Shown here: one piece after another, positions 1-12,725 of the stretch
Position numbering within the stretch: the stretch's first letter is position 1
Layout: the number at the start of each line of letters is the position of its first letter
IMG/VR virus record: IMGVR_UViG_2859827302_000006
Length of the DNA stretch: 12,725 bases
DNA from: a virus
Taxonomy: Duplodnaviria; Heunggongvirae; Uroviricota; Caudoviricetes
Strand: one strand, 5' to 3'
Notes under the pieces: model-generated
What the model was told of the DNA's origin: nothing
Seen by the model: only the letters and a program-made list of their open reading frames with translations
Database searches by the model: none
Position numbers and translations under genes: made by a program

Positions 1-1461
1 ATGAAAAAATTACTGCGTCTTTTTTTCCCGCTCTCGCTGCGGGTACGTTTTCTGTTGGCAACGGCTGCGGTAGTACTGGTGCTTTCGCTTGCCTACGGAA
101 TGGTCGCGCTGATCGGTTATAGCGTCAGTTTCGATAAAACTACGTTTCGGCTGTTACGTGGCGAGAGCAATCTGTTCTATACCCTTGCGAAGTGGGAAAA
201 CAATAAGTTGCATGTCGAGTTACCCGAAAATATCGACAAGCAAAGCCCCACCATGACGCTAATTTATGATGAGAACGGGCAGCTTTTATGGGCGCAACGT
301 GACGTGCCCTGGCTGATGAAGATGATCCAGCCTGACTGGCTGAAATCGAATGGTTTTCATGAAATTGAAGCGGATGTTAACGATACCAGCCTCTTGCTGA
401 GTGGAGATCATTCGATACAGCAACAGTTGCAGGAAGTGCGGGAAGATGATGACGACGCGGAGATGACCCACTCGGTGGCAGTAAACGTCTACCCGGCAAC
501 ATCGCGGATGCCAAAATTAACCATTGTGGTGGTGGATACCATTCCGGTGGAGCTAAAAAGTTCCTATATGGTCTGGAGCTGGTTTATCTATGTGCTCTCA
601 GCCAATCTGCTGTTAGTGATCCCGCTGCTGTGGGTCGCCGCCTGGTGGAGTTTACGCCCCATCGAAGCCCTGGCAAAAGAAGTCCGCGAACTGGAAGAAC
701 ATAACCGCGAATTGCTCAATCCAGCCACAACGCGAGAACTGACCAGTCTGGTACGAAACCTGAACCGATTGTTAAAAAGTGAACGCGAACGTTACGACAA
801 ATACCGTACGACGCTCACCGACCTGACCCATAGTCTGAAAACGCCACTGGCGGTGCTGCAAAGTACGCTGCGTTCTCTGCGTAGTGAAAAGATGAGCGTC
901 AGTGATGCTGAGCCGGTAATGCTGGAGCAAATCAGCCGCATTTCACAGCAAATTGGCTACTACCTGCATCGTGCCAGTATGCGCGGCGGGACATTGCTCA
1001 GCCGCGAGCTGCATCCGGTCGCCCCACTGCTGGACAATCTCACCTCAGCGCTGAACAAAGTGTATCAACGCAAAGGGGTCAATATCTCTCTCGATATTTC
1101 GCCAGAGATCAGCTTTGTCGGTGAGCAGAACGATTTTGTCGAGGTGATGGGCAACGTGCTGGATAATGCCTGTAAATATTGCCTCGAGTTTGTCGAAATT
1201 TCTGCAAGGCAAACCGACGAGCATCTCTATATTGTGGTCGAGGATGATGGCCCCGGTATTCCATTAAGCAAGCGAGAGGTCATTTTCGACCGTGGTCAAC
1301 GGGTTGATACTTTACGCCCTGGGCAAGGTGTAGGGCTGGCGGTAGCCCGCGAAATCACCGAGCAATATGAGGGTAAAATCGTCGCCGGAGAGAGCATGCT
1401 GGGCGGTGCGCGGATGGAGGTGATTTTTGGTCGCCAGCATTCTGCGCCGAAAGATGAATAA
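1..1461 (+). CDS. phoQ: Sensor histidine kinase PhoQ of the PhoP/PhoQ two-component system, full length (486 aa)
   Basis: Translation is recognised as enterobacterial PhoQ: two N-terminal transmembrane segments, periplasmic acidic patch EDDDDAE, HAMP region, H-box [11 protein letters not shown], and ATPase motifs DNACKY, DDGPGI, GQGVGL; ends in TAA at 1459-1461. Confidence 0.96.
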
Positions 1462-1675
1462 ATATGTCCTTTTATCACTATATCAAGACAAACCATTGAT
1501 TTAATTAAATAATCTACACTGAAAAAGTGCCAAAAATCGCAAATTGACTACACCATTAACTACACCGTTCGGTGCACCGTATGAAACAACGTGGAACAAA
1601 TAGACACAAGAAATATACAGGCGGATCATCTTTCCAGGGGGAAGCGCACCAATTCATGAGGGGCGTTAATGTCTA

Positions 1676-1945
1676 TATGGGGATCCCCACCTACCGGAAT
1701 TTTTTTCCGGTTAAACGTTAATCAGGCTGGTGGGCTTTACCTGTTCGGTAGGTGTTATGATTATCGTAATACCTTTCCCCCAATGGGGTAAAAGCATCAA
1801 CCGTAACGAAAGTCGTTATGGTTGCCACCGATACCCCAAATTTGGGTATCACGAGTAAGCCCCAAAATCTGGGTGTTACTCTTACTACCCAAACTACGGG
1901 TAGTTTCCGTAGTTTCATGGTCGAGTTGCAGATCTGCAACTCCCC
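1676..1945. other. Hairpin-dense non-coding region (perfect palindromes and tandem CCCAAA...GGGT stem-loops); candidate structured RNA or protein-binding array
   Basis: Palindromes TGGGGATCCCCA (1678-1689), CCGGAA-T5-TTCCGG (1694-1710), GATACCC-caaattt-GGGTATC (1830-1850), AGTAAG...CTTACT enclosing CCCA/TGGG (1854-1886), TACCC-aaactac-GGGTA (1886-1902), and the perfect 20-bp GAGTTGCAGATCTGCAACTC (1923-1942). The three overlapping ORFs of 60-76 aa here have no ribosome-binding site and do not look coding. Confidence 0.35.
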
Positions 1946-2077
1946 CATTAACCACAGGCGAATTTCCGCCTTCGGTCATTCCTTAATCATCTGCGTAATC
2001 ATAATGATTATTCAGCAAGCGCAATTTTGCGCTTTGCTTTAAGTTCAGCGAGTTACCGCGCCGACTTCCTCAAATTG

Positions 2078-2159
2078 AGGTTTCCGAAAATATCAACGGG
2101 TTAGGCTGGTTTCCCCGATGTTCGCCGCTGGCGAATTTCGAAAATATCAACCAGTTACC
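2078..2159. repeat. Imperfect direct repeats GGTTTCCGAAAATATCAAC / AATTTCGAAAATATCAAC, each next to a GTTACCGC motif
   Basis: Copies at 2078-2097 and 2133-2152; GTTACCGC at 2052-2059 and 2154-2161. The core GTTTCCG resembles the lambda cosB R-element core. Confidence 0.5.
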
Positions 2160-2436
2160 GCCGCAACCGCTCCGGCTTCTTCCAGTGGTACGTTATTTTT
2201 TCTTTCTCCCGATACAGTTCAACGCGGCGATTGTAGGCCAGCATTTCCAGAACGCGGATCCGTATGTCGCGCATATCAACATCATTAAGCTGGATACCAT
2301 CACGGCGCATCACCTCAGCAACAACACGCACATAATTTTCAGCGGTCACGCTGTCCGGCTGCGTGGCCTGTTCGTCATGCTGCTGGCTGATTCCGGCAAC
2401 GCGGCGGATTAATCGCAGTATTTCGGCTTCTGTCAT
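2155..2436 (-). CDS. Hypothetical protein (93 aa), last gene of the island before the non-coding terminus
   Basis: ATG at 2436 preceded by GGGGG 4-5 nt upstream; protein-like composition; the overlapping + strand ORF 2185-2412 looks like antisense noise. No recognisable motif. Confidence 0.55.
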   Translation of the reverse strand: MTEAEILRLIRRVAGISQQHDEQATQPDSVTAENYVRVVAEVMRRDGIQLNDVDMRDIRIRVLEMLAYNRRVELYREKEKITYHWKKPERLRR

Positions 2437-2470
2437 TGTGCCCCCATCGTTCTGATAGTCTGGTGTCGTC

Positions 2471-2535
2471 GGGTCCTTCCTGGAATTATGGCCCGTTACG
2501 GGGCGGCGACCTCGCGGTTTTTCGCTATTTATGAG
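2471..2535 (+). other. Lambda-type cos site (cos-1), cosN cohesive-end sequence GGGCGGCGACCT at 2501-2512, inverted relative to cos-2
   Basis: CCCGTTACGGGGCGGCGACCTCGCGGTTTTTCGCTATTTATGA matches the phage lambda cosN region and left-end leader with a one-base difference; the flank GGGTCCTTCCTGG resembles the lambda cosQ-side sequence. Confidence 0.75.
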
Positions 2536-2547
2536 CTTTTTTAGAGG

Positions 2548-2699
2548 GAGGTTGTTGTTTAATTGTTTGTCATATCCATTTGATAACTAAGTAAAAATAA
2601 AGAGCAATACAACAACCTGATAGTGTTTTTTTGATGCTAAAAATAAAAAAATGCTAATTGAATCAAATAGTTTTAAAAAAATACGTGGTTGTTGTATTG
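2548..2699. repeat. AT-rich region with three GGTTGTTGT elements (two direct, one inverted) on the cosB side of cos-1
   Basis: AGGTTGTTGTTT at 2549-2560; CAATACAACAACC at 2605-2617 is the exact reverse complement of GGTTGTTGTATTG at 2687-2699. Confidence 0.4.
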
Positions 2700-2729
2700 C
2701 GTATTTGATGGCGTAACAGAAAGTGATTT

Positions 2730-3170
2730 TTAACTTTGCTGTTCTGTAACGACTGATTGTTCCATGCTGGCACGGCGAACGCTTACGGCATGACGCCACC
2801 CAGCCAGAAAGCCAGCCATTTTATTTCGTGCCTTGCTCACATCTTCCGGTGAATAGCCGTAAATCTGCAAACCTTCATCAAATCGATGTTCTGTTTCTTC
2901 ACTGGAGTACTCGTCACGCTCAGATGAAAGCAGCCTGGCAAACATAATTTTTTCCAGCGCACTGGTTTCTACGTGATATCTGATGGCCTCAAGACGGCTT
3001 TTACCTGAAGACCAAAGCAATGTATGCCCGATGTGATAACCGCCAGACTTTCCGCGATCCGCATTAAGATACGGCATCCCCTGTTTGGTCCATGCGCGAA
3101 TAGTGGTTCTGTTAACCTTGAAATGTTCAGCTATTTCCTGCTGACTTACAAAACAAGCTTTATCAATCAT
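2730..3170 (-). CDS. Terminase small subunit homolog (lambda Nu1-like winged-HTH N-terminus); candidate packaging-redirection protein
   Basis: N-terminus QQEIAEHFKVNRTTIRAWTKQGMPYL parallels lambda Nu1 KKQLADIFGASIRTIQNWQEQGMPVL; ATG at 3170 with AAGGTA ribosome-binding site; cos-2 lies about 70 bp upstream, as in lambda cos-Nu1. At 146 aa it is shorter than Nu1 (181 aa). Confidence 0.85.
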   Translation of the reverse strand: MIDKACFVSQQEIAEHFKVNRTTIRAWTKQGMPYLNADRGKSGGYHIGHTLLWSSGKSRLEAIRYHVETSALEKIMFARLLSSERDEYSSEETEHRFDEGLQIYGYSPEDVSKARNKMAGFLAGWRHAVSVRRASMEQSVVTEQQS

Positions 3171-3240
3171 AATGTTACCTTAACCGCATGGTTAAATATT
3201 AATCAAGTGGTGGTGGTGTCACCTTCACGGAAAAACGTCA

Positions 3241-3300
3241 TAAATAGCGAAAACCCGCGAGGTCGCCGCCCCGTAACGGGTCCATATGCCGGAAAGGACC
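3241..3300 (-). other. Lambda-type cos site (cos-2) with cosQ-like flank, oriented toward the Nu1-like gene
   Basis: Minus-strand reading GGTCCTTTCCGG...CCCGTTACGGGGCGGCGACCTCGCGGGTTTTCGCTATTTATGA matches lambda cosQ/cosN/left-end sequence; cohesive-end 12-mer is the complement of 3260-3271. Confidence 0.8.
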
Positions 3301-3302
3301 CG

Positions 3303-3328
3303 TAAAAAAAGCCGGATTTCTCCGGCCT
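3303..3328 (-). terminator. Rho-independent terminator ending the capsid operon
   Basis: Minus-strand GCCGGA-GAAA-TCCGGC followed by T7, immediately after the stop of the 137-aa gene. Confidence 0.75.
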
Positions 3329-3332
3329 TGTC

Positions 3333-3746
3333 TCAGATGGTTTTCAGTATGCGCTCGATGTCGCCATCATCGCCCGGGTTTCTGCCGTCGTATGCCATGC
3401 CAGCTGAAACGGCTTGCGGGCTGTGCATGTCCATAAAGTTTTCAAAGGCTGCGGTAAGCTCCGGCGCAACCTTCTGGCGTTCCTGCTCTATGGTCATGCT
3501 AAGGATGCTTTTAGCCGTACCAACATCGATACAAGGCACGTTTGCCATTGCACGTAACAGCGGCTGATAGTCGTTATGCTCATGAAGCGCCATAATCGCA
3601 TCAGCGCGCGGCTTGTCCTGCTCTTCCAGTTTGTTGAGTTGATATACGGCCTCGTAGGTTGATAAACCTCTGTCAGCCATTGCCCGCGCTTCGGCTTTAA
3701 ATTTACTCGCCAGCGGTAGCGTCATGATGCTTTCATTCGTTGCCAT
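3333..3746 (-). CDS. Hypothetical protein (137 aa), last gene of the capsid operon
   Basis: ATG at 3746 with GGGGGA ribosome-binding site 4 nt upstream; 12 nt downstream of the D-like gene stop; protein-like composition; no recognisable motif. Confidence 0.65.
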   Translation of the reverse strand: MATNESIMTLPLASKFKAEARAMADRGLSTYEAVYQLNKLEEQDKPRADAIMALHEHNDYQPLLRAMANVPCIDVGTAKSILSMTIEQERQKVAPELTAAFENFMDMHSPQAVSAGMAYDGRNPGDDGDIERILKTI

Positions 3747-3758
3747 CGTTCCCCCTGC

Positions 3759-4094
3759 TTATCGGGCCAGCGGCTGAACGGATACGCCAGAACCCGCAAA
3801 GGCGGCGCATTTTTTCGCATCGGTGTCGACGCTCTCGGGCCAGTTCACGGCGGCGATATTAAAGATCCCCGTCTTGTAGCACTGTGCTGATTTCTGCTTT
3901 GACGTGTCCACGGGGTACGAAGTCAGATAAACAGCCTTTCCGGACGCCTGACCATCCCACGGCTTAAACTCGCCATTGTCCGCCAGCATCAGCGGGGTAA
4001 ATTCCTGAATGACGCCAGCATCAGCGGCAAAATGTACCAGCGTCGTGGATACCTGCTGACTGCCTGCAAATAACTCAATGTATGGAGTGTTCAT
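3759..4094 (-). CDS. Head decoration protein homolog (lambda gpD-like), 111 aa
   Basis: Size matches gpD (110 aa); C-terminal YKTGIFNIAAVNWPESVDTDAKKCAAFAGSGVSV parallels gpD [35 protein letters not shown]; ATG at 4094 with GGGGGA ribosome-binding site. Confidence 0.7.
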   Translation of the reverse strand: MNTPYIELFAGSQQVSTTLVHFAADAGVIQEFTPLMLADNGEFKPWDGQASGKAVYLTSYPVDTSKQKSAQCYKTGIFNIAAVNWPESVDTDAKKCAAFAGSGVSVQPLAR

Positions 4095-4105
4095 AGAATC
4101 CCCCG

Positions 4106-5161
4106 TTAACCAATTTTGACGGTAACAAATTTGCGAATGTCTGCCGGCACCGGCTGCGGTGCGCTGTGCGTCTGCACGTACTCAATCGCCGGATCGCCGT
4201 CCTCAATCCAGTTTTTCGGGTAGTACATGTTTTGCGTTGCGCCCGTTCTTACCGCTTCCTGATCCATAATCGCACCATAAGCAACCAGCCCTTTATTGTT
4301 GGTGTTGCCCAAGACCAGCAAATCAGGCTCAAGGAAATGTTTTTCGGTGCCGTCGCTGTCGGCGTATTTGCCGGAATAGACGATAAGGGCAATATCGCCC
4401 AGATAGCCTTTAAAGCTCACCACTTCGCCCAGGTTTTTACAGGCCAGTTCTGCGGCGGATTCTGAACCACGGGAAAGATCGTACAGTTCGCGGAATTTTT
4501 TAAAGCTGCGTAACGTGCGCCATACCTCAGCGCCCATAATCATGACGTTTGCGGGGCAATTGCCCTGATCCGCATAAAGCTCGATATCATAGATTGGATC
4601 GTGGGTTTCTTTGTCCTGCTCGGACCATTTACGGCCTTTGGCCTGCTCTATGATGTTGTTTTCCGGCATCTTCCAGTCGATTTCATAGCGTTCTATGCCT
4701 TCGCCCTCAATGATGTTTTTTCCGGTCGTTACCGCATTTACCGCCAGCCATTCAACACGCGCTTTAATAGCGTTTACCTGGCGGCGCATGTTGCCAGTAA
4801 TCAGGCGCATACGGCGATAGGTTGGGTCGTTAAGCTGTGCCGGATCTTCTCCAGCCATGCGCATGATGGTTTTTGTTGGATCGATTTCGTGCTTTGGCTT
4901 CATGTAGCCAGGTTTAATCGTGCTGGTTTCGTACCCTTTATCGCGCTGTACCTGGCTACCAACCATAGGCGAGCAAAACGCTGACATAGTGACTTCTTCG
5001 GTGTCCAGGTTATCCAGCATGATGTTTTGGGTGTTGAATGTCGCTACTTTCGGGAAAAACAGCGTGGTAAACAGCGGACTAAATTTAAATTCCGCAATAT
5101 CCCCGCGATTCAGGTACGCAAAAAGCTGGTGAGTGTTAAGTGCCGTTGCTTTGCCTGCCAT
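4106..5161 (-). CDS. Major capsid protein homolog (lambda gpE family), 351 aa
   Basis: Collinear motif matches to lambda gpE along the length: KPGYMKPKHEIDP, RRMRLITGNMRR, SFKGYLGDIALIVYSGKY, FLEPDLLVLGNTNNKGL, YPKNWIEDGDPA; ATG at 5161 with GGGGGTG ribosome-binding site. All + strand ORFs inside it are antisense. Confidence 0.9.
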   Translation of the reverse strand: MAGKATALNTHQLFAYLNRGDIAEFKFSPLFTTLFFPKVATFNTQNIMLDNLDTEEVTMSAFCSPMVGSQVQRDKGYETSTIKPGYMKPKHEIDPTKTIMRMAGEDPAQLNDPTYRRMRLITGNMRRQVNAIKARVEWLAVNAVTTGKNIIEGEGIERYEIDWKMPENNIIEQAKGRKWSEQDKETHDPIYDIELYADQGNCPANVMIMGAEVWRTLRSFKKFRELYDLSRGSESAAELACKNLGEVVSFKGYLGDIALIVYSGKYADSDGTEKHFLEPDLLVLGNTNNKGLVAYGAIMDQEAVRTGATQNMYYPKNWIEDGDPAIEYVQTHSAPQPVPADIRKFVTVKIG

Positions 5162-5367
5162 TATTCACCCCCATAATTTTTATGCATCCCAAGCGCCGCA
5201 AGTAAATAAGAGCGTACAAGTGAACCTATCGACGGCTCCGGCGTCATCAGCGGATCCAGTCCAGCCGCCACGCCAGCCTCATAGTTTTTTTTGTGGCGCT
5301 GCTTGAGCACCTCCACGATTTCGGGGCTTATGTACACCGAAACACCGCCTTTTTTCTCTTCAGCCAT
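5161..5367 (-). CDS. Hypothetical small protein (68 aa), first gene of the capsid operon
   Basis: ATG at 5367 with GAGGAA ribosome-binding site; its stop overlaps the capsid gene start (TAATG). Confidence 0.55.
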   Translation of the reverse strand: MAEEKKGGVSVYISPEIVEVLKQRHKKNYEAGVAAGLDPLMTPEPSIGSLVRSYLLAALGMHKNYGGE

Positions 5368-5402
5368 AGTAAGAAATTCCTCTTCGACTTAAAAAATCAT
5401 AA

Positions 5403-5452
5403 CTGGATGTTCATCCAGCTCTGATTATAATCATGATTGCATTTTGTGCAAT
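5403..5452 (-). promoter_or_regulatory. Putative capsid-operon promoter (TTGCAC-16 nt-TATAAT, minus strand) with a perfect 16-bp palindrome just downstream
   Basis: The -10 TATAAT is the complement of 5424-5429 and the -35 TTGCAC is the complement of 5446-5451; CTGGATGTTCATCCAG at 5403-5418 is perfectly palindromic. Confidence 0.4.
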
Positions 5453-5528
5453 GATATTGAGTTGTGTTGCAAATTATGAAATGATTATCCCGATCATGTG
5501 TGTCAGTGCACCAAAAAGCCTCATATGC

Positions 5529-5570
5529 AAAAGCCCGATAAGCCACCTCTGACCTTATCGGGCTTTTTTA
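5529..5570 (+). terminator. Strong hairpin plus T-tract, an intrinsic terminator for + strand transcription
   Basis: GCCCGATAAG-11 nt loop-CTTATCGGGC (10-bp perfect stem, 5533-5563) followed by TTTTTT; only AAAA precedes it, so it is weaker on the minus strand. Confidence 0.5.
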
Positions 5571-5694
5571 TCTGCCTGCAAAGATGTCGAACAAAAATTA
5601 ACCATAACCATCATCTTTTTTGCATCAAAACAATTAAAAACAATAAATTACGCTCATGATGATGATGACGATAAAATCACAAAAATGCGCTTTT

Positions 5695-5743
5695 TTCCGC
5701 GCCTCCCGCCCCGTGTTCAGGCCCACCCCGCCAGGAGGCCCCG
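5695..5743 (-). other. Degenerate cos-like sequence (cos-3) next to a copy of the cos-2 terminator
   Basis: Minus-strand ACGGGGCCTCCTGGCGG...ACGGGGCGGGAGGCGCGG aligns to cos-2 ACGGGTCCTTTCCGGCA...ACGGGGCGGCGACCTCGCGG, but the cohesive-end core is disrupted. Confidence 0.45.
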
Positions 5744-5767
5744 TAAAAAAGCCGGATTGCTCCGGCT
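5744..5767 (-). terminator. Rho-independent terminator ending the replication operon after the SSB gene
   Basis: Minus-strand GCCGGA-GCAA-TCCGGC followed by T6, 16 nt after the SSB stop; near-identical to the terminator at 3303-3328. Confidence 0.7.
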
Positions 5768-5782
5768 TCTGTCACTCGTCGC

Positions 5783-6205
5783 TTAAAACGGTATGTTATC
5801 CCCGTACGGATCATCATTCCCCGCCTGTTGTTTTGCCCTGTTCAGCGCGTCAGTAGCCTGGCCCTGTTGACCTTTTTTGCCGCCCAGTCGCGCCGTTCGC
5901 GCACTGATTACACTGTCTGCGATAACCTGCCAGCCCTGCCGCGTTTCTCCGTTCTGCCCAGTCCACTGGCTGATCTGCATGTTACCCGCCACGCTCAGGA
6001 GTTCACCCTTGCGGTGCCTTTCCAGTGCTTCGGCCTGTCTGCCAAATGCCAGGACGGATAACCACATCGTCGCCGTTCCGTCATCTGCCTGGCTGCACGG
6101 AAGGGGGACCGCCATACGTGCCAGCGTCATTGGTGTGCCCTTGCTGGTCTGTTTTACCTGCGGGTCGTCCACCAGCCGCCCGTAAGCTGCTATCTGTGCT
6201 GTCAT
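5783..6205 (-). CDS. ssb: Single-stranded DNA-binding protein homolog (140 aa)
   Basis: OB-fold-like N-terminal region, Gly/Gln-rich linker and acidic C-terminal tail ending DDPYGDNIPF (compare E. coli SSB DDDIPF); strong ribosome-binding site GGAGAGGTGG; ATGA overlap with the upstream gene. Confidence 0.8.
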   Translation of the reverse strand: MTAQIAAYGRLVDDPQVKQTSKGTPMTLARMAVPLPCSQADDGTATMWLSVLAFGRQAEALERHRKGELLSVAGNMQISQWTGQNGETRQGWQVIADSVISARTARLGGKKGQQGQATDALNRAKQQAGNDDPYGDNIPF

Positions 6206-6483
6206 GATTCCACCTCTCCGGTTTTAACGTTGATGGTTGTTACCTGTTCCGCTTCGGCAATCTCCCGTTCTGTCAGCGTGGCAAAGTTTGCCGCCGCCGT
6301 GGTCATGAATGCGCTTATCAGGTCGGGATGTTCCTTCGCGTATCCTTCCCGCGTGTGGCGGTCTATCGTTCTGATTGCCACCTTTAAGGTGTGCTCAGTC
6401 ATGTCTAACGCTTTATATTTTGGCTCTGTTCTGTCTCTGCGTTTTTGGGTCATTTCTCGCAACCTCTCACTTTTTCGCCTCAC
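6202..6483 (-). CDS. Hypothetical small protein; true start probably the internal ATG at 6453 (about 83 aa)
   Basis: Stop overlaps the SSB start (ATGA); the ORF 5-prime end overlaps the iterons, and the in-frame ATG at 6453 has a GAGAGG ribosome-binding site. Confidence 0.5.
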   Translation of the reverse strand: MRRKSERLREMTQKRRDRTEPKYKALDMTEHTLKVAIRTIDRHTREGYAKEHPDLISAFMTTAAANFATLTEREIAEAEQVTTINVKTGEVES

Positions 6484-6657
6484 TTTTTCAAGCGTCTCAC
6501 TTCGTCGCAGTTGGGATTTTCGGTTTTTCTATGTGTGTGTTTCATAAGTATTTTTTTACCCCTCACTTTTGAGGATGTATACAGGTCGAAAAGTGAGGGA
6601 GAGCGGGCTAATTTTGGCCCTCTTTCTATCCCCCTCGCTTTTGCTCCTCACTTTTAT
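6463..6657. repeat. Iteron array, putative replication origin: seven copies of CTCACTTTT (two variants, one inverted) around an AT-rich spacer
   Basis: Copies at 6465-6475, 6478-6488, 6495-6504 (variant), 6561-6570, 6589-6599 (inverted), 6634-6642 (variant) and 6646-6655; AT-rich stretch 6510-6560; lies directly 3-prime of the Rep ATPase gene. Confidence 0.6.
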
Positions 6658-8054
6658 AGCGGCGCTACATCATCCCCATCGATACGAATAACCCCATCTT
6701 TTTCCAGCTTGTACAGCCAGCGCCGGAAGTTTTTCATTTCATACCCCAGCTTTTTCATGTCATCACGTAACAGCGGGATCGTGCACTTGTCGCCGTTCTG
6801 TGTGCGTGAACGGATGCACCCCCATAGCGCGGTATGGTTTTCCGTCTTGTTCCCTGCCTCCTCGATGCGCTCCAGTTCAACAGGAGGGCGCGGATCATCC
6901 ACCACCACCAGCGACGTGATTAATTCACCGTCAGCGTCGGTAAAAAGCTCCACCACGCGTAAGTCATATGCGGCTTCTTTGAGTTCCTCCGCGTCCTTCA
7001 TTTTGGTGCATGAGATAACCAGCGCTTCGCTTCCTGCGTCCTCCCTGCGTATCCGGTATTCAGCATCCAGCGAAGCACGAAATGCACTGGAACCGCGCGC
7101 GCCTTTCGTCTCATCCTTGCCGGAATGGTGAACCACCAGCACCGTGGCCCCTGTGCGTCGTTTCAGTTCGTCACAACCACGGATAAACGCCCCCATATCA
7201 CGGGAATCATTTTCATCATTCCCACCAAAGCAACGCGCCAGCGTATCCAGAATAATCATGCGTACAGGTTTACCCGTTTCCCGCTCCACCTGACGGGCAG
7301 CGATAACCATTTCATCAACATCAAGCGGGGCAGCCGGAAAGATGGGGCGGTTTACCAGATACAGATTTTTCACCTGCTCATCGTGCACAACCTCCCAGGC
7401 TTTTACACGACGCGGAACACCTATACCGCCTTCACCAACCACATAGAGAACCGCACCATGTGCAACCCTGCGGCCTCCCCACTGGCGACCAGTGGCAACA
7501 TGGCACGCCCACGATCCGGCAAGGAATGATTTATAGGACCCGCTAGCTCCGTATATGCTGCATAGCGATACCGCCGGAATAATCCCCTTAACCACGTAAT
7601 CCAGTTGCGTGTCGTATCCGGTAGATCCAACGCTCATCGGTAGCGTGGTTTTTCGCTGGTGGTTTTTTTCTTCCGCCGGCTCTTTCCCGCGCACCCGTTC
7701 CAGGTATTCGCGCCAGTTCTCCCGCATATGGCTGTGCATCCCTTCGGGGTAATAATTCGCATCAGTTACACCCGCCGCCGCCAGCTTGTGCGCAATGGCA
7801 TTAATATTTGATGGCCTGATGTGGCCTGCCTTGTACAGCCGGACACAATAGCGCCCCTCGTCGATGATTCTCAGGTCTGCCAGTTCATCCAGTTGATCAT
7901 CAGCCAGCACAACGGGAGGCACATTATCGCCAGCCAGTCGCCCGTCCTGTTCCTGCCACTGTTTCGCATGTGCCCAGGCATCACTACCCGCAAAAATAAT
8001 GACTTCGGTCATCTTGTCGTAAGGCTGTTTTTTTAAGTTCGGTGCGCTTTTCAT
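6654..8054 (-). CDS. RepA-like RecA-fold (AAA_25-type) replication ATPase, putative initiator-helicase (466 aa)
   Basis: Walker A GASGSYKS, Walker B-like MIILDTLARCFGG, motif VLVVHHSGKD and a basic C-terminal region; ATG at 8054 with AGGGG ribosome-binding site and ATGA overlap with the upstream gene. The N-terminal 150 aa have no recognisable primase motifs. Confidence 0.85.
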   Translation of the reverse strand: MKSAPNLKKQPYDKMTEVIIFAGSDAWAHAKQWQEQDGRLAGDNVPPVVLADDQLDELADLRIIDEGRYCVRLYKAGHIRPSNINAIAHKLAAAGVTDANYYPEGMHSHMRENWREYLERVRGKEPAEEKNHQRKTTLPMSVGSTGYDTQLDYVVKGIIPAVSLCSIYGASGSYKSFLAGSWACHVATGRQWGGRRVAHGAVLYVVGEGGIGVPRRVKAWEVVHDEQVKNLYLVNRPIFPAAPLDVDEMVIAARQVERETGKPVRMIILDTLARCFGGNDENDSRDMGAFIRGCDELKRRTGATVLVVHHSGKDETKGARGSSAFRASLDAEYRIRREDAGSEALVISCTKMKDAEELKEAAYDLRVVELFTDADGELITSLVVVDDPRPPVELERIEEAGNKTENHTALWGCIRSRTQNGDKCTIPLLRDDMKKLGYEMKNFRRWLYKLEKDGVIRIDGDDVAPL

Positions 8055-8350
8055 TTCTTGCCCCTGAATCCGTTAACCATGGTTTTCAGCTTCTGGATGT
8101 TTGCCCGTGCCCTGGCGTTGCTGGTGGGCACGTTATGCGGCGCGGTCTGTACCAGAGAAAAATCACGCCGGAACTGATAAACAGGCATCACGCAATCATA
8201 TTCGTAACCTTCACGGCGGTAGGTTACACGCCGTTCTTCCACGCCCTTAATCATTACCGTGCCGCCGTACTGGTCGCGGTAAATATCACCGCGCGTAAAT
8301 TTAGGGTGAGTGTTGCCACTGGCAGTTAAGCCAGAATATTTAAGTTTCAT
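8051..8350 (-). CDS. Hypothetical protein (99 aa)
   Basis: GGAGAA ribosome-binding site before the ATG at 8350; stop overlaps the Rep start (ATGA). Confidence 0.55.
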   Translation of the reverse strand: MKLKYSGLTASGNTHPKFTRGDIYRDQYGGTVMIKGVEERRVTYRREGYEYDCVMPVYQFRRDFSLVQTAPHNVPTSNARARANIQKLKTMVNGFRGKK

Positions 8351-8355
8351 TATTT

Positions 8356-8589
8356 TTATTCTCCGGTGTGCTGTTCTTTATATCTGTCGTGCAATAGATC
8401 TATTTCTTGCAGTTCCATTATTACAGGCTCAAGAAGCGTTATTAATGCCGTGGCAATTCTTGATTTTTGTTTGTCGCGTTCATTGTCGCCAAGTGTTTCA
8501 AGCCATATGCGCAATATTTCCAGCATGTTTTCACTGTGAGAAAGTGCAAGAAATGCGCGGTCTATTGTTTCGTGGTAAATATCACGCAT
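8356..8589 (-). CDS. Hypothetical protein (77 aa)
   Basis: ATG at 8589 with GAGGA upstream; start overlaps the stop of the 196-aa gene by 8 nt. Confidence 0.5.
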   Translation of the reverse strand: MRDIYHETIDRAFLALSHSENMLEILRIWLETLGDNERDKQKSRIATALITLLEPVIMELQEIDLLHDRYKEQHTGE

Positions 8590-9172
8590 GGCTTACATCC
8601 TCAGGAAATTTTCTTCTGTAACGCGCCTCTGCCACATATTCCGCATAATCGGCGGCGATATTCAGTACATCAAGCCCCGTTGATTTATATTCTCTCGTGG
8701 AAAGTAAGAAAAAAGCCGCTCTAATAAGTTCTGGCATTGACGAAAGCGCATCAGCCGCATCATCAGGAACGCCGGAAAATTCCTGTTTCAGGGAATTAAA
8801 ACGATCATCACGCATGTTTACCCCCTGAATGACCTGATAACCGCAACTGGTCAGCAACTCGATAAATTCCGGCAGTGTGCCGAAACAGCAATCATCACGC
8901 AGCCGTTCGCAGGATACCTCGACGCCGTTTTCGTAGTGACTCACCATACATCCGGTAAAATGCAGATCATCATCGTGATGGCTCGTTGACGGCTTAATCA
9001 GTCGCGCACGTTCCGCCAGTTCCAGCAATGCTTCAACGCTTCCGGCAATTGCACCATCCGGCAGGTGATAATTACGCACTATGCGCCCGTTCTCCACATT
9101 GACCAGCAACTGCCCGGTAAATTTCTCATCAAACTGAATGCTGTTAAGGTCAGAAATTGACAGATTATGCAT
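8582..9172 (-). CDS. Hypothetical protein (196 aa; start taken at the internal ATG 9172 rather than the ORF-track start 9190)
   Basis: AGGAGG sits 6 nt upstream of the ATG at 9172; protein-like composition, no recognisable motif. Confidence 0.65.
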   Translation of the reverse strand: MHNLSISDLNSIQFDEKFTGQLLVNVENGRIVRNYHLPDGAIAGSVEALLELAERARLIKPSTSHHDDDLHFTGCMVSHYENGVEVSCERLRDDCCFGTLPEFIELLTSCGYQVIQGVNMRDDRFNSLKQEFSGVPDDAADALSSMPELIRAAFFLLSTREYKSTGLDVLNIAADYAEYVAEARYRRKFPEDVSHA

Positions 9173-9386
9173 GGTGCACCTCCTGCACATCAGCCATGAT
9201 AATTTTTCCGGCCTTATCCAGTGCCTGATCGGCTTTTAGCTGCACAAATGCTAAATGGAAGATGCATTCTGATTCTCTGGCTGCGTGTTTATGCGCCCTG
9301 TCAGCAATAACAGAAATATCAATAAGCGCGTGCATCAGCGTAGTGAGCGCGGCGGCGGCTGCGTCCGGTGTGGTTTTATTGCACAT
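9165..9386 (-). CDS. Hypothetical small protein (73 aa; start at internal ATG 9386)
   Basis: GGAGGGG ribosome-binding site 4-5 nt upstream of the ATG at 9386; Ala-rich, helical-looking; short overlaps with both neighbours. Confidence 0.5.
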   Translation of the reverse strand: MCNKTTPDAAAAALTTLMHALIDISVIADRAHKHAARESECIFHLAFVQLKADQALDKAGKIIMADVQEVHHA

Positions 9387-9606
9387 GTACCCCTCCGCAT
9401 TTTTTTTCGTTAGAAATAAGCGTTCTTCTTTCCTGTTCATCGCTCAGGAATACGCAGACCTCACCGCTAAGGCGTTTAAGTAAGCCGATGATTGCCCCTG
9501 ATTCGCTGTCGGTCATCATGCTAGGGTAATCCTCTGCCAGTGCGCAAATAACTTCGATTTGGTGGGCGCGTTCTGCTGCCTGTTGTAGTGTGATTTCCTG
9601 GCTCAT
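9376..9606 (-). CDS. Hypothetical small protein (76 aa)
   Basis: ATG at 9606 overlaps the preceding stop (ATGA); GGGGG upstream. Confidence 0.5.
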   Translation of the reverse strand: MSQEITLQQAAERAHQIEVICALAEDYPSMMTDSESGAIIGLLKRLSGEVCVFLSDEQERRTLISNEKKCGGVHVQ

Positions 9607-9803
9607 AAGCCTACCCCCTGACGAATACGGGCAGCAAATACCATCACGCAGCCAGCCGGAGATTGCTGGCGTGCTTCCTGTTCGCTGGTGGCCTCAATGG
9701 TAATCACGCGCGGTTGTGCCGTGCTCAGGGCGATAAAACGCCAGATGTATTTATTCAGGTTGTGCGAGTCCCGCCCTTTCGGGTGTGTGGTATGATTTCT
9801 CAT
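9603..9803 (-). CDS. Hypothetical small protein (66 aa), first gene of the main leftward operon; it is the C-terminal part of the 428-codon stop-free frame
   Basis: In-frame ATG at 9803 with GAGG ribosome-binding site, about 90 nt downstream of the predicted minus-strand promoter. Confidence 0.4.
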   Translation of the reverse strand: MRNHTTHPKGRDSHNLNKYIWRFIALSTAQPRVITIEATSEQEARQQSPAGCVMVFAARIRQGVGL

Positions 9804-9900
9804 AGCTACCTCGATACTGTTGCTATCGTTGGTGGTTAGAAGCCCCGTTACTGCTCCTACAGTGCGGGGTTTCGTCGTTTCTGTGCCTTTCATCAATAAG

Positions 9901-9981
9901 GTGTAAGACACAATGTAAAACAATGGTGTCTTACACGTCAACCCTTCAAAATATTTTTTTTTCGTGTATATTGTCTTACAC
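9901..9981. promoter_or_regulatory. Divergent promoter/operator switch between the RHH gene (+) and the main operon (-)
   Basis: Inverted repeat GTGTAAGACAC (9901-9911) / GTGTCTTACAC (9926-9936) plus half-site GTCTTACAC (9973-9981); + promoter TTCAAA (9945-9950)-16 nt-TATATT (9967-9972); minus promoter TTGACG (complement of 9936-9941)-17 nt-TTACAT (complement of 9913-9918). Confidence 0.55.
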
Positions 9982-10002
9982 CAAAAACATGAGGGGTTAA
10001 AC

Positions 10003-10182
10003 ATGGCAACGGGTCCAAAGAATGCAAAATCACAATCTGTAACTGCACGTATTGCCCATGAAATTATTGAAGGCATGGAGAACGTGAAAGAAGAAGGCGA
10101 AAGCACGGGACAGTTTATAAACGCAGCCATGCGCGGCGAAATCAAACGCCGCCAGCGCCGCAAGGCCAAAGAGCAGGAGTAA
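10003..10182 (+). CDS. Ribbon-helix-helix (CopG/Arc/MetJ-like) DNA-binding protein, about 59 aa; candidate repressor of the switch
   Basis: ATG at 10003 with GAGGGG ribosome-binding site; the pattern SVTARIAHEIIEGMENVKEEGESTGQFINAAMRGEIKRR fits a beta-strand plus two helices; the ORF-track start at 9964 (GTG) lies inside the promoter. Confidence 0.7.
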   Translation: MATGPKNAKSQSVTARIAHEIIEGMENVKEEGESTGQFINAAMRGEIKRRQRRKAKEQE

Positions 10183-10224
10183 CCATCACCAGCGCCGTGG
10201 TGTGAGTAACTACGGCGCATTGCT

Positions 10225-10413
10225 ATGCAGGACAACACAATGACCGATAAAGAATTGACCAAAACATTATCACCGGCACGGAAAAGACGGCGCAGAAAGA
10301 TAGAGCATGAATCAGAAAGATTCGCGCCATGTGCTTTTGCCCTTGAGCAATTCCTTAAAGAGTACAGGGAAAAGCGCTCATTGCAGGTATGGCAACGAAC
10401 TGAACCAGACTGA
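10225..10413 (+). CDS. Possible small Arg/Lys-rich protein co-transcribed with the RHH gene (likely start ATG 10240)
   Basis: Weak AGGA ribosome-binding site; basic stretch ARKRRRRK; followed by a + strand terminator. Could instead be untranslated. Confidence 0.35.
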   Translation: MQDNTMTDKELTKTLSPARKRRRRKIEHESERFAPCAFALEQFLKEYREKRSLQVWQRTEPD

Positions 10414-10490
10414 TTGCATTGCCCACCAGCCGCAAATGTGGCATTATTGGCAATGCTCATGCGTTGGGGATAACGTGTAGCTTGTGTCGA

Positions 10491-10520
10491 GGGGCCACCG
10501 TAGCGGGTGGCCTTTGTTTT
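10491..10520 (+). terminator. Rho-independent terminator of the RHH transcription unit
   Basis: GGCCACC-GTAGCG-GGTGGCC (10493-10512) followed by TTTGTTTT; a second weaker hairpin plus T-run lies at about 10613-10646. Confidence 0.6.
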
Positions 10521-10526
10521 GCCCGT

Positions 10527-10889
10527 TATTCGGCAATTGTGGCGCTTCTCCACATGGTTGATATAATCCCACTGCTCAGATTCATTTTTTGCGCAGTAGG
10601 TTAATTGTTCACAAAGGCGCTCCGGCAACGGGGCGCTTTTTGTTTTTATTAGTTTGTAGAAACCTGACTCAGAGATAATGCTCATATTCTGATTGCCGTC
10701 AGGGGTGTAAGTTAAATTTACTCCCTTTTTATCATCAAACATCTGCAACGCTCTGGCGTTAACAATATTGGTTTCACTCCCGCCAGTAAGGCCGGAAATA
10801 ACCGGAATAATTTCGGCAAAATTTTGCAGATTCTGTTTTTCAGGACGAACGAAGCCCCGCCCTTGTTCGGGAGAATATCCAGTATTCAT
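10527..10889 (-). pseudogene. Possible decayed gene with a Bro-N-like antirepressor N-terminus; the frame runs on without a stop to 9603
   Basis: The first 95 or so codons look protein-like and include ISESGFYKLIKTKSAPLPE, reminiscent of the Bro-N motif; downstream the frame is antisense to the RHH operon and rich in C/S/R; weak ribosome-binding site. Confidence 0.3.
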
Positions 10890-10941
10890 GGTTAGATCTC
10901 TGTATTAGTGGATGGGTGGCGGCTGTGTGCCGCCAGCCTGA

Positions 10942-11130
10942 TTAGTGAACTGCCTCGCAGCTGTCCTTCCATGCCAGAACTTCGGATAAAGACCAGCCAA
11001 CGGAACGACCGCCCAGCTTACGCCGTGATGGGAATTGTCCGGCTTTTTCCAGGCGGTACCGACATGAGCGGCTCAGGCCTGTAAGTTGCTGACATTCTTT
11101 TTCACGTATAAAGCGATCTGTGCTTAACAC
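10942..11130 (-). CDS. alpA: AlpA-family (prophage CP4-57 / P4 Vis-like) HTH transcriptional regulator, 62 aa
   Basis: FIREKECQQLTGLSRSCRYRLEKAGQFPSRRKLGGRSVGWSLSEVLAW fits the AlpA/MerR-like HTH pattern; GTG start at 11130 with GGGGGA ribosome-binding site; directly downstream of int. Confidence 0.8.
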   Translation of the reverse strand: MLSTDRFIREKECQQLTGLSRSCRYRLEKAGQFPSRRKLGGRSVGWSLSEVLAWKDSCEAVH

Positions 11131-11164
11131 AATTCCCCCTTTGTTGTTTCTTAAAGAGTCATTG

Positions 11165-11215
11165 GGTGGATTATTGGGTTGGGTTGTGTCGGATTGTGTC
11201 AGGGTGTTTGTGGAA
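11165..11215. repeat. Repeated TTGTGTC / GGGTTG elements upstream of alpA
   Basis: GGGTTGGGTTGTGTCGGATTGTGTCAGGGTGTTTGTGG, with GTTGTGTC at 11183-11190 and ATTGTGTC at 11193-11200. Confidence 0.4.
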
Positions 11216-11404
11216 TGGCAAACACTGGCGGCGGTCGTTTTACAGAAGCAGGGGGAATGAGAATAAAAACTCTTTTAATTCATTATGATGCAAAGGCATA
11301 AAATTTTACTTTTACGCCTTTTTTACATATTTTTAAGAGTGATTCGCCAGTGTATAAAAAAACAGTACACCTATAAAAATCAAATGGTTATTACGATGGC
11401 TGAT

Positions 11405-11470
11405 TTTTAACCCGTTGTTCCATTTTGTTCCTTGTTGTTCGTCGTTGTGTCTCGTTGTTTCACGTTGTCC
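11405..11470. repeat. Six tandem 10-bp-phased GTTGT repeats between the int stop and alpA
   Basis: cccGTTGTTc / cattTTGTTc / cttGTTGTTc / gtcGTTGTGt / ctcGTTGTTt / cacGTTGTCc at 11411-11470, one per helical turn. Confidence 0.5.
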
Positions 11471-11495
11471 GCATCCTGAAAAATCGCAAAAAAAA

Positions 11496-12725
11496 TTATA
11501 TTTCTCTGGCTATTGGCAATGTGGTTACGTTTTCATGTGTTCCCGCCAGTATCCCTAACCGCTCCGTCCACATATCCAGCGCGTCACGTTTCGCATCCAG
11601 ATAACGGGAATGGTTATAGACTCGTTGCATCCCTGGCATCTGATGACCTGTAAGCTGCTCCACGACGTGAGGATCCACGCCTAAATCGTTCAGCATCGTT
11701 GTAAAGGTGCGCCGGATGTCATGCAGTGACCAGTGAGGGTGTTTTAGCCTCCTGTGCGCTAATCTGCCGTACTGCGACACGCTTGTTTCCTGTTTCACTT
11801 CCCCCAGCAATAAGCCCGTGTGCCTGTTCTGCTCCACCAGCTGCGTGACGAACGGCAGTATTGCTTCCGGTATGGGCCGGAATATTGCCACCTTCGTTTT
11901 GCTGTGTTCTTTCGGCACGGTCCAGAGCATTTCGGTAAAATCCCACTCGCTGATCTCCGATAACCTCAGTTCTACCGTCCGGCATCCGAAAACAATCAGG
12001 AGGCGGATTAGTGCGACGTAGTAAGGGGAAAATATTTTTTTGTCCAGTGCCTGCAATAATTCGCCAAGTTCTTTGGTGCTTAAGACACGCTCGCTTATAT
12101 CCGGTTTTTTCCCAACGTCCGCCACACTCATATCATCAAGAACGTTGCTGATTGCATAGCGCCGCCTCCGGCAGAACTTAAGCGCCTGTTTGCACGTCTG
12201 TAGCAAGAATCCGGCAGTAACAGGCGTTCGCTTTGCCACCTGGTCAAAACAGGCCAGCCAGTGCCGTAGCTCGCATTTATCCAGCGGCATAGCACCAATG
12301 TGCTGTATTACGTGATTATTAAGGCGCTTTTTCAGGGCGGCATAATCCACGCGGTTTTCCTTTACGTAAGACTCAAGCCAGTAGGTAAGCGCATCGCCAA
12401 CCGTTACGGGCTTTAACGCTTTCTGTACGGTGTAATTCATCTCATGACGTGGATTTTTCCCCTCAGCAAGCCAAGCGCGACACTGTGCCGCTTTTTCCCT
12501 GGCAGCTTTCAGACTCAGATCAGGATAATTTCCCAGCTTAATCCGTTCCGGTCGTGCTCCCCTTCCCGTTCCGGCCCTGTAGGTGAAATACCAGGTTAAA
12601 AGGCCGCTGGTTGAATGCCTGACGCTCAGGTTTCCACCGTCATTAAGAAAGGCTGTTTTTTGGGCGGGTGTGCCGTTGATTTTCCTTAGCTGTGTATCAC
12701 TCAGTTTGTTAAGTGCTCTGCGCAT
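11496..12725 (-). CDS. int: Tyrosine site-specific integrase, P4-type (409 aa); start codon at the window edge
   Basis: N-terminal arm-binding region with the LNDGGNLSV motif (compare P4 Int LADGGGLYL); C-terminal catalytic signature with R in GCRTVELR, HxxR in LHDIRRTF and the Tyr region GHQMPGMQRVYNHSRYL. Confidence 0.92.
   Translation of the reverse strand: MRRALNKLSDTQLRKINGTPAQKTAFLNDGGNLSVRHSTSGLLTWYFTYRAGTGRGARPERIKLGNYPDLSLKAAREKAAQCRAWLAEGKNPRHEMNYTVQKALKPVTVGDALTYWLESYVKENRVDYAALKKRLNNHVIQHIGAMPLDKCELRHWLACFDQVAKRTPVTAGFLLQTCKQALKFCRRRRYAISNVLDDMSVADVGKKPDISERVLSTKELGELLQALDKKIFSPYYVALIRLLIVFGCRTVELRLSEISEWDFTEMLWTVPKEHSKTKVAIFRPIPEAILPFVTQLVEQNRHTGLLLGEVKQETSVSQYGRLAHRRLKHPHWSLHDIRRTFTTMLNDLGVDPHVVEQLTGHQMPGMQRVYNHSRYLDAKRDALDMWTERLGILAGTHENVTTLPIAREI

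Follow-up and report, generated by a model that had tools for sequence, protein, structure and literature searches.

The hairpin-rich stretch at 1676-2040 of the analysed DNA (12,725 nucleotides in all, hereafter the window) forms the middle of a non-coding tail of 685 bp (1470-2154) that runs from the attP arm to the last gene of a satellite. This satellite is an Rpp-type PICI with a lambda-like cos that is integrated 8 bp after phoQ. Our preferred reading, held tentatively and at a little under an even chance, is that this tail is a DNA-level mosaic resembling the BIME/RIP elements of E. coli, with a function that we infer.

A hairpin-dense stretch without coding capacity

The preliminary description of this DNA had called 1676-2040 non-coding and unusually dense in hairpins, and both points are confirmed, with each of the features that it described found in place. 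The + strand of this stretch has a folding energy of -144.4 kcal/mol as against -90.9 +/- 5.8 in dinucleotide shuffles (z -9.2) and the - strand gives a z of -10.0 with no shuffle folding equally well. Sliding a 200-nt frame along the whole window gave z scores of -4.6 to -6.6 for 1701-2100, compared with a window mean of -0.7 (sd 1.8). No credible ORF is present, as the ORFs of 40-76 aa in the hairpin region had no Pfam or PHROG match and in homologues their frames are disrupted, whether by stop codons, by frameshifts or by a missing start codon. An ORF of 46-49 aa at 1572-1721 was likewise rejected as coding on account of an in-frame TAA in many relatives.

Island boundary, attachment site and packaging end

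The att core and island boundary lies at 1459-1469 (AAATATGTCC) where it overlaps the phoQ stop codon, with island DNA beginning at about 1470. Comparison with the phoQ region of island-free strains had been proposed as a way of placing this boundary and gives a clear result: of 5,426 E. coli genomes about 4,800 have phoQ homology that goes no further than 1469; the segment is therefore part of the island and not ordinary host intergenic DNA. The attB of one genome (L292) reads TAAATATGTCC followed directly by ATACTTCAC, and a matching att junction was found at the int end of a related island (L001). Beside the att core an IHF consensus (AATCAATGGTTTG, 1489-1501, - strand) is preceded by a tract in which 12 of 12 positions are A or T, and an equivalent site occurs in L161. 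Next come the arm-type direct repeats ACTACACCATTA, ACTACACCGTTC and GGTGCACCGTAT of the attP P-arm (1547-1582, + strand), which are repeated next to int at the other island end (24104-24135 in L001) and are more than 90% conserved in islands at other att sites.

The tail ends at its usual neighbour, the last island gene (2155-2436, - strand), which encodes a 93-aa protein of phrog_1561. Beyond this gene is a cos at 2470-2720 (+ strand) with the cohesive end GGGCGGCGACCT at 2501-2512, which is of lambda type by comparison with the lambda cosN sequence, and with cosB-like inverted repeats at 2604-2629 and 2675-2700, the first of them enclosing an IHF consensus at 2610-2622. An Rpp (redirecting phage packaging) homologue follows at 2730-3170 on the - strand (PDB 6hlk RppC, E 5.7e-31). 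The terminus, which is the int-distal one, had been described as adjoining the packaging module, and the Rpp homologue together with the lambda-type cos from 2501 bears this out. The accompanying remark that such termini commonly hold accessory cargo finds an example in one relative (L007), which has an Abi gene there.

This map also bears on the proposal that the hairpins form an array of protein-binding sites. Integrase-binding sites within the stretch are not supported, as the arm-type direct repeats lie at 1547-1582 with their duplicate at the int end, and a search for attP arm repeats (short direct repeats common to both arms) found none within 1676-2040. Nor are terminase-binding sites there, since cos and the cosB-like repeats stand at about 2470-2720, beyond the last gene. 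The proposal survives in altered form, with the repeated motif being the IHF consensus, found here mainly at 2081-2157.

Palindromes that keep pairing

From the att side inwards the hairpin series opens with a truncated palindrome copy at 1672-1690 (core GGGGATCCCC, 1679-1688), which in relatives is perfect over 22-26 bp (CGATATGGGGATCCCCATATCG), and a hairpin ACCGGAA-TTTTT-TTCCGGT at 1693-1711 whose stem is kept in 22 variants. Three further palindromes lie at 1750-1774, 1775-1791 and 1798-1824; at the place of the first two, relatives have unrelated sequences. The replacement sequences in L188 and L150 have short palindromes of their own, as judged by eye.

Module B, a discrete 124-bp unit (1824-1947), holds three hairpins and a 20-bp palindrome. 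The three tandem stem-loops with an ACCC(C)AAA...GGGT core noted previously are indeed present at 1830-1850 (GATACCC-CAAATTT-GGGTATC), 1853-1881 and 1884-1904 (alternatively 1892-1914) and jointly form one 75-bp imperfect palindrome, and the 20-bp palindrome at 1923-1942 (GAGTTGCAGATCTGCAACTC) is perfect, as had been reported. The module recurs as one unit, 77-100% identical, in 706 of the 5,426 E. coli genomes, and all 11 places inspected (in 10 records) were satellite tails, with two copies carried by L005. Most copies are at least 94% identical beside much more diverged genes; in L011, for example, the module is 95% identical and the neighbouring gene 79%. Sequence conservation in module B extends to the loops, and a purely structural role fails to explain this. 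A MITE-like mobile unit was considered and rejected because neither terminal inverted repeats nor target-site duplications were seen when the flanks of 17 copies were inspected by eye.

Downstream of module B are the palindromes AGGCGAATTTCCGCCT (1956-1971) and CTGCGTAATCAT-A-ATGATTATTCAG (1991-2015), followed on the + strand by a hairpin at 2014-2038, with its inner stem at 2018-2033, that runs into TTTGCTTTAAGTT (feature 2014-2045). The preliminary description had proposed a + strand terminator at about 2012-2040; the structure is there and with TTTGCTTT it is the sole terminator-like element of the stretch, but a consensus terminator scan left it uncalled and we regard it as a weak candidate. 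Repeat analysis identified 2040-2062 (GGCGCGGTAACTCGCTGAAC, - strand) as a degenerate duplicate of the last gene's 3' end. Ten or more additional short palindromes lie between 1679 and 2140, and several tail palindromes are perfect through the centre over 20-26 bp.

The compensatory base changes that had been suggested as a check were found in part of the tail. For two module-C hairpins 88.3% of cells were paired compared with 79.1% when shuffled, and 24 compensatory cells were counted against 5.3, with none of 500 shuffles as high (slid controls), whereas module A showed no significant covariation. The stem of the 2014-2038 hairpin is preserved through compensatory changes. Across tails at least ten unrelated stems were found at one same position, and most tails have a hairpin at a near-fixed distance beyond the last gene's stop codon, with a stem sequence that varies. 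Many tail modules are short palindromes that keep pairing and not sequence.

A co-oriented IHF-type motif and oriented Chi sites

Near the last gene the tail is built of repeat units, each consisting of a variable palindrome, a T/A-rich spacer of about 9 nt and an exact IHF consensus (WATCARNNNNTTR), all in the same orientation. In the window one unit (2068-2103, + strand) comprises the palindrome CCTCAAATTGAGG (2068-2080), the spacer TTTCCGAAAA and the consensus TATCAACGGGTTA (2091-2103), and the other (2116-2157, + strand) the palindrome CGATGTTCGCC-GCT-GGCGAATTTCG (2116-2140), an AAAA spacer and the consensus TATCAACCAGTTA (2145-2157), which overlaps the stop codon of the last gene. Within 1676-2040 there are only two one-mismatch sites (1720 and 1866), the exact sites being those at 2091-2157. 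Among 41 non-redundant tails the consensus occurs 73 times in one orientation and twice in the other, with 0.87 expected. The window as a whole has 6 matches against 1.1 expected, at the att core, in cosB and twice in the tail among them, and L161 has 8 against 0.29 expected, six of which are in its tail on one strand. A palindrome ends 8-11 nt upstream of 45 of the 65 distinct IHF-type sites, and variation between sites falls on the degenerate W, R and N positions except for one near-constant G. As the motif overlaps the last gene's stop codon, and its internal copies arose as duplicates of the gene end, this enrichment is in part inherited by duplication and not independent. Binding of IHF to the tail sites is predicted from the 9-position consensus.

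At 1720-1733 (+ strand) a near-consensus IHF core (AATCAGGCTGGTG) overlaps a top-strand Chi site (GCTGGTGG, 1726-1733), and this segment is invariant in 20 of 22 module-A variants. The Chi site lies 767 bp to the left of the mature right end (2500), and its orientation, by the rule for RecBCD entry (PMC12315714), is predicted to be the active one when RecBCD comes in from the right end at cos. The window contains 9 Chi sites, all within the island, with 0.39 expected, and in five satellites Chi density is 0.85 per kb compared with 0.23 per kb in host flanks. Taken over the whole island, Chi sites show no orientation bias (4 top, 5 bottom). Within this Chi-rich element Chi density is highest in the tail: tails hold 38 top-strand and 19 bottom-strand sites in 28.4 kb (about 2 per kb) and at least one top-strand site is present in 29 of 41 tail clusters. 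In exact match to GCTGGTGG, strand, over-representation and orientation bias within tails the sites have the sequence properties of a Chi hotspot. No recognisable Gam or Rec function is encoded by the satellite, and in lambdoid phages Chi-rich right ends go with a missing Rec module (PMC12315714).

Tails are mosaics shared among satellites

Some part of 1462-2160 has a match in 1,495 of 5,426 E. coli genomes and none in the other 3,931 (about 72%), and there was no match in 50,697 phage records. Tails consist of discrete modules that are swapped, duplicated and reordered among satellites whose packaging, replication and integration modules are otherwise unrelated. The window tail is 97-100% identical to those of islands with a non-aligning replicase region (L001, L002), the block 1540-1740 is more than 90% conserved across islands at different att sites, module B in L007 accompanies arm repeats of a different integrase type, and a similar tail stands behind a Q-antiterminator gene in another type of satellite. 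Tail length ranges from about 450 to 1,500 bp and composition is also highly variable. Tails of the L238, L263 and L274 type are without hairpin density (z -0.5 to -2) and have GTGAC direct repeats instead. The host gene beside the tail is directed away from it at several att sites, and capsid-forming PICIs have their tail elsewhere than at the end packaged last. One related satellite encodes a ProQ/FinO-family RNA chaperone.

What the tail might do

In the preferred reading, a BIME/RIP-like DNA mosaic, IHF would bind the repeated tail sites and bend the DNA, and the bent DNA together with the palindromes would make a compact nucleoprotein spacer with attP on one side and the last gene and cos on the other, comparable to the palindromic repeats, also bound by IHF, at the 3' ends of E. 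coli transcription units. RecBCD that enters the exposed right end at cos would meet top-strand Chi after 767 bp, stop there and be switched to RecA loading, and Chi-stimulated recombination among co-resident satellites could account for the mosaic make-up of tails as well as for the very high identity of units such as module B. In a secondary role the palindromes may serve as generic 3'-end hairpins when either strand is transcribed. An extension of this reading, which we consider unlikely, makes the tail a dedicated cis-acting device peculiar to PICI-family satellites in which IHF-scaffolded palindromes and oriented Chi control the fate of DNA ends. RecBCD coming from the cos right end would be arrested and recombination-dependent multimer formation fed, in Rpp-type islands a protein speed bump might slow terminase shortly before the terminal cos, and module B could serve some host or helper factor as a conserved binding platform or as a decoy.

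A discrete RNA gene was among the first suggestions for this stretch and fared poorly. The covariance-model search against Rfam that had been put forward as a check returned no match at gathering threshold in the whole window and only chance-level ones in 1440-2800 (E 0.8-8, eukaryotic or viral models), no tRNA or tmRNA was found, and promoter-like sites numbered 2 against 2.8 expected. Neither strand is preferred: wobble pairs of the G.T and A.C kinds stand at 10:11 and the folding energies of the two strands do not differ in tails. Since tails differ by gain, loss, duplication and reordering of modules, they have no one RNA architecture in common, and with module A showing no significant covariation an independent sRNA or ncRNA gene is not supported. 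A cargo transcript of about 300-400 nt on the + strand, regulatory or acting in interference, starting near 1637 (TAGACA-17-GATCAT at 1601-1629) or near 1775 and ending at the 2014-2040 hairpin, would profit from the very strong predicted folding, the promoter-like hexamers at 1601-1629, the suitably placed terminator-like hairpin, a module B better conserved than adjacent coding DNA and the RNA chaperone of a related satellite. We nevertheless think it quite improbable, as no Rfam family matches even with E allowed to reach 10, promoter-like sites do not exceed the chance count, the - strand folds equally well or better without wobble bias, and the modular turnover of tails speaks against it. 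Searches of the literature for the tail, its motifs or sRNAs at the locus returned nothing, and the four diagnostic motifs, namely the Chi-flanking motif and three palindromes of the tail (one of them looked for as RNA as well), were absent from the searchable literature, which also counts against RNA cargo.

Transcripts could still be involved if the palindromes act as RNA hairpins that insulate convergent transcription units in both directions, protecting the 3' end of the late-operon mRNA on the - strand and stopping or stabilising phoQ or cargo transcripts on the + strand. The near-fixed distance of a hairpin from the last-gene stop in most tails despite many stem sequences, the significant compensatory changes, the reading of phoQ directly into the island with its native downstream region displaced, the + strand cargo gene that converges on the tail in L007 and the resemblance of the 2018-2033 hairpin to a weak + strand terminator are all consistent with this, and with both strands in use strand bias would be expected to be absent. 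Against it, T-runs are not enriched after hairpins on either strand (2.33 T per 8 positions downstream of 424 tail hairpins, which equals base composition) and the scan found no terminator in 1676-2040, observations on which an array of intrinsic terminators was rejected. Palindromes perfect through their centres are needless for RNA hairpins, the host gene points away from the tail at several att sites, and where one or two hairpins would suffice, 12 or more and a conserved IHF-type motif are left unexplained, so that we rate such a barrier as possible but rather unlikely. Neutral debris is an unlikely account: exchanges at a recombination-prone island end would leave gene-end fragments in unconstrained DNA, template-switch mutation would perfect quasi-palindromes and Chi-driven gene conversion would homogenise modules, the hairpins having no function. 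Degenerate copies of the last-gene 3' end stacked in the tail, the wide variation in composition and length, the lack of strand bias, the centre-perfect palindromes and the tails without hairpin density fit this well. It does not readily account for an 84-fold excess of the exact 9-position consensus with variation mostly at degenerate positions and fixed palindrome spacing, for compensatory change that is significant against slid controls, for Chi kept in the preferred orientation, or for module B at 94% identity or more in most copies beside much more diverged genes. The att-proximal recombination region proposed earlier has support in so far as the tail adjoins the att core, includes the IHF site at 1489-1501 and the arm repeats, and has a block (1540-1740) that is conserved across different att sites. 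That the hairpins themselves are integrase, excisionase or AlpA sites in an unusually long attP arm is highly improbable, as the repeats recurring at both island ends are those at 1547-1582 and not in 1676-2040, the hairpins reach about 690 bp from the core, unrelated palindromes replace them in relatives with the same arm repeats, and module B is found in L007 with the arm repeats of another integrase type.

Likeness to known systems and implications

REP elements are dispersed over every E. coli chromosome, and RIP/RIB elements (BIME-1) reportedly consist of REP palindromes flanking an IHF site. The tail shares with REP/BIME elements mosaic palindromic units at operon ends and an associated IHF consensus; like RIP/RIB it combines imperfect palindromic units with an IHF consensus site in a mosaic of variable unit number and order, lies in non-coding DNA at the 3' ends of transcription units, and has no agreed function, as is true of both. 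It differs in having no sequence relation to REP, in being absent from about 72% of E. coli genomes with all inspected copies in satellite tails, in IHF-type sites that all point one way and in palindromes that change from unit to unit and combine with Chi. Lacking the REP consensus and dispersal over all strains, the tail is an analogue of REP/BIME and not a member.

The satellite resembles phage LLS and its relatives (PMC12315714) in being cos-packaged without Rec or Gam of its own, in a Chi density above that of the host and in having Chi densest near the cos right end with the nearest Chi on the top strand. It is, however, a satellite, a kind of element outside that study, and its Chi bias is found only in the tail (38:19) and not over the island (4:5). 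Like the IHF sites of lambda attP and cosB (H', I1), the tail sites have exact WATCARNNNNTTR cores with an upstream A/T tract, and the island also has IHF sites beside the att core and in the cosB-like repeats; the tail sites differ in lying 350-680 bp from cosN and the att core, in tandem and up to 6 per tail, a layout that mismatches known intasome or packaging-complex geometry. The island resembles the EcCICFT073-type PICI, as described in the passages of PMC6739421 on Rpp and cos, in having an Rpp homologue, two lambda-like cos copies inverted around rpp and a cosB unlike that of lambda, and those passages make no mention of a non-coding tail past the last gene.

In Enterobacteria, PICIs rank among the main vehicles of gene transfer and of phage interference, and prior focus has been on their proteins and cos sites. 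A conserved tail architecture shared by Rpp-type, capsid-forming and other satellites would amount to a new candidate cis-acting module, with packaging, establishment or recombination as candidate roles, and would represent a compact, mobile analogue of the RIP/BIME repeats of E. coli. Were the DNA-end device to be real, the tail would join Rpp and cos in determining transfer efficiency. For satellites that lack Gam and Rec, the Chi result points to a possible way of coping with RecBCD, and it would carry the rule of "no Rec module, many Chi sites" over to the parasites of lambdoid phages. The mapped boundary, arm sites and modules may aid both the delimitation of PICIs in genomes and the design of synthetic ones.

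Several other identities were considered for the tail. A replication origin was rejected as the tail is shared despite different replicases and a DnaA box is absent. The segment 1643-1680, with a GCGCACC hairpin plus TGTCTATA, we took to resemble the R388 nic region, but the T that makes the resemblance is G in most relatives and an oriT mimic was dismissed. CRISPR-repeat, boxB/nut, sigma-54 and tRNA anticodon-loop mimicry gave no convincing match by eye. For the protein of the last gene (ORF93) a fold search gave no PDB match with E <= 0.001 and no functional clue; it belongs to a narrow family and its model has three helices (pLDDT 72).

Hairpin-dense region and its host satellite

Folding of the hairpin-dense region at 1676-2040 gave z = -9.2 on the + strand and -10.0 on the - strand with no shuffled sequence folding as well, and in a sliding scan 1701-2100 ranked with the window's most structured segments. 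The three tandem hairpins of the preliminary description (1830-1850, 1853-1881 and 1884-1904) and its perfect 20-bp palindrome (1923-1942) are all present and, as it proposed, there is no credible ORF, the short ORFs having no protein-family match and being disrupted in homologues of the region. The observation of hairpin density is confirmed. The hairpin with a T-rich tail at 2014-2045 is also there but a scan called no terminator in the region.

The window consists of host phoQ (1-1461) and, from about 1470 to its end at 12725, a phage satellite with all genes on the - strand. These include a P4-type integrase (11496-12725), a lambda gpE-like major capsid protein (4106-5161), a gpD-like decoration protein (3759-4094), a homologue of the PICI protein Rpp (2730-3170; PDB 6hlk RppC, E 5.7e-31) and, as the last gene (2155-2436), a 93 aa product of unknown function (phrog_1561). 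At 2501-2512 the window reads GGGCGGCGACCT, which we take to be the lambda cohesive end oriented as in the conventional lambda map, and cosB-like inverted repeats come next; a second cos-like copy is found inverted at 3231-3302. Because of the Rpp homologue, the lambda-like cos and this inverted second copy the island is an Rpp-type PICI. The two cos-like copies (2470-2541 and 3231-3302) flank rpp in inverted orientation. The cosB-like repeats GCAATACAACAACC / GGTTGTTGTATTGC lie in 2604-2700 with an exact IHF consensus between them (2610-2622), and a third, GGTTGTTGT, is at 2549-2558.

The island boundary was placed by comparison with island-free DNA downstream of phoQ, as had been suggested, using 5,426 complete E. 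coli genomes, all of which contain phoQ. Homology with the window ends at 1469 in about 4,800 genomes and continues in about 600, so that 1676-2040 is not ordinary host intergenic DNA. An island-free strain reads TAAATATGTCC/ATACTTCAC at the phoQ junction (slash), and the int-side junction of a near-identical island (L001) has a similar core, AAATATGCCC. Direct repeats ACTACACC(A/G)TT occur at 1547-1582 and again beside int at the other island end, and an exact IHF consensus at 1489-1501 adjoins the att core. Together the junction, arm repeats and IHF site place the attP P-arm at about 1470-1610. The idea that 1676-2040 is an array of integrase-binding sites does not hold, since the arm-type repeats are those at 1547-1582.

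A modular tail shared among satellites

The hairpins belong to a non-coding tail (1470-2154) between the att core and the last gene, which BLAST against the E. coli genomes and local comparisons divide into a conserved att-proximal block (about 1494-1740), a variable palindrome zone (1740-1826), module B (1824-1947) and module C units (about 1981-2154). Palindromes of module B and of module A, the hairpin and Chi part to its left, make up most of 1676-2040. The modules recur in other orders and copy numbers, and with respect to the last gene they always point the same way. They are found at the end away from int in several kinds of satellite: Rpp-type PICIs, capsid-forming PICIs with HNH, TerS and TerL, elements with a ClpP-capsid fusion and one satellite embedded in a helper prophage. 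The att sites of these satellites are at phoQ, tqsA, clpS, thiM, mppA and a prophage capsid gene. Any part of the tail is present in only 1,495 of the 5,426 E. coli genomes, and nothing tail-like was found among 50,697 phage records. Tails are 97-100% identical between islands whose replicase regions do not align, which argues against the tail as a replication origin.

Module B is a discrete 124-bp unit with constant ends, found in 706 genomes. It occurs twice in one tail (L005), with unrelated DNA between the copies, and in another satellite (L011) is 95% identical compared with 79% for the adjacent gene. Such conservation suggests either a specific interaction or very recent spread. The L005 tail (2945-4475) is 1.5 kb of non-coding DNA whose module B copies are 97% identical and 434 bp apart. 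L011 (NZ_CP148328.1, 10,790 bp), a record submitted as a plasmid, resembles a satellite that has excised and circularised. It carries int, alpA, primase, the ClpP-capsid fusion, a last-gene homologue and module B, the attP junction being visible in circular form.

In another satellite (L293) it is a Q-antiterminator gene that precedes a related tail, so the tail is a feature of the island end rather than of one gene. This satellite (13321-27564), located at dinD and without capsid genes, encodes the Q-family antiterminator, a ProQ/FinO-family protein, SSB, several PerC proteins and a YeeE/YedE transporter, and ends in rearranged copies of the same modules. In a satellite inside the major capsid gene of a lambdoid prophage (L007, 1441-3042) an abortive-infection gene lies on the opposite strand between the arm repeats and module B, so the tail can hold defence cargo. 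An alternative tail type has GTGAC direct repeats in place of the hairpin/IHF units and is not hairpin-dense; this satellite family can therefore do without the hairpins. Four to five such repeats, about 10-11 bp apart, directly follow the last gene in L238 (2783-2850), L157, L195 and L216, and further in the L238 type has Chi and inverted Chi about 55 bp apart.

IHF-type sites and Chi

Between the module-C palindromes runs a conserved linear sequence that is an exact match to the IHF consensus WATCARNNNNTTR. Six matches occur in the window against 1.1 expected, a number reached in 0 of 200 shuffles: the sites at the att core (1489-1501) and cosB-like repeats (2610-2622), 2091-2103, 2145-2157 (overlapping the stop codon of the last gene), 11378 and one in phoQ. 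In L161, a relative whose tail is longer, there are eight against 0.29 expected, six of them in the tail on a single strand. In the 20.5 kb of 41 non-redundant tails, 73 matches have the window's + orientation and two the opposite one, against 0.87 expected. The internal copies arose by duplication of the last gene's end and so are not independent of one another. Of 65 distinct contexts, 45 have a palindrome whose end is 8-11 nt upstream of the site; these palindromes vary widely and the spacer TTYCCGAAAA is conserved. The sites vary at W, R and N positions, one near-constant G excepted, the fixed positions being invariant by construction of the pattern search. From the consensus, IHF is predicted to bind at the tail sites.

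Chi (GCTGGTGG) lies on the top strand at 1726-1733 and is near-invariant across tail variants. Nine Chi sites occur in the window, where 0.39 would be expected (1726, 6169, 6905, 7133, 7655, 8120, 9684, 10423 and 11834), all in the island and none in phoQ. Mean density is 0.85 per kb across five satellites of different types and 0.23 per kb in the host DNA that flanks them. In tails it rises to 2.0 per kb (38 top-strand, 19 bottom-strand), and one or more top-strand sites fall within 700 nt of the last gene in 29 of 41 tail clusters. Given the lambda-like orientation of cos, the mature right end falls at 2500, and RecBCD travelling leftwards from there reaches Chi 1726-1733 from its 3' side after 767 bp, the active orientation. 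Over the whole island Chi orientation is unbiased (4 top, 5 bottom), which limits this argument to the tail. Comparison of part of the island ORFs with Pfam and PHROGs revealed no recognisable Gam or Rec module. In lambdoid phages that lack a recombination module, Chi sites are reported to be numerous and to cluster at the right end in the same orientation, in a study that does not mention satellites (PMC12315714).

RNA or DNA element

The proposed structured RNA gene found little in its favour. The suggested Rfam covariance-model search gave no match even at permissive thresholds, promoter-like sites in the region were not above chance, and T-runs after stems were at base-composition level on both strands (424 hairpins, 40 tails). 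Covariation, also suggested, was not significant in module A, where four compensatory pairs against 2.4 were within shuffle range (67 of 500 shuffles as high), and was significant in two module-C hairpins, with 24 compensatory cells against 5.3 in shuffles, 88.3% of cells paired against 79.1%, and a covariation score of 0.227 against 0.078, values that neither shuffles nor slid controls came near. As at least four unrelated stems also represent the second of these hairpins, pairing itself is maintained at these positions. This pairing has no strand specificity (G.T and A.C mismatches 10:11) and the strands do not differ in folding over 70, 150 or 400 nt. A dedicated strand-specific RNA is not supported, and a true ncRNA gene is highly doubtful. 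Generic hairpin effects may occur in transcripts of either strand, and an RNA-level barrier is the main rival, in our judgement an unlikely one. An RNA hairpin needs no palindrome that is perfect through its centre, and such palindromes are found here (20 bp, 1923-1942) and in relatives (one of 22-26 bp).

As the simplest account we tentatively favour, at somewhat less than an even chance, a DNA-level BIME/RIP-like mosaic acting as a spacer between attP and the last gene with cos. In E. coli, RIP/RIB elements (BIME-1) combine a palindromic unit with an IHF site in mosaic arrays at transcription-unit ends. The tail is likewise built of palindromic units and IHF-type sites in mosaic arrays at a transcription-unit end, but has no sequence relationship to them and is restricted to satellites. 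In such a spacer IHF could impose an architecture on the tail DNA, and Chi might protect from RecBCD and stimulate recombination among satellites, which would explain why modules are shuffled yet near-identical across divergent satellites. Neutral recombination debris is a distinctly unlikely alternative. The tail and its motifs were not found described in the searchable literature; known ingredients (palindromic mosaic repeats, IHF sites, Chi) stand in a new satellite-specific arrangement, whose value is a clear architecture open to simple decisive experiments rather than a demonstrated new mechanism.

Other structured parts of the island

The cosB-like region (2604-2700) folds strongly as well (z about -5 to -6), as do two further 200-nt stretches. 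One, 6501-6700 (z -4.9), falls in the gap that precedes the AAA_25 replicase gene, a possible site of the origin. The other, 9801-10000 (z -6.7), is inside a 428-aa ORF (9603-10889, - strand) that has anti-repressor-like matches close to the N-terminus and matches a transcriptional repressor at the C-terminus; several small genes are annotated on both strands of the equivalent region of L001, and the ORF may be a fusion or an artefact.

Follow-up and report, generated by a model that had tools for sequence, protein, structure and literature searches.

The locus examined here raises the question of what a pair of short direct repeats, lying immediately behind the last gene of a phage-inducible chromosomal island (PICI), is for. 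A sequence-only reading of the same DNA had taken the repeats to be either terminase-binding sites displaced from the cos sites or sites for integrase or another recombination protein near the island end. The repeats are conserved and do lie near the island end, and the general idea of a protein site is supported by our analysis; the terminase and integrase proposals are not. Tentatively, and at somewhat less than an even chance, we favour the reading that the repeats are the IHF-consensus cores of composite palindrome-IHF units, which would form an architectural array at the 3' boundary of the late operon. We infer IHF binding from the match to the consensus; the purpose of the array is likewise proposed from the DNA sequence.

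The window, that is, the whole 12,725-nt stretch of DNA that was analysed, comprises phoQ followed by a PICI of the EcCICFT073 type (Table 1). Further island genes encode a lambda E-like capsid protein, a D-like decoration protein, an SSB and an AAA_25 primase. The published plan of EcCICFT073 contains two cos sites, Rpp, and the capsid and decoration homologues c1499 and c1500 (PMC6092414, PMC6739421). As the inverted cosN pair around rpp and the E/D-like genes match this plan, the window island is assigned the EcCICFT073 organisation. The 101-nt gap that follows the rpp-proximal cosN (read from 3271 to 3258) fits the description by Murialdo and Feiss of an 'rpp start codon at bp 102' (PMC9026076). 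A near-identical island (99.5% identity) is located between phoQ and roxA in E. coli MEI4BO-21, and in CFT073 EcCICFT073 is inserted at the same phoQ site as the window island. A scan of the window for tRNA and tmRNA genes found none.

Table 1. Features of the window that bear on the terminal repeats, in order of position.
Feature	Position	Strand	Remarks
PhoQ coding region	1-1461		Remaining window is island on the - strand
Separate exact IHF consensus AATCAATGGTTTG	1489-1501	-	Inside attP arm, between doubled ACTACACC and attP centre
Doubled ACTACACC arm-type motif	1547-1554 and 1559-1566		Fits the doubled motif of the integrase clade
Rest of palindrome-rich terminal non-coding region	1570-2018		'Structured terminus' of the sequence-only reading; inverted repeats I1, I3, I4, I8, I19
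Chi site GCTGGTGG	1726-1733	+	Within terminal non-coding region
Unit 0 palindrome GCGCAATTTTGCGC	2019-2032		Read from sequence; ends 10 nt before degenerate core, offset as in intact units
Unit 0 degenerate IHF-like core GTTCAGCGAGTTA	2043-2055	+	11/13 consensus positions, then CCGC; from unit alignment
Unit 1 palindrome CCTCAAATTGAGG	2068-2080		Commonest palindrome ahead of core across related islands
Unit 1 A/T-rich spacer TTTCCGAAAA	2081-2090	+	GTTTCCG spans 2080-2086
Unit 1 core TATCAACGGGTTA (repeat 1)	2091-2103	+	Exact match to WATCAANNNNTTR
Unit 2 palindrome TTCGCCGCTGGCGAA	2121-2135		Read from sequence
Unit 2 spacer TTTCGAAAA	2136-2144	+	Read from sequence
Unit 2 core TATCAACCAGTTA (repeat 2)	2145-2157	+	Exact match to WATCAANNNNTTR; TTA, read on the - strand, is the TAA that ends the 93-aa gene
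93-aa gene, phrog_1561	2155-2436	-	Last gene of the island's late operon; convergent with phoQ
Exact lambda cosN	2501-2514	+	Inverted relative to the other cosN, rpp homologue between
cosB repeats GGTTGTTGT beside + strand cosN	2549-2558, 2609-2618, ~2686-2694	+, inverted, +	Arranged like R3-R2-R1
Rpp homologue, 146-aa HTH protein	2730-3170	-	Matches RppC, PDB 6HLK, E 6e-31
rpp-proximal cosB	3257 to rpp start		88 bp; CGTTTTTCCGT at R3 position
Exact lambda cosN, rpp-proximal	3258-3271	-	101 nt upstream of rpp start
AAA_25 primase gene	6654-8054	-	
Tyrosine integrase	11496-12725		Part of the - strand island

The protein of the 93-aa gene has an AlphaFold model of three helices (pLDDT 72). Foldseek gave no match to PDB or BFVD at E<=0.001, and Pfam gave no domain. 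A homologue search returned 942 matches, and the 120 listed are all from E. coli with at least 88% identity; a scan of genome contigs with the same protein returned one Shigella locus only. The gene stands last in Rpp-type islands, after the cos site, and also in capsid-forming PICIs (L003, L008 and L050), where it directly follows TerL.

A repeat search aligned TTCCGAAAATATCAACGGGTTA (2082-2103) with TTTCGAAAATATCAACCAGTTA (2136-2157), with 19 of 22 bases alike and the exact 13-mer CGAAAATATCAAC common to both. The pair noticed from the letters is therefore real, although its spacing is 54 bp from start to start and not about 56 bp. It is the sole pair of 22-nt windows within 120 nt that reaches 19/22 across the whole 12.7-kb window; in 200 dinucleotide-preserving shuffles, the best score was 18/22 (seen six times) and 19/22 never occurred. 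The array starts right at the stop codon of the 93-aa gene, the last gene of the island. GTTTCCG, taken as the common core, is present in repeat 1 only; repeat 2 reads AATTTCG. The element said to adjoin each repeat, GTTACCGC, does occur twice (2053-2060 and 2154-2161), but the two placements are not equivalent. The downstream copy covers the last bases of repeat 2 and with them the stop of the 93-aa gene (TTA at 2155-2157, TAA on the - strand). The upstream copy lies 26 nt before repeat 1 and, in a three-unit alignment, is accounted for as the tail of a third, degenerate unit at 2019-2055. The repeat list holds a related pair (family D7, 2045-2059 against 2147-2161, 87%).

Overall, the window array consists of two intact, co-oriented units 54 bp apart and a decayed unit 48 bp upstream. 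The core is identical at 13 of 13 positions between the two window copies, while the flanks outside the unit are unrelated. Both cores sit 9-10 nt downstream of short perfect palindromes that differ in sequence. Each repeat would be the sequence-specific half of a putative IHF site, and the proposed repeating unit of about 45-50 bp would comprise a palindrome (5-9 bp arms, free sequence), an A/T-rich spacer of 9-11 nt and the core WATCAA-N4-TTA. Column statistics over 31 units give GTTTCCGAAAA as the consensus of the spacer.

The position of the palindrome relative to the core is fixed across the related islands. A perfect palindrome ends 10-11 nt before the core in 25 of 31 distinct units, compared with 23% at control positions. 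Of 127 palindromes chosen without regard to the core, 20 are followed by a + strand core within 40 nt, and the offset is 9-11 nt in 19 of these; only one palindrome has a core on the opposite side. The palindrome slot is 11-21 nt long and is filled by at least six unrelated sequences. When 24 units are aligned, six of the seven dyad pairs vary on both sides (compensatory changes). Doubly changed cells number 27, as compared to 11 +/- 3 in shuffles (none of 500 reached 27), and the dyad covariation score is 0.42, with slid-partner controls at 0.16 or below. The geometry and the covariation indicate that the unit combines a dyad, a spacer and an IHF core, and that dyad and core are both under constraint. 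We regard as demonstrated the match to the consensus, the build of the unit with its fixed geometry, the conservation and copy-number variation of the unit across island types, and the covariation of the dyads.

The core is the part of the unit that points to IHF. IHF is an accessory factor of site-specific recombination and of lambda cosB. Both window cores fit the IHF consensus WATCAANNNNTTR exactly (WATCAA, 4 bp, TTR), the consensus and its four elements being those of PMC1874591. An IHF site of about 34 bp also has an A/T-rich stretch or A-tract in its 5' half and flexible steps 9 bp apart (PMC1874591). In the units, GAAAA abuts the core, TTT occupies -10 to -8 and the dyad has its A/T centre at -19 to -15; none of the three is placed at -14 to -9 like the A-tract of lambda H', which may count against IHF. 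The window holds five matches to WATCAANNNNTTR against 0.67 expected (0/200 shuffles reached five), with a consensus that carries only about 16 bits. As the unit copies descend from one another, their common match is not independent evidence. Two further observations count against IHF: some internal units keep AGTTACCGC with the WATCAR core decayed (to TCTCAG, TTCAGC or TTCCAA), and the core-to-core spacings of 48, 54, 99 and 113 bp are without helical phasing. Conservation extends beyond the consensus to G at -5, AAA at -4 to -2, C at +6 and G at +9, which could reflect common descent or a different, more specific protein. The copy number varies from one to seven among close relatives, so no fixed higher-order structure is required. 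We know of nothing that would explain why IHF needs an arbitrary-sequence dyad beside its site.

IHF bound to each core would be predicted to bend the DNA sharply, and the bent DNA and the dyads together might form a compact nucleoprotein structure. Such a structure could delimit the heavily transcribed packaging operon at its 3' end and keep it apart from attP and int or, in the integrated state, from phoQ. Its role would be that of an architectural or topological boundary, a role already suggested for RIB/BIME-1 elements of the chromosome. Phage piracy is studied in models that include PICIs such as EcCICFT073, and if IHF does bind the arrays, a host architectural protein would take part in the biology of satellites at a place other than cosB or attP. 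If this is true, the site could affect expression of the late operon, read-through into int after excision, or DNA stability. The best annotation at present would be 'IHF-consensus sites within palindrome-IHF units', and the tempting but wrong annotation 'extra cosB R sites' is removed. The conservation beyond the consensus, the decayed cores that keep AGTTACCGC, the unphased spacing and the variable copy number are the reasons why a relic, an RNA function and another protein are retained below as rivals.

Lack of protein binding and of conservation in related islands had been named in the sequence-only reading as what would refute its proposal; the repeats are kept in EcCICFT073 and at about 20 other non-redundant E. 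coli island ends. Part of 2030-2175 is matched in 1047 of 5426 complete E. coli genomes, the pieces often being split by insertions or deletions. The median is one place per genome (highest four), and every place retrieved is an island end. When IMG/VR was scanned for the exact pattern, 36 loci came up, mostly island ends with the same unit; 14 of the 36 have two exact matches, 54 or 113 bp apart. The fetched genome ends and the IMG/VR loci reduce to 22 non-redundant island ends, including that of the window. Each island end carries one to seven units, in the same orientation at all loci examined. EcCICFT073 has three cores, the last two of which are the identical 54-bp pair of the window.

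The last operon always has the array at its 3' end, whatever that operon encodes. This operon contains Rpp with lambda cos in the window, L001 and CFT073; a 180-aa TerS and the 93-aa gene in L002, L006 and L011; HNH, P27-family TerS, TerL and the 93-aa gene in the capsid-forming islands L003, L004, L008, L009 and L050; and TerS with capsid, without the 93-aa gene, in L005 and L012. The unit-bearing islands are inserted at phoQ, clpS, yejO, the mdtJ/tqsA region and beside a prophage Q gene. These differing packaging modules and insertion sites argue that the array is not tied to the lambda-type terminase or to one integrase. Searching a phage database in distant mode with 1570-2160 gave no match, which makes the region island-specific.

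Individual island ends vary in their surroundings. Two of them, L010 (E. coli 2013C_3653) and L013 (E. coli 2013C-3033), have the antiterminator Q gene of a prophage as the neighbour of their unit-bearing terminus, so that the island is probably embedded in a prophage. All that L013 retains of the 93-aa gene is its final ~35 nt, beside a PemK/MazF toxin gene. In L041 (IMG/VR 2872693482_000001), the phoQ stop region ...gatgaataaatatgtcc is joined directly to the unit gaaagAATCAACGGGTTA, and the terminal region lacks about 500 bp, among them the arm motif and Chi. The window also contains a run of hairpins at 1784-1951 with related A/T-centred dyads (TACCCCAAATTTGGGTA, CCCCAAAATCTGGG, ACCCAAACTACGGGT and GTTGCAGATCTGCAAC); the run is nearly identical in L008, L009, L011 and L016, and none of these dyads is linked to an IHF core.

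We regard it as unlikely, though worth serious consideration, that the array is a functionless relic in which the IHF-like core is simply inherited. The junction between the end of the 93-aa gene and the sequence downstream would have been multiplied by tandem duplication in series, or by unequal crossing-over, while islands frequently exchanged modules. Alternate units end AGTTACCGC(G)CC, also given as GTTACCGC(G)CC, resembling the real gene end ...CGGCGGTAAC, and the - strand TAA triplets of successive units are in frame with the gene stop, 54, 48 and 45 nt apart (2008-2157). These two features suggest that the array grew by duplication of the gene-end junction. Copy number and unit order differ between near-identical islands, and truncated gene remnants such as that of L013 lie beside units, as a relic would lead one to expect. 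Neutral decay, however, would not spare a 13-nt core beside at least six unrelated palindromes at a fixed 9-11 nt. The compensatory changes in the dyad would be unexplained, and the unit orientation is invariant over all loci examined.

An action of the units in RNA appears distinctly unlikely. As stem-loops, they would belong to the 3' UTR of the late operon on the - strand or, on the + strand, to read-through or antisense transcripts; they would serve as stabilisers, processing sites or weak terminators, with the 'core' a single-stranded RNA motif. The 591-nt terminal region folds far better than shuffles on either strand (z about -10), the stems keep their pairing while the sequence varies, and the array sits at the 3' end of an operon. 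Insertion at the phoQ stop displaces the phoQ terminator, and read-through from the host could be stopped by + strand hairpins that have TTTCC or TTTGCTTT behind them. Against this, a scan for intrinsic terminators found none on the + strand in the array and one weak - strand site at the gene end. Stem mismatches of the G.T and A.C types number 19 and 18, so that neither strand is favoured. The two arms usually stay complementary up to 1-3 nt from the dyad centre, closer than an RNA hairpin needs, and no relevant Rfam family was found at the gathering threshold or at E<=5. On the balanced mismatches, the complementarity near the dyad centre, the lack of an Rfam family and the lack of a + strand terminator in the array, we lean towards the dyads acting at the DNA level.

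A protein more specific to the island or its helper could bind GAAAWATCAACNNGTTA, the dyads or both, the likeness to IHF being coincidental; AlpA, a PerC-type regulator and the 93-aa protein would be the candidates. This we consider very doubtful. The conservation at G-5, A-4 to A-2, C+6 and G+9 goes beyond the IHF consensus, and AAC-NN-GTT is itself a small dyad. No candidate co-varies with the array, though, and islands that share the units differ in most of their genes. The 93-aa protein is without a recognisable DNA-binding fold and is missing from capsid-type islands that have units. Dyads of arbitrary sequence are also unlike the targets of a sequence-specific dimer.

Displaced R-elements for a lambda-type TerS or for Rpp-TerS, possibly with IHF as in cosB, were the first proposal of the sequence-only reading, and we now give them hardly any credence. 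Lambda cosB has the order R3-I1-R2 (inverted)-R1, where I1 is an IHF site. The spacer consensus contains GTTTCCG, the core of lambda R3, and the succession of an R-like element and an adjoining IHF site is reminiscent of R3-I1. The rpp-proximal cosB carries an R-like element at the R3 position, and the island depends on the TerS of its helper (PMC6739421). The comparison fails at several points. GTTTCCG occurs twice in the window where 2.06 are expected, and repeat 2 does not have it. Every unit is direct, with no equivalent of the inverted R2. The array lies 344 bp away on the cosQ side of the + strand cosN and 1.1 kb from the rpp-proximal cosN, rather than within about 200 bp of a cosN and between it and the start of terS or rpp, and each cosN has its own adjoining cosB. 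Between the first two GGTTGTTGT repeats of the cosB beside the + strand cosN, a one-mismatch IHF-like core is present on the - strand (~2573-2590).

The same conclusion is reached from the terminases of other islands. The helper of CFT073 is a lambdoid prophage at icd (PMC10111431); its cosB is made of R elements of the CATGTCGG type, arranged R3/R2 (inverted)/R1, and has no GTTTCC. The same units occur in capsid-forming PICIs (cf-PICIs) with P27-family TerS, TerL and HNH and in islands with TerS and capsid, that is, together with unrelated terminases. The cf-PICI preprint does not locate the cos site; gene order places it likely in the gap between HNH and TerS and not in the array.

Arm-type sites of attP for integrase or excisionase, the second of the earlier proposals, are just as improbable, in our estimate barely worth entertaining. 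The array is at an island end, IHF is a classical accessory factor of attP, and one short island end (L012) has a single unit about 170 bp from the att motif. The arm role is, however, already filled. The direct repeats of the island ends are limited to a 75-nt similarity with the doubled ACTACACC, which has a partner adjoining int, as seen in L001. For this integrase clade, an arm-type 'doubled motif' has been described at 81 and 132 bp (PMC10111431); if the crossover is set at the phoQ stop, a placement that we infer, the ACTACACC copies are about 82 and 140 bp away. The spacing of the arm motif would thus put the attP centre at about the phoQ stop, and insertion would replace what followed phoQ, terminator included. 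The array is about 580-690 bp from this centre, outside the span of the arm motifs, and the attP arm contains an IHF consensus of its own (1489-1501, - strand). The att motif that accompanies the units is not always the same (ACTACACC or CGTATAAC), and it lies at 150-800 bp from them. Comparison with the other island end, suggested earlier as a search for att-related repeats, gave no unit at the int-proximal end and the arm motif ACTACACC instead; units are not on both arms within about 250 bp of the crossover, where attP arm sites would be.

Three other candidates were rejected: a replication origin, as the primase gene is more than 4 kb away and a PICI origin is immediately 3' of pri-rep (PMC6092414); an integron-type site, from the likeness of GTTAGGC to GTTRRRY/RYYYAAC, as half of the units read GTTACCG and there is no integron integrase; and a Fur box at about 1994-2014, which has no match within three mismatches.

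The terminal region that holds the IHF-consensus units is also rich in Chi. In 18.5 kb of non-redundant island ends, Chi occurs 29 times on the + strand and 10 times on the - strand, with about 0.28 expected per strand, and the island-end sites (L002-L046) lie in at least four different sequence contexts. The enrichment was revealed by a 7-mer census, which was too noisy to define the motif. A + orientation Chi is recognised by RecBCD moving leftwards from a cos-derived end, and on this basis Chi may protect the island DNA and promote recombination at the terminus. It is rather improbable, yet worth stating, that the units and the co-oriented Chi lying just past them together make up a dedicated 'end module' of enterobacterial PICIs, or else a new family of miniature repeats that amplifies only in satellite termini. 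Such a module could act as a nucleoprotein cap and recombination hotspot, insulating the late operon from attP/int and attenuating RecBCD that enters from the cos-derived DNA end. It might also drive the shuffling of modules, with the same terminus on Rpp-type, capsid-forming and TerS/capsid-type islands. As the terminal region is the one segment common to islands with different packaging strategies, it is a candidate recombination junction for module exchange. In the PICI literature searched, the 500-700 bp terminal non-coding region is not mentioned and no published description of a terminal array was found.

Three known systems resemble the array to different degrees. With the IHF sites H1, H2 and H' of phage attP, it shares the consensus and the location in a terminal non-coding region of an integrative element; it differs in lying outside the attP span, in its variable distance and copy number and in its independence of the type of integrase. 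With lambda cosB, it shares an IHF site and short repeats near the cos of an element packaged by a lambda-type terminase, and GTTTCCG as in R3; it differs in its side of and distance from cosN, in having all its units direct, in a 7-mer present at the frequency of chance and in the presence of separate cosB regions elsewhere.

The closest likeness is to the RIB/RIP elements (BIME-1). According to PMC3333891, citing Boccard and Prentki 1993, these carry a site for IHF in the L linker that joins their two REP palindromes, and they follow transcription units of E. coli at the 3' end; roles in architecture, topological insulation and mRNA 3' ends have been proposed for them. The array and RIB/BIME-1 both have an IHF consensus beside palindromic DNA, both are extragenic at the 3' end of an operon between convergent genes, both vary in copy number between strains, and the roles proposed for RIB/BIME-1 would fit the array. 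RIB/BIME-1 elements contain two inverted REP units (y and z1) and are dispersed in hundreds, whereas the array has one short, variable, non-REP dyad per core, on one side only and at a fixed 9-11 nt, in tandem co-oriented units found only at PICI termini. A search of the window for the REP consensus with up to three mismatches gave no match. From the absence of REP, the single free-sequence dyad per core and the one to four places per genome, we conclude that the array resembles this family but is not a member of it.

Follow-up and report, generated by a model that had tools for sequence, protein, structure and literature searches.

The DNA analysed here (hereafter the window) is a stretch of 12,725 nucleotides from a tailed-virus record (Caudoviricetes; IMG/VR IMGVR_UViG_2859827302_000006). 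Annotation of its ORFs at the Pfam level places the PhoQ coding sequence at 1-1461 and a tyrosine integrase at 11496-12725. The gene content of the island further includes a replication module with an AAA_25 replication protein, an SSB, a lambda E-like capsid gene and a D-like decoration gene; the island is ~10 kb in size, occupies a fixed att site and has phoQ on its flank. The window is collinear, at 94-97% identity, with positions 1377930-1389000 of the CFT073 chromosome (NC_004431), where the matching DNA, also bordered by phoQ, is the roxA-phoQ interval and corresponds to EcCICFT073, the model Gram-negative phage-inducible chromosomal island (PICI). Closed Escherichia coli chromosomes hold the same region at ~98.7% identity. 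Judged by its sequence, the window is an EcCICFT073-family PICI residing at the phoQ-adjacent site, as in CFT073.

Within this island, two lambda-type cos sites form a convergent inverted pair, an arrangement recognized in the first-pass annotation of this DNA. The 12-nt cosN, GGGCGGCGACCT, has exactly two copies in the window, one on the (+) strand (2501-2512) and one on the (-) strand (3260-3271); 0.06 matches with at most one mismatch are expected by chance, and two matches were found in none of 200 shuffled sequences. Each cosN is embedded in one arm of an inverted repeat (arms at 2470-2541 and 3231-3302, each 72 nt, 86% complementary, with 689 nt between them), and the cosB sides point inward, such that the two sites face each other across a (-)-strand gene at 2730-3170. 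The positions originally assigned to these elements were correct to within a few bases, the spacing then given as 740 bp amounting to 747 bp between the two 12-mers. Over positions -45 to +36, the (+) site is 70% and the (-) site 79% identical to lambda cos. Both have a cosQ-like CGGGTCCTT(T)CC ~30 bp upstream of cosN, as in lambda, and both carry a lambda-like leader or I2 segment, CGCTATTTATGA (also given as CGCGGnTTTTCGCTATTTATGA). In the first arm, the core of the (+) site (hereafter the 2501 site), the cosQ-like element is CGGGTCCTTCC (2470-2480, (+) strand) and the I2-like leader extends on the same strand to about 2535; in the second arm, the (-)-strand core of the 3271 site, the cosQ-like element is CGGGTCCTTTCC (3291-3302, (-) strand).

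The 3271 site occupies the canonical position upstream of the Nu1-like gene, as previously noted. Its cosB, at 3171-3259 on the (-) strand, is island-specific and is the published cosB of the EcCICFT073 site cos1, to which it is 99% identical over +37 to +230. Among R boxes, it carries a single segment alone, as does the published cos1: ACCACCACC, located at +55 to +63 (3209-3217), which corresponds to the R3-PICI proposed for rpp-linked cosB sequences (PMC9026076). Directly downstream of this site, whose cosB is without phage R boxes, is the gene at 2730-3170 ((-) strand), encoding a protein of 146 aa. This protein matches the sequence of the RppC crystal structure (PDB 6hlk) with E=5.7e-31 and is 98.6% identical over 144 aa to RppA of CFT073. 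Within the protein, only the winged-helix DNA-binding domain (residues 7-47) matches the small terminase (TerS) family phrog_57, a family that TerS proteins of phages and islands match across 1-172. A full-length TerS additionally has a C-terminal region for oligomerization and TerL binding, to which this match does not extend. It is 30% identical to Nu1 over 64 aa, and a Pfam search returned only sub-threshold HTH matches. The gene had initially been taken for a small terminase, an identity that we reject because its TerS-family likeness is limited to residues 7-47 and it matches RppA and RppC instead. These comparisons indicate that the central gene is rpp, coding for a redirecting phage packaging protein, and no small terminase.

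In CFT073, cos1 and a second site, cos2, bracket rppA (a 144-aa gene) in the same inverted layout as in the window. Both sites have been described, cloned, deleted and subjected to cosB swaps (Fillol-Salom et al. 2018 ISME J, PMC6092414; 2019 Mol Cell, PMC6739421), and the initial impression that the arrangement had not been described was therefore mistaken. We compared the window with both cos sequences as given in Supplementary Figure S1A of PMC6739421. The published cos1 is the 3271 (-) site, 99% identical with its cosB included, and the published cos2 is the counterpart of the 2501 (+) site, 94% identical over the core from -45 to +36. Either cos, when cloned in a plasmid, enabled transduction by lambda and phi80; with these helpers, island transfer was lowered by deletion of cos1, raised by deletion of cos2 and abolished by deletion of both (PMC6092414). 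The activity of cos1 is stimulated by RppA, and cos1 is required with lambda and phi80 (PMC6092414, PMC6739421). RppA binds the helper TerS, the resulting complex acts on the cosB of cos1 in place of that of the phage, and when the cosB sequences of cos1 and cos2 were exchanged, dependence on Rpp travelled with cosB; phage interference activity mapped to Rpp alone (PMC6739421). Binding of helper TerS with redirection of packaging has been shown for both RppA and RppC (PMC6739421), and a later review states that Rpp acts on TerS of the lambda, phi80 and 21 types (PMC9026076). The 2018 and 2019 papers raise the question of why some PICIs have two cos sites, and leave the orientation of cos2 and the origin of its cosB undiscussed; the word "inverted" is absent from both main texts, and "orientation" is also absent from that of PMC6092414. 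The 2022 review by Murialdo and Feiss (PMC9026076) covers only the rpp-linked cos, and we found no later literature on cos2 beyond the 2018 and 2019 papers.

The cosB of the 2501 site is a 199-bp cassette of phage type, which extends on the (+) strand from the core to the rpp stop codon (2535-2733). It contains three R-like boxes, namely GGTTGTTGT at 2550-2558 ((+) strand; +50), the inverted ACAACAACC at 2609-2617 (+109) and a second GGTTGTTGT at 2687-2695 ((+) strand; +187), and the assignment in the first-pass annotation of a distinct repeat set to this site was correct. In lambda and phage 21, cos has the order cosQ-cosN-I2-R3-I1-R2-R1, followed by Nu1 or gene 1. The 2501 site resembles these in its identical cosN, in its cosQ-like and I2-like flanks and in its three boxes of +/-/+ orientation, the first two of which are at the annotated R3 and R2 positions (49-64 and 108-123 in lambda, 50-65 and 107-122 in phage 21). 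The box starts are 50/109/187 in the 2501 site, 49/108/150 in lambda and 50/107/150 in phage 21, so that the third box is located ~37 bp further out than R1 of either phage. The box sequences also differ, being GGTTGTTGT in the window, CGTTTCCxTTCT in lambda and CATGTCGG in phage 21, and in the window cosB is not followed by terS, the 3' end of the antisense rpp abutting the cassette instead. The window thus shares with EcCICFT073 the family, the insertion site, a nearly identical Rpp, cos1 with its cosB, the cos2 core, and the position of the second cos after rpp in inverted orientation, but differs in the cosB of that second cos, which in CFT073 has CCGGACAT boxes, in the last rpp codons at the cassette junction and in the replication module. 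In blastn comparison with CFT073, the interval 2535-2733 is a gap, and its ungapped identity to the CFT073 cos2 cosB is 24%, a random level.

A much closer relative of the cassette is the cosB of a prophage in E. coli O111:H- 11128, with 66% ungapped and ~76% blastn identity. This match (NC_013364, about 2559000) is intergenic and immediately upstream of genes for terS, terL, a head-tail joining protein, portal and protease; similar versions of this prophage cosB are present in ~240 other E. coli genomes. When 2465-2735 was searched by blastn against phage GenBank, only the cosQ-cosN core was matched and no record covered the cosB part; the matches to native cosB sequences came from prophages in E. 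coli chromosomes and from a scan of viral contigs for a box pattern consisting of cosN, then GGTTGTTGT, then ACAACAACC, with the third box outside the pattern. The scan recovered 76 viral contigs. In 57 of these, a 168-aa terS starting at +218 to +230 follows the site and is itself followed by terL; another 18 are islands in which rpp, or what remains of it, lies antisense. When 48 distinct phage and island copies were aligned, they were collinear from cosQ through all three boxes, and the third box (R1) was near-invariant in these copies, among which the spacers have diverged to about 70%. Lambdoid prophages with the 168-aa TerS, such as that of O111:H- 11128, carry a cosB that is collinear with that of the window through the three boxes, and in some islands with no gene between the sites, cosB hardly differs from its phage counterpart as far as 7 bp beyond R1. 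The difference lies in what follows, since in the prophages cosB leads into terS-terL-portal whereas the window copy, at ~76% identity, is without terS. The TerS of this GGTTGTTGT group has a DNA-binding domain unlike that of Nu1. From these comparisons, we conclude that the 2501 site represents, in sequence, a complete phage-type cos (cosQ, cosN and cosB) of a lambdoid group other than lambda and phi80. The second cos would accordingly be no diverged duplicate of the first, and instead appears to be a complete recognition site copied from another lambdoid phage group and passed between islands in the manner of a cassette.

The generality of this arrangement was assessed in 80 related loci, collected by anchoring on the 137-aa gene upstream of the cassette, 63 of which have a complete interval. 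A convergent cos pair is present in 50 of these 63 complete islands (79%); eight have a single cos, and one locus (L151) keeps part of cosN. The possibility that one of the copies arose as an artefact of assembly or by a recent duplication private to this island, which the first-pass annotation had named as grounds for discounting the pair, can be dismissed for practical purposes, as the same layout is found in closed chromosomes, including that of CFT073, and in dozens of independent contigs. Four architectures were distinguished. An Rpp-type cosB with rpp faces an inverted GGTTGTTGT cos in the window's type, with a cosN spacing of 759 bp, and an Rpp-type cosB with rppA faces an inverted CCGGACAT cos in the CFT073 type, with a spacing of 739 bp. 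In a third type (867 bp), an island-specific cosB precedes a gene for a full 180-aa island TerS and the inverted cos has either GGATCTGA boxes or phage-21-like boxes, and in a fourth, gene-less type (524 bp), a GGTTGTTGT cos faces a CCGGACAT cos.

The second site in these islands thus has one of four phage-type cosB kinds: GGTTGTTGT, CCGGACAT, GGATCTGA or 21-like. The first three occur in viral contigs mainly beside phage terS and terL (for CCGGACAT, 92 phage vs 7 island pattern matches; for GGATCTGA, 27 phage vs 10 island), and each of these groups has its own TerS N-terminal domain; the 21-like kind resembles the annotated cosB of phage 21, with 90% identity through R3 and I1. In one island, the captured cosB is adjoined by a remnant of the 5' end of a phage terS, comprising its first codons. 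The TerS N-domains of lambda, phage 21 and the GGATCTGA group are Nu1-like, with 55-77% identity, while those of the GGTTGTTGT (GG) and CCGGACAT (CC) groups differ from the Nu1-like domain. Among 39 distinct cassettes, the second site of Rpp islands is always of the GGTTGTTGT (eight cassettes) or CCGGACAT (eight) kind, and that of islands with their own TerS is of the GGATCTGA (GA; nine) or 21-like (five) kind, with four unclassified. Crossed combinations are absent from this set, although the counts (16:0 and 0:14) are phylogenetically non-independent. Such complementarity would be expected if an island covers one class of helper by means of a protein and another by means of a native DNA site. 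The divergence of the GG- and CC-type TerS proteins from Nu1 suggests that Rpp would fail to bind them. As regards co-residence, one of seven isolate genomes with window-type islands, as judged from IMG genome identifiers of the fetched loci, also had a GGTTGTTGT-type phage contig; co-residence is thus not evident, although the proportion is uninformative given a background of roughly 4-5% of E. coli genomes.

We favour, and consider probable, a reading in which the window contains the packaging cassette of a PICI of the EcCICFT073 family and a second class of helper uses the (+) site for packaging independently of Rpp. Rpp would act as a mimic of the DNA-binding domain of TerS from a Nu1-type helper and would form an Rpp-TerS complex, as found experimentally for the 99%-identical CFT073 sequences. 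This complex would not recognize phage cosB but would recognize the cosB of the (-) site, whereupon the helper TerL would cut cosN and package the island, as has been observed in CFT073. With a Nu1-type helper, Rpp-TerS is accordingly predicted to act at the 3271 site, with packaging proceeding toward decreasing window coordinates, as was the case for the near-identical CFT073 sequences. The (+) site is the counterpart of the published cos2 with an exchanged cosB cassette. A helper whose TerS reads GGTTGTTGT boxes might then start packaging, by means of its unmodified native terminase, at the 2501 site, in the opposite direction round the concatemer, and would be expected to stop on reaching the next 2501 site of like orientation. 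In lambda, the genetics of cos duplications established that termination needs cosQ-cosN in the direction of travel and that two direct cos sites let terminase delete the intervening DNA. Because of the former requirement, a translocating terminase should ignore an inverted site. The inverted orientation would therefore hide each site from terminase arriving from the other and neither would be lost, while direct-repeat sites would be predicted to resolve into rpp deletions. Evidence against a benefit of the second site comes from CFT073 itself, where deletion of cos2 increased transfer by lambda and phi80, signifying a cost and no benefit with those helpers (PMC6092414); such an increase would fit a cost incurred when a helper can cut both sites.

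These same transfer data might be taken to mean that the second site is a functionless footprint, in which recombination between island and helper at the conserved cosQ-cosN core has repeatedly drawn in phage cosB DNA and the site endures only through the slowness of its loss. The mosaicism of the cassettes, whose junctions fall at cosN and the rpp stop codon, the terS remnant beside one captured cosB, the loss of the second site from some islands and the improved lambda and phi80 transfer upon cos2 deletion are all in keeping with this explanation. It is nevertheless unlikely, given that the pair is retained in 79% of complete islands, that the three R boxes have remained intact despite divergence of the spacers to about 70%, that four different cassettes are each complete, and that the kind of cassette strictly complements the specificity protein encoded by the island itself; furthermore, cloned cos2 supports transduction, and transfer is abolished only when both sites are deleted. 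It is also quite improbable that the second site is a decoy, carried on a multicopy replicating island, that titrates or misdirects the native helper terminase and thereby adds to interference. A native-type cosB is indeed one that helper TerS should bind, and convergent cuts would break concatemers, but the published interference maps to Rpp alone, and a plasmid with cloned cos2 is transduced and so is a productive substrate; a site that leads to productive packaging is better described as an alternative cos than as a pure decoy. Hence, among the roles initially suggested for a second inverted copy, sabotage of the helper by a decoy is not borne out, while an alternative cos for a second helper and module exchange at cos have each gained comparative support.

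The gene-less islands occur as exact inversion isomers, with both isomers in several genomes and one of the forms in a closed chromosome. Between loci L147 and L129, the flanks are collinear and the inner 600 nt match in reverse complement with 98% identity, the exchange being confined to a 25-bp identical core, CCCGTTACG-GGGCGGCGACCT-CGCG, which contains cosN. These isomers, present in both forms in several genomes, could be cited in favour of the cos pair being primarily an invertible switch, whose flipping changes which cosB is paired with which flank or turns rpp on or off. This is very doubtful: flipped forms are absent from 34 distinct rpp- or terS-bearing cassettes, 16 of them Rpp-bearing, no recombinase besides the island integrase was detected among the window ORFs in Pfam and PHROGs scans, and any inverted repeat, like cutting at both cos sites, can be expected to produce inversions as a side effect. 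The absence of flipped gene-bearing cassettes suggests selection against reversal of the gene. Under the favoured reading, cutting at both convergent sites would give the inner fragment a 5'-GGGCGGCGACCT overhang at either end. With identical overhangs, this fragment could rejoin either way, while the outer ends would be unable to join each other; rejoining of this type would fit the inversion isomers in the related islands. Homologous recombination within the 25-bp core accounts for the inversions equally well, and the two routes are not separable because the crossover interval simply coincides with the 25-bp identical core.

Extending the two-helper reading from the window to the family, we tentatively suggest, with somewhat less than even confidence, that the convergent pair is a modular two-helper cassette. 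A protein of the island would serve one cos (Rpp where helpers are Nu1-type, or else a TerS of its own), and the other cos would carry a native cosB that has been captured and would be read by the complementary class of TerS, with at least four interchangeable kinds of such cosB. The inverted orientation would permit the two to coexist, and double cutting would drive both inversions and the exchange of cassettes with phages. The feature itself is the cos1/Rpp/cos2 cassette already known from an established family of satellites, to which the window adds a member with a different phage-derived second cosB. What appears to be undescribed in the literature searched is that, at the level of sequence, the second-site cosBs match native phage cosBs, and that they appear to be interchangeable and to complement the specificity protein of the island. 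This comparative result offers a testable answer to the original authors' question of why there are two cos sites. If it is correct, a protein that hijacks packaging and a DNA site that mimics that of a phage together extend the range of helpers open to these satellites, and cosN would be a hotspot for trade in packaging specificity between satellites and phages. This also bears on predicting which prophages are able to mobilize virulence-associated islands in pathogenic E. coli.

Replicons with two cos sites are known from other systems. The lambda cos-duplication phages, said to go back to work by Emmons and by Feiss and Campbell in 1974, reportedly carry cos as direct repeats that terminase resolves into deletions; they share with the window the presence of two cos sites per packaged replicon, but the inverted orientation of the window sites should prevent such loss. 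SaPIbov4 and SaPIbov5 are staphylococcal satellites that carry the cos of their helpers; their sequences are unrelated to those considered here, and their helpers are HNH-dependent cos phages. SaPIbov4 has also been cited as having two putative cos sites (PMC6092414).

Finally, a minor feature adjoins the 3271 site. A terminator scan of the window flagged cosN itself as a weak stem and did not report a hairpin that we read from the sequence at 3303-3330 ((-) strand), where GGCCGGAGAAATCCGGC is followed by TTTTTTT; it is located where the 137-aa gene ends, and cosQ follows immediately. This hairpin is kept in related islands.

Many sister islands among the related loci collected through the 137-aa neighbour gene carry a full-length 180-aa small terminase in place of rpp (L088-L158; e.g. 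L094 4476-5353). In these terS-bearing islands, cosB is built from GGTGGTGGTGG and ACACCAACC/GGTTGGTGT boxes, and the second, inverted cos that faces it is either GGATCTGA-type or phage-21-like. Five islands (L103, L104, L109, L112 and L159; e.g. L103 4412-4811) possess a mutated cosN (GGGGCGGGAGCGGCG), which is followed by CCGGACAT boxes and then by the beginning (~24 codons) of terS from the corresponding phage; these islands captured a phage cos-terS junction that has since decayed. Among the phages themselves, TerS of the GGTTGTTGT group and TerS of the CCGGACAT group (L162 / L079) have near-identical C-terminal halves and unrelated N-terminal DNA-binding domains; the domain has been cleanly swapped, in step with the type of box in cosB.

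Within the window, a hairpin followed by a T7 run (3303-3330, - strand) lies at the end of the 137-aa gene, directly upstream of cosQ. The Rpp-type cosB, the island-specific cosB of the (-) site, contains two promoter-like sites (3166-3222, - strand); rpp may therefore be transcribed from a start inside its own cos site. The 137-aa protein (3333-3746, - strand) is a member of phrog_1999 and weakly matches the scaffold-like C-terminal end of a head-maturation-protease family (E=5.5e-8). Two more island genes on this strand specify structural proteins: the one at 3759-4094 a D-like decoration protein, and the one at 4106-5161 a lambda E-like major capsid protein. The island has no portal, protease or terL gene. 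The model island EcCICFT073 was described in 2018 as lacking capsid-morphogenesis genes and as being packaged into full-size heads (PMC6092414).

Comparison with E. coli CFT073, the strain carrying that model island, identified further differences. The replication modules differ at 6381-7908, a stretch over which blastn detected no similarity between the window and CFT073; a 466-aa AAA_25 protein (6654-8054) replaces the CFT073 584-aa ‘DNA primase family protein’. Similarly, blastn found no counterpart at the same position in CFT073 for the ~320 bp at 1741-2060, located between phoQ and the 93-aa gene (2155-2436), where only short unassigned ORFs are present (1718-1948, - strand, and 1818-2042, + strand). 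Finally, a 428-aa ORF (9603-10889, - strand) combines a short Ant-like stretch toward its N-terminus (residues ~49-84) with a C-terminal part matched by phrog_6196, a ‘transcriptional repressor’ family (E=8.8e-55); in the CFT073 DNA, 96.6% identical across this interval, the annotation instead shows several small genes, Icd-like and YlcI/YnfO-family ones among them.

Follow-up and report, generated by a model that had tools for sequence, protein, structure and literature searches.

The three copies of GGTTGTTGT that lie beside one of the two cos sites in this stretch of DNA (the window, 12,725 bp in its full length) are probably the R3, R2 and R1 boxes of a complete lambda-type cos site, here called cos-1, with the packaging specificity of phage N15 and of the Monarch group of prophages. 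Judged by sequence comparison, they would serve as docking sites for the small terminase (TerS) of a helper phage and would give the island that carries them a second entry to packaging, independent of the redirecting phage packaging protein, Rpp. Most likely, a helper with N15/Monarch specificity could use the boxes to package the island and would need no Rpp for it. The type of box and its role in TerS recognition are known from N15 and Monarch, and the layout with two cos sites from EcCICFT073, so that the element itself is ordinary; what appears to be new, in a modest way, is that the second cos is a copy, lacking terS, of the cos site of a specific prophage family and that it varies between similar islands. 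An earlier note on this DNA had recorded the repeats and taken them for sites of the TerS type, and this observation holds, but its reading of them as island-specific elements, bound by a Nu1-like protein of the island and linked to a repeat array near int, does not.

The island and the anatomy of cos-1

The window begins with phoQ (1–1461) and continues into a phage-inducible chromosomal island, all of whose genes are on the minus strand. They include int (11496–12725), alpA (10942–11130), an SSB gene, and genes for a RepA-type helicase (6654–8054), a lambda-E-like capsid protein (4106–5161) and a D-like decoration protein (3759–4094), together with a 137-aa ORF, rpp (2730–3170, 146 aa) and a conserved 93-aa ORF of family phrog_1561 (2155–2436). 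The last of these borders cos-1 on its cosQ side, as it does in all of the related islands (L003, L004, L005, L007 and L010 to L014). Closely related to EcCICFT073, the island occupies the same phoQ–roxA site; the insertion junction, ATAAATATG(T/C)CC at 1459–1470, comes directly after the phoQ stop codon (compare the 75-bp phoQ–roxA intergenic region of K-12). The right junction is at about 22372–22385 in locus L001, where the island is ~11 kb long and only ~22 bp separate the start codon of int from the arm repeat near the island end.

The left half of cos-1 contains a cosQ-like heptamer, GGGTCCT (2471–2477, plus strand), that begins 30 bp upstream of the cohesive end; the right end of lambda has cosQ at an equal spacing. 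The sequence CGGGTCCTT in the cosQ region is unchanged in all six of the cos sites in one of our alignments (A1). The 12-nt cohesive-end sequence of cosN, GGGCGGCGACCT (2501–2512, plus strand), is identical to bp 1–12 of lambda, and the cosN 17-mer GGGCGGCGACCTCGCGG is found exactly at 2501–2517 (plus strand) and a second time at 3255–3271 (minus strand), within the other cos site, cos-2. Since the two copies of cosN are inverted, the cosB sides of cos-1 and cos-2 face each other across rpp.

As claimed in the earlier note, three repeats lie beside cos-1, and these are the only exact copies of GGTTGTTGT in the window. They are at 2550–2558 (plus strand), 2609–2617 (minus strand) and 2687–2695 (plus strand), all adjoining cosN, and the sole match with one mismatch is at 4868. 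Chance would give ~0.10 copies over the full window and 0.004 over the 293 bp of the intergenic region, and 29 of 5000 first-order Markov simulations of that region gave some 9-mer with three non-overlapping copies. Counted from the cohesive end the copies start at bp 50 (plus), 109 (minus) and 187 (plus), which is the R3/R2/R1 layout of lambda cosB. The R3 box occupies 2548–2563 on the plus strand (bp 48–63), the inverted R2 box 2604–2617, where the minus strand reads GGTTGTTGTATTGC (bp 104–117), and the R1 box, again GGTTGTTGTATTGC, 2687–2700 on the plus strand (bp 187–200). R2, written GCAATACAACAACC at 2604–2617, and R1 form a perfect inverted pair that had been put at 13 bp and proves to be one base longer, 14 bp, and the perfect inverted pair of R3 and R2 is 10 bp long.

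The cosB of lambda, to which gpNu1 binds, shares with cos-1 its architecture, the orientations of its boxes and the distances of R3 and R2 from cosN (the lambda boxes start at 53, 109 and 155), whereas R1 of cos-1 is ~32 bp further out and the lambda box sequence, CGTTTCCnTTCT, is unrelated. The annotated R boxes of phage 21 (49–64, 106–121 and 149–164) are in a register that parallels the 50/109/187 of cos-1. The divergence of cos-1 from lambda and from cos-2, to which the earlier note had also drawn attention, is real: past bp 44 from the cohesive end the identity is near that of random sequence, with 43 of 156 positions identical to lambda and 34 of 156 to cos-2.

The spacers between the boxes contain a candidate IHF site equivalent to I1 (between R3 and R2: TATCAAATGGATA, 2573–2585, minus strand, one mismatch to WATCAANNNNTTR) and a second IHF-like block (between R2 and R1: AATCAAATAGTTT, 2661–2673, plus strand, one mismatch to the IHF consensus). 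Matches to the IHF consensus with one mismatch are not enriched over chance across the window and the candidate I1 site is weak as a consensus match on its own. In an alignment of nine homologs (A5), the block TATC...TTGATAA.TAA at the first of the sites is invariant, as is ACACAACAACCT in the R2 box; ATCAAAT.GTTTT..AAAAA is kept, this segment being 84 % identical as against 49–60 % in the adjacent spacers, and the R1 box is 92 % conserved.

Packaging specificity and the prophage homologs

Positions 2548–2563 of the window, the R3 box, are the same as N15 bp 48–63 (gaggttgttgtttaat), base for base and in the same register. The R3 of N15 is located at bp 48–59 (GAGGTT GTTGTT), where block mutations cut the yield ~7-fold (bp 48–53) and ~100-fold (bp 54–59) (PMC4669245), and this N15-type R-box, GAGGTTGTTGTT, is present without change at 2548–2559. 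The N15-like prophages of the Monarch group have a tripartite cosB (R3, an IHF site, R2 and R1) and the recognition helix of N15 TerS, on which ground the packaging specificity of N15 is probably common to both (PMC4669245). We compared Monarch by its published description, with prophages of the L002 type standing in for its sequence; its layout of R3, IHF site, R2 and R1 is also that of cos-1, where the IHF site is a candidate, and the prophage homologs of cos-1 encode a TerS with the N15 recognition helix. There are differences too. The cosN of N15 departs from the lambda-type GGGCGGCGACCT of cos-1 at bp 9 and 12, and N15 has only R3 and a remote rR2 where cos-1 has R3, R2 and R1; unlike the sites of N15 and Monarch, moreover, cos-1 has no terS, is carried by a phage satellite and lies inverted behind rpp. 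The R3/R2/R1 geometry and the identity with N15 R3 support the earlier suggestion that the repeats are small-terminase recognition elements that set packaging specificity.

Prophages have the same tripartite cosB upstream of terS and terL, and of 5426 complete E. coli genomes 299 contain homologs of the cosB side of cos-1 (~35 at an identity of at least 95 %, ~264 at 60–90 %), so that the boxes cannot be called island-specific. When seven homologs were sampled from the 60–90 % band, six were found to adjoin terS on its upstream side. These seven and L002 make up a set of eight diverged copies, seven of which (L002 and L015 to L020) are in prophages that have cos, terS (168 aa) and terL, with the portal gene too in L002, although terS is annotated as truncated or partial in two of the seven; the eighth, L014, sits in another island. 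Identity to the window among the eight is 92.9 % in the box columns and 65.0 % in the other columns between R3 and R1, and the R3 core is 97 % conserved. The alignment of cos-1 with the prophage cos sites runs from cosN to just before the start codon of terS, which in the prophages is ~35 bp downstream of R1. The similarity weakens after R1 and is gone before the terS start; there is no terS behind the cosB of cos-1, which is followed by the 3′ end of rpp on the opposite strand.

The TerS proteins of these prophages and of N15 have in common the recognition helix ISVQAFDKW and an N-terminal segment, NKSDMASS(I/L)GISVQAFDKWGV, in which lambda Nu1, phage 21 gp1 and Rpp differ from them. The window encodes no TerS with ISVQAFDKW, and Rpp, with VNRTTIRAW, is the only TerS-like protein in it; with no cognate TerS encoded there, a helper phage must supply the protein in trans. 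The O157:H7 and O6 sibling islands have a 180-aa TerS of their own (helix VSATAFDKW, 50 % identical to L002 TerS) and boxes of the sequence GGTTGGTGT, and overall the box sequence tracks the DNA-binding domain of TerS. The phage collection contains no isolated E. coli phage other than N15 with a TerS DNA-binding domain of the N15/Monarch type, and DNA searches of it with cos-1 or with the L002 cos gave matches to cosQ and cosN only. We note that in the OkiPb01703 prophage (L017, 862–1097) a Monarch-type cosB is joined to a different cohesive-end region, GGGGTCGGTAGACGCGCAAAAACGCGC, from which it follows that cosN and cosB have been exchanged separately.

The gene for the Nu1-like protein, whose binding to the boxes the earlier note had proposed to test, is rpp, whose product carries the helix VNRTTIRAW rather than ISVQAFDKW and is paired with cos-2. 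It matches the structure of RppC (PDB 6hlk, E 5.7e-31) and is close to identical with its homolog in CFT073. cos-2 (3207–3301, minus strand; cosQ 3301–3295, cohesive end 3271–3260) corresponds to the published 'cos1' of EcCICFT073, with one mismatch to CFT073 over 3207–3301. The proposed Rpp site in it is at bp 48–65 (3224–3207), with the core ACCACCACC, and rpp starts at bp 102, where its start codon is also placed in PICI-C (Murialdo and Feiss). An Rpp-dependent cos of this kind (the published 'cos1', with its site at bp 48–65; Murialdo and Feiss 2022) resembles cos-1 in its island family, cosQ and cosN, but has a single proposed site with the core ACCACCACC directly upstream of rpp, which is the arrangement of cos-2. 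At bp 55–63 cos-1 has GTTGTTTAA and not the Rpp core, and it points at the 3′ end of rpp. No island protein is implicated in recognition of the boxes.

Read as its complement, the Rpp core ACCACCACC is (GGT)3. Equally far from cosN there are (GGT)4–5 on the other strand in the TerS-encoding siblings (L003, 3075–3100) and (GTT)3 in N15/Monarch. Within this clade the box sequences look like triplet-repeat variants related to one another.

A proposed second route of packaging and the alleles of the second cos

If the boxes work as their likeness to those of N15 and Monarch suggests, the winged helix-turn-helix of the helper TerS (ISVQAFDKW), supplied by a lambdoid phage of the Monarch/N15 type, would dock on them. 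By analogy with lambda, 21 and N15, a TerS dimer would bind R3 together with the inverted R2, spanning a spacer bent by IHF, and R1 would add stability. TerS would then place TerL on cosN (2501–2512), the concatemer would be nicked there, and packaging would run rightwards, in the plus direction and towards rpp, until the next cos-1. The island would in this way have two packaging entries: cos-2, used through Rpp–TerS heterodimers with helpers of the lambda, phi80 or 21 type, and cos-1, which would mimic the cos of the helper itself and would need no Rpp when the helper has N15/Monarch specificity. If this is true, satellites would draw on two strategies of packaging, in one of which Rpp redirects the phage machinery and in the other the helper cos is imitated. 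There is a likeness to the cos-type SaPIs such as SaPIbov5, satellites that carry a copy of the helper cos and use the unmodified helper terminase (PMC6092414), although the sequences and hosts are unrelated and here the mimicking cos stands beside one that is redirected by Rpp.

Work on EcCICFT073 bears on both entries. Transfer by lambda and phi80 requires its rpp-proximal cos1, the site that an RppA–TerS heterocomplex recognises, whereas cos2 is dispensable and its deletion raised lambda-mediated transfer; no phage cosB was found in cos1 or cos2, and use of the cos2 cosB was not promoted by RppA (PMC6092414, PMC6739421). With a lambda-specific terminase the yield from N15-specific DNA is ~5e-4 of that from self-specific DNA (PMC4669245, Table 6), so that cos-1 should be nearly silent with lambda, and the equivalent site of CFT073, which has a different cosB allele, is likewise dispensable with lambda and phi80 (PMC6092414, PMC6739421). 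Because the second cos of CFT073 is dispensable and its deletion raised transfer by lambda, the benefit of cos-1 is putative. Rpp might, moreover, capture a Monarch-type TerS too and so block the use of cos-1. Another copy of the N15/Monarch cosB is present in 3 of the 35 genomes that bear the allele, against a background of ~5 %, which gives no sign of prophage co-residence.

The slot occupied by cos-1 is that of the EcCICFT073 'cos2' (Fillol-Salom et al. 2018, 2019): in both islands an inverted second cos separates the 93-aa ORF from the 3′ end of rpp (alignment A4), and the left half, from cosQ to cosN, is alike. From about bp 20–40 onwards, however, they are different alleles, CFT073 having no GGTTGTTGT but boxes of the PhiR12 type, CATGTCCGGTT, where the window has N15/Monarch boxes. 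The CFT073 cos2 (L007, 2401–2600) contains three CATGTCCGGTT boxes and aligns through them with a prophage cos (L023, 862–1578), from which the island diverges after the boxes, ~40–50 bp before terS. The cosB and terS start of L023 are 100 % identical to those of the isolated phages PhiR12_1-5; TerS of the PhiR12 type has a distinct N-terminal DNA-binding domain, and homologs of the CFT073-type cosB are found in ~1185 of 5426 genomes.

The CATGTCCGGTT allele is present in CFT073, 042 and STEC434, and the N15/Monarch allele in the window and in the islands of LH50-c (by allC), SW4848 (by a tqsA remnant) and strain 135 (by yejO), the version in strain 135 being more prophage-like. A second inverted cosN is found in the TerS-encoding O157 and O6 islands too (L003 and L004). 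In that of O157:H7 EC4115 (L003, 3735–3910) it is accompanied by a third type of box, GTCAGATCC(G/T)(A/T)TCT, three times in the R3/R2/R1 layout; the source of this allele is traced only as far as a 71 % match, to the sequence that precedes nu1 in phage SerU-LTIIb. The first two alleles are independent of the integration site, and the switch point between them is inside cosN.

The island copies of the N15/Monarch allele are 99.5–100 % identical to one another, and between LH50-c and the window the cosB is 99.5 % identical while rpp is 90.9 %, the 93-aa ORF 85.5 % and the neighbours overall 85–94 % identical, a pattern that fits exchange at the level of the cassette. L001 is 98–100 % identical to the window to the right of 2437, 93 % in the 93-aa ORF and ~90 % at the left end. 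By these comparisons the islands are mosaic. As for the origin of the layout, we set aside the idea that the rpp segment had been inverted between the two inverted copies of cosN, since both isomers have two inverted cos sites.

We suggest tentatively, and with less than even confidence, that the second inverted cos of the EcCICFT073 family is an exchangeable 'helper adaptor' cassette, which for each class of helper would open a route independent of Rpp or of the island's own TerS. At least three alleles exist, and two of them, the N15/Monarch and PhiR12-type alleles, each reproduce a cosB of a distinct lambdoid TerS specificity group in its R boxes and their spacing but leave out terS. Such a cassette would widen the range of helpers and explain 'cos2', a class of sites that published work left without a role and that would gain both an identity and a role open to test. 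If it works as proposed, the cosB allele could indicate which helpers these virulence-associated satellites are able to use.

Set against these readings is the view that cos-1 and its boxes are a non-functional recombination relic, acquired from a Monarch-type prophage at the shared cosN and intact because the event is recent, which we consider unlikely. It would agree with the switch of alleles inside the shared cosN, as expected of homologous recombination with co-resident phages, with the strain 135 copy being nearer to the prophage version and with the dispensability of the CFT073 equivalent with lambda and phi80; the divergence among the island copies is, besides, too low to show constraint. 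It accounts less readily for a site in which all subsites (cosQ, cosN, R3, the I1-like block, R2 and R1) are intact, for a junction, much the same in all type A islands, that cuts terS off close to its start, and for three different complete cosB alleles in one slot of related islands. In LH50-c the cassette is 99.5 % conserved while the neighbouring genes are 9–15 % diverged. Both cos sites of CFT073, finally, supported phage-mediated transfer, since only the double deletion abolished it.

The int–alpA array and other features of the island

A phased array between int and alpA had been linked to the boxes in the earlier note, which proposed that one protein acts at both places. The array is real and comprises six units of GTTGT/ACAAC with a 10-bp phase, downstream of int at 11411–11470. 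There is no match to the 9-bp box within it at one mismatch or fewer. When motif enrichment was checked over the whole window, GTTGTK occurred 22 times against 16.4 expected and GTTGTTG four times against 2.3, neither being enriched, and the enrichment of RAACAAS was not significant; the weight here rests on local clustering and cross-genome conservation and not on window-wide enrichment. The int–alpA region of CFT073, array included, has one mismatch to the window in ~390 bp. The unit of the array, RAACAAS (for example ACAACGTGAAACAA), is common to a 75-bp repeat near both ends of the island (1543–1617 in the window; 22226–22300 in L001, just upstream of int), which contains two copies of TTRACTACACC followed by three of the phased unit. 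With the array of CFT073 near-identical in the absence of GGTTGTTGT, and with the match to the island ends, we reject a common binding protein for cos-1 and the array.

It is accordingly highly improbable that an island protein (the Nu1-like Rpp, AlpA or Int) recognises GTTGT repeats at cos-1 and in the array and that the boxes are specific to the island. GTTGT does occur in both places and Rpp does have a TerS-like winged helix-turn-helix, but CFT073 has the same Rpp DNA-binding domain, AlpA–int region and array without the boxes, the repeats of the array are direct and phased at 10 bp rather than laid out as R3/R2/R1, and they match the island-end repeats instead. The boxes, for their part, are found mainly in prophages upstream of terS, and RppA gave no promotion of the cosB of the second cos in CFT073. 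Int has an arm-binding domain and AlpA activates its own promoter (PMC6092414); together with the end repeats these make it more likely that the array belongs to the recombination or regulation apparatus of the island, and the units of the array and of the 75-bp repeat are probably Int arm-type or AlpA/Vis-like binding sites.

Nor do we give much credence to the idea that a cosB of phage type acts as a decoy, which would titrate the helper TerS or cause unproductive cutting and would not serve the packaging of the island. Interference with helper packaging is common among satellite islands, and the rise in lambda-mediated transfer on deletion of the CFT073 site suggests that the site is costly with a lambda helper. 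A single site in each 11-kb unit, however, is poorly suited to titration, binding to a complete cos that has cosQ and cosN would end in the packaging of island DNA, and Rpp already provides interference. That the repeats belong to a promoter or operator of the 93-aa ORF (2155–2436, minus strand), upstream of which this AT-rich region (41 % G+C) lies, or arose there by chance, is scarcely credible, for no sigma-70-like site was found in a scan of 2437–2729, the boxes are kept in prophages that have no 93-aa ORF and whose downstream gene is on the other strand, and both the expected number of copies and the simulations make chance unlikely.

Two other features of the island were observed. The 428-aa ORF at 9603–10889 (minus strand) has a C-terminal match to the phage 'transcriptional repressor' family phrog_6196 and a weak Ant-like stretch at its N-terminus; its absence from the same position in CFT073 and 2017C-4173W12 points to a variable cargo or regulatory module. 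A 22-bp direct repeat, TT(C/T)CGAAAATATCAAC(G/C)(G/A)GTTA, is present in two copies, at 2082–2103 and 2136–2157, at or just past the 3′ end of the 93-aa ORF, and each contains a perfect IHF consensus; L001 has a third, weaker copy.

Follow-up and report, generated by a model that had tools for sequence, protein, structure and literature searches.

An EcCICFT073-family PICI with a head-shell operon encoding capsid, decoration and Nu3-type scaffold homologs

The window, meaning the whole 12,725-nucleotide stretch of viral DNA analysed here (IMG/VR record IMGVR_UViG_2859827302_000006), carries on its minus strand a tight operon of four genes (3333-5367), presented with the neighbouring features in Table 1. 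In the direction of transcription, the genes encode a 68-aa protein, a gpE-type capsid protein, a gpD-type decoration protein and a 137-aa protein. The stop codon of the 68-aa gene and the start codon of the capsid gene overlap in TAATG, while gaps of 11-12 nt with a GGGGGA Shine-Dalgarno sequence precede the decoration gene and the 137-aa gene. The initial annotation had described a four-gene operon, and all four genes are real, with family matches well beyond chance, but the range given to it (3759-5367) covers only three of them and leaves out the 137-aa gene. Downstream of the operon follow a terminator, then a cos site, then rpp. A scan for promoter and terminator consensus sequences returned site counts equal to the shuffle expectation and missed the terminator listed in Table 1. 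NCBIfam and PADLOC scans of all four operon proteins gave zero matches.

Table 1 Features of the island in the analysed window, with the evidence for each
Feature	Position	Strand	Evidence
att core copy, phoQ-proximal island end	1547..1577	.	~36-nt core; second copy 22 nt past integrase start in near-identical locus L001
Conserved 93-aa ORF, last gene of the island	2155..2436	-	phrog_1561 3e-57; relatives carry an annotated hypothetical-protein gene at the same position
cosN copy, identical to the lambda 12-nt cohesive end and opposite in orientation to the second copy	2501..2512	+	exact match to GGGCGGCGACCT
rpp (redirecting phage packaging), TerS-binding HTH protein	2730..3170	-	PDB 6HLK RppC 5.7e-31, residues 2-125; weak TerS/HTH matches
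cosN, co-oriented with the operon	3260..3271	-	exact 12-nt match
Rho-independent terminator hairpin, end of capsid operon	3304..3327	-	GGCCGGAGAAATCCGGC then T7 run; begins a few nt past the 137-aa stop
Stand-alone Nu3-type scaffolding-protein homolog, c1501 ortholog	3333..3746	-	phrog_1999 6e-65; phrog_53 C-terminal region 5.5e-8
gpD/SHP-type head decoration protein, c1500 ortholog	3759..4094	-	Pfam HDPD (PF02924) 5.6e-18; phrog_49 4e-28
Lambda-gpE-type HK97-fold major capsid protein, c1499 ortholog	4106..5161	-	Pfam Phage_cap_E, PDB 3BQW, gpE alignment
68-aa protein, c1498 ortholog, possibly ribbon-helix-helix	5161..5367	-	phrog_3255 8.5e-46
Weak sigma-70-like promoter candidate, upstream of operon	5451..5480	-	9/12 consensus positions
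SSB	5783..6205	-	Pfam SSB 4.9e-15
RepA-type replicative helicase (pri-rep equivalent)	6654..8054	-	Pfam AAA_25 2.4e-43; phrog_2850 6e-267
AlpA-like HTH regulator/excisionase	10942..11130	-	phrog_2790 5.9e-18; Pfam Phage_AlpA on equivalent gene of relatives
Tyrosine integrase, start codon at window end	11496..12725	-	phrog_1 5.8e-74

The 351-aa protein is a capsid protein of the lambda gpE family, as had been proposed. Its match to Pfam Phage_cap_E (PF03864; 4.2e-50 over 27-349) is full-length, the fold is that of HK97, and phrog_29 is matched at 4e-105. Identity to lambda gpE is 43% over 342 aa (4e-95) in a near-gapless alignment without an inserted domain, and it rises to ~95% with the crystal structure PDB 3BQW (2e-227). 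Among 50,697 phage records, the best match has 46% identity and none is higher. Relatives at 95, 85, 67, 63, 55, 54 and 51% identity all have an HDPD gene as neighbour and reside in int-AlpA-primase/helicase islands. In 100/100 NJ bootstraps, the seven satellite capsid proteins with verified context (51-95% identity) form a clade apart from phage capsids, and the clade covers several genera. Judged by their sequences, the satellite capsid proteins are an old satellite-only lineage.

The neighbouring 111-aa protein shares 36% identity with lambda gpD and 43% with the gpD homolog of Gifsy-1. It also matches the ‘head decoration protein’ PDB 1TD0 (3e-13), which we take to be phage 21 SHP. Together with its HDPD family match and the capsid gene located 11 nt upstream, these similarities bear out its recognition as a gpD-like decoration protein.

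Homology identifies the 137-aa protein as a stand-alone relative of lambda Nu3 and the C-terminal scaffold part of gpC, an assignment new here. Lambda Nu3 itself matches the family of this protein, phrog_1999 (2.7e-26), and the phrog_53 profile whose C-terminal region is matched by the 137-aa protein is described as ‘head maturation protease’. Searching 1.8e9 proteins with a profile of the 137-aa family retrieved the Nu3-like scaffolds P0067 (4.5e-7) and P0069 (2.7e-5), and BLASTP aligned the protein with residues 411-480 of the 498-aa Gifsy-1 gpC homolog (1e-6). Direct comparison with lambda gave a weak match (8.7 bits; hhalign E 0.005). The C-terminal tail RILKTI is invariant in the family, although its members are only 42-49% identical overall, and resembles the tail DLLNTPV of lambda gpC/Nu3. 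The homologous part is the C-terminal scaffold segment of gpC/Nu3. The gene is not nested in-frame in the 3' part of a head protease gene; it stands alone after the decoration gene, and no S49 protease was found in the island. The AF2 model is all-helical, partly disordered and of low confidence (pLDDT 61.5); it is at most compatible with an internal scaffold that proteolysis would remove. Searches of PDB sequences yielded a chance match only, and comparison with lambda FI yielded nothing. Some relatives of the protein carry the PGAP name ‘phage head-tail connector protein’; we rejected it in favour of scaffold homology, there being no NCBIfam or Pfam model behind the name. The earlier statement that nothing in the window resembles a scaffold was therefore wrong. 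In the literature searched, we found no link between PICIs and Nu3 or scaffold homologs.

Named relatives of the first protein of the operon come from E. coli and Salmonella; wherever their context was examined, it was an island of the same kind. Its AF2 model consists of two helices at low confidence (pLDDT 69.8). Foldseek searches of BFVD and PDB with this model and with that of the 137-aa protein, both of low confidence, gave nothing at E < 1. Faint matches to BrnA and RHH_1 occur in 2/8 and 1/8 members of the 68-aa family, respectively, and on their basis the protein is possibly a ribbon-helix-helix protein. Similarity to lambda W or to any other lambda head or packaging protein was not detected.

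The operon is part of an island of ~11.2 kb, bounded by att repeats and sited between phoQ and roxA. In locus L001, the repeats appear as a 75-nt direct repeat with a ~36-nt near-perfect core and copies 10,980 bp apart, one of which maps to the att core in Table 1; roxA comes next after the integrase-side copy. The element has the make-up of PICIs: an att-flanked island in the range of ~10-12 kb with the integrase at one end, an AlpA-type regulator, an autonomous replication module, mostly unidirectional genes and Rpp accompanied by helper-type cos sites. Most genes, including the capsid operon, lie on the minus strand, and a DUF4222 gene is also present. All 20 plausible ORFs of the att-bounded island were scanned, and none is a portal, protease, large terminase or tail gene, which agrees with what was first noted. 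The other genes of the cf-PICI set (head-tail connectors, HNH, TerS) were likewise absent among them, and the island contains no further phage debris. The initial annotation had named a portal or TerL gene elsewhere in the same element as the observation that would overturn its reading; because the island is fully bounded by its att copies, the outcome is negative. These results support the description of the element as a phage satellite with E-like and D-like genes, unable to build a head alone.

The packaging region is formed by rpp, flanked by the two exact cosN sites. On the minus strand from 3271, in the transcription direction, the cohesive end is continued by CGCGGGTTTTCGCTATTTATGA, which we take to match the initial ~34 nt at the left end of lambda DNA. 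Two functional cos sites have been reported for EcCICFT073, and it is only for this ortholog that helper-dependent induction, packaging and high-frequency transfer have been shown experimentally.

Segment 3333-5367 of the minus strand is almost certainly an operon for head-shell proteins, orthologous to c1498-c1501, in a classical Gram-negative PICI of cos type that belongs to the EcCICFT073 family and is inserted between phoQ and roxA (Fillol-Salom et al. 2018 ISME J; capsid structure PDB 3BQW). The two islands share the att core, which is also present in the EcCICFT073 delta-int primer arm, and the gene order. The correspondence extends gene by gene (68, 351, 111 and 137 aa), with capsid proteins ~95% identical and with Rpp and two cos sites downstream. 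The window operon nevertheless represents a different allele, with proteins 92-100% identical to other family members, and it has no perC-like gene upstream. Replication of the window island is of the RepA helicase type, while some relatives of the family have a P4/D5-type primase. A capsid operon of the EcCICFT073 type is already published, and the initial observation, although correct, makes no addition to that literature as written.

The operon is present in 598 out of 5426 complete E. coli genomes (11%), and in 590 of the 598 at least 80% of the operon is retained. The four ORFs are intact in 7/7 islands compared, which diverge up to dS ~1-1.5. Pooled omega over the seven islands is 0.105 for the capsid gene, 0.105 for the decoration gene, 0.27 for the 68-aa gene and 0.29 for the 137-aa gene. 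Hence none of the four genes is disrupted and each evolves under purifying selection (omega 0.1-0.3), which is a new result. The module is associated with varied integrases, att sites, replication modules and packaging genes (Rpp or Nu1-like TerS). In published work, a capsid gene was reported in 21/29 reference Gram-negative PICIs. Within the cargo of enterobacterial PICIs, the genes for capsid and decoration proteins rank among the best conserved. Lineages L011, L013, L014 and L015 have the capsid and decoration genes without the Nu3-like gene, so a complete shell ‘kit’ is not universal.

These data bear directly on the idea that the operon is a remnant of a decaying lambdoid prophage head module, without present function. 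Such an origin could be suspected from its dispensability in every published assay and from the order E, D, Nu3-like instead of the phage order C/Nu3, D, E. However, a degraded prophage should exhibit pseudogenised genes and relaxed selection, and the operon has neither. The intact reading frames maintained over the divergence above, the low omega values, the retention of the operon in nearly all carrier genomes, the monophyly of the satellite clade across genera and the lack of other phage debris within the att boundaries leave this explanation effectively refuted.

Comparison with lambda C/Nu3, D and E shows homologs of all three shell products in the window (E at 43%, D at 36%, Nu3 by motif, box and tail). 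The order is E-D-Nu3-like in the island and Nu3-D-E in lambda, and the island scaffold gene stands alone whereas that of lambda is nested in the protease gene. The island has no homologs of B, C protease, W, FI, FII and A, and its capsid lineage is distinct from every phage capsid protein sampled. The cf-PICIs (EcCIEDL933; Alqurainy et al.) resemble it in a left arm of the same int-alpA-rep type and in capsids phylogenetically apart from phage homologs. They encode portal, protease, head-tail connectors, HNH, TerS and TerL and make small capsids, while the window island has none of these genes. The same family of capsid-decoration modules occurs in the helper-embedded PICI 11capE (Williams lab, PMC10111431), and locus L012 reproduces an island inserted in the helper E gene, as in 11capE. 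In contrast, the window island is chromosomal (phoQ/roxA), and the 55%-identity lineage is without the 68-aa and Nu3-like genes.

The initial annotation suggested that the capsid homologs serve to make small capsids, by analogy with Ccm. This idea was tested by Fillol-Salom et al. (2018, 2019) on EcCICFT073. With the lambda helper, packaged DNA was entirely phage-sized, and with the native CFT073 helper the PICI-monomer band was absent (PMC6092414); the island is described as packaged within phage-sized capsids. Deletion of c1499 or c1500 neither relieved interference with lambda nor abolished transfer (PMC6092414). With cat in place of c1499, the island still transfers at 1e5-1e6 per ml; phage 4, lambda and phi80 can therefore transfer it without the capsid protein. 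A tetA cassette written as ‘c1501::tetA’ was used as a marker, and we considered whether a marker artefact lies behind the published negatives. Mapping of the primer arm placed the cassette immediately past the c1501 stop codon; the operon reading frames were therefore intact in the tested strains, and the artefact was rejected. The literature searched yielded no later function for c1499 or c1500 and no particle data for c1499 or its relatives. The small-capsid reading is accordingly unsupported by the ortholog.

A related explanation would be size redirection in the manner of Ccm or CpmB, by which the satellite capsid and scaffold homologs co-assemble with gpE into small capsids under some other natural helper. 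SaPIbov5 Ccm offers a precedent, being a capsid homolog with the HK97 fold that a cos-packaged satellite encodes, and PmCI172 both has a capsid homolog and makes small heads. SaPI1 CpmB, an alternative internal scaffold, is a small helical satellite protein that is akin to the scaffold of the helper or imitates it. Specifically, CpmB mimics the C-terminus of the 80-alpha scaffold, and the 137-aa protein carries the Nu3 C-terminal tail motif. By arithmetic only, a single 11.2-kb copy is about what a shell of T=3 size would hold. The likeness to both systems has limits: the EcCICFT073 ortholog shows neither small capsids nor a Ccm-like interference phenotype, the capsid protein in the window is partnered by a decoration protein as well as a separate scaffold homolog, and this scaffold homolog is accompanied by its own capsid protein, with no size redirection seen in the ortholog. 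The phage-sized DNA obtained with lambda and the missing monomer band with the native helper, in strains with intact operon frames, together with the nearly gap-free alignment of the capsid protein with gpE, make size redirection quite improbable. The 137-aa protein had earlier been put forward as a partner of unknown kind, which may determine capsid size. Its kind can now be named as a Nu3-type scaffold homolog; this fits an assembly role but does not speak for a size change.

Shell proteins could also act as an assembly poison or defence, by mis-assembling with lambdoid phages or by sequestering their portal or protease, and so form a second layer of interference that is masked by Rpp. Interference is a hallmark of PICIs, rpp was intact in the published deletion strains, and a defence benefit would fit strong conservation in 11% of E. 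coli genomes. However, when post-ori genes were cloned singly in pBAD18, lambda was blocked by c1503 (rppA) only, and lambda escape mutants on the island map to TerS (PMC6739421). In lambda and phi80 mutants able to escape the island or cloned rppA, the substitutions are confined to TerS, which argues that nothing else on the island stops them. Considering in addition the absence of PADLOC matches, we regard this explanation as unlikely.

Slightly less likely again is a non-structural role, either of the capsid and decoration proteins as decoys or sensors, or in regulation through the 68-aa putative RHH protein. It is compatible with the failure to find a structural phenotype in the published assays, with the faint RHH/BrnA similarity and with the presence, in other lineages, of a further AlpA-like HTH gene downstream of the decoration gene. 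Positive evidence for it is nil, however, and omega of 0.1 across a full-length HK97-fold protein with matched decoration and scaffold homologs is what assembly constraints would give.

As a whole, the locus is best explained, tentatively, as the head-shell operon of an EcCICFT073-family PICI that specifies a kit for helper-sized shells. The argument for a kit is that the island has its own scaffold and decoration homologs beside the capsid gene. The three shell proteins would act as a matched set. After helper induction, they may assemble on the helper portal and be processed by the gpC-type protease of the helper, giving shells that are purely satellite-made or that mix satellite subunits with helper gpE. 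The heads would be helper-sized (T=7) and filled with multimeric PICI DNA through the Rpp-TerS-TerL pathway; four copies of 11.2 kb amount to 45 kb, which is within the packaging range of a lambda head. Heads of helper size are also favoured by the near-gapless gpE alignment and by the phage-sized packaged DNA reported for EcCICFT073. Satellite shells would in this way add to helper shells or replace them, without shrinking. That the helper-sized kit is redundant with the shells of the helper in the laboratory is our best guess, a little less secure than the overall explanation and unproven. Under the proposed redundancy, deletions would have little or no effect because a wild-type helper supplies plentiful shells. 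The stronger version is doubtful: in it, the E-like, D-like and Nu3-like proteins would suffice as a shell kit, and the satellite, having stolen portal and protease, would produce helper-sized heads of its own, a contribution hidden in published assays by helper redundancy.

If true, the shell kit would place this widespread E. coli PICI family, in evolution and in function, midway between the classical PICIs, whose capsids are stolen whole, and the cf-PICIs, whose theft is confined to tails. The Nu3 homolog, the purifying selection and the satellite-only clade make the idea of satellite-supplied shells directly testable with lambda amber mutants.

The deletion of c1499 was described by its authors as having no phenotype. 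In Table 1 of PMC6092414, transfer of the delta-c1499 island is 1.7-2.1-fold below that of the parent in 4/4 recipients, with a stated variation of +/-5%. This lower transfer is compatible with the shell-kit model.

Beyond phoQ, the window is occupied by a single island, encoded mostly on the minus strand, with small ORFs lacking an assigned function between the AlpA-like HTH and DUF4222 genes. The att core of about 36 nt occurs in two copies spaced 10,980 bp, one at 1547-1577 and the other just outside, 22 nt past the window end, so the whole element of ~11.2 kb is effectively in view. The same core is present in the delta-int primer arm of EcCICFT073 (Fillol-Salom et al. 2018). In comparison locus L001 (99% identity across 93% of the query aligned), the integrase gene is followed by roxA. 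Exact copies of the lambda cosN 12-nt cohesive-end sequence, inverted with respect to each other, were found at 2501-2512 (+) and 3260-3271 (-), where they flank rpp and an AT-rich stretch. They mirror the published cos1 and cos2 of EcCICFT073 and, together with Rpp, match its published packaging system.

Coordinates of window features and of related genes in comparison loci
Feature	Position	Strand	Remark
phoQ	1-1461	+	first gene of window
Conserved 93-aa ORF	2155-2436	-	
rpp	2730-3170	-	6HLK match 5.7e-31
Terminator hairpin	3304-3327	-	3' end of operon, then cosN
SSB	5783-6205	-	
RepA-type helicase	6654-8054	-	
DUF4222 protein	8051-8350	-	
AlpA-like HTH	10942-11130	-	
Integrase	11496-12725	-	
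Second AlpA-like HTH, L011	9402-9746		
Second AlpA-like HTH, L014	9375-9812		
Second AlpA-like HTH, L015	9403-9756		

The initial annotation regarded the region as a satellite, and this is borne out by an att-bounded island with int, AlpA-like HTH, RepA-type helicase, Rpp and cosN, and by operon ORF sizes equal to those of EcCICFT073 c1498 (68 aa), c1499 (351 aa, capsid), c1500 (111 aa, decoration) and c1501 (137 aa; Fillol-Salom et al. 2018, supplementary table; PMC6092414). The identity of operon and island as an EcCICFT073-type satellite is secure; the function is not. ORF family scans of the ~11.2-kb element revealed no portal, protease, large terminase, tail or lysis genes, and the absence of the first four, proposed earlier for the window, holds throughout the att-bounded element.

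The 351-aa ORF encodes a capsid protein of the lambda E family (PF03864, 4e-50), 43% identical to gpE in a nearly gapless alignment; it shares ~95% identity with 3BQW, a crystal structure titled “putative capsid protein of prophage”. The 111-aa ORF encodes a gpD/SHP-type decoration protein (PF02924, 5.6e-18). Both had been recognized as parts of a four-gene operon, although the interval assigned to it, 3759-5367, covers three genes and leaves out the 137-aa gene (3333-3746). The genes are tightly packed, with a TAATG stop/start overlap followed by spacers of 11-12 nt carrying GGGGGA ribosome-binding sites.

The terminator hairpin that follows the 137-aa gene recurs in near-identical form (AAAAAAGCCGGATT[T/G]CTCCGGC) after SSB, at 5744-5767, which looks like the duplication of a terminator cassette. 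The 415 bp between SSB and the operon (5368-5782) are without a convincing gene; in related islands L002, L006, L007 and L008 this gap is filled by a gene for a PerC-family regulator.

Capsid relatives (95, 85, 67, 63, 55, 54 and 51% identical) originate from Escherichia, Salmonella and Serratia; all are encoded in int-AlpA-primase/helicase islands and have an HDPD gene as neighbour. Among 50,697 phage records the best capsid match is 46% (Gifsy-1), with lambda-like phages at 42-45%. A clade of the seven satellite proteins with verified context, with phage capsid proteins outside it, was recovered in 100/100 NJ bootstraps; this capsid lineage is satellite-specific. Its conserved core is the capsid-decoration pair, which the 68-aa and Nu3-like genes join only in lineages whose capsid identity is 63% or higher.

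In the 51-55% lineages, a second AlpA-like HTH protein replaces the Nu3-like gene after the decoration gene. Several islands carrying the capsid-decoration module are embedded in prophages (L003, L010, L012 and L014), matching the “helper-embedded PICI” class (PMC10111431). L012 is inserted in its helper's own lambda-E-type capsid gene, and L003 and L014 adjoin P2-type contractile-tail genes. P0101, a 463-aa protein of the 55% lineage from a single 3.2-kb contig, has both Phage_cap_E and HDPD domains; this apparent capsid-decoration fusion may be real or a sequencing frameshift.

Of 5426 complete E. coli genomes, 598 have the operon, with at least 80% of it in 590. All four ORFs are intact in seven out of seven islands that differ in integrase, att site, replication and packaging modules, and pooled dN/dS in these islands is 0.105 for capsid and decoration, 0.27 for the 68-aa and 0.29 for the 137-aa gene, at dS of up to ~1-1.5. 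The operon genes are maintained, and their intactness, dN/dS and wide occurrence exclude a decaying prophage remnant.

Judged by its sequence, the 137-aa protein is a Nu3-type scaffold homolog, which is an addition to the published record; the capsid-operon finding itself is correct but had been published before. The 137-aa protein has a match to the C-terminal part of the PHROG “head maturation protease” family (5.5e-8), and lambda Nu3 in turn matches the PHROG family to which the 137-aa protein itself belongs (2.7e-26). A profile of the 137-aa family retrieved just 12 proteins at E <= 0.001 among 1.8 billion, including P0067 and P0069, two Nu3-like scaffolds with several repeats that match scaffold and Nu3 PHROGs at ~1e-30 to 1e-55. 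In BLASTP, residues 49-119 align with residues 411-480 of the Gifsy-1 gpC homolog (498 aa; E 1e-6), whose gene annotation mentions a contained scaffold. Direct comparison with lambda gave a weak match (8.7 bits, hhalign E 0.005). The family and Nu3 share the IM-L...LA..P...V..AK.IL motif, present twice, the F..FM..HSP..V..G box and the C-terminal tail [DR][IL]L[NK]T, invariant among family members with overall identity of just 42-49%. In contrast to lambda Nu3, the 137-aa protein is encoded by a separate gene without an attached protease. The NCBI name “phage head-tail connector protein”, given to many relatives (P0002, P0004, P0007 and others), seems to be a mis-annotation, because NCBIfam and Pfam models do not match the window's protein, and the homology that can be detected for it points to Nu3-type scaffolds.

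The named relatives of the 68-aa protein belong to E. coli and Salmonella; where their genomic context was inspected, it was an island of the EcCICFT073-like kind. The predicted model of the 68-aa protein has two helices, with faint RHH/BrnA matches, and no similarity to lambda head proteins was found.

The initial annotation further suggested that the shell proteins redirect assembly into small capsids, as Ccm does. This analogy was explicitly tested for EcCICFT073 (Fillol-Salom et al. 2018; PMC6092414): all DNA packaged with lambda was phage-sized, no monomer band appeared with the native helper, and delta-c1499 and delta-c1500 neither relieved lambda interference nor abolished transfer. These tests contradict the Ccm-like mechanism and make small-capsid redirection unlikely; the initial interpretation is supported in part, its satellite identity being upheld. 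With c1499 replaced by cat, the island still transferred at 1e5-1e6 per ml; delta-c1499 lowered transfer consistently, 1.7-2.1-fold in 4/4 recipients, at a stated variation of +/-5% (PMC6092414). Poisoning of lambda by the shell proteins is likewise unlikely, since among post-ori genes cloned singly in pBAD18 only c1503 (rppA) blocks lambda, and escape mutants map to TerS (2019; PMC6739421). Two reviews and a later paper describe the capsid gene as common (21/29 reference Gram-negative PICIs) yet not required. Primer-arm mapping ruled out the “c1501::tetA” marker as a disruption of the operon in published strains: the tetA arm (window 3333-3353) runs precisely up to the stop codon of c1501, leaving the reading frames intact, and the published negatives therefore stand.

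The capsid, scaffold and decoration proteins may represent a matched shell kit, a tentative reading that is preferred here although it is rated somewhat below even odds. Such a kit would assemble helper-sized heads using the helper portal and protease, and would be redundant with helper shells in laboratory conditions. It is favoured by the island's own scaffold and decoration homologs beyond the capsid subunit, a match to gpE architecture without inserted domains, phage-sized packaging (4 x 11.2 kb = 45 kb) and the drop in delta-c1499 transfer. Against it are the full tolerance of c1499 loss, the lack of the scaffold homolog in some lineages, and the redundancy of shells without evident benefit. 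What remains of interest is the conservation of these genes, together with the scaffold homolog recognized here for the first time.

In addition, an uninterrupted 428-aa ORF is located at 9603-10889 (-). Over its final ~90 residues it matches a PHROG of Icd-like type, “transcriptional repressor” (8.8e-55), and residues ~50-85 match Ant/BRO anti-repressors weakly. It wholly overlaps plus-strand ORFs 9964-10182 and 10225-10413, each with its own PHROG match, and RefSeq relatives are annotated at this position only with an Icd-like gene and YlcI/YnfO.

What the first reader, a model, noticed from the sequence alone, without database searches (positions are those of the whole stretch)
5403..5570. 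Capsid-operon control region: overlapping TATAAT hexamers on both strands, a perfect 16-bp palindrome, and a possible divergent small transcript
TGATTATAATCA (5423-5434) gives a consensus -10 on both strands. On the minus strand it pairs with TTGCAC at a 16-bp spacing to drive the capsid operon, and the perfect palindrome CTGGATGTTCATCCAG sits at the predicted transcript start as an operator or 5-prime stem-loop. On the + strand the only credible terminator in the region (5529-5570) lies about 100-140 nt downstream, which would fit a short non-coding RNA divergent from the capsid operon.
Basis: partly seen in the sequence, partly recalled or inferred. Interest (0 to 1): 0.4.

Follow-up and report, generated by a model that had tools for sequence, protein, structure and literature searches.

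The report
SOS-controlled promoter cassette of a phage satellite
This 180-base stretch is the conserved on/off switch in front of the capsid genes of an E. coli phage satellite (an EcCICFT073-type PICI): its "palindrome" is most likely a binding site for the DNA-damage repressor LexA sitting on the promoter start, flanked by two further operator-like sites and by a short divergent transcription unit that may make a small RNA.

Summary
The features exist, with small errors. The 12-bp palindrome TGATTATAATCA lies at 5422-5433, not 5423-5434. The "perfect 16-bp palindrome" is 7+2+7.

The window is phoQ followed by an EcCICFT073-type PICI. Region 5361-5569 is a discrete, mosaic-bounded control cassette found in all related islands examined. 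Its elements vary far less than fourfold sites of the adjacent capsid gene.

- **Minus-strand promoter.** TTGCAC-16-TATAAT is conserved in every clade.
- **Inverted repeat at its start.** It scores as a LexA (SOS) box at 18.6 bits, with the same arms as the ruvA box. A Lelliottia relative carries an unrelated canonical box at the same position. SaPI operon I is the known analogue.
- **Two operator-like sites.** Two 17-bp sites (ATTGCA-N5-TGCAAT type) lie in the spacers of the two divergent promoters.
- **Plus-strand terminator.** It is kept as structure with four unrelated stems, and the longer U run is always on the + strand. This supports a short + strand transcript.
- **Plus-strand start.** The start conserved in all clades is TTGAGT-17-(TG)AATGAT (5457-5485), giving about 78 nt, not the TATAAT palindrome.

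No target, Rfam family or published transcript was found. All transcription and binding claims are predictions.

The parts
5401..5420 (.). Predicted LexA (SOS) box, 20-mer AACTGGATGTTCATCCAGCT. It overlaps the predicted start of the capsid-operon promoter.
   Evidence: It scores 18.6 bits with a matrix built from 18 published E. coli LexA boxes. Known boxes score 6.6-27.6 when left out in turn. The highest score in 100 shuffles of the window was 16.5. Its arms match the ruvA box CTGGAT....ATCCAG. In 590 kb of related islands, hits of 13 bits or more occur only here and near alpA. The Lelliottia island L276 has an unrelated box of 20.9 bits at the same position.
5424..5451 (-). Predicted sigma-70 promoter P1 of the capsid operon: -35 TTGCAC (5451-5446), 16-bp spacer, -10 TATAAT (5429-5424). 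The start is predicted near 5417.
   Evidence: Read. It was the top-scoring operon-strand promoter in every representative. It is kept in all 59 unique variants. Diversity of the -10 is 0.005 against a neutral 0.157. No start-site mapping is available.
5422..5433 (.). 12-bp perfect palindrome TGATTATAATCA, holding TATAAT on both strands (+ 5426-5431, - 5429-5424).
   Evidence: 11 of 12 columns are invariant. In the L083 clade it reads TGATTAAAATCA, which is TAAAAT on the operon strand and TTTAAT on the + strand.
5436..5452 (.). Operator-like site O1, ATTGCATTTTGTGCAAT (perfect ATTGCA-N5-TGCAAT). It covers the -35 and spacer of P1.
   Evidence: 13 of 17 columns are invariant. It is kept as GTTGCG-N5-TGCAAC in Salmonella and as two copies in Edwardsiella.
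5466..5482 (.). Operator-like site O2, GTTGCAAATTATGAAAT. It is identical to O1 at 12 of 17 positions, with centres 30 bp apart, and lies in the spacer and -10 of the + strand promoter.
   Evidence: 15 of 17 columns are invariant, diversity 0.016. It is kept in the L083 clade, in Salmonella and, as a similar site, in Lelliottia.
5457..5485 (+). Predicted + strand promoter: -35 TTGAGT (5457-5462), 17-bp spacer with TG at 5477-5478 (extended -10), -10 AATGAT (5480-5485). The start is predicted near 5492.
   Evidence: One search gives the coordinates. It is kept in all clades, with A at position 2 and T at position 6 of the -10 in 59 of 59 variants and TTG of the -35 in 58 of 59. The Edwardsiella version is TTGTTC-17-(TG)AATAAT.
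5492..5569 (+). Predicted short non-coding transcript of about 78 nt, or about 132 nt if it starts near 5438 from the palindromic TATAAT. Its body (5487-5518) is variable and it ends in the terminator.
   Evidence: It folds at -26.2 kcal/mol, z = -5.2, mostly because of the terminator. The body is replaced between clades, diversity 0.244. There is no Rfam match, no conserved ORF and no significant complementarity to the capsid leader, the rest of the island or phage lambda.
5529..5569 (+). Intrinsic terminator T1: A4 (5529-5532), stem 5533-5542 / 5554-5563, 11-nt loop, T6 (5564-5569). It also marks the upstream edge of the conserved cassette.
   Evidence: The cassette boundary at 5569/5570 comes. 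Four unrelated stems occupy this position: E. coli main clade, L083 clade, Salmonella and Edwardsiella. In each, the U run is 6-8 on the + strand and 0-4 on the operon strand.
5391..5425 (-). Extended hairpin T2 in operon-sense RNA: AUCA-GAG-CUGGAU / GAAC / AUCCAG-UUA-UGAU (5425-5396), followed by U5 (5395-5391). It forms fully only in transcripts that start upstream of P1.
   Evidence: Free energy is -12 kcal/mol here and -16 to -21 in relatives. The outer pairs covary (UA, UG, CG, GC), and their wobble pairs are G.U only in the operon sense. A transcript starting at 5417 keeps only 5 pairs, -4.8 kcal/mol for the whole 33-nt fold. The L083 clade lacks it.
5161..5389 (-). Leader with ribosome-binding site AAGAGGAA (5384-5377), then the first gene of the operon (5367-5161, 68 aa, PHROG 3255, unknown function). 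The major capsid gene (5161-4106) follows.
   Evidence: The small protein family always accompanies the O sites. Its predicted structure is two helices after an N-terminal extended segment, with no match among solved structures.

Best explanation
Window 5390-5570 is the self-contained regulatory cassette of the morphogenesis/packaging operon of an EcCICFT073-type phage-inducible chromosomal island. That operon encodes a 68-aa protein, a lambda-E-like capsid protein, a D-like decoration protein, a scaffold-like protein and Rpp.

**Proposed mechanism**
1. A sigma-70 promoter on the minus strand (TTGCAC-16-TATAAT) drives the operon.
2. The inverted repeat CTGGAT-N4-ATCCAG on its start site is a LexA operator. 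The operon is therefore shut in undamaged cells and opens during the SOS response, the signal that also induces lambdoid helper prophages.
3. Two 17-bp sites of the type ATTGCA-N5-TGCAAT add a second layer of control by a still unidentified dimeric protein. One lies in the spacer of the operon promoter, the other in the spacer of a divergent promoter. My guess for the protein is the small first gene product, which has a ribbon-helix-helix-like sequence pattern.
4. The divergent + strand promoter (TTGAGT-17-TG-AATGAT) and the terminator at 5533-5569 delimit a short non-coding transcript of about 78 nt. A longer form of about 132 nt is possible from the palindromic TATAAT, whose -35 region is covered by the LexA box.
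5. In operon-sense RNA arriving from upstream, the LexA-box palindrome extends into a 13-bp hairpin followed by U5-6. This would stop read-through. Transcripts born at the cassette's own promoter start inside the left arm and escape.

**Shown:** the sequence features, their conservation, the LexA-matrix scores, the covariation and the strand asymmetry of the terminator.

**Inferred:** every statement about binding, transcription starts, termination and the existence of the RNA.
For: **Identity of the element**
- The window holds phoQ, then int, alpA, a RepA-type helicase, ssb, the capsid E and D homologues, an Rpp-like HTH protein and a lambda-type cosN.
- This matches published EcCICFT073.

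**Cassette**
- All 80 IMG/VR relatives and 169 E. coli genomes share 5361-5569, while the DNA upstream of it is mosaic.
- The elements are 3- to 80-fold less diverse than fourfold sites of the capsid gene.

**Promoter P1**
- It is the best operon-strand candidate in every clade.

**LexA box**
- It scores 18.6 bits here and 20-22 bits in relatives, within the range of 18 known boxes. It is the top hit in the window and exceeds all 100 shuffles.
- In 590 kb of relatives, hits occur only at two syntenic positions.
- Variants ATACAG and CTGGATAAAC break or ignore RNA pairing but move towards the LexA consensus.
- An unrelated canonical box occupies the same position in Lelliottia.
- LexA control of the packaging operon is known for SaPIs (Ubeda 2007, listed).

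**O sites**
-, with cross-genus conservation and co-occurrence with the small gene.

**Plus-strand unit**
- The promoter is conserved.
- The terminator is conserved as structure, with U-run asymmetry in four unrelated stems, and faces the upstream gene's own terminator.

**T2 hairpin**
-.
Against: - There are no experimental data on transcripts or binding for this region in the papers I could search.
- Promoter-like matches as such are at chance level in this window.
- The -35 of P1 matches the consensus at only 3 of 6 positions.
- Two clades (the L083 type and Edwardsiella) lack the LexA box, so LexA control is not universal in the family.
- For EcCICFT073, alpA expression was reported to depend on the helper phage and not on SOS alone. 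SOS boxes in these islands may therefore be necessary but not sufficient.
- The palindrome could be conserved as an RNA hairpin alone. Part of its symmetry, the outer pairs, is better explained by RNA pairing.
- The + strand RNA has no conserved body sequence, no Rfam family and no detectable target. It may be a by-product.
- The small protein has no Pfam, PDB-sequence or fold match.
Confidence: 0.6

Rival explanations
1. The palindromic TATAAT serves both strands. The minus-strand promoter drives the capsid operon. The + strand promoter makes a 100-140 nt small RNA ending at 5569. The inverted repeat is a generic operator or 5' stem-loop.
For: - There is a perfect -10 on both strands.
- An A6 tract (5391-5396) lies where an UP element would sit for the + strand promoter.
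- The terminator asymmetry favours + strand transcription.
- O1 would form a 5' hairpin on such an RNA.
Against: - The + strand -35 is poor: TGGATG or CTGGAT.
- In the L083 clade the + strand hexamer is TTTAAT although the + strand terminator is retained.
- A better-conserved + strand promoter lies 55 bp downstream.
Confidence: 0.2
2. The inverted repeat is only an RNA element and not a LexA site. It would act as a 5' stabilising hairpin or as a leader terminator/attenuator of the capsid operon. Its resemblance to an SOS box would be accidental.
For: - It extends to a 13-bp stem followed by a U run, -12 to -21 kcal/mol.
- Compensatory changes occur in the outer pairs, and their wobble pairs fit only the operon-sense RNA.
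- The consensus scan flagged it as terminator-like.
Against: - The covarying pairs lie outside or at the edge of the 20-bp LexA box.
- The inner arms never vary, so they say nothing about pairing.
- Three haplotypes carry ATACAG, which breaks a G-C pair yet raises the LexA score to 21.6.
- Lelliottia has a canonical LexA box at this position with no strong hairpin or U run.
- LexA-like hits are confined to two syntenic positions in 590 kb.
Confidence: 0.2
3. There is no functional + strand RNA. The hairpin at 5533-5563 is a two-way insulator between the replication/accessory module and the packaging module. The + strand 'promoter' is a side effect of conserved operator sequence.
For: - The RNA body is not conserved between clades.
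- No target, Rfam family or ORF was found.
- The hairpin sits exactly at a mosaic boundary.
- In the main clade it also has U4 plus GCAU on the operon strand.
Against: - The U run is consistently longer on the + strand across four unrelated stems, and it is absent on the operon strand in Salmonella.
- Upstream genes carry their own terminators directly in front of it.
- The critical promoter positions (TTG, TG, A-11, T-7) are invariant while neighbouring positions vary.
Confidence: 0.3
4. The + strand encodes a small hydrophobic peptide (33-43 aa, MILSCVANYEMIIPIMCVS...), as in a type I toxin locus.
For: An open frame is present in many variants, and the peptide is hydrophobic.
Against: - The frame is absent or shifted in several clades.
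- The C-termini differ through length changes in T runs.
- Replacements are mostly non-synonymous.
- There is no Shine-Dalgarno sequence.
Confidence: 0.03

Closest known systems
LexA-controlled packaging operon (operon I) of Staphylococcus aureus pathogenicity islands (Ubeda et al. 2007, Mol Microbiol 65:41; cited in PMC6739421 and PMC6092414)
   Same: A phage satellite keeps its packaging/morphogenesis operon under a promoter of its own, and that promoter carries a host LexA operator. The SOS response that induces the helper prophage therefore also opens the satellite's late genes.
   Different: The host phylum and the LexA box consensus differ, and the sequences and proteins are unrelated. 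LexA control here is predicted from sequence only. This cassette additionally has two other operator-like sites and a divergent short transcription unit.
E. coli SOS boxes, in particular ruvA (CGCTGGATATCTATCCAGCA) and recA (TACTGTATGAGCATACAGTA) (PMC3009722, Table 4)
   Same: The motif is CTG-N10-CAG. The arms CTGGAT/ATCCAG are identical to the ruvA box, the centre ATGAACAT differs by one base from that of recA, and the position overlaps a promoter.
   Different: The site lies on a mobile element. It is embedded in a longer RNA-level hairpin followed by a U run. It has not been shown to bind LexA.
istR-tisAB locus of E. coli (IstR-1 constitutive; IstR-2 longer, LexA-controlled and containing IstR-1; divergent LexA-controlled tisAB) (PMC2826370)
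   Same: The architecture is similar: one LexA box between divergent promoters, and two possible nested small transcripts of about 78 and 132 nt sharing one terminator. Only the longer one has a promoter overlapped by the LexA box.
   Different: There is no sequence similarity and no Rfam match. The divergent gene is not a toxin. No complementarity was found between the RNA and the divergent mRNA.
P22 immI region (Arc as first gene of the ant operon, operator in the promoter spacer, divergent Pant/Pmnt). Recalled from established literature, not checked here.
   Same: A small first gene with a ribbon-helix-helix-like pattern follows a promoter whose spacer holds a palindromic operator, and a divergent promoter holds a related site.
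   Different: The fold and the DNA binding of the 68-aa protein are unproven. There is no homology to Arc or Mnt.
Protection of IS10 from outside transcription (a fold-back structure that forms only in read-through transcripts). Recalled, not checked here.
   Same: The element's own transcripts start inside the left arm of a hairpin, so only transcripts coming from outside can form it.
   Different: Here the hairpin would terminate transcription (stem plus U run) rather than hide a ribosome-binding site. This is untested.

Membership tests
LexA operator (E. coli SOS box) | A 16-bp core CTG-N10-CAG with an A/T-rich centre, scoring within the range of proven boxes | tested here: met
   The site at 5401-5420 scores 18.6 bits. 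The 18 known boxes score 6.6-27.6 when left out in turn. The highest score in 100 window shuffles was 16.5. The bare CTG-N10-CAG pattern occurs 7 times in the window against 2.3 expected, so the full matrix is what discriminates.
LexA operator (E. coli SOS box) | Position overlapping a promoter or transcription start | tested here: met
   The box spans about -3 to +17 of the predicted P1 start, and about -37 to -18 of the + strand TATAAT promoter. Both promoters are themselves only predicted.
LexA operator (E. coli SOS box) | Conserved as a LexA-type site in relatives, even where the sequence differs | tested here: met
   Scores are 16-22 bits in all main-clade and Salmonella islands. Lelliottia has an unrelated box of 20.9 bits at the same position. 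The box is absent in the L083 clade and in Edwardsiella.
LexA operator (E. coli SOS box) | LexA binding and SOS-dependent derepression | not testable with these tools
   This needs EMSA or footprinting, and reporter assays in lexA mutants.
Sigma-70 promoter (P1, minus strand) | -35 and -10 hexamers at 16-18 bp spacing | tested here: met
   TTGCAC-16-TATAAT matches the consensus at 9 of 12 positions. It fails the scan's rule of 4 of 6 per hexamer. It is the best operon-strand score in every clade.
Sigma-70 promoter (P1, minus strand) | A mapped transcription start | not testable with these tools
   No published start-site data were found.
Rho-independent terminator (5533-5569, + strand) | G+C-rich stem directly followed by a U run, conserved as structure | tested here: met
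   The stem has 10 bp and is followed by U6, -19.5 kcal/mol, z = -4.8. Four unrelated stems with U6-8 on the + strand occupy this position in relatives.
Described small-RNA families (Rfam 15) | Match to a covariance model | tested here: not met
   There was no match in the whole window up to E = 1.
Base-pairing sRNA acting on the adjacent operon (IstR-like) | Complementarity between the RNA and the leader of the divergent mRNA | tested here: not met
   Duplex energies against the leader give z = -0.7 to +0.5 in three clades. The longest complement elsewhere in the island is 9-10 nt and in lambda 12 nt, both at shuffle level.
EcCICFT073-type Gram-negative PICI | int, alpA and a primase/helicase in one direction, followed by a packaging module with E-like capsid, D-like decoration protein, Rpp and a lambda-type cos | tested here: met
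   The Rpp-like protein keeps R21, T22, R25 and K29, the residues named in PMC6739421. cosN GGGCGGCGACCT is at 2501-2512.
Ribbon-helix-helix repressor (for the 68-aa first gene product) | Recognisable RHH fold or family match | tested here: inconclusive
   There was no Pfam hit, no PDB sequence hit and no fold match. The monomer model shows an N-terminal extended segment plus two helices, pLDDT 73. The pattern VSVYISPDIV...PSIGxMVRxxLRxAL is RHH-like by eye only.

The most novel reading that the evidence does not exclude
E. coli and Salmonella PICIs would carry a compact two-input switch for their capsid/interference operon: host LexA plus a satellite-encoded ribbon-helix-helix-like autoregulator acting at paired operators. 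The divergent arm of the switch would produce a nested pair of small RNAs of about 78 and 132 nt. Their bodies are clade-specific, and they would act in trans on helper-phage or host transcripts, or in cis on read-through RNA. This would be a satellite-encoded regulatory RNA of a kind so far described only for the Vibrio PLE.
Probability: 0.15. Interest if true: 0.65.

Novelty: new member of a known kind. Interest (0 to 1): 0.42.

Why it matters
How Gram-negative PICIs time the expression of their capsid, decoration and Rpp (packaging-redirection) genes is not described in the papers I could search. Only AlpA autoactivation of the early promoter is.

A LexA operator on the late promoter would link satellite interference and packaging directly to the SOS response. 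A second SOS-like box sits near alpA in most relatives. This parallels SaPI operon I and would be a case of convergent regulatory logic.

The cassette is short, modular and present in E. coli Nissle 1917 and CFT073. These strains are used for engineered PICI 'drones' and diagnostics, so knowing its operators matters for design.

The candidate small RNA, if real, would be the first for this satellite family.

Tried and rejected
1. **Rfam.** The whole window searched at E <= 1 gave nothing.
2. **Anti-Shine-Dalgarno loop.** CCUC in the terminator loop might have paired with the operon's ribosome-binding site. The motif is not kept in the L083 clade (GAUGUGG loops), and duplex energies are at shuffle level.
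3. **Targets of the + strand RNA.** None was found elsewhere in the island or in phage lambda. The longest complements are 9-12 nt, as in shuffles. A 12-nt match to lambda 136-147 is within chance.
4. **Small ORFs on either strand of the cassette.** They are not conserved.
5. **Upstream operon-strand promoter TTCATA-18-TATCAT (listed).** Its -10 loses the key A in several clades.
6. **Esr41 and the EcOnc sRNAs of EHEC.** Esr41 is in SpLE1, not here. Sakai carries a different packaging module at this attachment site.
7. **Fold of the 68-aa protein.** The model has moderate confidence and no structural neighbour.
8. **O-site pairs in other phages.** The pattern search returned many hits, apparently mostly by chance, and no clear immunity region. 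Lambda has no such site.
9. **Genome-contig scans.** Both found nothing.
10. **Fur-box and CytR-octamer resemblance.** I noticed this by eye for the AT-rich palindrome and the O sites. I did not test it and do not rely on it.
Full report
**1. What the window is**

The first 1461 bases encode PhoQ. The rest is an island inserted between phoQ and roxA. All of its genes listed here are on the minus strand:
- tyrosine integrase (11496-12725) and AlpA (10942-11130);
- a RepA-type helicase (6654-8054) and SSB (5783-6205);
- a 68-aa protein (5161-5367);
- a lambda-E-like major capsid protein (4106-5161) and a lambda-D-like decoration protein (3759-4094);
- a 137-aa protein resembling the scaffold end of head proteases (3333-3746);
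- a 146-aa HTH protein resembling small terminase, that is Rpp (2730-3170).

The lambda cohesive-end sequence GGGCGGCGACCT is at 2501-2512. This is the gene set of the Gram-negative PICI EcCICFT073 (capsid c1499, decoration c1500, rpp c1503) as published. E. coli Nissle 1917 carries the finding's region at 98.6% identity.

None of the papers I could search describes the promoter of this operon. Only AlpA autoactivation of the early promoter is described.

**2. Check of the observation**

It is unique in the window.
- It gives TATAAT on both strands.
- TTGCAC lies 16 bp from the minus-strand TATAAT.
- CTGGATGTTCATCCAG is at 5403-5418. It has 7-bp arms around a TT centre, so it is not a perfect palindrome.
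- It belongs to a longer inverted repeat, 5395-5409 / 5412-5426.
- The + strand hairpin 5533-5563 plus T6 is a strong terminator-like structure.
- Consensus promoter and terminator matches are at chance level in this window. One sequence alone therefore proves nothing.

**3. A discrete conserved cassette**

BLAST against 5,426 E. coli genomes and 80 IMG/VR contigs shows that 5361-5569 travels as one block with the capsid operon at 82-100% identity. The DNA upstream of 5570 is mosaic. The block begins exactly at the hairpin.

Part of the neighbouring stretch (5580-5750) is about 90% identical to non-coding DNA of Stx2 phages. This fits the accessory hot spot next to pri described for PICIs.

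Among 73 haplotypes, diversity at fourfold sites of the capsid gene is 0.157. Against that baseline:

| Element | Diversity |
|---|---|
| 12-bp palindrome | 0.002 |
| O2 | 0.016 |
| O1 | 0.056 |
| Arms of the inverted repeat | 0-0.018 |
| Terminator arms | about 0.05 |
| Terminator loop, spacers and 5487-5518 | 0.2-0.39 |

The elements are therefore under selection and the sequence between them is not.

**4. The operon promoter**

TTGC(A/G/T)N-16-TATAAT is present in all 59 unique variants. In one clade the -10 is TAAAAT, and one variant has TGTAAT. More distant islands were recovered through the 68-aa protein and the capsid protein. The promoter is also present in Salmonella as TTGCGA-16-TATAAT and in Edwardsiella as TTGCAT-16-TAAAAT. 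The alternative listed by the scan, TTCATA-18-TATCAT, loses the key A of its -10 in several clades.

**5. The inverted repeat is most likely a LexA operator**

The core fits CTG-N10-CAG. I built a matrix from the 18 E. coli LexA boxes tabulated in PMC3009722.
- The 20-mer at 5401-5420 scores 18.6 bits. Known boxes score 6.6-27.6 when left out in turn, and ruvA scores 18.4.
- It is the best hit in the window and exceeds the maximum of 100 shuffles, which was 16.5.
- Its arms CTGGAT/ATCCAG are those of the ruvA box. Its centre differs by one base from that of the recA box.
- Relatives score 16-22 bits.

In 53 related islands (590 kb, both strands), hits of 13 bits or more occur at only two syntenic positions. 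One is this site. The other is 4-8 kb upstream, near alpA, where several unrelated sequences all look like SOS boxes. In the window that second site is at 11348-11367 and scores 18.1 bits.

Three haplotypes read ATACAG. This breaks an RNA pair but raises the LexA score.

The Lelliottia island L276 has a capsid protein 59% identical to this one. Its canonical box CACTGTTTTTTCATACAGTT (20.9 bits) lies 26 nt before the first gene of the capsid operon and has no sequence similarity to the E. coli site.

The box covers about -3 to +17 of P1.

LexA control of the packaging operon is established for SaPIs (Ubeda 2007, cited). I found no paper that reports it for Gram-negative PICIs.

Caveats:
- The L083 clade and Edwardsiella lack the box.
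- For EcCICFT073, alpA was reported to respond to the helper phage and not to SOS alone.

**6. RNA-level hairpin around the box**

In operon-sense RNA the palindrome extends to AUCA-NNN-CUGGAU/AUCCAG-NNN-UGAU followed by U5-7. Free energy is -12 kcal/mol here and -16 to -21 in relatives.

The three outer variable pairs covary:
- TAA:TTA, GGA:TCC, GAG:TTC and CAA:TTG are all seen.
- The wobble intermediates are G.U only in the operon sense.
- 95.8% of cells are paired, and 0 of 500 shuffles reach the observed covariation score.
- The number of independent events is small.

The left arm begins inside the -10 hexamer. An RNA starting at about 5417 keeps only five pairs. Only transcripts arriving from upstream can therefore form the terminator. 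I read this as insulation against read-through from the early/replication operon. This is inference.

**7. Two operator-like sites**

O1 (5436-5452, ATTGCATTTTGTGCAAT) is a perfect ATTGCA-N5-TGCAAT palindrome covering the -35 and spacer of P1. O2 (5466-5482, GTTGCAAATTATGAAAT) is identical to O1 at 12 of 17 positions, with its centre 30 bp away.

Both are nearly invariant. Both recur in the L083 clade, in Salmonella (GTTGCG-N5-TGCAAC, a symmetric change), in Edwardsiella (two sites) and, in similar form, in Lelliottia.

They always accompany the small first gene. Its protein family (68-79 aa) is conserved across these genera. The Serratia island L277 lacks that gene, and I saw no such site there by eye.

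The protein has an N-terminal extended segment and two helices. Its pattern, VSVYISPDIV...PSIGxMVRxxLRxAL, resembles ribbon-helix-helix repressors. It has no Pfam, PDB-sequence or fold match. The regulator therefore remains unidentified.

**8. The + strand unit**

The hairpin is kept at the same position with four unrelated stems:

| Clade | Stem | U run, + strand | U run, operon strand |
|---|---|---|---|
| E. coli main | GCCCGATAAG | 6-7 | 4 |
| L083 | TCCCCCGG (one member with a compensated extra base pair) | 7-8 | 3 |
| Salmonella | CCCGCCAGCCG | UUUUCUUU after an extended stem | none |
| Edwardsiella | GCCCCCC | 8 | 4 |

The hairpin also sits head-to-head with the upstream gene's own terminator. 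This is the layout of convergent transcription units, so a + strand transcript ending at 5569 is likely.

Two starts are possible:
It has no usable -35. In the L083 clade it reads TTTAAT.
- **TTGAGT-17-AATGAT with TG at -15/-14 (5457-5485).** It is kept in all clades. The TTG, the TG, and the A at position 2 and T at position 6 of the -10 are invariant, while neighbouring positions vary.

The second predicts an RNA of about 78 nt (5492-5569). The first would give about 132 nt, and its -35 region is covered by the LexA box. This recalls the nested IstR-1/IstR-2 pair.

The RNA body differs between clades. It has no Rfam family, no conserved ORF and no detectable complementarity to the capsid leader, the island or lambda. 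Whether the RNA has a function of its own is open.

**9. Verdict**

Three things need refining:
- The 'palindrome' is a probable SOS box, embedded in a read-through terminator.
- The region also holds two conserved operator-like sites.

This is a new, uncharacterised member of known kinds of regulatory elements. It offers a concrete, testable link between the SOS response and satellite late genes. All functional statements are predictions.

Noticed in passing
window 11348-11367: A second LexA-box-like site (CAGTGTATAAAAAAACAGTA, 18.1 bits) lies between int and alpA, about 220 nt upstream of alpA. Most related islands carry a strong SOS-like box (16-25 bits) in this early region, with several unrelated sequences, and some have a tandem second box 111 bp away.
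   Followed up: partly
window 2501-2512: The lambda cohesive-end sequence GGGCGGCGACCT (cosN) lies between the Rpp-like gene (2730-3170) and a 93-aa ORF (2155-2436). This is presumably the satellite's cos site.
   Followed up: no
window 5580-5750: The stretch between the cassette and the ssb terminator is about 90% identical to unannotated non-coding DNA of Stx2-converting phages. It is replaced by perC-like or other small genes in related islands, so it is a mosaic accessory slot.
   Followed up: partly
window 11400-11475 (minus strand): Upstream of alpA there is a run of at least five copies of (A/G)ACAAC(G/A) spaced 8-12 bp apart (GACAACG, AACAACG, ACACAACG, GAACAACAAG, GGAACAACGG). They could be binding sites for AlpA or integrase arm sites.
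   Followed up: no
window 9603-10889: The 428-aa ORF listed mechanically here is not annotated in RefSeq. That region is annotated instead with several small genes, including an Icd-like cell-division inhibitor on the minus strand and two + strand genes (a YlcI/YnfO-family gene at 9964-10182, and 10225-10413). A strong + strand terminator follows at 10613-10640.
   Followed up: no
L089 (E. coli O157:H7 Sakai 1594711-1610171, prophage Sp7): The same phoQ-roxA attachment site in Sakai holds an island with a related early module (primase, ssb, pchE). Its packaging module is different and complete: HK97-type capsid, protease, portal and terminase. In other words it is a capsid-forming type.
   Followed up: no
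window 5433-5552 (+ strand): A hydrophobic 33-39 aa open frame (MIAFCAMILSCVANYEMIIPIMCVSAPKSLICKSPISHL) ends in the terminator loop. It is not conserved in several clades and has no Shine-Dalgarno sequence.
   Followed up: yes
L274 (Edwardsiella tarda) and L276 (Lelliottia sp.): Islands in other genera place portal and S49 protease genes after the capsid and decoration genes. They keep the small first gene and the ATTGCA-N5-TGCAAT-type sites upstream. The cassette is therefore older than the particular packaging gene set.
   Followed up: partly

Follow-up and report, generated by a model that had tools for sequence, protein, structure and literature searches.

The window, by which we mean the whole 12,725-nt stretch of DNA analysed here, is a phage-parasitic island of E. 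coli, a PICI of the EcCICFT073 family located between phoQ and roxA. Membership of this type is seen in an integrase, an HTH protein at the AlpA position, a replication module, an Rpp protein, lambda-type cos and one att site. The window starts with the phoQ gene (1-1461, plus strand) and continues into the island, in which almost all genes lie on the minus strand. The integrase gene (11496-12725) is followed in gene order by a small HTH regulator gene at the AlpA position and by genes for a RepA-type helicase (6654-8054) and for SSB (5783-6205, minus strand), the last gene of the replication module, identified by Pfam SSB (E=4.9e-15) and by the RefSeq annotation of the near-identical island L001. 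Next comes a capsid operon of four minus-strand genes (3333-5367), encoding p68 (5161-5367), a gpE-like major capsid protein (4106-5161; Pfam Phage_cap_E, 4e-50), a gpD-like decoration protein (3759-4094; Pfam HDPD, 6e-18) and a Nu3/scaffold-like protein of 137 aa (3333-3746; PHROG 1999/53). Beyond it are the gene for a TerS-like homologue of Rpp (redirecting phage packaging; 146 aa; 2730-3170, minus strand), whose N-terminal HTH resembles TerS and which shares 99% identity with the protein that EcCICFT073 has at the Rpp position, and a gene for a 93-aa protein (p93; 2155-2436). A search of Rfam gave no match to an RNA family anywhere in the window.

Adjoining rpp is a lambda-type cos (3171-3303, minus strand), and the preliminary description was right to call it intact: its cosQ (GGGTCCT, 3295-3301) and cosN (GGGCGGCGACCT, 3260-3271) are identical to those of lambda. 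Apart from the spacer between cosQ and cosN, the match to lambda extends through cosN and about 20 nt further, and the cosB beside rpp (3171-3250) is non-lambda. From the preceding hairpin to about 40 nt past cosN the sequence matches EcCICFT073, except for one base beside cosQ and the T-run. Another lambda-type cos lies inverted on the plus strand (2470-2541; 72 nt, 86% complementary to 3231-3302), so that the two lambda-type sites of the window match the published cos1/cos2 pair of EcCICFT073.

Terminator-like hairpins and the two cos modules

Directly after the SSB gene lies a terminator-like hairpin, GCCGGAGCAATCCGGC (5751-5766, minus strand), with a run of six T (5745-5750). A second copy, GCCGGAGAAATCCGGC with seven T (3304-3326, minus strand), follows the capsid operon. 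A scan with sigma-70 and terminator consensus motifs gave counts at background level and missed these hairpins, which were therefore assessed by RNA folding (-19.8 kcal/mol, z -3.3, for the copy after SSB; -19.1 kcal/mol, z -3.0, for the other). With a 6-bp GC-rich stem, a 4-nt loop, T6 or T7 and a position at the end of an operon, both have the form of a rho-independent terminator and are putative terminators. Hairpin and T-run together (5745-5766 and 3305-3326) form a direct repeat of 22 nt at 95% identity. Further downstream of SSB there is a different and stronger hairpin, the inverted repeat AAAAAAGCCCGATAAGG...CTTATCGGGCTTTT (5522-5574, minus strand; -25.6 kcal/mol, z -4.0), which marks the start of the conserved capsid-operon leader. 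The leader proper, with a putative promoter region (5368-5521, minus strand), has paired TTGCA motifs and a weak sigma-70-like match, and is 91-100% conserved in islands with or without the cos-like block described below.

The hairpin GCCGGAG(A/C)AATCCGGC-T6-7 is not restricted to the window. It is present twice in the window, twice in EcCICFT073 and three times in an O26:H11 island, preceded in the various islands by SSB, PerC, a hypothetical gene or the Nu3-like gene, and in every case its position is the end of a gene block. In the O26:H11 island the copies after PerC and after the hypothetical gene have no cos behind them, nor has the copy after PerC in EcCICFT073, and the hairpin is thus not specific to cos. 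It is best read as the generic module-boundary terminator of this island family, behind which cos units have been docked. In a related group of islands that carry a protease/major capsid protein (MCP) fusion, the distal cos is preceded by a different hairpin, GGCGGCACCAGCCGCC-T6.

The preliminary description held that a hairpin plus a cos-like stretch occurs twice, after SSB (5695-5767) and after the capsid operon (3241-3328), as direct repeats of about 70% identity flanking that operon. The sequence confirms both copies. On the minus strand the first reads GCCGGAGCAATCCGGC-T6-ACGGGGCCTCCTGGCGGGGTGGGCCTGAACACGGGGCGGGAGGCGCGG (5767-5690) and the second GCCGGAGAAATCCGGC-T7-ACGGGTCCTTTCCGGCATATGGACCCGTTACGGGGCGGCGACCTCGCGG (3326-3250); in abridged form they are GCCGGAGCAATCCGGC-T6-ACGGGGCCTCC...ACACGGGGCGGGAGGCGCGG (5767 to 5697) and GCCGGAGAAATCCGGC-T7-ACGGGTCCTTTCC...TTACGGGGCGGCGACCTCGCGG (3326 to 3250). 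The figure of 70% is close to what was measured, namely a gapped global identity of 64% (58/90) over the two intervals first compared and 68% (57/84) from hairpin to cosN. How far the likeness extends past the hairpin depends on the alignment. A repeat search reported only the hairpin and T-run, and unanchored local alignment of the sequence past the hairpin recovered only the 9-mer ACGGGGCGG, with a score reached by 226-424 of 2000 dinucleotide shuffles and hence not significant. When the two copies were aligned globally with the end of the T-run as anchor, z values were 2.9-4.0, and 0-21 of 3000 dinucleotide shuffles, mostly 0-3, reached the score. Collinear similarity past the hairpin is above chance, but only when the two copies are anchored in register.

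A second family of cos sites and its distribution

When the region 5370-5800 was searched against E. coli genomes, full-length matches were accompanied by a class confined to the part between the T-run and about position 5580, at 87-88% identity and in other surroundings. In O157:H7 ATCC 43890 this match lies between Rz and the gene for a DUF1441 protein, behind which come the genes for the large terminase and the portal; it has the same place in VT1-Sakai and in several Stx2-converting phages, at 87-90% over about 170 nt. Overall, the block 5580-5744 and the Rz-terS intergenic region in VT1-Sakai/Stx-type lambdoid phages are 87-90% identical over approximately 169-190 nt, and the order Rz, block, DUF1441 terS, terL, portal is found in the O157 prophage L005, in VT1-Sakai and in dozens of IMG/VR loci. 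The TerL of these phages is of the gpA family (GpA_ATPase plus GpA_nuclease), and the DUF1441 protein occupies the position of the small terminase.

The phage region is collinear with the cos of lambda, running GATAA(C/T)CATTATCA..TTT(G/A)CGGGTCCT...ACGGGGCGG; in the part around cosQ and cosN the phages read ...GATAACCATTATCATTTTGCGGGTCCTCC...ACACGGGGCGGGCGG(G)CGCGG... and lambda GATAATCATTATCACTTTACGGGTCCTTTCC...TTACGGGGCGGCGACCTCGCGG. Over this stretch the identity between the two phage cos families is 62%; they have cosQ and the left half of cosN in common, and they share ancestry. Since the copy after SSB is 87-90% like the VT1-Sakai-type cos, and since its approximately 64% identity to the lambda-type copy of the window is no more than the level seen between families, it is not a decayed duplicate of the latter; by homology it belongs to a second cos family, here called cosII. 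The two modules of the window are alike because the same hairpin is docked at both and because the two cos families share ancestry.

In lambda, the cosQ heptamer GGGTCCT lies about 20-30 bp upstream of cosN and is needed for termination of packaging, not for initiation. Aligned to the lambda and type-II phage cos, the upstream unit of the window has a cosQ-equivalent heptamer at the right position, GGGGCCT (5736-5742, minus strand), with a single mismatch to GGGTCCT (T-to-G at 5739). Its variant cosN, ACGGGGCGGGAGGCGCGG (5697-5714, minus strand), aligns with the cosN of the phages with GpA_ATPase plus GpA_nuclease TerL, which read ACGGGGCGGGC(G)GGCGCGG; the left half, ACGGGGCGG, is common to lambda. 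The G-run between ACGGGGCGGG and CGCGG is not of constant length, copies differing by one to a few G, and with this varying spacing the cut positions of cosII cannot be read from the sequence. Nor did genome ends give a cohesive-end position, as the mEp460 record begins at the terS ATG and not at a cohesive end. Past cosN comes a cosB of about 115 nt (5580-5696, minus strand), which lay outside the interval of the preliminary description. It has inverted CATCATC / GATGATG / CATCTTT repeats and an AT-rich spacer, and ends in TTCGACATCTTT at 5580. The G-runs speak against the block as an open reading frame, as their one-nucleotide indels among the otherwise conserved phage copies (13 versus 13) would shift the frame of the 'hypothetical protein' ORFs that some database records annotate across the block.

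An exact-match scan of IMG/VR for the 17-mer CCTGAACACGGGGCGGG yielded 92 loci, which were mapped with a protein panel; in species-representative genomes the same 17-mer gave only chance matches, which fell in unrelated taxa of high GC content and at no enterobacterial locus. Past cosN two cosB flavours were distinguished, a (...ATCGTCATCATCATCATG...AAAGATGATG...CATCTTT) and b (...ATGGCACCATCACCACCAGTG...CATCACTGGTG), both with inverted repeats around an AT-rich spacer. In 57 phage loci, flavour a was always accompanied by a TerS with at least 95% identity to the L005 reference, and flavour b always by a TerS of a class at 70-80%. Differences between the two TerS classes are confined to the N-terminal ~90 residues, the C-terminal 68 aa being identical. 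Co-variation of this kind marks a genuine cosB/TerS specificity pair, here predicted from sequence. The cosB of the window is of flavour a, with all R-like repeats intact.

CosII units occur in three contexts. In phages the order is Rz - cosII - DUF1441 TerS - TerL - ... - protease/MCP fusion. Islands of the window's type read SSB - hairpin - cosII - p68 - gpE - gpD - Nu3-like, continuing with hairpin - lambda cos - Rpp or Nu1-like - inverted lambda cos - p93, and the protease-MCP islands read SSB or PerC - (hairpin - cosII) - ClpP-protease/MCP fusion - different hairpin - cosII - p93. In all of them, whether phage, distal island or SSB-proximal island, the unit has identical ends, from TTTT(A/G)CGGGTCC to TTCGACATCTTT, beyond which the sequences diverge completely. 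Flavour is linked to position: in each of the eight islands with two cosII units the upstream one is of flavour b and the downstream one of flavour a, and all 17 islands of the window's type have flavour a upstream and a lambda-type cos downstream. The paired sites of an island thus always differ in their predicted specificity. In exact-motif searches a flavour-a unit was the only cos found in many protease-MCP islands, so that this flavour presumably works in an island context.

Among 5,426 complete E. coli genomes, about 597 carry this capsid operon, and the SSB-hairpin-cosII-leader junction was found in 168 of these; some 70% are without the block. In EcCICFT073 a second hairpin stands 6 nt after the first, and the block thus appears as a clean indel of about 190 nt. 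Where present in islands of the window's type, hairpin, cosII and leader are 97-100% identical, while the neighbouring sequences fall to 87% (SSB 3' end), 78% (p68) and 88% (capsid gene), the flanking genes overall to 78-93%. This high conservation could stem from recent spread by recombination rather than from selection.

The copies next to SSB carry changes of their own. All 28 phage copies and all 22 distal island copies have GGGTCCT, whereas 4 of 16 SSB-proximal copies have a mutated cosQ, with two different substitutions, and 12 are intact (4/16 versus 0/50; hypergeometric probability, calculated by hand, approximately 0.0025, although only two mutational events are involved). All 16 proximal copies, one of them with a further change, carry a C-to-A substitution in cosN, which none of the 28 phage or 22 distal copies has. 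The T-to-G change in cosQ and the C-to-A change in cosN of the window copy may weaken termination or cutting. A mutated cosQ at the proximal position would fit a relaxed or altered constraint, and the internal site may be losing, or be selected to lose, the ability to terminate packaging. The label 'degenerate' given in the preliminary description is mostly wrong for what is a near-complete phage-type cos, yet to this extent it has a kernel of truth for the window.

Possible roles of the upstream cos unit

The reading we prefer, at a probability of roughly 0.6, is that the block is a cos cassette for a second class of helpers, placed behind a generic terminator, through which VT1-Sakai/Stx-type phages would package the island directly. 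A helper of the VT1-Sakai class, with class-1 TerS, would replicate in a cell that bears the island; its TerS would bind the island's flavour-a cosB directly, its TerL would cut at the island's cosN, and island concatemers would be packaged without Rpp. Helpers of the lambda/phi80 type would be served by the lambda-type cos with the Rpp-specific cosB, which would make the island 'bilingual', open to helper terminases of two kinds. The homology to the phage site, the exact boundaries of the unit, the co-variation of cosB with TerS and the distribution among islands all point to a copy that would be cut and used.

An origin of the block within the island had been proposed in the preliminary description, as a duplicate of the lambda-type cos left by insertion of the capsid cassette and since decayed to about 70% identity. 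The two copies do flank the capsid operon in direct orientation, and the collinear similarity to 3241-3328 exceeds chance. Against this, the upstream copy is 87-90% identical to a widespread phage cos of the other family, its cosB has no counterpart at 3171-3250, the 62-68% identity between the modules equals the divergence of the two phage families, and islands with the same capsid cassette lack the block, all of which makes such a duplication highly improbable. The accompanying proposal that the repeat marks the boundary of the capsid cassette fails on EcCICFT073 and the O26:H11 island, which keep module order and hairpin without the cos-like part. The idea of a cassette survives in another form: the slot between the terminators holds either the lambda-type p68-gpE-gpD-Nu3-like operon or a ClpP-protease/MCP fusion gene in related islands, and the hairpin copies enclose alternative capsid cassettes as well as small accessory ones (PerC, a hypothetical gene, cosII), but the cos-like repeat does not delimit the capsid cassette. 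A purely regulatory element of the terminator/promoter region of the capsid operon, with a cos likeness irrelevant to packaging, would explain why the block sits between two terminator-like hairpins upstream of the leader. We give this hardly any credence, since the same leader and operon occur in EcCICFT073 and the O26 island where the block is lacking, the consensus scan found no convincing promoter inside it, and it stands upstream of terS in phages and, in other islands, at the extreme end behind the last capsid gene.

Two further explanations accept the block as a phage-derived cos and deny it a part in packaging the island. It might be a non-functional hitch-hiker, a cosII relic of shuffling between protease-MCP and lambda-capsid islands that travels with the SSB-terminator segment and is slowly decaying. 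The part comprising SSB, terminator and cosII is indeed common to both island families, with private substitutions, among them the cosN change confined to proximal copies; cosQ is mutated in proximal copies only, and most islands with this capsid operon are without the block. We nevertheless consider a relic, the chief rival of our reading, unlikely, because the boundaries are exactly those of a cos unit, its identity stays at 97-100% where neighbouring genes drop to 78-93%, the R-like repeats of cosB are all intact in the window, and the proximal flavour, a in lambda-capsid and b in protease-MCP islands, is always complementary to the distal one, an arrangement that looks selected. The other explanation takes up the suggestion of a pseudo-cos that titrates terminase: a decoy that binds and possibly nicks the terminase of the helper without productive packaging of the island, lowering helper yield. 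With a native phage-type cosB, binding of TerS is plausible, the cosQ defect of the window could make termination poor, and interference of PICIs with the packaging of their helpers is known (PMC6739421). A single site per unit of about 11 kb would be a weak sink, however, cosQ is intact in 12 of the 16 proximal copies, and binding that leads to packaging would profit the island more; a decoy appears improbable.

Beyond direct packaging by a second helper class, a wider proposal can be put forward, which we hold tentatively and at somewhat less than even odds: EcCICFT073-family islands may be 'multilingual' satellites with swappable cos cassettes of approximately 170-190 nt (from cosQ to the end of cosB) behind a reused hairpin, combining differing terminase specificities. 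Lambda-type cassettes would be read through Rpp and flavours a and b directly by DUF1441 TerS, the same island could be mobilised both by lambda/phi80-like phages and by Stx-converting phages and lambdoid phages related to them, and the recurrent cosQ mutations might tune the termination site. PICIs spread virulence and defence genes, and the phages that mobilise them decide how far. EcCICFT073 has been thought to depend on lambda-type cos read through Rpp; if the additional site works, islands with the block could also be mobilised by Shiga-toxin-type lambdoid phages, and helper range would be set by small swappable cos cassettes and not by proteins alone. Should the site be no more than a relic, the finding would amount to ordinary mosaicism. 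The loci of flavours a and b also provide a clean set of naturally occurring cosB/TerS specificity pairs for small terminases of the DUF1441 family, which to our knowledge have barely been studied.

Comparison with known satellites

The closest described relative, EcCICFT073, encodes homologues of the capsid (c1499) and decoration (c1500) proteins and has two lambda-type cos, cos1 and cos2 (PMC6092414, PMC6739421). Both were shown to be functional, one of them being read by an Rpp-TerS complex (PMC6092414, PMC6739421). The window resembles it in gene order, the phoQ-roxA site, the capsid operon and the inverted second lambda-type cos, with DNA identities of 96.5% in the block that includes the integrase gene and 94% from the capsid operon through rpp, and with 99% identity of the Rpp protein. 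The replication module has been swapped, the window having a RepA helicase in place of a primase. EcCICFT073 has only its two lambda-type cos, with a non-phage cosB that needs Rpp-TerS, whereas the window adds a third cos, which belongs to another phage class, retains the cosB of the phage and is located upstream of the capsid operon. Deletion of both lambda-type cos of EcCICFT073 abolished transfer by lambda and phi80; EcCICFT073 is without the block, and this result is therefore uninformative about it.

Carriage of a helper cos is already known for PICIs and SaPIs. Literature searches on this cos type, on cos sites of Stx phages, on packaging of PICIs by Stx phages and on the core sequence found nothing relevant, end-mapping and transduction data included, and in the literature searched neither cos units of different specificity on one island nor small cos cassettes behind a reused terminator were described; two cos of different specificity on one SaPI were likewise not among the cases described there. 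The cos-type SaPIs, as cited in one report, are alike in that a satellite such as SaPIbov5 copies the cos of its helper together with the recognition part and is packaged directly by the helper, and two putative cos sites are noted there for SaPIbov4, so that more than one cos per island has been noted before (PMC6092414). They differ in their Gram-positive host and unrelated sequences. The PICI 11capE shares a cos region of 258 bp at 90% with its helper 50icd, in which it is embedded (PMC10111431). That shared cos is at the usual island end and is the only one described for 11capE, while the phage-like cos of the window is additional, internal and of another type.

Among the phages themselves, the relation between flavours a and b follows a familiar pattern. 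Lambda and phage 21 share cosQ and cosN, their cosB and the N-terminal domain of TerS co-vary, and the TerS C-terminus that contacts TerL is constant. Flavours a and b with their DUF1441 TerS classes show the same pattern, except that the TerS family is DUF1441 and not Nu1, and that cosN is a variant.

Repeats and reading frames outside the cos regions

Downstream of the gene for the RepA helicase, the window carries three to four copies of the motif TTTT(N)C(N)CCTCACTTTT (6444-6655; repeat families D6 and D14), spaced 83-85 nt apart and with a palindrome among them at 6560-6599. This stretch lies just beyond the helicase gene and overlaps the beginning of p83, the small ORF that follows; the repeats look like candidate replication-origin iterons. 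Repeats of the GTTGTGTC type were also observed near the integrase end (11173-11207 and 11444-11468), with inverted partners just past phoQ (1582-1612) that match at 88% over 24 nt. Together, these repeats and their partners may represent integrase arm sites or att-flanking sites at the island ends. The capsid-operon leader, which is conserved, contains paired TTGCA(A/T)NTT(A/G)TG(C/A)AATGAT motifs 30 nt apart (5437-5488), possible targets of a late activator.

The ORF at 9603-10889 (minus strand, 428 aa) has N-terminal matches that are Ant/BRO-like and a C-terminus that is Icd/repressor-like (PHROG 6196). The annotation of the closest RefSeq islands divides the same stretch into a number of small genes, with members on each strand, and the 428-aa ORF is either a fusion or an artefact of ORF calling.

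The cos regions and their cosB sequences

Public records annotate a 'hypothetical protein' ORF over the region of cosII, the second cos family, in locus L004 (3932-4135), in the O157 prophage L005 (3934-4206) and in mEp460 (44129-44377). These ORFs are unlikely to be genes, since the conserved copies differ by one-nucleotide indels.

The cosB associated with the TerS-like protein Rpp (window 3171-3250, minus strand), GGTGACACCACCACCACTTG, is similar to the flavour-b cosB of cosII, GGCACCATCACCACCAGTG, the latter being that of DUF1441-TerS phages (L012 and similar loci). A complementary motif, GGTGGTGGTGG, is present in the cosB of the related O26:H11 island. Rpp and the DUF1441 TerS may have a recognition theme in common. 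Across rpp, two full lambda-type cos sites are opposed to one another, at 2470-2541 (plus strand) and 3231-3302 (minus strand), with a complementarity of 86% over 72 nt. These facing sites are the counterpart of the published cos1/cos2 pair of EcCICFT073.

Islands adjoining cosII-type prophages

Islands of the window family were found directly beside or within the terminase region of cosII-type prophages in the IMG/VR loci L011, L017, L033, L060, L086, L096 and L098, and likewise in L037, L068 and L091. In one example of such contact, the 93-aa gene p93 is followed within ~0.4 kb by a 99% TerL match; in another, the DUF1441 terS is followed by the island. This adjacency shows a physical association between cosII phages and islands of the window family, and their placement at the prophage terminase regions fits the configuration described as a 'helper-embedded PICI' (PMC10111431).

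Follow-up and report, generated by a model that had tools for sequence, protein, structure and literature searches.

The 12,725-nt stretch of DNA analysed here (the window) is an E. coli phage-inducible chromosomal island (PICI) of the EcCICFT073/EcCIRM12579 type, integrated between phoQ and roxA(ycfD), and the 200-nt gap between the stop codon of its rep gene and the ATG of orf83 (positions 6454-6653) is, by analogy with published origins, most likely its replication origin. The gap holds an array of short iterons, the outermost of which reaches position 6655. A preliminary description of this DNA had already suggested a likely island origin next to its initiator, and comparison of sequences strengthened this suggestion: the array is tied to rep, its layout is the one published for PICIs, and residue 442 of Rep covaries with the iteron. 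According to PMC6092414 and PMC9371898, PICI origins occupy the region 3' of rep and consist of two iteron sets placed round an AT-rich region. In the window, the array likewise lies directly 3' of rep, and two iteron sets flank an AT-rich region. For EcCICFT073, PMC6092414 describes a thermosensitive plasmid that replicated when it carried rep together with its 3' region and that no longer did so when either rep or ori was deleted. Origin function is therefore proposed here by analogy with the Rep/ori pair of EcCICFT073, an island that is syntenic with ours but whose Rep/ori pair is not homologous. We count against the origin reading that the AT-rich stretch of the window is short (~40 bp), that the iteron orientation departs from the SaPI pattern, that the array is lean, that the Walker A motif of Rep is unusual, that a primase domain is lacking and that mosaic arrays occur in nature.

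The identity of the island follows from its att core, GGACATATTT (1460-1469, minus strand, at the phoQ end of the island), from the EcCICFT073 gene order and from a Rep identical to that of EcCIRM12579. The same GGACATATTT is given as the att core of EcCICFT073 and EcCIRM12579 at ycfD(roxA)-phoQ in a supplementary table of PMC6092414. The phoQ gene occupies 1-1461 at the left end of the window, and nearly everything to its right is an integrated element of ~10 kb that reads on the minus strand. PICIs are recognised by an integrase, a regulator of the AlpA type, a specific att site, genes ordered in one direction and a size of ~10-15 kb, and the att core, the synteny and the identical Rep place this element among them. 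In minus-strand order, the integrase gene (11496-12725, cut by the window end) is followed by small regulator genes, by a DUF4222 gene upstream of rep (8051-8350) and by rep itself (6654-8054), which encodes a 466-aa initiator-helicase (Pfam AAA_25, E=2.4e-43; RefSeq 'helicase RepA family protein', WP_000833618.1). Past the array come orf83 (6202-6453, ATG at 6453), an 83-aa gene assigned to phrog_1231 of unknown function that starts 13 nt past the last iteron, and the island SSB gene (5783-6205), all on the minus strand; a lambda-E-like capsid gene, a lambda-D-like decoration gene and a small HTH/terS-like gene follow SSB. The integrase protein accession is common to EcCICFT073 and the syntenic window island. 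Compared with EcCIRM12579, Rep has the same protein accession and the rep-array-orf83 segment differs at 3 of 1853 nt. When positions 6300-8400 were used as a query against 5426 complete E. coli genomes, 1674 matched some part of the rep region and 616 had one match that spanned 80% or more of the query; the best match to the rep-ori query reached at least 99% identity in 367 of the genomes.

Two further features of the island were observed outside the rep region. Exact copies of the lambda cohesive-end cosN 12-mer, GGGCGGCGACCT, lie in inverted orientation at 2501-2512 (plus strand) and 3260-3271 (minus strand), each within a 72-nt arm (2470-2541 and 3231-3302; the arms are 86% complementary), and the arms bracket a 146-aa HTH/terS-like gene (2730-3170). 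An EcCICFT073-type island should have one cos, so the inverted pair is odd and could represent an invertible or duplicated packaging segment. Separately, a 428-aa ORF at 9603-10889 on the minus strand is probably not a real gene; its translation is low-complexity and rich in Cys and Ser, and in the closest annotated genome the stretch beneath it is occupied by several small genes (Icd-like, YlcI/YnfO), some on one strand and some on the other.

The position of the array after the RepA-like ATPase gene was as first described, between the rep stop codon and the ATG of orf83. Seven copies of CTCACTTTT had been counted there; the array is real, but only five copies are exact, while the other two are degenerate and carry one and two mismatches. 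Read from the rep side, iteron 7 (6647-6655, plus strand; exact, AAAAGTGAG in the rep sense) shares 2 nt with the rep stop codon, and iteron 6 (6634-6642, plus) is a degenerate CTCGCTTTT with one mismatch that aligns with intact copies in relatives. Iteron 5 (6589-6597, minus; exact) is the sole inverted copy, and its position at +62 to +67 after the stop codon is kept in relatives. It forms a head-to-head pair with iteron 4 (6562-6570, plus; exact), which also borders the AT-rich stretch. This pair had been noticed before, and its arms (6560-6570 and 6589-6599) proved to be 11 nt long, 100% complementary and 18 nt apart, with a GTATAC core (6577-6582) at their midpoint. Beyond the AT-rich stretch lie iteron 3 (6496-6504, plus), a degenerate CTCACTTCG with two mismatches, and the exact iterons 2 (6479-6487, plus) and 1 (6466-6474, plus); the rep-sense GAGAGG of iteron 1 overlaps the likely ribosome-binding site of orf83. 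The AT-rich stretch itself (~6517-6559, ~27-30% GC), a candidate DNA-unwinding element, is indeed flanked by the copies, four on the rep side and three on the far side. Windows of 40 nt at 6520-6579 had a GC content of 27.5-30%, compared with 45-65% in the surroundings. Viewed in the rep direction, the iteron unit is a 9-10 bp AAAAGTGAGG repeated at irregular spacing, and the order is two direct iterons from the stop codon, a spacer, the inverted pair round GTATAC, an AT stretch of ~40 bp and three direct iterons. A TGTATA(T/C)A-like motif is present at the position of the core (window 6571-6588) in all clades and is conserved between the head-to-head iterons even in clades whose iteron sequence differs; it may be a first melting point or a host-factor site.

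The clustering of these repeats exceeds chance. Any 8-mer occurring at least four times was found in none of the 235 342-nt windows outside the array region of the 12.7-kb sequence, against a count of 5 in the array region. A scan of the window for CTCACTTTT with up to one mismatch returned just two scattered matches outside the array and no second cluster. Within its family, the array of the window is the poorest, with 6-7 copies as opposed to 9-11 in relatives, and several of its copies have decayed. This leanness and degeneracy, together with the complete loss of the array from some distant loci (L081, L086 and L088), would fit repeats that are a decaying remnant without present function in this island. 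We regard such a remnant as very unlikely, because Rep is intact, rep-ori is kept at the identity given above in the 367 E. coli genomes, and the island still has its five exact copies, its perfect inverted pair and its AT-rich stretch.

Relatives were scanned with one genome per species, which gave 80 loci with Reps 50-72% identical, of which 77 were usable. The loci came from Xenorhabdus, Pectobacterium, Serratia, Morganella, Pantoea, Kosakonia, Citrobacter and others of the Enterobacterales. An 8-mer present at least four times occurred in the 342 nt 3' of rep at 54 of the 77 loci, versus 10 of 2244 control windows taken from the same loci. Copies recurred at similar offsets from the rep stop codon, with one or two copies in direct orientation at +11 to +26, one in inverted orientation at ~+62, another direct one at ~+93 and further copies at ~+154, +180 and +192, and the first iteron lies at the rep stop in relatives too. 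Mean AT content over 96 related loci peaked at 0.67-0.71 between +99 and +140 after the rep stop, which is the same offset as in the window. The neighbouring genes did not follow this pattern: orf83 and SSB were present in none of the Enterobacterales relative loci, and DUF4222 in just two. Because the array keeps its position after rep while the neighbour genes change, these comparisons support an array that is tied to rep and not to the genes next to it. Among the loci compared, L002 (the SRY206 locus) is a truncated, frameshifted island and was set aside as uninformative.

Closer relatives gave a measure of constraint. Across 16 E. coli loci, pairwise identity was 0.91 at the constant iteron positions versus 0.62 in the spacers, and none of 5000 random placements of the blocks matched the value of 0.91. 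This conservation pattern shows selection acting on the repeats, and their changes are concerted. In the comparison with EcCICFT073, the stretch without similarity between the two islands coincides exactly with rep codons ~50-466, the array and the opening codons of orf83. At the equivalent place EcCICFT073 carries an array of unrelated iterons, CTGTCTACC, and its Rep core is non-homologous. Since a non-homologous Rep core coincides with different iterons at the same place, Rep core and origin are exchanged as one cassette. The N-terminal ~122 residues of Rep (window 7689-8054) and the N-terminus of the EcCICFT073 Rep (L101:5242-5610) share 62% identity, and as the N-termini are alike while the rest is unrelated, the junction of the replication cassette lies inside the rep gene.

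We then considered the Rep protein itself. It consists of an N-terminal domain (residues 1 to ~125), a RecA-fold RepA/DnaB-like ATPase core (~148-335), a linker predicted with low confidence and a C-terminal winged helix. RSF1010 RepA (1g8y) was its best sequence match in the PDB, and Pfam returned AAA_25 alone, with no primase domain and no Rep_3. The N-terminal domain common to both Reps is predicted as an alpha/beta fold (pLDDT ~80-90). ATPase activity is assumed from the sequence: the Walker A motif (Rep 169-176, window 7527-7550) reads GASGSYKS, with Tyr before the Lys where Gly is usual, and S171-S176 are invariant over 25 homologues, down to 59% identity. The full-length AlphaFold model had an overall pLDDT of 67 with confident prediction of the C-terminal ~65 residues, and a fold search with this model gave just weak RecA-fold matches (Rad51, RadA, KaiC). 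When the C-terminal domain was modelled alone, pLDDT exceeded 90 and the domain comprised three helices and a beta-hairpin. The predicted winged-helix domain spans residues 400-466 (6657-6857, minus strand), with helices at 405-419 and 426-435, a recognition helix at ~440-452 and a wing at 456-465. Among the Foldseek PDB matches listed for this domain, most were winged-helix regulators (probability 0.9-0.99, TM 0.55-0.73), including ArsR, Fur, DtxR/IdeR, MepR, LexA, DnaD-N and ORC. A PDB sequence search with the C-terminal domain gave no match, which left homology to the origin-binding domain of P4 alpha unsupported. The preliminary description had named a basic C-terminal region as the candidate for iteron binding. 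The location stands, since a winged helix is predicted there and residue 442 within it covaries with the iteron; the region is not merely a basic tail, and the models support a folded winged helix at ~residues 400-466 as the binding determinant.

Residue 442 of this domain (codon AAC, 6729-6731, minus strand; Asn in the window) emerged as a candidate specificity residue for iteron base 6. Among 345 alignment columns scored over 67 classified loci, it ranked first, with a mutual information of 1.35 bits that equals the full entropy. The pairing of residue and base held at all 67 loci: Asn occurred with A (24/24), His or Lys with G (36/36) and Ser with C (7/7). In the winged-helix model residue 442 is placed at the N-end of the recognition helix, where its surroundings hardly vary (there is no variation at K441, W446, K449 and L450, and almost none at F443, R445 and L447). 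Among E. coli Reps, residue 442 alone separates those with GAG-type from those with GGG-type iterons. The Reps P0047 and P0004 illustrate this directly, as their last ~75 residues differ just by Asn/His while every iteron differs by GAG/GGG. In IMG/VR, 80 loci representing 58 distinct helix-plus-array combinations gave the same result (Asn with GAG in 27/27, His with GGG in 31/31), and the Rep of a Klebsiella episome with Ser442 had GCGGC iterons. An out-of-sample set was assembled, for which 12 Rep proteins were picked by residue 442 alone, predictions were made beforehand and the contigs were fetched afterwards. All 11 predictions held (Asn to GAG 5/5, His to GGG 5/5, Ser to GCGGC 1/1); the twelfth Rep, with Gly442, fell outside the predicted pairings and was accompanied by AAATGCGC repeats.

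In protein-DNA complexes Asn usually prefers adenine, and His and Lys prefer guanine, and the observed Asn-A and His/Lys-G pairings agree with these general preferences. Part of the covariation could be linkage, because codon 442 lies just ~75-270 nt from the iterons. Linkage as the sole cause is opposed by the fact that all copies change in concert and by the independence of the switches: on a neighbour-joining tree built without column 442, there were ~5 changes of iteron type, each matched by a change of the residue. From these correlations it is very likely that Rep binds these repeats, and they suggest that specific recognition of the iteron is a property of the C-terminal winged helix. 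We lean, by a smaller degree of confidence, towards the view that residue 442 sets which iteron is accepted (Asn GTGAGG, His/Lys GTGGGG(G), Ser GTGCGGC) and that Asn/His switches have repeatedly re-tuned arrays within E. coli.

The core types differ by clade and comprise GTGAGG, GTGGGG, GTGGGGG and GTGCGGC. The full unit is AAGTGAGG in the window, in locus L008 and in Xenorhabdus, AAGTGGG(G) in other E. coli and in Pantoea, AAGTGGGGGAA in Pectobacterium, Serratia and Morganella, and AAGTGCGGCAT in Kosakonia, Enterobacter and Kluyvera. In switches from clade to clade, every copy within an array changes together. In Xenorhabdus beddingii (L010, ~3586-3920) two complete arrays stand in tandem behind one rep. 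The first is of the GTGAGG type, which matches the Asn442 of its Rep; the second, ~225 nt further, is of the GTGGGG type and has its own inverted pair but no cognate Rep nearby. Two IMG/VR loci (L138 and L139) have natural mosaic origins within 230 nt after rep, in which the rep-proximal set, four iterons with the inverted pair among them, is of the GAG type and matches Asn442, while the distal set past the AT-rich stretch is mostly of the GGG type. These mosaics look like recombination within the origin, and they hint that the proximal iteron set is the one obliged to match Rep. In another three loci (L014, L022 and L032, from Xenorhabdus and an Enterobacteriaceae MAG), AAATGAGG takes the place of AAGTGAGG, and the only Rep residue private to them is Asn452, at the far end of the recognition helix, where others have His or Gln. 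Residue 452 Asn with A at iteron base 3 may be a second residue-base pair, seen so far in one clade. We also considered whether co-resident islands use different iteron types to avoid cross-talk, and found this idea unsupported, as both arrays are of one type in the genomes with two islands (Xenorhabdus TCT-1, X. bakwenae, X. stockiae and Pectobacterium B2J-2). Because these co-resident Xenorhabdus and Pectobacterium islands share one iteron type, cross-talk avoidance is not obviously a driver of iteron switching.

The covariation speaks for binding and not for initiation, and it would also fit an array that served mainly in transcriptional control, with Rep or another island protein gating read-through into orf83-SSB-capsid or autoregulating, and with an origin elsewhere or helper-dependent replication. 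The array does lie directly upstream of orf83 in the same orientation, and its last iteron overlaps the likely ribosome-binding site. Initiators of iteron plasmids commonly double as repressors. We nevertheless consider mainly transcriptional control unlikely. No sigma-70-like promoter and no minus-strand terminator were detected at 6300-6800, rep keeps its array even where wholly different genes lie downstream, and the AT-rich stretch is kept at a fixed offset. Moreover, the equivalent region of EcCICFT073 is needed in cis for replication (PMC6092414). A regulatory side role could exist alongside origin function.

Packaging or recombination offers another account, in which the repeats would be a cos/pac recognition, attachment or resolution site and not a replication element. 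Repeated terminase-binding sites are a feature of satellites, and one of the island genes codes for the small HTH/terS-like protein. The exact lambda cosN 12-mers and the att core, however, are located elsewhere in the island (see above), and the repeats covary with Rep and not with genes for packaging; they are also kept in islands whose packaging modules are unrelated. We judge a packaging or recombination site to be the most improbable of the explanations considered. Other candidate identities for the gap were rejected in turn. A cos site was dismissed given the cosN copies at 2501-2512 and 3260-3271, and an orf83 promoter given the lack of a sigma-70-like site at 6300-6800. A Rho-independent terminator for rep was discarded as well: on the rep strand an A-run comes after the inverted pair, and the scan gave no minus-strand terminator. 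The only Rfam match, SprD, scored 19.8 bits against a gathering score of 100 and was attributed to chance, so no structured RNA was called. Finally, no DnaA box with up to one mismatch was found at 6400-6700, and a DnaA-dependent origin was rejected.

Under the origin reading, the array would function as follows. By analogy with SaPI and EcCICFT073, Rep would be made after helper-phage induction and island excision. Its C-terminal winged helix would bind the iterons, with residue 442 reading base 6, and Rep would oligomerise on them. It would presumably melt the adjacent AT-rich DNA and load itself as the replicative helicase, and the fork would be completed by the island SSB together with host polymerase and, probably, host primase. 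A natural example bears on this scheme. CP018459.1 (Klebsiella pneumoniae pKp_Goe_795-4), a circular molecule of 16,971 bp deposited as a plasmid, has this Rep type and cognate GCGGC iterons as its only recognisable replication functions. Its genes also include an integrase, a capsid gene, a head-tail adaptor, an annotated tail tape measure protein and two terminase genes, and it is apparently an episomal capsid-forming PICI-like element.

As the expected origin of a catalogued satellite-island type, the array mainly confirms a known rule and does not define a new system. What it adds is that the initiator of a very common E. coli island lineage is a RepA/DnaB-like helicase fused to a predicted winged helix, unlike the primase-type protein of the tested prototype, and that Rep core and origin are swapped between islands as one cassette. 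The residue 442 pairings also lead to the prediction that Rep with N442H would prefer an origin with GGG iterons to one with GAG iterons, in a switch from its present preference. Were this prediction to prove true, it would provide a minimal model of how initiators and origins diversify and a source of orthogonal, helper-inducible replicons. If our reading of residue 442 is true, there would be a widespread family of helicase-initiators with a RecA-fold motor that is not among the characterised satellite Reps (SF3, MCM-like), and one substitution could be enough to reprogram origin specificity, from which sets of small orthogonal replicons would result.

The system was compared with known replicons of several kinds. 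A classical iteron plasmid (Rep_3/RepA-pi-TrfA, with WH1-WH2) was rejected, since Pfam gave just AAA_25, the iterons are 9-10 bp and not 17-22 bp, and there are no DnaA boxes. RSF1010 and the IncQ plasmids are related through the helicase core, as RepA is the closest solved relative of the ATPase core (1g8y) and belongs to the same Pfam family, AAA_25. IncQ plasmids rely on a separate initiator, RepC, which binds 20-bp iterons, and on a separate primase, RepB', for priming. In the window, by contrast, origin recognition would be fused to the helicase as the predicted winged helix; no RepC or RepB gene was found among the island ORFs, and an IncQ replicon, of which only the helicase core is related, was rejected. 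The alpha protein of P4 is a satellite initiator in which a helicase is joined to a C-terminal origin-binding domain for short repeated octamers, and the window Rep resembles it in its predicted C-terminal domain and short repeats. P4 alpha differs in combining a primase with an SF3 helicase and in requiring two separated repeat regions (ori and crr), whereas the window has one array with no second iteron cluster, no primase domain and a RecA-fold core, so that a P4-like replicon was also rejected; P4 is discussed in PMC6092414.

The SaPI Reps resemble the window Rep in arrangement. In these helicase-initiators a winged helix at the C-terminus binds the iterons that lie downstream of rep (PMC9371898), and the window Rep shares with them a C-terminal winged helix (predicted here), short iterons directly downstream of its own gene and an AT-rich region among these iterons. 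Their motors are SF3 or MCM-like AAA+ (PMC9371898), whereas the window Rep has a RecA fold and is RSF1010-RepA-like. SaPI iterons are 5-6 bp long and face each other across the AT region (PMC9371898); those of the window are 9-10 bp, the copies at 6562 and 6496 share one orientation, and the inverted pair is wholly rep-proximal. EcCICFT073 is also among the closest known systems, and the experimentally tested version is its own. Its Rep is a 584-aa 'DNA primase family protein', as opposed to the 466-aa RepA/DnaB-like helicase without a primase domain in the window, and its CTGTCTACC iterons are unrelated to AAAAGTGAGG. The two islands nevertheless have in common the N-terminal ~122 residues of Rep, short iterons in both orientations and a neighbouring SSB gene, and they share the att site, the gene order and the placing of the origin, a probable one in the window, directly 3' of rep (pri-rep/ori of EcCICFT073; Fillol-Salom et al. 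2018, PMC6092414).

Follow-up and report, generated by a model that had tools for sequence, protein, structure and literature searches.

What keeps a reading frame of 428 codons free of stops when it runs, on the opposite strand, through the whole of a regulatory switch? In the stretch of viral DNA analysed here (12,725 nucleotides of IMG/VR record IMGVR_UViG_2859827302_000006, hereafter the window), the longest ORF lies antisense to ylcI, to a second small plus-strand gene of 57 codons, to the terminator of both, and to a divergent promoter/operator region. A first reading of the same sequence (the original prediction) took this ORF for an antirepressor-like gene that had lost its stop or frame and become fused to a small gene further downstream. 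We conclude that the frame is real and no accident, and set out below what appears to keep it open.

Genomic setting and annotation

The frame lies in an EcCICFT073-type phage-inducible chromosomal island (PICI). Positions 9300-11200 share 94% identity with the EcCICFT073 locus, which sits between phoQ and roxA and whose annotation (integrase, AlpA, primase, major capsid, and head decoration genes) agrees with the ORF list of the window. The layout is that of Gram-negative PICIs, which occupy a fixed chromosomal site and have int, alpA, a Bro zone, a primase/helicase module for replication, and late genes related to the capsid, all in one orientation. The region is carried by 1786 E. coli genomes. 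AlpA is an activator both of its own promoter and of downstream genes of EcCICFT073 (PMC6092414). The long frame and its neighbours are arranged as follows:

10942..11130, minus strand: alpA, directly upstream of the long frame (Pfam Phage_AlpA, E 3e-18)
10915-10938: hairpin between alpA and the long frame
9603..10889, minus strand: Eta-like long frame, 428 codons plus stop, ATG start, longest in the ORF list
9603..9803, minus strand: nested Icd/Kil-like gene, in frame with the long frame and made up of its last 66 codons; GAGGT Shine-Dalgarno sequence at 9808-9812
9376..9606, minus strand: 76-aa gene that follows in the leftward operon, the first of the replication operon; its ATG overlaps the long-frame stop (ATGA)

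The stop-free frame is thus present from ATG to stop as first described. Its ATG at 10889 lies 52 nt past the alpA stop and has a weak Shine-Dalgarno sequence (AGAGA), and the genes downstream of it are tightly coupled. The remaining five frames of the same 1287 nt contain 14-27 stops each, from which the chance of 428 stop-free codons at such a density can be inferred as roughly e^-14 to e^-27, in line with the earlier judgement that a run of this length is improbable.

The expectation that automatic annotation would call a fused 428-aa protein proved correct, as the exact sequence is held at NCBI as a "host cell division inhibitor Icd-like protein" from 64 contigs. The CFT073 version (c1487/AAN79956.1) is recorded from 452 contigs, and other records, including the PGAP annotation of CFT073, carry the 66-aa gene only. 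One locus is consequently given as 66, 94, ~280, or 428 aa, always under the name "Icd-like protein".

Composition of the long frame

The only part of the frame that acts like a folded, constrained protein is the Icd/Kil-like domain in its last 66 codons. In an AlphaFold prediction of the 428-aa product a confident fold is confined to residues 372-424 (53 residues), and residues 8-371 have a pLDDT below 50. The Icd-like domain NF033153 matches residues 381-424 (E 2.9e-18), the last 66 codons show a coding-type substitution pattern, and the GAGGT sequence ends 4 nt upstream of the ATG at 9803, all of which upholds the earlier view of these codons as a separate gene with its own ribosome-binding site. 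A PDB sequence search with the Icd-domain profile returned nothing usable.

At the other end of the frame, two stretches derive from antirepressor genes:

10746..10889, minus strand: codons 1-48, AntA/AntB-type antirepressor start and leader remnant (tblastn to intact AntA genes)
10617..10745, minus strand: codons 49-91, central Bro-N fragment, N- and C-terminal parts of the domain missing

A comparison with intact homologs, proposed with the original prediction, was possible for both, since intact AntA genes and an intact Bro gene were found in related islands. Codons 1-48 match the N-termini of the intact 278-280-aa AntA genes of three islands (L005, L006, and L016; Pfam AntA E 6e-21 and 5e-23). 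The window ORF has no Pfam AntA (PF08346) match, and all that is left is the 48-codon leader lying ahead of that domain in the intact homologs. The intact 192-aa Bro gene of L030, L094, and L036 covers Bro-N profile positions 2-96 of 96 (E 7e-20), and two further relatives, P0013 and L062, have a complete Bro-N at the N-terminus of their long frame. Coverage in the window is limited to positions 34-85 of 96, and no complete, above-threshold Bro-N domain (PF02498) was found in the window ORF, the match reaching E 0.067 (14.2 bits) for the whole ORF and E 0.009 (17.0 bits) for residues 1-125, in both cases under the gathering cut-off of 25.6. The Bro-N resemblance noted earlier is real but below the Pfam threshold, and it does not extend to the first 48 codons, which are of AntA type instead. 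Codons 1-95 are thus a decayed chimera of two antirepressor genes, an AntA-type leader and a Bro-N fragment; they are gene-derived, as their protein-like appearance had suggested, and at the same time truncated and without a confident fold.

Between these ends, the minus-strand frame crosses the following features:

10559..10650, plus strand: candidate small RNA, antisense to codons ~80-105, with a predicted transcript of ~77 nt (10574-10650)
10559-10567, plus strand: extended -10 box TGATATAAT of the candidate small RNA
10598-10610, plus strand: invariant 13-mer of the candidate small RNA
10613-10650: terminator T2, 3' end of the candidate small RNA
10491..10521, plus strand: terminator T1, end of the ylcI operon, sequence GGGGCCACCGTAGCGGGTGGCCTTTGTTTTG
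10240-10413, plus strand: second small gene, 57 aa, arginine-rich, in the same antisense phase (a PGAP hypothetical protein in CFT073 and RM8385)
10003-10182, plus strand: ylcI, 59-aa putative ribbon-helix-helix regulator (NCBIfam YlcI_YnfO_N NF041551, E 5e-18; also called by PGAP)
9900..9982, no strand assigned: divergent promoter/operator core, consensus matches only
9945-9972, plus strand: predicted ylcI promoter-like site, TTCAAA-16-TATATT
9941-9912, minus strand: predicted icd promoter-like site, TTGACG-18-TACATT
9900-9910, 9926-9936, and 9972-9982: three copies of an operator-like 11-mer repeat, GGTGTAAGACA

These coordinates agree with the earlier statement that the frame passes through both promoters, the operators, and the antisense of the ribbon-helix-helix gene (ylcI at 10003-10182, promoter-like sites at 9912-9972), although promoter-like matches are no more numerous in this region than in shuffled sequence. 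The assignment of YlcI to the ribbon-helix-helix regulators is suggested by its sequence pattern; a PDB sequence search for it gave nothing usable, and no functional literature on YlcI/YnfO or c1487 was found. The antisense reading of T1 is a "GKTKATRYGGPS" peptide, and this antisense motif is conserved in relatives. The candidate small RNA matches no Rfam family, its 13-mer has no second complementary site beyond chance within the window, and its terminators differ by an indel between relatives in a gapless alignment. The sense RNA of the frame is C-rich and G-poor in weak patches only, to a modest degree.

The frame is open across relatives

CFT073 (428 aa) and RM8385 (425 aa) keep this frame open too, even though identity over some 300 nt of the switch is only 55-65%. 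Three alleles diverged to this degree are all open, and the length differences between open frames are multiples of three. Across species-level genomes of eight genera and the induced element vB_KppS-Ant, the frame spans 227-351 codons from the first ATG.

A survey of 106 sequence clusters of loci (two sets of 48 and 58), anchored solely on the Icd-like domain, gave a similar picture. Upstream of icd, at least 150 open codons were present in 41 of 48 clusters of the first set and at least 200 in 49 of 58 of the second. Within a fixed window of 200 codons upstream of icd, 78 of the 106 clusters had no stop at all, compared with 5, 0, 0, 0, and 0 clusters for the other five frames, where the median was 4.5-13 stops. 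The frame is not indispensable, because ~15-25% of clusters have lost it; these exceptions look derived, and 1-nt indels separate them from close relatives with an open frame. Islands of the L030 type have an intact bro gene that ends upstream, after which no ATG occurs in the open frame for ~146 codons.

A one-off loss of a stop or frame does not account for a run that is open in CFT073, RM8385, and most of the 106 clusters. What homologs conserve is the frame; neither the sequence nor the size of a full-length protein is conserved, as the length ranges from 214 to 536 codons and the module content varies freely. The claim that this is probably not one gene thus stands in so far as the frame is composite and its middle nonconventional, and fails as to accidental fusion, since the open frame is conserved.

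Selection on openness rather than on amino acids

No stop interrupts the promoter region (~200 nt) in 27 of 29 distinct alleles, with ~2% expected for each, and the region shows no amino-acid constraint: by pairwise aligner, the synonymous fraction in the ORF frame is 0.11 and the mean BLOSUM score is -0.32, the same as in every other frame. Over ylcI, the antisense frame is open in 23 of 25 alleles against ~27% expected for each when synonymous ylcI codons are resampled (Poisson-binomial P 7e-13, a value that overstates independence because alleles share ancestry and recombine as modules, as do all P values of this kind). In this segment amino-acid conservation is strongest in the ylcI frame, not in the long frame, and the third codon positions of ylcI coincide with those of the long frame. 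Among the embedded antisense genes, which include four kinds of regulator and three kinds of second gene, every one lies in this single phase with coinciding third codon positions.

As had been proposed, no conventional protein is encoded by the middle part, which consists of the wobble-aligned antisense of ylcI and the second gene together with unconstrained promoter DNA. The frame is kept open, in register, across diverged alleles and genera, while its interior is either unconstrained or a shadow of genes on the other strand; selection is therefore on the open frame, not on the encoded protein. This suggests that being translated counts for more than the protein produced.

Ordinary shadow ORFs resemble the long frame in the part over ylcI and the second gene, which is a wobble-aligned antisense shadow. 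They stop at gene borders, however, whereas the long frame crosses AT-rich promoter DNA, terminators, and junctions in many unrelated alleles.

Comparison with P4, P1/P7, and the Bro zone

The nested eta and kil genes of satellite phage P4 were reportedly described by Forti et al. in 1999 (J Bacteriol 181:5225). P4 eta has 197 codons without a stop, beginning 2 nt past the stop of the vis/alpA homolog and ending at the start of epsilon, and NF033153 matches residues 144-191 of Eta (E 1.2e-20). The two loci are alike in a C-terminal Kil/Icd-like domain that is also a nested, in-frame short gene with its own ribosome-binding site, and in a long frame that leads from the vis/alpA homolog over an internal promoter (predicted in the window) to the next gene of the operon. 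According to PMC10111431, P4 has an internal promoter, Kil is the truncated form, and translation of Eta stops premature termination.

In other respects the loci differ. The window frame is twice as long (428 vs 197 codons). P4 Eta matches Pfam Phage_ASH (E 3.8e-23), and the window ORF does not. Inside P4 eta, the same strand also encodes the CI immunity RNA and seqA, both absent from the window; the interior of the window frame is instead the antisense of a full protein-repressor operon (ylcI, second gene, and terminator) and possibly of a small RNA. Rfam C4 and isrK match P4 and the locus L009, and neither was found in the window (E up to 1 over 9000-11500, gathering threshold over the whole window), so that P4-style RNA immunity inside the ORF was rejected. 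The window Icd and P4 Kil are weakly similar by BLASTP (E 0.005), P4 was not among the matches when the 66-aa Icd was searched by tblastn against the phage collection, and their homology was established through the NCBIfam profile NF033153 only. The P4 analogy is one of C-terminal domain and position, because the interior elements of P4 are missing here.

The NCBIfam Icd-like model takes its name from icd of phages P1 and P7. In their immI operon (c4-icd-ant), transcription reaches ant only when icd is translated, and c4 RNA blocks the icd ribosome-binding site, leading to Rho-dependent termination. P1/P7 immI is similar to what is proposed for the present locus in that translation of a small gene of the Icd family governs transcription into downstream genes; it differs in having neither a long upstream in-frame ORF nor an antisense repressor gene, control being exerted by a processed RNA of the same strand.

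ORFs of the Gram-negative PICI Bro zone have been treated as domain-swapping proteins (Mageeney et al. 2023, PMC10111431). The long frame shares with them its place between the integration (int, alpA) and replication modules, a mosaic, module-swapping structure, and N-terminal Bro-N or AntA pieces. Unlike in that description, much of the "protein" here is the antisense of regulator cassettes, terminators, and promoters that have been swapped, with openness as the only constraint.

A model for the long frame and its alternatives

By analogy with P4 and from the layout of the operon, we think it fairly probable that P4 eta/kil has its PICI counterpart in this frame, which would be translated on transcripts from the alpA side to keep them from terminating prematurely. 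In the quiescent island, a YlcI-type repressor would shut the internal icd promoter. Induction of AlpA by a helper phage would then send transcripts from the alpA promoter into the switch region, and ribosomes would initiate at ATG 10889, a start inherited from an antirepressor gene, and cross ~1.1 kb of antisense RNA that is otherwise non-coding. Translation would shield the transcript from Rho, and possibly from antisense RNAs, letting transcription get to icd and the replication genes, and would also bring ribosomes to the coupled downstream genes. Save for its C-terminal Icd-like domain, the 47-kDa product is probably unimportant.

It is also conceivable, but in our view unlikely, that openness serves a long Icd isoform or the delivery of ribosomes rather than the blocking of Rho, or that an unstructured extension tunes the toxicity of Icd. 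With the internal promoter repressed, initiation at the upstream start would in the first case be what gets the Icd-like domain and the translationally coupled genes after it expressed. The Icd domain does lie in frame at the end of the long frame, the ATGA overlap and the tight coupling downstream would suit ribosome delivery, and in P4 the short form, Kil, is the cell-killing function and Eta the long form (PMC10111431). The strong Shine-Dalgarno sequence of icd itself would nevertheless make it translatable from any transcript without the upstream frame, and more than 1 kb of openness is left unexplained when set against a separate short upstream ORF.

We find it improbable that the frame encodes a true multi-domain "Bro network" protein of ~47 kDa that is functional throughout, with the plus-strand genes as true antisense overlapping genes. 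Such ORFs are taken for Bro-zone proteins built of swappable segments by annotation pipelines and in a published PICI survey (PMC10111431), openness is conserved, and a complete N-terminal Bro-N is present in P0013 and L062. Against this, the intergenic part evolves free of amino-acid constraint, the ylcI frame is the better conserved one over ylcI, neither length (214-536 codons) nor module content is fixed, structure is predicted only at residues 372-424, and the window copy lacks complete N-terminal domains. That an antirepressor-like gene merely lost its stop or frame and now runs without function through the switch into icd is very improbable and largely refuted by the cluster survey: the truncated AntA- and Bro-N-type fragments in the first 95 codons, an interior with neither fold nor amino-acid constraint, and the frequent PGAP call of the 66-aa gene only would all fit, but the frame is open in most of the 106 independently anchored clusters despite diverged interiors while other frames are stop-rich, frame lengths vary in multiples of three, stop avoidance in ylcI codons and intergenic DNA is far above expectation, and P4 has the same nested arrangement.

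Conclusions

Beyond the eta/kil counterpart proposed for the window, we advance more tentatively, as a serious possibility short of a probable one, that the phage satellites of Enterobacterales carry a class of "frame-only" ORFs, each spanning a whole antisense repressor operon with its promoters, operators, repressor gene, and terminator. Openness and register would be selected in them, across cassettes that recombine freely, and amino acids left free, ribosome traffic would be the signal, and the embedded repressor genes would be co-adapted, with a wobble-aligned phase and codons that avoid antisense stops. Openness without amino-acid constraint would follow because ribosome traffic lets induced transcription through the switch. 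If true, this would extend the single case of P4 eta to a design principle, and many database "Icd-like" or "Bro network" proteins of 280-540 aa would largely be no proteins. The interior "domains" of such ORFs are mostly the antisense of regulator cassettes and terminators.

In a founding PICI paper (PMC6092414), AlpA, Pri-Rep, and Int are the only elements that PICIs are said to have in common with P4, and whether a PICI repressor exists is described as unclear. The Icd/Kil domain and eta-like layout provide a second link between Gram-negative PICIs and P4, and the embedded YlcI-type gene with its operator-like repeats is a concrete repressor candidate. The locus offers a natural example of an open reading frame that is selected while its protein is not, and as such bears on overlapping and antisense genes and on transcription-translation coupling in the evolution of mobile elements.

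The long antisense frame

The window is an EcCICFT073-type phage-inducible chromosomal island (PICI), as judged from the 94% identity between positions 9300–11200, which hold the long frame and its flanks, and the island between phoQ and roxA in E. coli CFT073, annotated with an integrase, AlpA, a primase/helicase, a major capsid protein and a head decoration protein. On the minus strand, the ORF list of the window contains a 428-codon ATG-to-stop frame at 9603–10889, a run far beyond the length allowed by composition; each of the other five frames has 14–27 stops across the same 1287 nt. Its stop overlaps the start of the next gene as ATGA, and three genes annotated by PGAP in CFT073 lie beneath it. 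The anatomy originally described for the frame was accurate, the promoter-like sites being consensus matches whose frequency is no greater than in shuffled sequence.

Features beneath the long frame
9603–9803, minus strand: Icd-like gene (icd), 66 aa, the last 66 codons of the frame (PGAP in CFT073)
9912–9941, minus strand: leftward promoter-like site (icd)
9945–9972, plus strand: rightward promoter-like site (ylcI), divergent partner of the 9912–9941 site
within 9900–9982: three copies of the 11-mer GGTGTAAGACA
10003–10182, plus strand: YlcI/YnfO gene, ylcI (PGAP in CFT073; NCBIfam E 5e-18)
10240–10413, plus strand: second small gene, 57-aa hypothetical protein (PGAP in CFT073)
10491–10521, plus strand: terminator T1
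10613–10650, plus strand: terminator T2

Conservation of the open frame

The same frame is open in CFT073 (428 codons) and in the O103 strain RM8385 (425 codons); yet the three share just 55–65% identity over ~300 nt of the interior, a segment that takes in most of ylcI and the promoter region. The protein database also holds many ~280-aa "Icd-like protein" ORFs from other islands, likewise running antisense through different switch alleles. As called proteins are a biased sample, loci were fetched by the Icd-like domain anchor alone, from 12 species-representative genomes, a first set of 80 IMG/VR contigs and a second set of 80 found with an Icd of the Klebsiella type (one locus, L077, is common to both sets). 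From the first ATG, the icd frame is open for 227–351 codons in genomes of E. ruysiae, Cedecea, Rahnella, Enterobacter, Superficieibacter, Rosenbergiella, Intestinirhabdus and Tenebrionibacter, and for 324 codons in the induced element vB_KppS-Ant, with 6–24 stops in the other frames of these loci. When first-set loci were clustered at 90% identity, using the 600 nt upstream of icd, 41 of 48 clusters had 150 or more open codons before icd (median 276, vs 1 and 8 in the other two frames); in the second set, 49 of 58 clusters had at least 200. Within a fixed 200-codon window upstream of icd, 78 of the 106 cluster representatives had zero stops in the icd frame, compared with 5, 0, 0, 0 and 0 in the other frames (median stops 13, 13, 10, 4.5 and 10).

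The start of the open frame coincides with the alpA stop codon, or lies no more than 37 nt away, in many islands; in islands with an intact bro gene, the frame is open without an early ATG. The frame has been lost in 15–25% of clusters; each of four exceptions compared with close open relatives carries 1-nt indels, and these look like derived frameshifts. The original prediction, that this is probably not one gene and arose by loss of a stop, is supported in part for the protein and not supported for the frame, which is open in most clusters.

In many islands (L020, L027, L029, L037, L045, L051, L088 and others) alpA and the long ORF share a reading frame, and the stop of alpA is the sole one between the alpA start and the icd stop. 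At two loci (L029 and L039) the ATG of the ORF follows the alpA stop by 9–11 nt and has a GGGGGA Shine-Dalgarno sequence in front of it, an arrangement suggestive of translational coupling as in satellite phage P4.

Openness versus coding constraint

We conclude that the openness of the long frame is selected and its sequence is not. Three tests were used to tell "open" from "coding": the intergenic region, the ylcI overlap and the phase of the embedded genes. Of 29 distinct sequences of the AT-rich ylcI–icd intergenic region (~200 nt, with promoters and operators), 27 have no stop in the icd frame, against an expectation of ~2% for each from first-order Markov simulations. In a substitution analysis of this region, the icd frame (synonymous fraction 0.11, mean BLOSUM −0.32) was indistinguishable in amino-acid constraint from any other frame on both strands. 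With each YlcI protein held fixed and synonymous codons redrawn with E. coli usage, the antisense frame was open in ~27% of redraws; it is actually open in 23 of 25 distinct YlcI alleles (Poisson-binomial tail 7e-13, such probabilities overstating independence because alleles share ancestry and recombine as modules). Amino-acid conservation across the overlap is higher in the ylcI frame than in the long frame (BLOSUM +1.88 vs +1.02), and therefore YlcI is the selected protein and the long frame its shadow. Finally, all plausible antisense genes in open frames share one phase, in which the third codon positions of both strands coincide, a rule that is valid for four small-regulator types (counts 58, 24, 12 and 4) and three second-small-gene types (30, 6 and 1). 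The direction and size of the effect are clear despite shared ancestry, and we consider it very probable that the long frame is maintained by selection.

A long form of YlcI (99–101 aa), with a ~40-residue inserted segment (…ARRQAEGSGENPLVSSLDALAQVEK…), occurs at L017, L018, L027, L042 and L094; the antisense frame stays open through this insertion too.

The two ends of the frame

A real gene makes up the last 66 codons: NF033153, the Icd-like domain model, hits them at E 2.9e-18, a GAGGT Shine-Dalgarno sequence is separated from their ATG by 4 nt, and substitutions between alleles are of the coding type (synonymous fraction 0.36, mean BLOSUM +1.13), with synonymous fractions of 0.08–0.10 and negative BLOSUM scores in the other same-strand frames of this segment. 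In an AlphaFold model of the 428-aa product (alignment of 49 sequences), residues 372–424 have a pLDDT of 62–92 and residues 8–371 are all below 50; the icd region is thus the only part predicted to fold with confidence. At one locus (L066, 2252–3682) icd has lost its stop codon and the frame continues into the next gene, giving 476 open codons.

The name "Bro zone" has been given to the segment of Gram-negative PICIs that separates the integration module from the replication module (PMC10111431). The N-terminal 95 codons of the long frame are a patchwork. Codons 1–48 correspond by homology to the start and leader of 278–280-aa AntA/AntB antirepressor genes, which occur intact immediately downstream of alpA in islands of Cedecea and Tenebrionibacter (Pfam AntA, E 6e-21 and 5e-23). 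Codons 49–91 are a central Bro-N piece (profile positions 34–85 of 96, E 0.009, under the Pfam threshold), whose complete counterpart, a 192-aa Bro gene, follows alpA in other E. coli islands (Bro-N positions 2–96 of 96, E 7e-20). At the junction "...GFYKLI / KTKSAPLPERL..." this piece meets the antisense reading of T2. The N-terminus had rightly been called decayed and Bro-N-like, and the decay goes further than was estimated, with a partial, sub-threshold Bro-N and an AntA-type leader.

A clear Rho-independent terminator (CCCCGCA...TGCGGGGTTTTTT) separates alpA from bro in islands whose bro gene is intact (L030, ~1850–1908; L062, upstream of 2364). It would fit AlpA acting by antitermination, a speculation by analogy with Pseudomonas AlpA.

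Conserved elements of the opposite strand

A candidate small RNA of ~77 nt lies within 10559–10650 (plus strand), antisense to codons 80–105 of the long frame. A perfect extended −10 box (TGATATAAT) precedes T2, and the candidate folds at −24.8 kcal/mol (z −3.9). The −10 box (TATAAC in one variant) and a 13-mer, AGGTTAAT(T/C)GTTC, are kept in 17 variants from other islands, among which the terminator stem varies on both sides; no Rfam family matches the candidate. The "conserved peptide motifs" DYIN and CEQLT are simply the antisense reading of the −10 box and the 13-mer. The stretch 10416–10521 (plus strand), 3' untranslated from the second small gene to T1, ranks with the best-conserved parts of the region when islands are compared, and contains a hairpin (arms 10416–10423 and 10449–10456); near-invariant columns span codons 84–157 of the long frame. 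This stretch may represent an RNA element, either processed or derived from a 3'UTR.

Comparison with P4 eta/kil

The long frame is a case of P4 eta/kil-type nested genes, new in enclosing an antisense-embedded protein-repressor operon. P4 eta is a 197-codon frame that begins 2 nt beyond the stop codon of vis (the P4 alpA homolog), crosses the immunity region and extends to the start of epsilon, with kil as its last 65 codons. The NCBIfam Icd-like model matches the P4 Eta C-terminus (E 1.2e-20), and therefore the nested gene of the window is a Kil homolog in the same position. According to Forti et al. (1999), as summarised in PMC10111431, transcripts from a constitutive promoter inside eta end early under CI-RNA immunity, Kil is a truncated form, full-length Eta comes only from the upstream late promoter, and Eta translation blocks termination so that transcription reads through. 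The P4 interior encodes CI RNA and seqA in the same orientation as eta (Rfam C4 and isrK) and has a Phage_ASH match; in the window, Rfam and Pfam scans found neither, and the interior is instead occupied by a complete antisense small operon (ylcI, second gene, terminator) with a divergent promoter and operators. Only AlpA, Pri-Rep and Int are said to have distant homology between P4 and PICIs (PMC6092414); an Icd/Kil-like gene is also common to P4 (L003, 8168–8365) and E. coli PICIs (window 9603–9803).

A proposed role in island induction

Sequence features suggest that YlcI is a ribbon-helix-helix protein, which probably represses the internal icd promoter via the GGTGTAAGACA repeats. At the leftward icd promoter-like site, two copies form an inverted repeat around the −10 box, and one copy lies at −10/+1 of the ylcI site. 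YlcI and these repeats are a concrete candidate for a PICI repressor and operator; the repressor of Gram-negative PICIs has been termed "unclear" (PMC6092414). Upon helper-phage induction AlpA would rise, and AlpA activates its own promoter and downstream island genes (PMC6092414). Transcripts from the AlpA-activated promoter would have to cross 1.1 kb of otherwise untranslated sequence. Ribosomes from ATG 10889, a start homologous to that of the intact antirepressor genes and with a weak Shine-Dalgarno sequence, would translate across, shielding the transcript from Rho and possibly from antisense RNAs, and would then arrive at icd and the coupled downstream genes.

We slightly favour anti-termination by translation as the reason for the maintenance of the frame. 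Alternatively, the long product could matter as an Icd isoform or a ribosome-delivery device. A functional 47-kDa protein would explain the openness and fits poorly with the substitution pattern of the interior and its low pLDDT; that the frame is an accident fits poorly with its recurrence across genera.

Implications

One gene has been annotated at 66 aa (CFT073 RefSeq), 94 aa (RM8385), ~280 aa (many genomes) and 428–430 aa, at every length as "host cell division inhibitor Icd-like protein"; in the first CFT073 entry it is hypothetical protein c1487. Automated annotation does call the fused 428-aa protein, as anticipated, and this has practical consequences, the exact product and many relatives being deposited in databases as "Icd-like protein". 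The long frame also offers a direct experimental handle on the switching-on of Gram-negative PICIs.

Follow-up and report, generated by a model that had tools for sequence, protein, structure and literature searches.

What does a small ribbon-helix-helix (RHH) gene do between alpA and the replication genes of a Gram-negative phage satellite, on the strand opposite to both? The paper that defined the Gram-negative PICIs considered AlpA only as an activator and left open whether a master repressor exists (PMC6092414). In later surveys the islands are unidirectional and carry Bro-type genes and immunity RNAs like those of P4; where YlcI/YnfO is listed at all, it is an accessory gene with no function given (PMC10111431, PMC13612085). 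We analysed a stretch of 12,725 nucleotides (the window) in which an earlier note had proposed a divergent repressor switch. The analysis makes it likely that the RHH protein is an autoregulating repressor acting at three boxes, and that it forms a satellite immunity switch, carried in a swappable antisense cassette and bypassed by AlpA read-through. The cassette has the look of the repressor ("immunity") switch that had long been missing in Gram-negative phage satellites. A candidate repressor, three operators and the promoter that they would control can thus be named in a close relative of the model element EcCICFT073.

The island and its relatives

We observed that EcCICFT073, the model Gram-negative satellite, is a sibling of the island in the window, and that the two are inserted at the same site, between roxA and phoQ. 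Satellites of this type are recognized by int and alpA co-oriented with a replication gene, small size, a fixed chromosomal site, a cos site and the lack of terminase and tail genes. The island fits this description: an integrase, AlpA and a RepA-like helicase are encoded in the window, and two exact lambda-type cosN sequences are present in the island. Sequence matching the region was found in 1702 of 5426 complete E. coli genomes (about a third).

Relatives of the RHH locus were collected from 77 loci across Enterobacterales (for the count of the small basic ORF, from species other than E. coli and Shigella). In 68 of these 77, alpA/int lay at the right of the RHH gene or Icd/primase at its left, and the opposite arrangement was seen in none of the 77. 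This placement supports the suggestion of the earlier note that the gene would be a control layer beside AlpA. The elements on which that note was built (boxes, promoters, RHH gene, small basic ORF and terminator) were all found in the window, and are listed with the others in Table 1.

Table 1. Features of the RHH locus and its surroundings, in positions of the window
Feature	Position	Strand	Remarks
Long Eta-like ORF, 428 aa	9603..10889	-	degenerate Bro-N-like N-terminus, Icd-like C-terminus
Nested in-frame Icd-like gene, 66 aa	9603..9803	-	own Shine-Dalgarno GAGG; annotated by PGAP (H1, CFT073); NCBIfam phage_ICD_like
Leader hairpin between O1 and nested Icd-like start	9839..9873	-	conserved
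Specificity cassette	9846..10140		leader hairpin arm, O1-O3, both promoters, RHH residues 1-46
Box O1 (GTGTAAGACAC)	9901..9911		abuts -10 of minus promoter, covers predicted minus start
P_minus (predicted, internal)	9912..9941	-	-35 TTGACG (9941-9936), 18-nt spacer, -10 TACATT (9917-9912)
Box O2 (GTGTCTTACAC)	9926..9936		in P_minus spacer, touching -35; reverse complement of O1
RHH promoter (predicted)	9945..9972	+	TTCAAA, 16-nt spacer, TATATT
Box O3 (TTGTCTTACAC)	9971..9981		overlaps last 2 nt of + strand -10 and predicted + start
YlcI/YnfO-family RHH protein, 59 aa, predicted repressor	10003..10182	+	Shine-Dalgarno GAGGGG
Small basic ORF, 57 aa	10240..10413	+	lineage-specific, outside conserved switch
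Terminator 1 of + unit	10490..10522	+	hairpin -20.6 kcal/mol, U-tract, then UUUGUUUU
Terminator 2 of + unit	10611..10652	+	-20.5 kcal/mol, z = -4.8; rated stronger
alpA	10942..11130	-	Pfam Phage_AlpA, E = 3e-18

The small protein has a predicted RHH fold

The protein scored 64.8 bits (cutoff 30; E = 5e-18) against the YlcI/YnfO family model (NCBIfam NF041551), and RefSeq gives the identical gene the same family label. In the AF2 model (pLDDT 88) an extended N-terminus is followed by two helices, which is the arrangement of an RHH fold (N-terminal strand and two helices, about 45 residues). The sequence shows the alternation of a strand, with hydrophobic residues at positions 13, 15 and 17 and variable ones at 12 and 14. 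R16 is conserved across the family, within an R16-x-P/A-H-E motif, and the G-x-S/T turn capping helix B is present, with G32 and T35 nearly invariant and E33 and S34 conserved.

Using hhalign, the G32-E33-S34-T35 turn and the R16 motif fell in register with Arc and Mnt, though neither alignment was significant (Arc, E = 0.0037 at 9% probability; Mnt, E = 0.15). No Pfam RHH model matched the protein at E <= 0.1, and a PDB sequence search and Foldseek gave no match. The RHH fold is, in this sense, a predicted one. A variant of 101 aa with 45% identity was also found.

Three boxes lie on two predicted, opposed promoters

The exact 10-mer GTGTAAGACA was present in three copies in the window, all inside 81 bp, the third reading TGTCTTACAC at O3 (9972-9981). 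Shuffled sequence would yield 0.01 copies, and three copies were reached in 0 of 200 shuffles. The earlier note had seen a shared palindromic operator here, a description that the relatives do not bear out: what is conserved is a box of 11 bp, GTG-N5-CAC, and not a long palindrome. Counted from the RHH ATG, O2 is at -77 in most loci and O3 at -32, while the O1 counterpart is found at -98 to -113, direct or inverted, its orientation flipping between classes. Three boxes at about -100, -77 and -32 were kept in 71 of 79 loci. Since O1 and O2 are direct repeats, not inverted ones, in most relatives, their palindrome in the window is incidental.

A promoter scan alone was at chance level (2 matches against 1.9 expected); the two predicted promoters are supported because their geometry is conserved in relatives, not by the scan score. 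This geometry is kept in 49 distinct upstream regions. An xTCAA motif (TTGAx on the minus strand) stands beside O2 in 49/49 of them, and P_minus is near-consensus, its -35 being conserved in all 49. The + promoter has a poor and unconserved -35; what the family has in common there is a T-rich tract with GTATACTG after it. In P_minus, O2 occupies the spacer up to the -35. From the -35 of the + promoter it is separated by 8 bp, on the upstream side, and only O3 overlaps the + promoter. The repeat had been placed over both promoters; O1 and O2 do lie on P_minus and O3 on the + start, but O2 misses the + promoter. The position of O3 suggests autoregulation by the RHH protein.

These positions also bear on the possibility that the RHH protein binds the boxes but is mainly an activator or traffic controller and not a master repressor; it might, for instance, silence the opposing promoter to the benefit of its own, as P22 Mnt does, or act on helper-phage DNA. 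Some RHH proteins do activate (AmrZ), and the weak -35 of the + promoter speaks for this reading. AlpA overexpression alone induces EcCICFT073 (PMC6092414), therefore a repressor would not be dominant over AlpA, and this too could be taken in its favour. We consider this reading unlikely, as O2 and O1 lie over the -35/spacer and the -10/+1 of P_minus, and O3 over the -10/+1 of the gene's own promoter, all of them positions of repression. Further, no other copy of the box was found elsewhere in the island, and no relative of the protein was found by tblastn in 50,697 phage records.

Downstream of the RHH gene, the second terminator of the + unit lies just beyond the range covered by the earlier note. 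A weak terminator-like site on the minus strand (10400-10376) is within chance expectation. The leader hairpin carries compensatory changes in 27 loci; a C4 RNA of the P4/P1 type was considered for this leader and rejected, as there was no Rfam match.

The unit is antisense inside a long conserved reading frame

We observed that the + unit does not occupy an intergenic gap. A 428-codon ORF follows alpA, and the entire + unit lies, with the operators, antisense to its middle part. Residues 381-424 of this ORF form an Icd-like domain (E = 2.9e-18), and it is annotated in many genomes as an 'Icd-like protein' of 360-540 aa. Since the unit is embedded antisense downstream of alpA, the repressed promoter would be internal to a P4 eta/kil-like gene and not the start of the operon. 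This placement, which on sequence has the topology of P4 vis-eta/kil, was not part of the earlier note.

The annotated start of the nested Icd-like gene is ATG 9803, and this gene would give the first product of transcripts from the predicted P_minus. ATG 9893 was rejected as a minus-strand gene start, as it lacks a Shine-Dalgarno sequence and the codon is not kept in CFT073. A PHROG match over the ATG 9893 stretch reflects annotations of the long ORF. The PHROG label 'transcriptional repressor' of the Icd-like family was dropped as a pointer to function; it probably traces to an old annotation of a P4 'cI' ORF.

All 80 loci had the same antisense frame free of stops over the RHH gene (0/80 for the other two frames, which carry 1-10 stops), and 71 of 80 had it open over the RHH gene and operators together. 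Stop statistics were calculated on 43 representatives at 80% identity or less. All 43 had no antisense stop in the RHH coding sequence, although synonymous shuffles leave the frame open in only about 45% of cases per gene (product of the shuffle probabilities, 1e-17). In the non-coding operator region of 111 nt, the frame was open in 39 of 43, against an expectation of 7% (binomial 8e-41). CFT073 has two compensating 1-nt indels that preserve the long frame, and the 101-aa RHH variant is still spanned by an antisense ORF of 474 codons. In about 12 loci the long frame differs from the Icd frame.

Could the long ORF be a by-product of RHH composition and shared ancestry, with the switch merely a divergent gene pair? 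Proteins of the RHH family have no tyrosine, so that most potential antisense stops do not arise, and PGAP often annotates the short Icd-like gene alone. Protein conservation is low in the middle of the ORF and lowest in the stretch over the cassette, and the AF2 model of the 428-aa product (pLDDT 29, shallow alignment) has no confident structure there. We regard this explanation as improbable. The frame stays open in about 45% of synonymous shuffles per gene, against 43/43 observed, the operator region is open far beyond expectation while the other frames are not, and the indels in CFT073 compensate each other. P4 has the same nested arrangement, and there the translation of eta prevents termination, a role given as demonstrated in the account of PMC10111431 (citing Forti 1999). 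What the middle of the long ORF encodes may be irrelevant.

Experiments of others with the reporter pJP1290 showed AlpA-dependent, helper-induced transcription past position 10456. By its primers, this reporter maps to window positions 11528 to 10456, and the RHH gene and boxes are therefore excluded from it. The published reporters would have missed the candidate repressor because the constructs stop at position 10456.

Boxes and protein vary together and are exchanged as a cassette

The central bases of the boxes change together, and they change with residues 12 and 14 of the beta-strand, giving about 19 classes. Within a locus, O2 and O3 differed by a mean of 0.79 mismatches in 10 nt, compared with 5.3 when shuffled between loci, and none of 10,000 between-locus shuffles reached the observed value. 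Each beta-strand variant pairs with one box core: SQSVTARI with GTGTCTTACAC, SQMTTVRI with GTGAAATACAC, SKKLEARV with GTGTCAGCCAC, SQQLNARF with GTGAATCGCAC, SLQVSVRL with GTGAACACCAC, and both SQALKARV and SQSLKSRV with GTGTGGCCCAC. Across the classes, neither R16 nor the GTG/CAC frame changes. The window is of the S12/T14 type (GTGTCTTACAC) and CFT073 of the A12/K14 type (GTGTGGCCCAC). Class specificity appears to map to two residues of the beta-strand.

When the window was compared with CFT073, the specificity cassette showed 60.8% identity and its flanks 98.3% and 99.7%. Elements that are 98-100% identical elsewhere differ by the swap of only this cassette of about 300 bp. A second swap, with near-identical boundaries (9882-10151), was seen in the locus L085, and an identical C-terminal RHH tail is common to four E. 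coli specificity classes. We also asked whether co-resident islands avoid sharing a class, and dropped the idea: 1 of 28 pairs shared a class (P = 0.18), which is not significant because so many classes exist.

The co-variation is confounded by physical linkage, and the antisense-encoded peptide is part of the same cassette. Any product encoded in the swapped cassette, including this peptide, which overlaps the same DNA, would co-vary with the boxes; it could thus be argued that AlpA, the product of the long ORF or a helper-phage protein reads them, and that the small protein does something else. We think this quite improbable. AlpA is 100% identical in the window and CFT073 although their boxes differ, and no structure is predicted for the antisense peptide, the stretch in which the long ORF is least conserved. 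The variation of the small protein is centred on strand positions 12 and 14, with the hydrophobic positions kept, and in RHH proteins the beta-strand positions 12 and 14 point to the DNA.

The small basic ORF is outside the conserved switch

The small basic ORF is probably co-transcribed with the RHH gene. Its homologues, which share the core SPARKRRRRK..ERFAPCAFALE, are confined to E. coli/Shigella. No domain match was obtained for it, and no toxin, ParA or other domain was detected. The alternative raised in the earlier note, a toxin-antitoxin-like or partition-like cassette in which the boxes would be an autoregulatory operator or a centromere, can hardly be upheld: the basic ORF was absent from the RHH loci of other species (0/77), in Xenorhabdus a convergent alpA comes next, within about 240 bp of the RHH gene, no conserved pair with a toxin or NTPase partner (as in type II toxin-antitoxin or ParB/ParG) was found, and the boxes sit at fixed positions on two promoters and not in a centromere-like array.

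Proposed working of the switch

Reading the RHH protein as a repressor that also regulates its own gene is strongly supported by computation, because the boxes keep their positions, co-vary with the protein and are swapped with it as a cassette; the shut-off of the divergent promoter, as the earlier note had it, gains support at the sequence level from the same co-variation and swaps.

From here we infer how binding, repression, read-through and interference may be connected. The RHH protein would bind the three 11-bp GTG-N5-CAC boxes, probably as one dimer per site. A dimer that places an antiparallel beta-ribbon in the major groove, as in the RHH superfamily, has indirect support from the co-variation of boxes and beta-strand. 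Occupation of O2 (spacer and -35) and O1 (-10 and +1) would shut the strong sigma-70 promoter P_minus, which is expected to drive the nested Icd-like gene and the downstream replication genes, while O3 (on the -10 and +1 of the RHH promoter) would give negative autoregulation. The boxes, the promoters and the DNA-reading N-terminal half of the protein would form a cassette of about 300 bp, of which there are many specificities and which islands exchange with one another. Once alpA has been turned on by a helper phage, transcription starting at the alpA promoter would pass the terminators of the + unit and continue antisense across the repressor gene. The long frame may be kept stop-free so that ribosomes can follow the read-through transcript, as in P4 eta. 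Such read-through would bypass the repressed promoter, and would probably also lower RHH synthesis by convergent transcription.

Tentatively, the argument may be extended to a pair of interchangeable immunity modules residing in the alpA-proximal Eta/Icd gene of Gram-negative PICIs, cf-PICIs and P4-like satellites: the CI RNA already known, and the RHH repressor cassette, not recognized before. The RHH version would be a transcription-collision toggle, encoded antisense in a translated ORF. Helper-induced, AlpA-driven transcription and translation would then both bypass the internal promoter and silence the repressor, and the frame would be open only so that ribosomes protect the read-through transcript. 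As part of this tentative reading, the roughly 19 or more box/beta-strand classes would be natural orthogonal immunity types, swapped as a 300-bp cassette.

These findings tie PICI regulation to the P4 eta/kil paradigm, and suggest that one and the same locus can carry either a protein or an RNA immunity module. The locus is also a rare and deeply conserved case of a whole regulatory gene with its operators lying antisense in another reading frame. The natural series of small repressor/operator pairs should be useful for RHH recognition codes and for orthogonal genetic parts.

Comparison with known systems

YlcI/YnfO (DUF3950) of the E. coli K-12 prophages DLP12 and Qin belong to the same NCBIfam family, YlcI scoring 37.6 bits. 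YlcI has the same beta-helix-helix sequence pattern as the window protein, although BLASTP gave no alignment between the two. We found no published function for YlcI/YnfO. In its lambdoid remnant, ylcI adjoins nohD and cos and is not accompanied by the three boxes. A YlcI-type gene as a marker of an adjoining cos, as in DLP12, was rejected for the island, where the two cosN copies are about 7 kb off.

The earlier note had drawn an analogy with Stl or CI. Stl is a larger repressor, of the helix-turn-helix type, and it is removed when it binds helper proteins. The likeness to Stl (Rpr) of SaPIs and Gram-positive PICIs is that of a satellite repressor divergent from the replication operon, which keeps the island silent (PMC6092414). 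The protein here is a 59-aa RHH protein, and its counter-signal would probably be AlpA-driven transcription, not a protein-protein anti-repressor. P4 P_LE/CI and P22 Mnt are nearer analogues than Stl.

In P22 immI, the RHH repressors Mnt and Arc control P_ant and P_mnt, and a small repressor gene is divergent from the antirepressor gene. The island resembles this in having an RHH gene divergent from a Bro-N/Ant-like gene, putative operators over closely spaced, predicted opposed promoters, and probable autoregulation. It differs in having three separate 11-bp boxes in place of one 17-21-bp operator, and in having the repressor gene antisense inside the target ORF, in a satellite and not a phage. 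Since homology to Mnt/Arc is not demonstrable, the switch is an analogue and not a member of the P22 Mnt/Arc type. With P1/P7 immI (c4 RNA - icd - ant), the island shares an Icd-type small protein as the (here predicted) first product of an immunity-controlled transcript and the linkage of an Icd-type gene to an antirepressor-type gene. The regulator in P1 is the C4 antisense RNA, whereas here it is a protein predicted to act on DNA.

The closest likeness in layout is to P4, where the AlpA/Vis gene is directly followed by a long ORF with an internal promoter; this island has the same order, and its internal promoter is a predicted one. The Icd-like domain is also found at the C-terminus of P4 Eta (E = 1.4e-20), a protein of 214 aa whose gene comes immediately after vis. 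In both, vis or alpA precedes an Eta-like ORF with a terminal Icd-like/Kil domain and a nested start, and the replication genes are downstream of this ORF. In P4, late transcripts that depend on an activator are expected to read through from upstream and so get past the internal promoter under immunity control (PMC10111431).

The immunity elements themselves are different. C4 and isrK RNAs were found in 4/4 P4-type loci (P4 and three others, the positive controls, at 61-85 bits) versus 0/20 RHH loci: the window gave no Rfam C4/isrK match at E <= 1, nor did any of 19 related loci give one. Conversely, the RHH HMM gave no match on the P4-type loci. This division, RHH loci without the P4 CI/seqA RNAs and P4-type loci without RHH, is a further addition to the earlier note. 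P4 has the CI RNA and seqA and no RHH gene, whereas in this island the ORF contains an RHH gene on its other strand, together with three operators. Termination is how P4 controls the transcripts of its internal promoter, and here the control is probably at initiation. A protein cassette appears to replace RNA immunity at the alpA-proximal locus.

Boxes and promoters of the divergent unit

All features listed in the earlier note, which placed an RHH gene divergent from the minus-strand operon with shared operators, were present at their places in the window. We observed that the exact 10-mer GTGTAAGACA occurs three times, at 9901, 9927 (-) and 9972 (-), where shuffling gives 0.01 expected and 0 of 200 shuffles get to three. 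A promoter scan returned just the two promoters already proposed, with a number of hits equal to chance, so that on their own they weigh little as evidence. The predicted RHH promoter has a weak -35, which leaves room for an activator. The inverted repeat GCGCCGTGGT / ACTACGGCGC that follows the RHH stop could form an RNA hairpin modulating the co-expression of the two + strand ORFs.

Features of the window (RHH, predicted ribbon-helix-helix protein; O1 to O3, putative operator boxes)
Feature	Position	Strand	Remarks
cosN copy	2501-2512	+	lambda/phi80 cohesive-end sequence GGGCGGCGACCT, exact
cosN copy	3260-3271	-	exact, opposite orientation
Capsid-type genes		-
Icd-like gene, several small ORFs, RepA-like helicase		-
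Mosaic replication module	6654-9600
Leader hairpin	9839-9873	-	between O1 and nested Icd start; terminator-like on + strand
O1	9901-9911		abuts minus-promoter -10 (TACATT, 9917-9912); covers expected start, about 9905
O2	9926-9936		last base common with minus-promoter -35 (TTGACG, 9941-9936); fills spacer
O3	9971-9981		overlaps last two bases of + strand -10 (TATATT, 9967-9972); covers expected + start
RHH gene	10003-10182	+	59 aa
10-bp inverted repeat	10192-10218		between RHH stop and small basic ORF
Small basic ORF	10240-10413	+
Terminator	10490-10522	+	-20.6 kcal/mol
Second, better terminator	10611-10652	+	z = -4.8
Long ORF	10889..9603	-	428 codons
GC-rich hairpin (GGCGGC..GCCGCC)	10916-10938	-	no U-tract
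alpA	10942-11130	-	Pfam Phage_AlpA, E = 3e-18
ACACAA-type repeats	11173-11200		just upstream of alpA
10-bp tandem repeats, ACAAC core	11414-11468		int-alpA interval
Integrase	11496-12725	-

Co-variation of boxes and beta-strand

A single scan of species-representative genomes yielded 77 related loci, from Escherichia, Citrobacter-like genera, Serratia, Yersinia, Pectobacterium, Dickeya, Xenorhabdus, Proteus, Providencia, Pantoea, Erwinia and others. A satellite marker was found at most 3 kb away, in the same relative arrangement, in 68 of the 77, and the contrary arrangement in none; in that arrangement alpA or int lies downstream and Icd-like or primase genes upstream, both on the strand opposite to RHH. 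The protein matches two PHROG families, and tblastn found no relatives of it in 50,697 phage records.

The 150 nt upstream of the RHH gene had one architecture throughout. The first 11-bp GTG-N5-CAC box lies near -100 to -112, and another at -77 has xTCAA directly after it (49/49 distinct sequences; on the other strand TTGAx, a -35). Next come a T-rich tract, GTATACTG and the third box, which lies at -32, ends in CAC-C and is followed by the Shine-Dalgarno sequence and ATG. The GTG...CAC frame and R16 were constant, and the central box bases varied by locus but agreed among the three boxes of one locus. O2 and O3 differed at 0.79 of 10 nt within loci, against 5.3 with O3 exchanged between loci (0 of 10,000 permutations as low). 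Every beta-strand variant corresponded to one box core, an association that is expected by descent since protein and boxes are adjacent. What is informative is that three separate boxes change together while their spacers are free to diverge. With Arc as the register, invariant R16 and the two variable positions, 12 and 14, would face the DNA; positions 13, 15 and 17 are hydrophobic.

Beta-strand variants and their box cores (several more classes were seen)
Beta-strand	Box
SQSVTARI, SQSVTVRV, SQSITVRV	GTGTCTTACAC
SQMTT(V/I)R(I/V)	GTGAAATACAC
SQLFTVRV	GTGAAACACAC
SLQ(V/L)SVRL	GTGAACACCAC
SQQLNARF	GTGAATCGCAC
SQQIVSRV	GTG(A/C)ATGCCAC
SQKLQ(A/T)RA	GTGGA(C/T)TCCAC
S(K/R)KLEARV	GTGTCAGCCAC
SKRFDVRV	GTGTCGGACAC
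SKKMQARV	GTGTGCTCCAC
SQALKARV and SQSLKSRV	GTGTGGCCCAC
SQTLAARV	GTGTTGAACAC

The long palindrome of the earlier note was not borne out as the conserved operator, because O1 and O2 form a direct repeat in most classes and an inverted one in a few (the window's class among these), the orientation of O1 flipping between classes. A single dimer probably binds each pseudo-symmetric 11-bp box.

Exchange of the specificity cassette

When the window was compared with EcCICFT073 over 9560 to 10720, identity was 98.3% up to 9845, 60.8% at 9846-10140 and 99.7% from 10141 onward. The divergent block takes in O1 to O3, the two promoters, one arm of the leader hairpin and the codons for RHH residues 1-46. 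The two islands are 100% identical in AlpA, in the integrase and in the small basic ORF. CFT073 carries the class SQALKARV/GTGTGGCCCAC. Nearly the same block (9882-10151) is replaced in the island of E. coli CH10508 (L085), which matches the window at 99% identity over ~10 kb. The replacement in L085 (9640-10057) encodes a 101-aa RHH variant, 45% identical, with the beta-strand SQQLNARF, and its boxes GTGGTATTCAC and GTGAATACCA, about 22 bp apart, differ from the window's. PGAP annotates the Icd-like and YlcI/YnfO genes of L085 as overlapping on opposite strands. An identical C-terminal tail, GEIKRRQRRKAKEQE, is common to four E. coli specificity classes. Such block swapping is how an immunity module behaves; co-resident copies look heteroimmune, to a degree that could not be told from chance statistically.

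Family and predicted fold of the small protein

The + strand gene is annotated in RefSeq as a YlcI/YnfO family protein, an assignment that NCBIfam makes firmly (64.8 bits, cutoff 30). We found no functional literature on this family, and a 2026 survey names it just as an accessory gene in cf-PICIs (PMC13612085). The protein had no match in Pfam, in the PDB (by phmmer or profile) or with Foldseek, and its RHH identity is not demonstrable by sequence. An alignment of 40 homologues has the classic RHH pattern, with an invariant K-S, an alternating strand and invariant R16, followed by P/A-H-E, a first helix, the conserved turn G32-E33-S34-T35, in which E33 and S34 never vary, and another helix. 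AlphaFold gives a confident model (pLDDT 88) with an extended N-terminus and helices at 19-28 and 35-58. Alignment by hhalign to Arc and Mnt was not significant; its register sets R16-x-P-x-E with Arc R13-W-P-R-E and Mnt R-M-P-M-E. We accept the ribbon-helix-helix fold at the level of prediction. The K-12 ylcI gene (L080 8252-8640, DLP12) is divergent from nohD and adjoins the cos region in a remnant lambdoid prophage; its sequence pattern is RHH-like, but the three-box architecture is missing.

A conserved antisense reading frame

The long minus-strand ORF covers the operator region, the two + ORFs and their terminators, and its final part is the Icd-like protein. This Icd frame was open across the whole RHH gene in 22 of the 34 loci (33 fetched and the window) with a recognisable Icd-like gene. 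The conserved antisense frame, whose triplets start at RHH codon position 3, was open across the entire RHH gene in 80/80 loci; in 71/80 the open stretch reached past both the operators and the RHH stop, against 0/80 for the other two antisense frames. Shuffle statistics used 43 representatives of 80% nucleotide identity or less. Synonymous-codon shuffles keep the frame open in ~45% of cases per gene, and 43/43 were open (product 1e-17); the 111-nt promoter/operator stretch was open in 39/43, against 7% expected (binomial 8e-41), with 1-10 stops in the other frames; kinship of the loci inflates independence in these figures, but leaves the contrast between frames unaffected.

In CFT073 the frame is preserved by two compensating 1-nt indels, and the 101-aa RHH variant is likewise spanned by an ORF, of 474 codons. 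Many genomes carry such ORFs under the NCBI annotation 'Icd-like protein' (360-540 aa), and a Pfam Bro-N or PF10554 domain is present in some of these. Conservation among E. coli homologues was 0.90 in the N-terminal part, 0.93 in the Icd-like part and 0.46 in the operator-encoded part, and the AF2 model was uninformative outside the Icd-like domain. By these comparisons selection keeps the long frame open, but its middle need not be a folded protein.

Across classes, the base before the terminal CAC (box position 8) is never T in the O2/O3 orientation; a T there would be an in-frame stop in the conserved antisense frame (TCA on the + strand), and the overlapping ORF may constrain operator evolution. 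The leader hairpin is kept in 27 loci, and both of its stems show compensatory changes; downstream, to 9804, come a conserved TCTAACCA-CAACGTTA box, a Shine-Dalgarno sequence and an ATG. It is possibly a processing, stability or antitermination site. The GC-rich hairpin stands directly after the alpA stop and before the long-ORF ATG, which has only a weak Shine-Dalgarno sequence, whereas vis and the Eta-like ORF share 4 nt in P4-type loci.

The island and its genes

The 901 bp around the unit were matched in 1702 of 5426 complete E. coli genomes, the closest copies lying between roxA and phoQ, where EcCICFT073, the model phage-inducible chromosomal island of Gram-negative bacteria, is also inserted (PMC6092414). 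EcCICFT073 is reported to have two functional cos sites, to which the two cosN copies correspond. The replication module of the window, with an AAA_25 RepA-like helicase (466 aa), has small ORFs differing from those of CFT073 (L001/L002); CFT073 and H1, a 99.7% match, carry a 584-aa primase-family protein in place of the helicase, and, unlike this module, the int-alpA-immunity flank is near-identical in all three. The two repeat sets near alpA are candidate binding sites, for AlpA or (as arm-type sites) for the integrase. At the int-alpA position, five related loci have the Rfam 'int-alpA RNA' motif, which was not found in the window.

Homologues of the small basic ORF formed 36 clusters (64-98% identity), in E. 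coli and Shigella only, and it may be a real gene because they show a conserved core and in-frame indels. Domain searches gave no match and no RHH locus outside E. coli carries it, and the alternative that the two + ORFs form a toxin-antitoxin or partition pair is therefore rejected for the conserved unit.

Proposed mechanism and comparison with P4

AlpA activates its own promoter, helper phages induce alpA, and AlpA overproduction alone is sufficient to induce the island; the authors call a global repressor 'unclear' (PMC6092414). By the supplementary primer table of that work, the insert of the helper-inducible reporter pJP1290 (alpA-deleted control, pJP1291) runs from window 11528 to 10456, a stretch identical in CFT073; it is thus known experimentally that AlpA-dependent minus-strand transcription passes both + terminators and heads into the + unit. 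The RHH gene and boxes are absent from all constructs of that work.

Box/strand co-variation and cassette exchange have strengthened the repressor switch of the earlier note, now shorn of its palindrome and of the toxin-antitoxin or partition option. In the quiescent island, RHH protein made from its own weak promoter would occupy O1, O2 and O3, closing the internal promoter that serves the Icd and replication genes and limiting its own synthesis; this step is well supported by comparison. On helper induction, AlpA-driven upstream transcripts would cross the region, the long frame being translated meanwhile, and express the downstream genes regardless of repressor. Colliding with RHH transcription and antisense to it, they would lower the repressor and open the internal promoter. 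These later steps we infer from the P4 analogy and the reporter boundaries.

The P4 gene vis (an AlpA homologue) directly precedes the 214-codon ORF eta, as alpA does the long ORF in the window, and NCBIfam phage_ICD_like matches both C-termini (P4 eta, E = 1.4e-20; window ORF, E = 2.9e-18). In the passages of PMC10111431 citing Forti 1999 and Sabbattini 1995, a constitutive P4 promoter lies inside eta, its transcripts are terminated via CI RNA and seqA, and Kil is a truncated form of Eta, nested within it; the full-length protein is translated solely from the upstream late promoter, coupled to vis, and this translation prevents termination. Rfam C4 (CI) and isrK (seqA) were found in P4 and three P4-type E. 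coli loci (61-85 bits), none in the window at E <= 1 or in 19 other RHH loci, and the RHH-family HMM had no match in the P4-type loci. In this small sample, the RHH cassette and the CI/seqA RNAs are mutually exclusive occupants of the same gene. Together, these comparisons have identified a candidate for the immunity repressor in a large class of Gram-negative satellites. It comes in many exchangeable specificities, its gene lies antisense inside a conserved reading frame, and it appears to take the place of P4-type RNA immunity.
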